NCBI RefSeq assembly: GCF_001194135.2
Contig: NC_069007.1
Coordinates: 13,428,642 to 13,464,514 of the forward strand
DNA: 35,873 nt
Direction of reading: 5' to 3'
From: Octopus bimaculoides
Lineage: Eukaryota
Shown: positions 1-35,873 of the stretch, in pieces
Layout of the letters: each line of letters begins with the position of its first letter
Numbering within the stretch: the first letter of the stretch is position 1
The notes under the pieces: generated by a model
Database searches by the model: none
Seen by the model: the letters and a program-made list of their open reading frames with translations, nothing else
Told to the model about the DNA's origin: nothing
Program-made: the position numbers and the translations under genes

Positions 1-23564: not shown

Positions 23565-24311
23565 TTGCAAAATTGGGCCATCTCTATTCACTAGTCTGGG
23601 TTACTTCTTTTTCAAATTTTCAAGCGTACAATCAATTTCCTGCCCATACGATGTTCCTGTTACCGTTTTACCTTGTTGCAAAAATGAATAATGACTCCCT
23701 TCGCAGATCACCATACAGTGACTACTAAGTTTTTAGGGTGCAATGGTGAGTTTGCGTAGTGCTTAGGTAACTCTCCTGCATCTAATCACTGTCCTGTTCT
23801 GTTGACAAAAAGCATCCATTTCTCATCACATGTAAAATTGGTCTTTTTCCAGTCGAGAAAGCAGTAAGGAGAACACTTCGAGGCGTCTGTTTTTTTGAAT
23901 CTCGTTCAGTTGATGTGGAACAAATCTATCTGTTTTCTTGACTTTTCCAATTTTTTGAAGGTGTACAAAAACAGTTGTGCAAGATGTTTGGAGTTGTGAT
24001 GAAAGTTTTCGAACCTTTGTTCTCGGATTTTGTTCAACCGAAGCATTTAATCCATGTCGAATAACTGATTTTGGCCTAACCCTTGGTTTATTTTCAAGGC
24101 TATCATCTCCTGAACGAGAGCTTTGGAACCATCTCTGAACAGTTCTGATGTCAATAAAACTATTACCAAAGGCCCGCTTAATATTCCGTAGGGCTTCTGC
24201 GGCAGAGTGACCCGGTTCGTACTCATACTCATACGAGAAAATCACTCAACATAGTTTGGATGTTATCAGTTTGATAAGGTCTGTGGGTACGAATTTTGTA
24301 TACCAATATTG
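23565..24311 (-). mobile_element. Mariner transposon relic (5' part of transposase)
   Basis: HTH region (GHSAAEALRNIKRAFG..TVQRWF), FVPHQL (WVPHEL), then after a frameshift TCDEKW, LHPKNLVVTVW*SAKGVI and PRLVNRDGPILQ. It ends before the HDNA motif. A putative TIR-like TATTGGTATACAAAATTCGTACCC lies at ~24286-24309. Confidence 0.9.
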
Positions 24312-25083
24312 TTGGGAAAGAAAAAGAGTCAAGNNNNNNNNNNNNNNNNNNNNNNNNNNNNNNNNNNNNNNNNNNNNNNNNNNNNNNNNNNNNNNNNNNN
24401 NNNNNNNNNNNNNNNNNNNNNNNNNNNNNNNNNNNNNNNNNNNNNNNNNNNNNNNNNNNNNNNNNNNNNNNNNNNNNNNNNNNNNNNNNNNNNNNNNNNN
24501 NNNNNNNNNNNNNNNNNNNNNNNNNNNNNNNNNNNNNNNNNNNNNNNNNNNNNNNNNNNNNNCATATTAGCTGGTGTACTTTGTAATTCCCGGGGGTTAA
24601 GATGTTCTATTGAAACGCCTTATTACTCTGATATAAGAAAGCAATTTCGTTATAACTGCCACAAAAGGTGTATTTTCGGTCATGGAAAATTACAAAAAAC
24701 TGTCAACTAGAGGAGGGAAAGGTTGTTGGAGGTTGGCAAAAGAGGTTTTCGGAGGTTGACGAGAGGCAAAGACATTATTCTGCTTAACGAAAGCATCTGG
24801 GAAATGTATAACTGCTGTCATTCACAGAAAAACTATTCTTTTACCGTAAGAAAAGCTCTGTTCAAGTGTTAAATGAAATTAAATGAAATTTGGCAATCGA
24901 GGATCGAATCCACGCTATGCCTGCATGAAGCCACTACATATACGTTGTGGAATAAAAAAAAATATCTACTGTCATGGAAAAAGTGTAACTGTAAAAATTC
25001 AGAATTATCGGAATAATGGGCATTCAAAAAATATATATATGTATAGAAATGTATGAATGAAGTCTTTAAGGTTTAAGATTCTT

Positions 25084-25114
<31 letters not shown>

Positions 25115-25140
25115 AGATAGACAAATAGATAGATAGACAG

Positions 25141-25353
25141 TTTTCAAATTTTGGCACAAGGCCAGCAAGTTCGGGGGGGAAGGGGTAAGTCGATTAGATC
25201 GACCCCAGTGTTTAACTGGTATCTATTTTATCGATCCCGGAAGAATGAAAGGCAAAGTCGACGTCGGCGGGATTTGAACGCAGAACGTGCAGACGGACGA
25301 AACGTTGCTAATCATTCAGTCCGGCATGCTAACGATTCTGCTTGCTCGGCGCC
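25141..25353 (-). mobile_element. tRNA-derived SINE family B
   Basis: Homologous to 12621-12829 along its whole length. Confidence 0.9.
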
Positions 25354-25384
25354 TTATATTTACACACACACACACACACACGAC

Positions 25385-25487
25385 ACAGTTGACCTCAGGC
25401 TATAATAGTGGACACTTGTGCAATGTGACACGAAGTGAGATTGAACCCGGAACCATGTGGTTCGGAAGCAAACTTCTCACAACACAC
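25385..25487 (-). mobile_element. SINE family A head fragment
   Basis: GATTGAACCCGGAACCATGTGGTTCGGAAGCAAACTTCTCAC is the reverse complement of the family head. Confidence 0.8.
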
Positions 25488-25535
25488 TCAACTCAAAACC
25501 GCGCCTTGTTACACATTTTTTTAATATAAGCTGGT

Positions 25536-25567
<32 letters not shown>

Positions 25568-25580
25568 TCATTGTAGAAGT

Positions 25581-25690
25581 AACGAGCTGGCAGAAACGTT
25601 AGCGCACCGGGCAAAATGCTTAGCGGTATTTAGTCTGTCGCAACGTTCTGAGTTCAAATTTCAGGCCTTGTGCCTTTAGTAGAAAGGAAT
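25581..25690 (+). mobile_element. SINE family B head, truncated or internally deleted
   Basis: ACGAGCTGGCAGAAACGTTAGC..CTGAGTTCAAATT. Confidence 0.8.
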
Positions 25691-25863
25691 ATTATATTTC
25701 AACTTTTGTATGTTATTTCCCTTCTTTTCAGCATATTCCATATATACTTACTTTTTTTTTTTGTTATTTTATCTTTTCACTATACGTAAACCCCCACACT
25801 TTATGTCTGTTTTGTATTGCCCCCCTCAGCCTTCGCTCAGGTGATATATAAATGAAACAATTA

Positions 25864-25918
<55 letters not shown>

Positions 25919-26574
25919 CGTGTCTATATTAAAACGCCCAATTATTTCCGAAATTATACAAACAACAAATGAAGTGTGTTGGCGTTGGGCTGGGGGATGG
26001 GTAAGTATCCAGCCGTAGTGCTCTTGAGACAAGATTTAACAAACTTGAAAAATTGAAAGTAATTTTAACGGAATTCGAAGAAAATATCTGAAAAAATTGC
26101 AAGGAGAACAACTGTACANNNNNNNNNNNNNNNNNNNNNNNNNNNNNNNNNNNNNNNNNNNNNNNNNNNNNNNNNNNNNNNNNNNNNNNNNNNNNNNNNN
26201 NNNNNNNNNNNNNNNNNNNNNNNNNNNNNNNNNNNNNNNNNNNNNNNNNNNNNNNNNNNNNNNNNNNNNNNNNNNNNNNNNNNNNNNNNNNNNNNNNNNN
26301 NNNNNNNNNNNNNNNNNNNNNNNNNNNNNNNNNNNNNNNNNNNNNNNNNNNNNNNNNNNNNNNNNNNNNNNNNNNNNNNNNNNNNNNNNNNNNNNNNCAA
26401 AGGAAACTTGTTGAAGTGATCAATTTTGTAGCTGACAGCTATTAGAAATATCTCTCTTTGTCTCTTGTCGACCAATGTAACACGTATTGAACCGAAAAAG
26501 ACACAGAACATTTAACATCATGTCCTCCCCGACAACATGTCTCCTCGTACAACAATCACAATAACAACAACACC

Positions 26575-26631
<57 letters not shown>

Positions 26632-27049
26632 TTTATCCGATAATTGTCACAAGGGCGACGGGTGAGGTGACATTTATAAAATATGTGATAAAACCATTTA
26701 GATGTTGTGTTTTACACGGTAAAAACTTAATCTCCTATCATCGGAAGCAGCATATTCAGCCATGTTGAAGTTAAAAACTCTATCTCTGTTAATTTATTAA
26801 CCGCTCACCCGTCGGGCTAAGCAGTGGGTGGAACTTCTTGTTAGAAATATTTTGAGATCTGTTGGTTGGTCAGAGTGATGACGTTGTCGTCGAAACGAGA
26901 ACGAACCAGTTGGTTTGTTTTGAAGGACCTTCGATTCGGGGACAATCGAGGATTATTTCCGGAAATGCTTGACCTGGCAGTGCCTGAGCATTGCGGACTC
27001 GTGGTGGTTTATTGCTGACTCGTGGTGGTTTATTGGACCGCTGTTCTCT

Positions 27050-27630
27050 TGTGAAGAACAACTCCGACTATCGGTAGAGTCAGTTGTATAGATCGCACTG
27101 CCAGCCACCTTTTTTAAATAAGCCAGAACAGACGGTGGTTTCTCTGTCTTGTGATTATAGCGAAAGAAGTTGAGTGGTGGATAACACTGAAAGGACTGCG
27201 AGCAGACACCTTCTTCTCCTGCCAAGCCCTCATCGATAGTTTTAGGTTCCACTTGAAAAGACAAGTGAAGGTGGAGAGAGGAGTGCCCTCAATCAGGGAA
27301 TTTGTGAAAAGGTGGGTGACTGGCACAAATGCTTAGGGTAAATGAACCTATTCTAAGCATGTGCCTGTAGATTGGAAAACAGTTGGGTGAGGGCTTGTAC
27401 CTTTGGTAATCAGATGATCTTGAACTTCTAGGTTTCATTGATTGGCTCTAACTGGAGTTTCTTCTGCATCAGGACTTCCTCTTAGATGTGTTCACATACT
27501 TTGCATACCATGTATACTTTCATTACTTTTCCTCTCCTCTGTTCATCCCATCTTTTATGTCAACTTCCACAAATTGTACACTGGCTATTTAATGTCCACC
27601 TCATCTGATCCCCCAGTGGCAAATAAAAGA
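27050..27630 (+). mobile_element. Tx1/L1-like LINE ORF2 C-terminus and 3'UTR
   Basis: Frameshifted reading RLSVESVV*IALP / FLCLVIIAKEVEWWITLKGLR..FHLKRQVKVER..FVKRW / AQMLRVNEPILSMCL* (27368-27370). AATAAA at 27622-27627 is followed by (ATT)n. Clade assignment is from recalled similarity. Confidence 0.55.
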
Positions 27631-27653
27631 ATTATTATTATTATCATTATTAC

Positions 27654-27699
<46 letters not shown>

Positions 27700-27997
27700 T
27701 GTGTTTTCACCAGTTATCCTCTTTTATTTTGATAATATCGCACGATTGAACAAGCAATAAAACACTAAGAGACTGATTCCTTTATGGAATCGAAGAGAAT
27801 GAAATGGAATGGAATCGCTCACTCCAAATCAGAACAAAACGATATGAGTATGTGTGCGTAAACACTCACACTCACACACACGCACACGTATATATACTCA
27901 TGTATACTTATGTATACATATATATGTTTGTATATGTGTATTTATCAATGTGTATGTATGTGTGTGTGTGTGTGTTTGTTTGTATGTATGTATATAT

Positions 27998-28239
27998 CTG
28001 TGCACACCTGTCAATGCCGTGTATGCCAAAAGGTCTGCAAATCTAAAGGGGGTCTTAAAAGACATTTTAAGATCCACAAAGATCAGAGCTTCACTGTAGC
28101 CCTTCGTCGTCCGAATCAGATATGCAATCTGTGTGAGTATCTTCTCAAAATGTTGCATAGTTTTAAAAGCCGCATCATGCCAGATCTCAGGTGTAAGTAC
28201 AAGAGGTGGTCAGATTGCATAACGAGTAGACAACCACCA
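27998..28239 (+). mobile_element. RTE-like LINE 3' end with C2H2 fingers
   Basis: CQCRVCQKVCKSKGGLKRHFKIH plus a degenerate second finger. The 3' end ATAACGAGTAGACAACCACCA resembles 31831-31850, and the flanks are TGTA-like. Confidence 0.7.
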
Positions 28240-28301
28240 TTTATGTATTTAAATATACACATCGTACACATGCATATACTCACATACATACATAACTAAA
28301 T

Positions 28302-28490
28302 GGTCGGGCTCTCCGTCGGTTGCGACGACGAGTGCTCCAGTAAATACGATCTGCCGAACAGCCCCTGCTCGTGGAATTAACTCCACAACCACGAGTATCC
28401 TTAATGTAGTTCTCATGCAGATTCAACACGACACAAACTGTGACAACGCCTGCCCTTTGAAATACAGATACTACTCATAAGTTTTGCTGA
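28302..28490 (-). mobile_element. SINE family C 3' part
   Basis: GGTCGGGCTCTCCGTCGGTTGCGACGACGAG..CCCTTTGAAATACAG; recalled as the tail of an octopus tRNA-SINE. Confidence 0.6.
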
Positions 28491-28572
28491 TCTTACCTTC
28501 ACCGAACAGTATACTATATATATATATCTCCTCCTTCTTAGCTCTCCTGTGTGACCCTTCTGCCCGGCATTC

Positions 28573-28762
28573 GCCATGATAGATCGCTAGCCACTACACA
28601 TTCTTTTTTTTCTCTCATTGTTTCTCTCCTTGTTCCTTTCTGTGCAAGAGCCTAGGCTCGAAACGTTAAAGACTTTTTCACTTTCCGAGCGTTATACTAA
28701 TACATCTGTTTGTTGTCTAAACTACCAGTCTTCGTTTTTTTTTTTTTTGTGAATTCTCCCTA
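28573..28762 (+). mobile_element. Second copy of the same Penelope/retrozyme-like repeat, decayed hammerhead motif (28636-28671)
   Basis: CTTT-CTGTGCA-A-GAGC-CTAG-GCTC-GAAAC-GTT-AAAG, followed by CCGAGCGT..ACTAATACA..GTCTTCGT as in the 20786-20980 copy. Confidence 0.55.
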
Positions 28763-29089
28763 CATACATACATACATACATATGTACATATATATATATT
28801 TATGCACCCCCACCCCCACCCCCACGCGTGCGCACACACATGAGCGAGTTGAAAACGAAAGAGTGCTCAAAACATTGAAGTGGAATTACGTATATTTAAA
28901 AACAAATTGACTCAGCTCTACATTACTTAAAGTTTCGCAGGCGTAAAACACATCATCTTCNNNNNNNNNNNNNNNNNNNNNNNNNNNNNNNNNNNNNNNN
29001 NNNNNNNNNNNNNNNNNNNNNNNNNNNNNNNNNNNNNNNNNNNNNNNNNNNNNNNTTTTAGCGCTGGGTATTTGTCGTCCTTATGCTTC

Positions 29090-29175
29090 AGTAGAAGACA
29101 TTTGGCCAAAATGCCATGCAATGGCACTGAACGCGACAACGCAATCTACGAAGCAAACTTGTTAACTTCGCATTC
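29090..29175 (-). mobile_element. Diverged SINE head
   Basis: AGTAGAAGACATTTGGCCAAAATGCCATGCAATGGCACTGAAC..GAAGCAAACTT resembles the reverse complement of the family A head. Confidence 0.55.
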
Positions 29176-29429
29176 ACTTTAACTTTGTTGTTGTTGTTTT
29201 TACTTTTACAGCTTTGCTACTGTGCTGTGAATATTAAATGTCTTTAAATATGTTTAAGTTTTACCACATTACAGACCAACCTTTATACACATTCAGTTTT
29301 ACCACATACAGACCAGCCTTTATACAAAGTTCGTCTTTCCCGTGCCTACAGGGTCACGAACGACCAGAGTTTATCGAGATTTTCGAAGTATTTGGACGGA
29401 GAGCACACGGATGTCTTCTCTGGGCACAA

Positions 29430-29600
29430 AACCAGTCCTGCTCAGGAGTAAAATCTAGGTACTGTTGGTACTCATTTCTAACTGAATGCACCGGGATAAG
29501 ATTAAAAAAAAGTCCATTACACGAAAAACAGATCACATTGCCCGGGAATCGAATCCACATCGTAAAAACCAACATCCTAAACATCGTAAAAAAACAACCA
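29430..29600 (-). mobile_element. Diverged SINE family C
   Basis: Reverse B box CCGGGAATCGAATCC with an adjacent AAAGT..ACAC block related to the 30872 copy. Confidence 0.5.
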
Positions 29601-30050
29601 CAACACACCGTCACTATGCAATATTCATGTAGATTTTATTGATTTTCTTTTTAACTATGAGATGTTTATTGTTGTAATCAAGGAGTGTGTGATCTCCATC
29701 ATAGCTTAACTAATGGACTCTTCTCACCACCGCTCCTGATCTCATTCTATCCTGCTATGTTCCAAATTAAGTACCCCACCCAATTATTCCTCCCCTCCAC
29801 CCTAAAATTTTCCTCCCTTGTAACTCATCTCTCTCTTTCTACATTTAGGCATCCCTTCCTCACACACCCAACAGTTTAGCTTGACCTACAAAAGGTCATG
29901 GTTGCTGGATTTCTTTCTACTACTCTTATATAGATTAAGTGTAAAATTACGTACATCTATACATACACGCATACATACACGCGCGCGCACACACACACAT
30001 AATTATATATATATATATGTATGCACTCATACATTCATAATTATATATGC

Positions 30051-30081
<31 letters not shown>

Positions 30082-30232
30082 CTACATTCATACATGATAT
30101 ACTAANNNNNNNNNNNNNNNNNNNNNNNNNNNNNNNNNNNNNNNNNNNNNNNNNNNNNNNNNNNNNNNNNNNNNNNNNNNNNNNNNNNNNNNNNNNNNNN
30201 NNNNNNNNNNNTACATTCATAATTATATATGC

Positions 30233-30263
<31 letters not shown>

Positions 30264-30871
30264 CTACATTCATACATGATATACTAACATATACATACAT
30301 ATACTTTTATATATATACACACACATATAAGTACCTACGTACTTATATAATACATAGATACACATATATTCGTACATGCATTCATTCATTCATACATACA
30401 TGCATACATACATACACAGAATCTATATGCAAACACATGCATATAGATACAGAAACACTTATGCATAAACACACACATACATACAGAATGATTACTGAGT
30501 CATTATAATGGAAAAATATTGTTGTGATTACAGGATTAGCGGTATATATATTTACAGAAGGGATTAGGGATTATCTATTAAAGTGTAACACACACACATC
30601 CACGCATACATACGTACATACATACACACATATACAAATATATATATGCATATAAATAAATACATTTATACACACGCATATATACATACACACACACATA
30701 CACATTTATGTATTTATACATATATATACACACATATATGTATACACGCACACGTACACACATGATGTATGTATGTTATGTATGTATGTATGCATATGTA
30801 TGGGTATATGTATATATTCATGCATACATACATACATACATACATACATATTTAGAAATCGACATAGCGGA

Positions 30872-31110
30872 AGTGCGTGATTTAGTGTATCGGCTGTTGC
30901 GCTCATAATCGTCAGATTGTGGTTTCGATTCTCGGATCGGGTGAAGCGTTGTGTCCTTGAACAAAACACTTCATTTTCACGTTGCTCCAGTCCACTCAAC
31001 TGACTAAAGTGAGTAATCCTGTGACTGACTGAAATCCTATCCAGGGGGAAATATATATACTACAGAATCCGGGAAACCATCCTTAGAAGTCTATGGCTCA
31101 GGATGGACCC
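30872..31110 (+). mobile_element. tRNA-derived SINE family C
   Basis: A-box-like TGATTTAGTG and B-box-like GGTTTCGATTCTC, then GCGTTGTGTCCTTGAACAAAACACTT..CCAGTCCACTCA. Confidence 0.8.
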
Positions 31111-31348
31111 AAAGTCCTTTTTTTATAAGTATATATAAAATATACATCTATAATGTATACGCTTTTGTATGTCGAATTTCTGGTGCATGTATGTATGTAT
31201 GTATGTACGTATGTATGCATGTATGTATGTATGTATGTATGTATGTATGTATGTATGTATGTATGAGTATTGGTGTATATAATATTGTATGTAAGTATGT
31301 GTATGTATGTATGTATGTATGTATGTATGTATGTATGTATGTATGTAT

Positions 31349-32225
31349 GTCATTATTCAGTTTATTTCAAGATTTCTTGCCAATAGAGAAAGAACAGGTT
31401 TCTAGCCTACATCCAAGGTTCCTTCATTGGAATTTTAACATCAACAACGTATGTATGTATGTATGTATGTATGTATGCATGACACTGACATGCAGTGTCT
31501 GTGCAAGACCCTGCCTCAGTAGAGCTGGACTCATGAGTCATCTTCGTAGTCATAAAGCAAGACCGATGATTGACCACCAGGCCGCTGGTGATGATGCTAC
31601 ACACCATATTAGTCATGTCTGTCGGGCATGTGGAAGGGAGTGTGATTCAGCAGGAGGACTTAAACGACACGCAATGGTACATGGAGCCCAATTACAACAA
31701 CATCCAGCTATTGCCAGTAAAGGTTTTGGTTGCCAACTCTGTGCAAGACATTGTGGATCTTTGGCTGGGCTAAAAAGTCACATTCGATCACAGCACCGAT
31801 AAGTTAAGCTTCGTGCAATGGCCATACTCGATAACGAGGGGCAGCCATCATGTATGTATGTATGTATGTATGTATGTATGTGCAGATTCATATGTTTTAT
31901 CTATGTATTCTCATGGTATTTAGGCAGTGAGTTACATATCCTAGGGCCCCAATAATTACAAGTATAAACTCAAACTTGTAATCTGGATAGAGTAACTGCA
32001 GATTCCTCAATAGTTCAGCATAGGTGTTCTCTTTTTCATTGATCTTCAGCTTTATGTTAACATCCGCTGGGCAGCTAATTTCCACAACTGTGCACAGTTT
32101 CTCTTCTCTTATCCCAAATCATTACATCAGGTCTGTTCTACTTACATTTTATTGAGGTTTTCACTGGTACATTCCTCCAGTATTCCTTTTCATTATGACT
32201 GGCTGTCTTCTAGCATATTGTGGAT
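31349..32225 (-). mobile_element. R4/Dong-type RLE retrotransposon 3' fragment ending in (TACA)n, with nested insertion
   Basis: SHNEKEYWRNVPVKTSIKCK*NRPDVMIWD / REEKLCTVVEISCPADVNIKLKINEKENTYAELLRNLQLLYPDYKFEFILVIIGALG, an RPD..D..E..K..Y RLE signature. The 3'UTR is split by 31479-31850. Confidence 0.85.
31479..31850 (+). mobile_element. RTE-like LINE 3' end with three intact C2H2 zinc fingers (ORF 31479-31802)
   Basis: CSVCARPCLSRAGLMSHLRSH, CRACGRECDSAGGLKRHAMVH and CQLCARHCGSLAGLKSHIRSQH*. There is a short 3'UTR and (TGTA)n on both sides. Confidence 0.8.
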
Positions 32226-32256
32226 TTTTATTTCTGTCTGTCTGTCTGTGTCTGTC

Positions 32257-32288
<32 letters not shown>

Positions 32289-32294
32289 TGTATG

Positions 32295-32325
<31 letters not shown>

Positions 32326-32679
32326 GTAAGTCAGTGTGTCTGTGTATGTGTGTATCTCTTTATAAGCCAGTATATCCTTCTGGGCCGTATACGTTTCTGT
32401 TTGTATCACTTCAGCTTCATAAATATATTTCCCATATAACTCACACAAACATATACACATTTCTACACACGTACATATACATTCATATACACACACATTT
32501 GTTTTTATGTTGATTTATATATATTAAAAGCAATTTAACATTAAACAGAAAAACTGCTCAATAGTCTTTAGTTGAATACATATTTATCAAACTTTTACAA
32601 GAACTAGCCTTTACCGGACAATCCGACTGAATCGTCGAAATCATTGTCATCCTTCTTGTAAAAATATTACATATGCATC

Positions 32680-32822
32680 CACGCAACTTAGCGATTCGGG
32701 AAAGAGACTGATAGAATAAATACCAGGCTTAGAAGATAAGTACTGGTGTCGATTCATCCGACTAAAATTTCGTGGTGGTACCCCAGAATGGCTGCAGTCT
32801 AATGGCTGGAACAAGTAACAGA
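32680..32822 (+). mobile_element. SINE family A 3' half
   Basis: AACTTAGCGATTCGGGAAAGAGACTGATAGAATAAATACC..CCCCAGAATGGCTGCAGTC..GAACAAGTAA. Confidence 0.85.
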
Positions 32823-32983
32823 TAACAGATATATACACAAACTTGTTATTAGTTCAAATATGCTTAAGACTTATTCGAACCCGTAAGAAAGGCATTCACA
32901 GTATTTTTTCATGGAGAAAATGTCTATCTGTAGACAAATAGGTGTAGATACACAGAGTCAACCCACAGCCTCACCTAACCTGA

Positions 32984-33031
32984 CTGTAGAATGAAAGCAT
33001 TTCGGAGTGGTTATCTCCTCTTCAGCTACAG
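32984..33031 (-). ncRNA. Type I hammerhead ribozyme motif, complete core
   Basis: Minus strand reads CTGTAG-CTGAAGA-GGAG-ATAACCA-CTCC-GAAA-TG-CTTT-CA-T-T-CTACAG. This gives a 6-bp stem I, CUGANGA, a 4-bp stem II closed by G10.1-C11.1, GAAA, a 3-bp stem III and an AUU triplet. Predicted cut is between 32990 and 32989. Confidence 0.75.
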
Positions 33032-33519
33032 AGCTCGGAAAGGGAAACGCTGCGAACTGACATAAAGGTTAGTATATTGCAAATTGCGCATTTGCCACTA
33101 ACTTCAAACTTGCAGAGATGAAAGTTATTTATTCCATGTCACGTTTAAATAAATCACAACATGCTACTAAGCTTACGCATGCGTATGTGTCATGGTTTAG
33201 TGATGTCTGTAAGCAAACATACGACAAAATATTGTCATATGCACGGTGTTGACTACCTTGACTTCAGCTGCATTTCAATAAGTTGCAACAGTTCTCGCCT
33301 GGTGATTGCAATGACGTGAAAGTCAAATCCTCAGTTTTACTAAATTATCTGCGTACACACTTGGTTATATGTATCGACAGTTCAACCAAAGCAACCACAT
33401 ATTTACAAACTCCGGAAACTCAGAAAGCCTTGTCACTTTGTTAGCGAGCAGCATGAACTCTCTCAACAAGAACTGAAATAAAACTCTAAGAAAAACGTAT
33501 ATACATACATACATATACG

Positions 33520-34050
33520 TGGTGTGTGTGTGTTCTGTGTTGGTTATGTGCTCGTGTGTGTGTGTTGGGCGTGTATGCGTTGTGTGTGTGTTGTGTGCAT
33601 GCGTGTGAGTATGTGTGTGTGTATATGTGTGTACACGGGTATGTACGTGTGTGCGTGCGTGTGTGTGCATGTGCGTGTTGTATGTGTGTGAGTGTGTATG
33701 CGTACGTGTGTGTGTGTGGGTTTGTACGTGTGTATATTGTGTGTTGTGTGTATGTGTGTGAGTATGTGTATGAGTGTTGAGTGTGTGTATACGGATGTGT
33801 GCAGGTGTGTGTGTGTGTGTGCATATGTGTGTGTGCGTGCGTGTGTGTGTTTGTGTGTGAGTGTTGTGTGTGTGCGCGTCTTTGTATGTGTTATGTGTGT
33901 GTGTGCGTACGTGTGTGGGGGGTGTGGGTTTGTACGTGTGTATATTGTGTGTTGTGTGCATGTGTGTATGTGTGTGAGTATTGTGTGTGCGCGGATATGT
34001 GCAGGTGTGTGTGTACATGTGTGTGTGTATGTGTGTGTGTGTGTGTGTGT
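33520..34050 (+). repeat. Long degenerate (GT)n tract with ~208-bp internal duplication
   Basis: The block GGGTTTGTACGTGTGTATATTGTGTGTTGTGTG recurs at 33718 and 33926. Confidence 0.85.
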
Positions 34051-34785
34051 AATAGAGGGAGGTTTAAGCGTATTGTTTCAATTAGATGAAATTTCCCAGA
34101 GCGCAATTTAAAAGAACTTACAGCTTTGAAGATTCGTGGAAAGTAATGATGGCGAACATTGGAAATCTTGTGTAGAAAATGACAATGAATAGCGGAATAT
34201 AATTTAGAAAACGGTTAATTTACGAAATAAGGGCTAAATAATACAAGAAAAGAAGAAAGAGCAAACGGATGGACCCTAAAGAGTAAATATGAAGAATTTA
34301 CGGTAATTGGAAACTGAGAAAAATCGATTTGCTAAGGGTTAGTAGCTGTCCGTCGATGAATACAGAAGTGAATTGGAATACGGCGAGAGGTAACCGTTGT
34401 GAGTGATTCACGTAAGAGAGAAAATCACACAAAATTAAGGGATATAATTAGGGATATAATCAATAAGATCTATCAGTAAATATATAATAGGGTTGATTAT
34501 AGTAGTAACTTAAGTTGAAAGTTTAGTGTTAAAGGATTATCAGAAGGTAAAAATAAAAGTATGGAGGAATAGGAAATGATTGGTCTTTTAAGATATTTTT
34601 TAAGGTGAGTTAGAATGAAGGTGATTTGTGCTGCTATTAAAAGGTGGTTGTTTATGAAATTATCGAGAGAGGAATATAAAAGGGACCGGGGTGGACGAGG
34701 GAGGGAAATTATAACGAATAGATATTCATAAAATAAAGGAATGGATAAGCAAACATACACAAGATACGATCTGTTTATCTATCCA

Positions 34786-34819
<34 letters not shown>

Positions 34820-35475
34820 NNNNNNNNNNNNNNNNNNNNNNNNNNNNNNNNNNNNNNNNNNNNNNNNNNNNNNNNNNNNNNNNNNNNNNNNNNNNNNNNN
34901 NNNNNNNNNNNNNNNNNNNNNNNNNNNNNNNNNNNNNNNNNNNNNNNNNNNNNNNNNNNNNNNNNNNNNNNNNNNNNNNNNNNNNNNNNNNNNNNNNNNN
35001 NNNNNNNNNNNNNNNNNNNNNNNNNNNNNNNNNNNNNNNNNNNNNNNNNNNNNNNNNNNNNNNNNNNNNNNNNNNNNNNNNNNNNNNNNNNNNNNNNNNN
35101 NNNNNNNNNNNNNNNNNNNNNNNNNNNNNNNNNNNNNNNNNNNNNNNNNNNNNNNNNNNNNNNNNNNNNNNNNNNNNNNNNNNNNNNNNNNNNNNNNNNN
35201 NNNNNNNNNNNNNNNNNNNNNNNNNNNNNNNNNNNNNNNNNNNNNNNNNNNNNNNNNNNNNNNNNNNNNNNNNNNNNNNNNNNNNNNNNNNNNNNNNNNN
35301 NNNNNNNNNNNNNNNNNNNNNNNNNNNNNNNNNNNNNNNNNNNNNNNNNNNNNNNNNNNNNNCGAAAGACGAACGAAAGCGCTATTATATGTATAAAATA
35401 AATGAAAGAAGTTATTCCAAAATTCTGACGACTTTTTTTTCAATATTTACTTCTGTACATCACACCTAACACTCT

Positions 35476-35510
<35 letters not shown>

Positions 35511-35824
35511 AATACATGTGTGTGTATGTATGCATATGTATATGGAAATATATTAATTTGTATTAGTTATATGAATGCATAGTATATACTGTGTGTGCAT
35601 GTGTGTGTGTGTGCGCGCGCAAACGCGTACATTTATAAATTTATACTTCTACATGTATATATTCAGACACCTGTGTGTGTGATCGACACTTTTACGTTCT
35701 TCTTTCTGTGGTGGTTCGGGCTGGGCGTGGCTCAGTATTCGGAATATGATGACGTCCCCGTATCCCAAGAAGTATCAATGATAATTCACACACGCACACA
35801 CACACATTATTTATATACATACCT

Positions 35825-35873
<49 letters not shown>

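What the first reader, a model, noticed from the sequence alone, without database searches (positions are those of the whole stretch)
32984..33031. Complete canonical type I hammerhead ribozyme in unannotated sequence
Every conserved core position is present, with a 6-bp stem I, a G-C-closed stem II and a 3-bp stem III with tetraloop. The triplet is AUU, which fits NUH but is usually weaker. TG..CA in stem III could be CpG decay of an ancestral CG..CG (GUH) that preserved pairing. Other CTGANGA hits in the window lack these helices, so this is unlikely to be chance. The flanking ~600 bp is not assignable to a SINE or LINE by eye.
Basis: partly seen in the sequence, partly recalled or inferred. 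Interest (0 to 1): 0.85.

Follow-up and report, generated by a model that had tools for sequence, protein, structure and literature searches.

The report
Lone hammerhead ribozyme motif, octopus genome
A single, sequence-perfect copy of the small self-cutting hammerhead RNA motif lies on the minus strand of this octopus-like genome piece; it is very unlikely to be chance, but such motifs are already known to be common in animal (including cephalopod) genomes, so it is a new example of a known thing whose activity is still untested.

Summary
On the minus strand, 33031->32984 reads CUGUAG|CUGAAGA|GGAG-AUAACCA-CUCC|GAA|AUG-CUUU-CAU|U|CUACAG. Every conserved hammerhead core position is present. Helix I is 6 bp, helix II is 4 bp closed by G10.1-C11.1, and helix III is 3 bp with a tetraloop. 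The predicted cut is between 32990 and 32989. It is the only such motif among 12 CTGANGA sites. The chance expectation is 3e-8 to 2e-5 per window and about 0.003 to 2 per 2.7-Gb genome.

The helix sizes match the published canonical animal type I hammerhead. The flanks extend helix I into a 105-nt, strand-specific hairpin.

Several things fall short. Rfam scores it at only 17 bits (HH9; gathering score 52). Helix III is predicted to be weak and has a competing fold. There is no second copy, tandem repeat or Penelope ORF in the window. No homologue could be retrieved, so there is no covariation or conservation evidence.

The context is octopod DNA rich in SINE, LINE and microsatellite sequence.

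Best reading: a solitary copy left by a hammerhead-carrying retroelement, possibly still able to self-cleave weakly. Cleavage is untested. It is a new member of a known kind, of modest interest.

The parts
32984..33031 (-). Complete type I hammerhead motif (48 nt)
   Evidence: Sequence read. It is the only descriptor hit in the window. Infernal aligns it to Hammerhead_HH9 model positions 13-61 with the same three helices, at 17.2 bits.
33026..33031 (-). Helix I, 5' strand (CUGUAG, positions 2.6-2.1)
   Evidence: Forms 6 Watson-Crick pairs with 32984-32989. Pair probabilities are 0.91-0.99.
33019..33025 (-). Catalytic core C3 U4 G5 A6 N7 G8 A9 (CUGAAGA)
   Evidence: It matches the conserved CUGANGA box.
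33004..33018 (-). Helix II (GGAG/CUCC, 4 bp, G10.1-C11.1 at its base) with 7-nt loop 2 (AUAACCA)
   Evidence: Pair probabilities are 0.94-0.95.
33001..33003 (-). Core G12 A13 A14 (GAA)
32991..33000 (-). Helix III (A15.1-U16.1, U15.2-A16.2, G15.3-C16.3) with loop 3 (CUUU)
   Evidence: It is predicted to be weak: pair probability is about 0.01, and the hairpin alone is not stable.
32989..32990 (-). Predicted cleavage site: 3' of U17 (32990), 5' of C1.1 (32989)
   Evidence: The position follows from the core numbering. The chemistry (2',3'-cyclic phosphate plus 5'-OH) is established hammerhead knowledge (PMC6155905). Cleavage was not tested here.
32984..32989 (-). Helix I, 3' strand (CUACAG, positions 1.1-1.6)
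33032..33061 (-). 5' arm of the looped extension of helix I. It comprises loop 1 5' side GAGCU (33036-33032), short helices CC, CCU and UU, and the 13-nt distal strand 33061-33049.
   Evidence: Seen in the MFE and centroid folds; pairs verified. The flank hairpin is -25.8 kcal/mol against shuffles at -17.2+-3.1 (z -2.8, 5/500). The opposite strand gives only -14.9.
32957..32983 (-). 3' arm of the looped extension of helix I. It comprises loop 1 3' side UCA (32983-32981) and the distal strand 32969-32957, which pairs with 33049-33061 (9 Watson-Crick plus 4 G.U pairs).
32832..33494 (-). Unique, AT-rich (38% GC) block that carries the motif. It is bounded by a SINE 3' part (32689-32831, + strand) and a TG-rich microsatellite that starts at about 33495.
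   Evidence: It has no similarity to anything else in the window or in L001-L004, and no internal second copy. RNA of 32840-33240 is more structured on the ribozyme strand (z -2.7, 0/100) than on the other strand (z -1.1).

Best explanation
This is a genuine hammerhead-type sequence, not a chance look-alike. It is a solitary type I hammerhead with the architecture typical of animal genomes, sitting at the tip of a 105-nt imperfect hairpin in a unique AT-rich block of an octopod genome.

Origin (inferred): most likely a dispersed single copy, active or relic, left by a hammerhead-carrying retroelement. Such elements are the non-LTR retrozymes and the pseudo-LTRs of Penelope-like elements.

Mechanism if the minus strand is transcribed (inferred from established hammerhead chemistry): helices I-III assemble the core. 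The 2'-OH of U17 (32990) then attacks the phosphate before C1.1 (32989), leaving a 2',3'-cyclic phosphate and a 5'-OH.

Expected behaviour (inferred): helix III is weak, a competing pairing exists, the triplet is AUU and there is no tandem partner. I therefore expect at best slow cleavage as a monomer. A single site cuts a transcript once and cannot release a circular RNA.

Shown here: the sequence, the helices, the statistics, the strand-biased structure and the genomic context. Inferred: the origin, the activity and any biological role.
For: - The core is perfect and all 13 helix pairs are Watson-Crick.
- It is the only hit among 12 CTGANGA sites.
- Chance expectation is 3e-8 to 2e-5 per window and 0.003 to 2 per genome.
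- Helix I of 6 bp, helix II of 4 bp and a short helix III with a tetraloop are the published canonical metazoan/invertebrate type I architecture.
- The conserved G10.1-C11.1 pair is present. One search lists it as a mark of real motifs.
- Infernal's best family for the site is a type I hammerhead, HH9, aligned over the whole core with the same helices.
- Helix I has an internally looped extension, which the review reports as necessary for monomeric cleavage of newt and salamander type I motifs. The extension is stronger than shuffles (z -2.8). It contains 4 G.U pairs, so it folds well only on the ribozyme strand (-25.8 against -14.9 kcal/mol).
- The 401-nt block is structured only on that strand.
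- The block has 38% GC, within the <45% reported for animal retrozymes.
- Cephalopod genomes are known to hold hammerheads and Penelope-like elements.
- Most Penelope-associated motifs are reported as dispersed single copies.
Against: - No relative was found, so there is no covariation, copy-number or conservation evidence.
- No tandem repeat, second copy or Penelope ORF lies within 35.9 kb.
- Rfam hammerhead models score it at no more than 17.2 bits, far below gathering.
- The competent fold is 3.6 kcal/mol above the MFE, and helix III has a pairing probability of about 0.01. In the 663-nt fold the hammerhead helices are partly replaced.
- Loop 3 (CUUU) is not palindromic, unlike the usual animal type I loop.
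- Loop 1 - loop 2 contacts could not be assessed.
- AUU is an uncommon and, in minimal ribozymes, slower triplet (my own background knowledge; not verified here).
Confidence: 0.6

Rival explanations
1. Chance look-alike: an unselected sequence that happens to satisfy the hammerhead descriptor and never had ribozyme ancestry.
For: - It is a single copy with no relatives.
- Rfam scores are weak.
- Under the laxest definition (G.U allowed, loops up to 40 nt), about 2 such motifs are expected per 2.7-Gb genome.
- A complete 5/4/3-bp look-alike with the same AUU triplet did turn up by chance inside a bacterial coding sequence, among 51 pattern matches in the metagenome collection (L055).
Against: - This motif is all Watson-Crick with short loops. 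The expectation for that class is 3e-8 per window and 0.003 per genome, and none occurred in 40 Mb of matched random sequence.
- It also has features the descriptor did not ask for: exactly the canonical 6-bp and 4-bp helices, a strand-specific looped extension of helix I, and strand-biased structure of the surrounding RNA.
Confidence: 0.12
2. Domesticated host ribozyme: a solitary hammerhead kept by selection in an octopus transcript (intron or UTR), where it processes the RNA. The amniote intronic HH9 and HH10 are proposed to work this way.
For: - It is solitary and fully intact although it sits among decayed repeats.
- HH9 is the best Rfam alignment, with a nearly identical helix I (CUGCAG in HH9, CUGUAG here).
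- Isolated type I motifs are the form described for mammals.
Against: - No gene, exon or transcript evidence exists in the window.
- Cross-species conservation could not be tested.
- Helix III is weak and a competing fold exists.
- The score is far below the HH9 gathering score.
Confidence: 0.1
3. One unit of a still active retrozyme array (tandem 150-450 bp repeats giving circular RNAs) whose neighbouring units were lost or collapsed in this gap-rich short-read assembly.
For: - The assembly is 20% N, with 17 gaps.
- Animal type I hammerheads usually sit in tandem repeats.
- The block is AT-rich and its RNA is structured.
Against: - The nearest gaps (30106-30211 and 34820-35362) are 1.8 kb or more away, and the block is bounded by a SINE and a microsatellite, not by a gap.
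- No partial second unit lies at either edge and there is no internal similarity.
Confidence: 0.08
4. 5'-processing ribozyme of the neighbouring LINE-type element on the same strand. This would parallel the HDV-like ribozymes that cut R2-type elements out of co-transcripts.
For: A LINE-type 3' fragment lies downstream on the same strand (31338-32137). Ribozyme processing of non-LTR elements is documented (mentioned).
Against: - The LINE copy is 5'-truncated to its last ~100 codons plus 3' UTR.
- It is separated from the motif by about 850 nt that contain a microsatellite and an opposite-strand SINE.
- The full-length relative in L002/L003 and the copies in L001/L004 have no hammerhead by descriptor or covariance model.
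- The flank does not match those loci.
Confidence: 0.03

Closest known systems
Canonical animal type I hammerheads of satellite DNA / non-LTR retrozymes (newt and axolotl satellites, Schistosoma Sm-alpha, Acropora, Mytilus)
   Same: - Type I topology.
- Helix I of 6 bp and helix II of 4 bp, with G10.1-C11.1.
- Short helix III capped by a tetraloop (invertebrate style).
- Internally looped extension of helix I.
- AT-rich, highly structured surrounding RNA.

   Different: - Solitary: there is no 150-450 bp tandem repeat.
- Loop 3 is not palindromic.
- The loop 1 and loop 2 sequences are not recognisably the conserved ones.
- The triplet is AUU.
- It lies below the Rfam thresholds.
Minimal hammerheads of Penelope-like elements (pseudo-LTR HHRs)
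   Same: They are often found as dispersed single motifs left by truncated elements, keep the conserved G10.1-C11.1 pair, and occur in invertebrates including molluscs and cephalopods.
   Different: Those motifs have a longer helix II (6-8 bp), a shorter helix I (4-5 bp), an unpaired base between A9 and 10.1, and little or no helix III. None of this applies here. The window has no RT or GIY-YIG ORF and no pseudo-LTR.
Rfam Hammerhead_HH9 (RF02275), the intronic type I hammerhead of amniotes
   Same: It is the best-scoring Rfam family. The alignment covers the whole core (model positions 13-61) with the same three helices and a nearly identical helix I. It is also solitary rather than tandem.
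   Different: The score is 17.2 bits against a gathering score of 52. The distal parts of the model are not matched. The phylum is different, and there is no evidence of intronic location or conservation.

Membership tests
Hammerhead ribozyme (class) | Conserved core: C3 U4 G5 A6 N7 G8 A9, G12 A13 A14, A15.1-U16.1 pair, H17 not G | tested here: met
   CUGAAGA (33025-33019), GAA (33003-33001), A(33000)-U(32991) and U17 (32990).
Hammerhead ribozyme (class) | Three helices around the core | tested here: met
   6, 4 and 3 Watson-Crick pairs. Helices I and II are stable in the predicted ensemble; helix III is not.
Hammerhead ribozyme (class) | Site-specific Mg2+-dependent self-cleavage 3' of position 17 | not testable with these tools
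   This needs in vitro transcription and a cleavage assay.
Hammerhead ribozyme (Rfam clan CL00010 families) | Covariance-model score at or above the family's gathering score | tested here: not met
   There is no gathering-level hit in the window. The best is HH9 at 17.2 bits against 52, E 0.036 in a 96-nt search.
Type I topology | Helix I open-ended; helices II and III closed by loops | tested here: met
   Loops AUAACCA and CUUU close helices II and III. The 5' and 3' ends leave through helix I and its extension.
Canonical metazoan type I hammerhead | Helix I of 6 bp, helix II of 4 bp, short helix III with a small loop | tested here: met
   6 bp, 4 bp and 3 bp plus tetraloop, against the description in PMC4209133 and PMC7229834.
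Canonical metazoan type I hammerhead | Palindromic loop 3 / positions 15.2-16.2 that allow a dimeric extended helix III | tested here: not met
   Loop CUUU is not self-complementary. The predicted dimer gives two 3-bp segments around a 4x4 internal loop, which is no gain.
Canonical metazoan type I hammerhead | Conserved loop 1 - loop 2 tertiary contacts | tested here: inconclusive
   An internal loop 1 (GAGCU/UCA) and a 7-nt A-rich loop 2 exist.
Non-LTR retrozyme | Tandem repeats of about 150-450 bp, each with a hammerhead | tested here: not met
   There is a single motif: no repeat of the block, no degenerate copy and no second descriptor hit.
Non-LTR retrozyme | Low GC (<45%) and compact, highly paired RNA | tested here: met
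   GC is 38%. The 401-nt RNA has z -2.7 on the ribozyme strand only. This is suggestive but not specific.
Non-LTR retrozyme | Expression as linear and circular unit-length RNA | not testable with these tools
   No transcript data were available.
Penelope-like element hammerhead | Located in a pseudo-LTR flanking an RT + GIY-YIG ORF | tested here: not met
   No RT or GIY-YIG signature appears in any frame of the 35.9-kb window. The only RT-related piece is a LINE-type C-terminal fragment.
Penelope-like element hammerhead | Minimal architecture: helix II of 6-8 bp, helix I of 4-5 bp, extra base between A9 and 10.1, little or no helix III | tested here: not met
   Helix II is 4 bp, helix I is 6 bp, there is no extra base, and helix III is 3 bp.
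Hammerhead_HH9/HH10 (domesticated intronic) | Conserved orthologous position in host-gene introns across species | not testable with these tools
   No octopus genome could be searched by DNA. Protein-based routes to an orthologous locus found nothing.

The most novel reading that the evidence does not exclude
The motif is a selectively maintained, solitary self-cleaving ribozyme of octopods. It would be an invertebrate counterpart of the amniote intronic HH9/HH10, acting on a host transcript through the strand-specific 105-nt hairpin. Alternatively, it is the first seen member of an undescribed cephalopod hammerhead family that standard Rfam annotation misses.
Probability: 0.12. Interest if true: 0.55.

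Novelty: new member of a known kind. Interest (0 to 1): 0.3.

Why it matters
If it is active, this is one more natural type I hammerhead, from a lineage (octopods) where individual motifs have not been described, and one that Rfam-based annotation would miss.

Its combination of features is slightly unusual and could inform how monomeric type I motifs fold:
- a canonical 6/4-bp architecture;
- a non-palindromic helix III;
- an AUU cleavage site;
- a long G.U-containing extension of helix I.

It does not open a new question. Hammerheads linked to retroelements are already known to be abundant in animal genomes, including a cephalopod.

Tried and rejected
1. Rfam at gathering level on the whole window gave nothing. 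At E<=10 on 601 nt there was no hammerhead hit, only chance-level snoRNA/sRNA hits.
2. A six-frame translation of the flank (32840-33500), searched in the 5.8-billion-protein collection to reach related DNA through called ORFs, gave no hit.
3. The same trick with single-copy-looking ORF fragments within 10 kb gave no hit. An exact look-up of the zinc-finger ORF found nothing on record.
4. Loci around relatives of the LINE fragment (O. vulgaris L001; ENA L002-L004) hold copies of the LINE and SINE but nothing like the ribozyme block. They have no hammerhead by BLAST, descriptor or covariance model.
5. A metagenome scan with helix I and the core fixed gave 0 hits. With helix II and the core fixed it gave 51 unrelated hits. 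The only complete look-alike (L055) lies in a bacterial coding sequence, so I rejected it as chance.
6. Supplementary files and full-text searches for the ribozyme strings or for octopus hammerheads gave nothing relevant.
7. A second CTGANGA 309 nt upstream and a GAAAUGC/AGCUGAAG juxtaposition looked like a degenerate tandem unit, but local alignment is at shuffle level.
8. A tRNA/SINE-like (Sm-alpha-type) origin: ARAGORN finds no tRNA-like gene.
9. C/D snoRNA hits (E 1-3) were rejected as chance.
10. A Monte-Carlo version of the chance estimate timed out and was replaced by the analytic estimate.
11. A literature check for AUU-triplet kinetics did not find usable data.

Full report
**What is there**

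Read on the minus strand, 33031->32984 is CUGUAG CUGAAGA GGAG AUAACCA CUCC GAA AUG CUUU CAU U CUACAG. In standard hammerhead numbering:
- Helix I has six Watson-Crick pairs (33031-33026 with 32984-32989).
- C3-A9 is CUGAAGA (33025-33019).
- Helix II has four pairs, beginning with the conserved G10.1-C11.1, and a 7-nt loop.
- G12 A13 A14 occupy 33003-33001.
- Helix III is A15.1-U16.1, U-A and G-C, closed by CUUU.
- Position 17 is U (32990).

The predicted scissile bond is therefore between 32990 and 32989, and the triplet is AUU.

**Is it more than chance?**

- A descriptor scan I wrote (exact core, helices with G.U allowed, loops 3-40 nt) finds this as the only hit on either strand, even with helices relaxed to >=3/2/1 bp. 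The other 11 CTGANGA sites have no such helices.
- In 40 Mb of first-order Markov sequence with the window's composition there were 72 lax hits, 5 at >=4/3/2 bp and none at >=5/4/3 bp.
- An analytic estimate for a motif at least this good (perfect core, G10.1-C11.1, helices >=6/4/3) gives two bounds. With Watson-Crick pairs only and loops of 3-12 nt, the rate is 5e-13 per site. With G.U pairs and loops of 3-40 nt, it is 4e-10 per site. That corresponds to 3e-8 to 2e-5 per window and 0.003 to 2 per 2.7-Gb genome.
- In 380 kb of real fetched DNA, sites not selected by the search pattern gave three lax hits and none at >=4/3/2, in line with the random model.

Chance is therefore very unlikely for one window and unlikely even genome-wide. 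The metagenome scan is a reminder that chance motifs do exist at very large scale. Among 51 matches to helix II plus the core, one (L055) formed a complete 5/4/3-bp look-alike inside a bacterial coding sequence.

**How hammerhead-like is it by independent models?**

- Rfam finds nothing at gathering thresholds, and no hammerhead at E<=10 when 601 nt are searched.
- When only 96 nt are searched, the best family is Hammerhead_HH9, a type I hammerhead. It scores 17.2 bits against a gathering score of 52, with E 0.036. The alignment covers model positions 13-61, with the same three helices and an almost identical helix I (CUGCAG in HH9, CUGUAG here).
- So Infernal recognises the fold, but the sequence is not a member of any curated Rfam hammerhead family by score.

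**Comparison with what is published**

- Cervera and de la Pena describe canonical metazoan type I hammerheads as having helix I of 6 bp, helix II of 4 bp, interacting loops 1 and 2, and a short helix III with a small palindromic loop. They list the G10.1-C11.1 pair as a mark of genuine motifs (PMC4209133).
- Invertebrate motifs typically have a 2-bp helix III capped by a tetraloop. They usually lie in 150-450 bp, <45% GC tandem repeats (non-LTR retrozymes) that are expressed as circular RNAs (PMC7229834).
- The Penelope-associated minimal motifs are built differently: helix II of 6-8 bp, helix I of 4-5 bp, an extra base after A9, and no helix III.
- The motif here has the canonical 6/4-bp architecture, not the Penelope one. 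Its loop 3 (CUUU) is not palindromic and it stands alone.
- Cephalopods are already known to carry hammerheads (235 Rfam Hammerhead_1 hits in the giant squid draft) and Penelope-like elements.

**Structure around the motif**

- The flanks continue helix I through an internal loop (GAGCU/UCA) and short helices into a 13-bp distal helix, 33061-33049 with 32957-32969, made of 9 Watson-Crick and 4 G.U pairs.
- With 35-nt flanks this hairpin is -25.8 kcal/mol, against -17.2+-3.1 for shuffled flanks (z -2.8, 5/500). The opposite strand reaches only -14.9, because the G.U pairs become A.C.
- RNA of 32840-33240 has z -2.7 (0/100 shuffles) on the ribozyme strand and z -1.1 on the other strand. For the whole 663-nt block z is -1.8.
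- An internally looped extension of helix I is what the review reports as necessary for monomeric cleavage by newt and salamander type I motifs (PMC6155905).
- These are modest, single-sequence signals. The helix was found by folding this strand, so the G.U argument is not independent.

**Is it likely to be active?**

- Nearest-neighbour folding keeps helices I and II (pair probabilities above 0.9).
- It replaces helix III (probability about 0.01) with a 4-bp pairing of U4-N7 (UGAA) with UUCA. The competent secondary structure is -6.3 against -9.9 kcal/mol for the MFE.
- A helix III dimer gives no gain.
- Such models ignore the tertiary structure of the core, and weak helices III are normal for animal type I motifs. 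Activity therefore cannot be decided in silico.
- From background knowledge (not verified here), AUU obeys the NUH rule but is rare in nature and slow in minimal ribozymes.

**Context**

- The window is a gap-rich (20% N), microsatellite-rich eukaryotic scaffold.
- A retroelement fragment at 31900-32118 (minus strand) has its best named relative in Octopus vulgaris. Its DNA is 85-89% identical to an O. vulgaris chromosome segment. The source is therefore an octopod.
- In a full-length relative, that fragment follows an RVT_1 reverse transcriptase. It is a 5'-truncated LINE-type copy, not a Penelope GIY-YIG domain.
- The ribozyme block (32832-33494) is unique within the window and within the fetched loci. 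It is bounded by a SINE 3' part (32689-32831, + strand) and a TG-rich microsatellite.
- No RT or GIY-YIG signature occurs in any frame of the window.
- A covariance model built from the motif finds no other copy, even a degenerate one, in the window or in 50 kb of related loci. The block has no internal second unit and contains no tRNA-like gene.

**Search for relatives**

No tool here can search cephalopod genomes by DNA. Indirect routes all failed to give a homologue:
- six-frame protein searches of the flank and of neighbouring ORFs;
- an exact ORF look-up;
- two metagenome pattern scans;
- literature and supplement searches.

The CpG-decay suggestion for helix III (ancestral ACG...CGU giving AUG...CAU) is compatible with mild CpG depletion (o/e 0.72) but cannot be tested.

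**Verdict**

- Most likely explanation (0.6): a solitary copy left by a hammerhead-bearing retroelement. It may still be able to cut minus-strand transcripts once, slowly, at 32990/32989.
- Rivals: chance (0.12), a domesticated host ribozyme (0.10), a unit of an array collapsed in assembly (0.08), and a LINE 5'-processing ribozyme (0.03).

It is a new member of a known kind. Interest is modest (0.3) because hammerheads are already known to be widespread in animal genomes, cephalopods included. Cleavage, copy number and conservation are all still to be shown.

Noticed in passing
window 31338-32137 (minus strand); L002 4589-6477: This is a 5'-truncated LINE-type fragment. Its C-terminal domain (NRPD...E...K...VIGALG) follows an RVT_1 reverse transcriptase in a full-length relative and has no Pfam match. 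It looks like an uncharacterised restriction-like (PD-(D/E)xK) endonuclease domain; that reading is my inference.
   Followed up: partly
window 31191-31802 (+ strand): This ORF has three C2H2 zinc fingers and is preceded by microsatellite-encoded MYVC repeats. It lies in a stretch (31481-31914, 433 nt) that is only 162 nt long in the O. vulgaris copy of the same LINE 3' region, so it looks like an insertion or a variable segment.
   Followed up: partly
window 23829-24245 (minus strand): A mariner/Mos1-type transposase N-terminal fragment (HTH_48, E 4e-10).
   Followed up: no
window 32689-32831 (+), 21420-21567 (+), 8473-8580 (-), and ORF-level traces near 4552-4698, 7797-8078, 14056-14364, 15842-16291, 21188-21418, 25278-25526: There are many copies of one SINE-like repeat. 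Its translation repeatedly gives '...LNPKPCGWEA...'. ARAGORN calls none of them a tRNA.
   Followed up: partly
window, 17 gaps (e.g. 431-1211, 9955-10946, 34820-35362): 7149 of 35873 bases (20%) are N, and long (ATGT)n, (AC)n and (TG)n tracts fill much of the rest. ORF lists are dominated by artefacts of these tracts.
   Followed up: no
L002 7431-11238 and L003 7423-11230: In the ENA assemblies that hold the full-length LINE relative, the neighbouring genes include a Pox_A32-type ATPase and a DNA_pol_B_2 fragment, which suggests a Polinton/Maverick-like element.
   Followed up: no
L055 546-590: A complete hammerhead-like motif (helices 5/4/3 bp, same AUG...CAU helix III and AUU triplet) lies inside a GC-rich bacterial-looking coding sequence (...PEAEEEYLSEMPDILL...). 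I judged it a chance match, and it is a useful false-positive example.
   Followed up: yes
window 33260-33345 (minus strand): A second CTGANGA (33328-33334) lies 309 nt upstream of the ribozyme, and the string GAAAUGCAGCUGAAG juxtaposes two ribozyme segments. Local alignment against the ribozyme region is at shuffle level, so this is not a degenerate tandem unit.
   Followed up: yes
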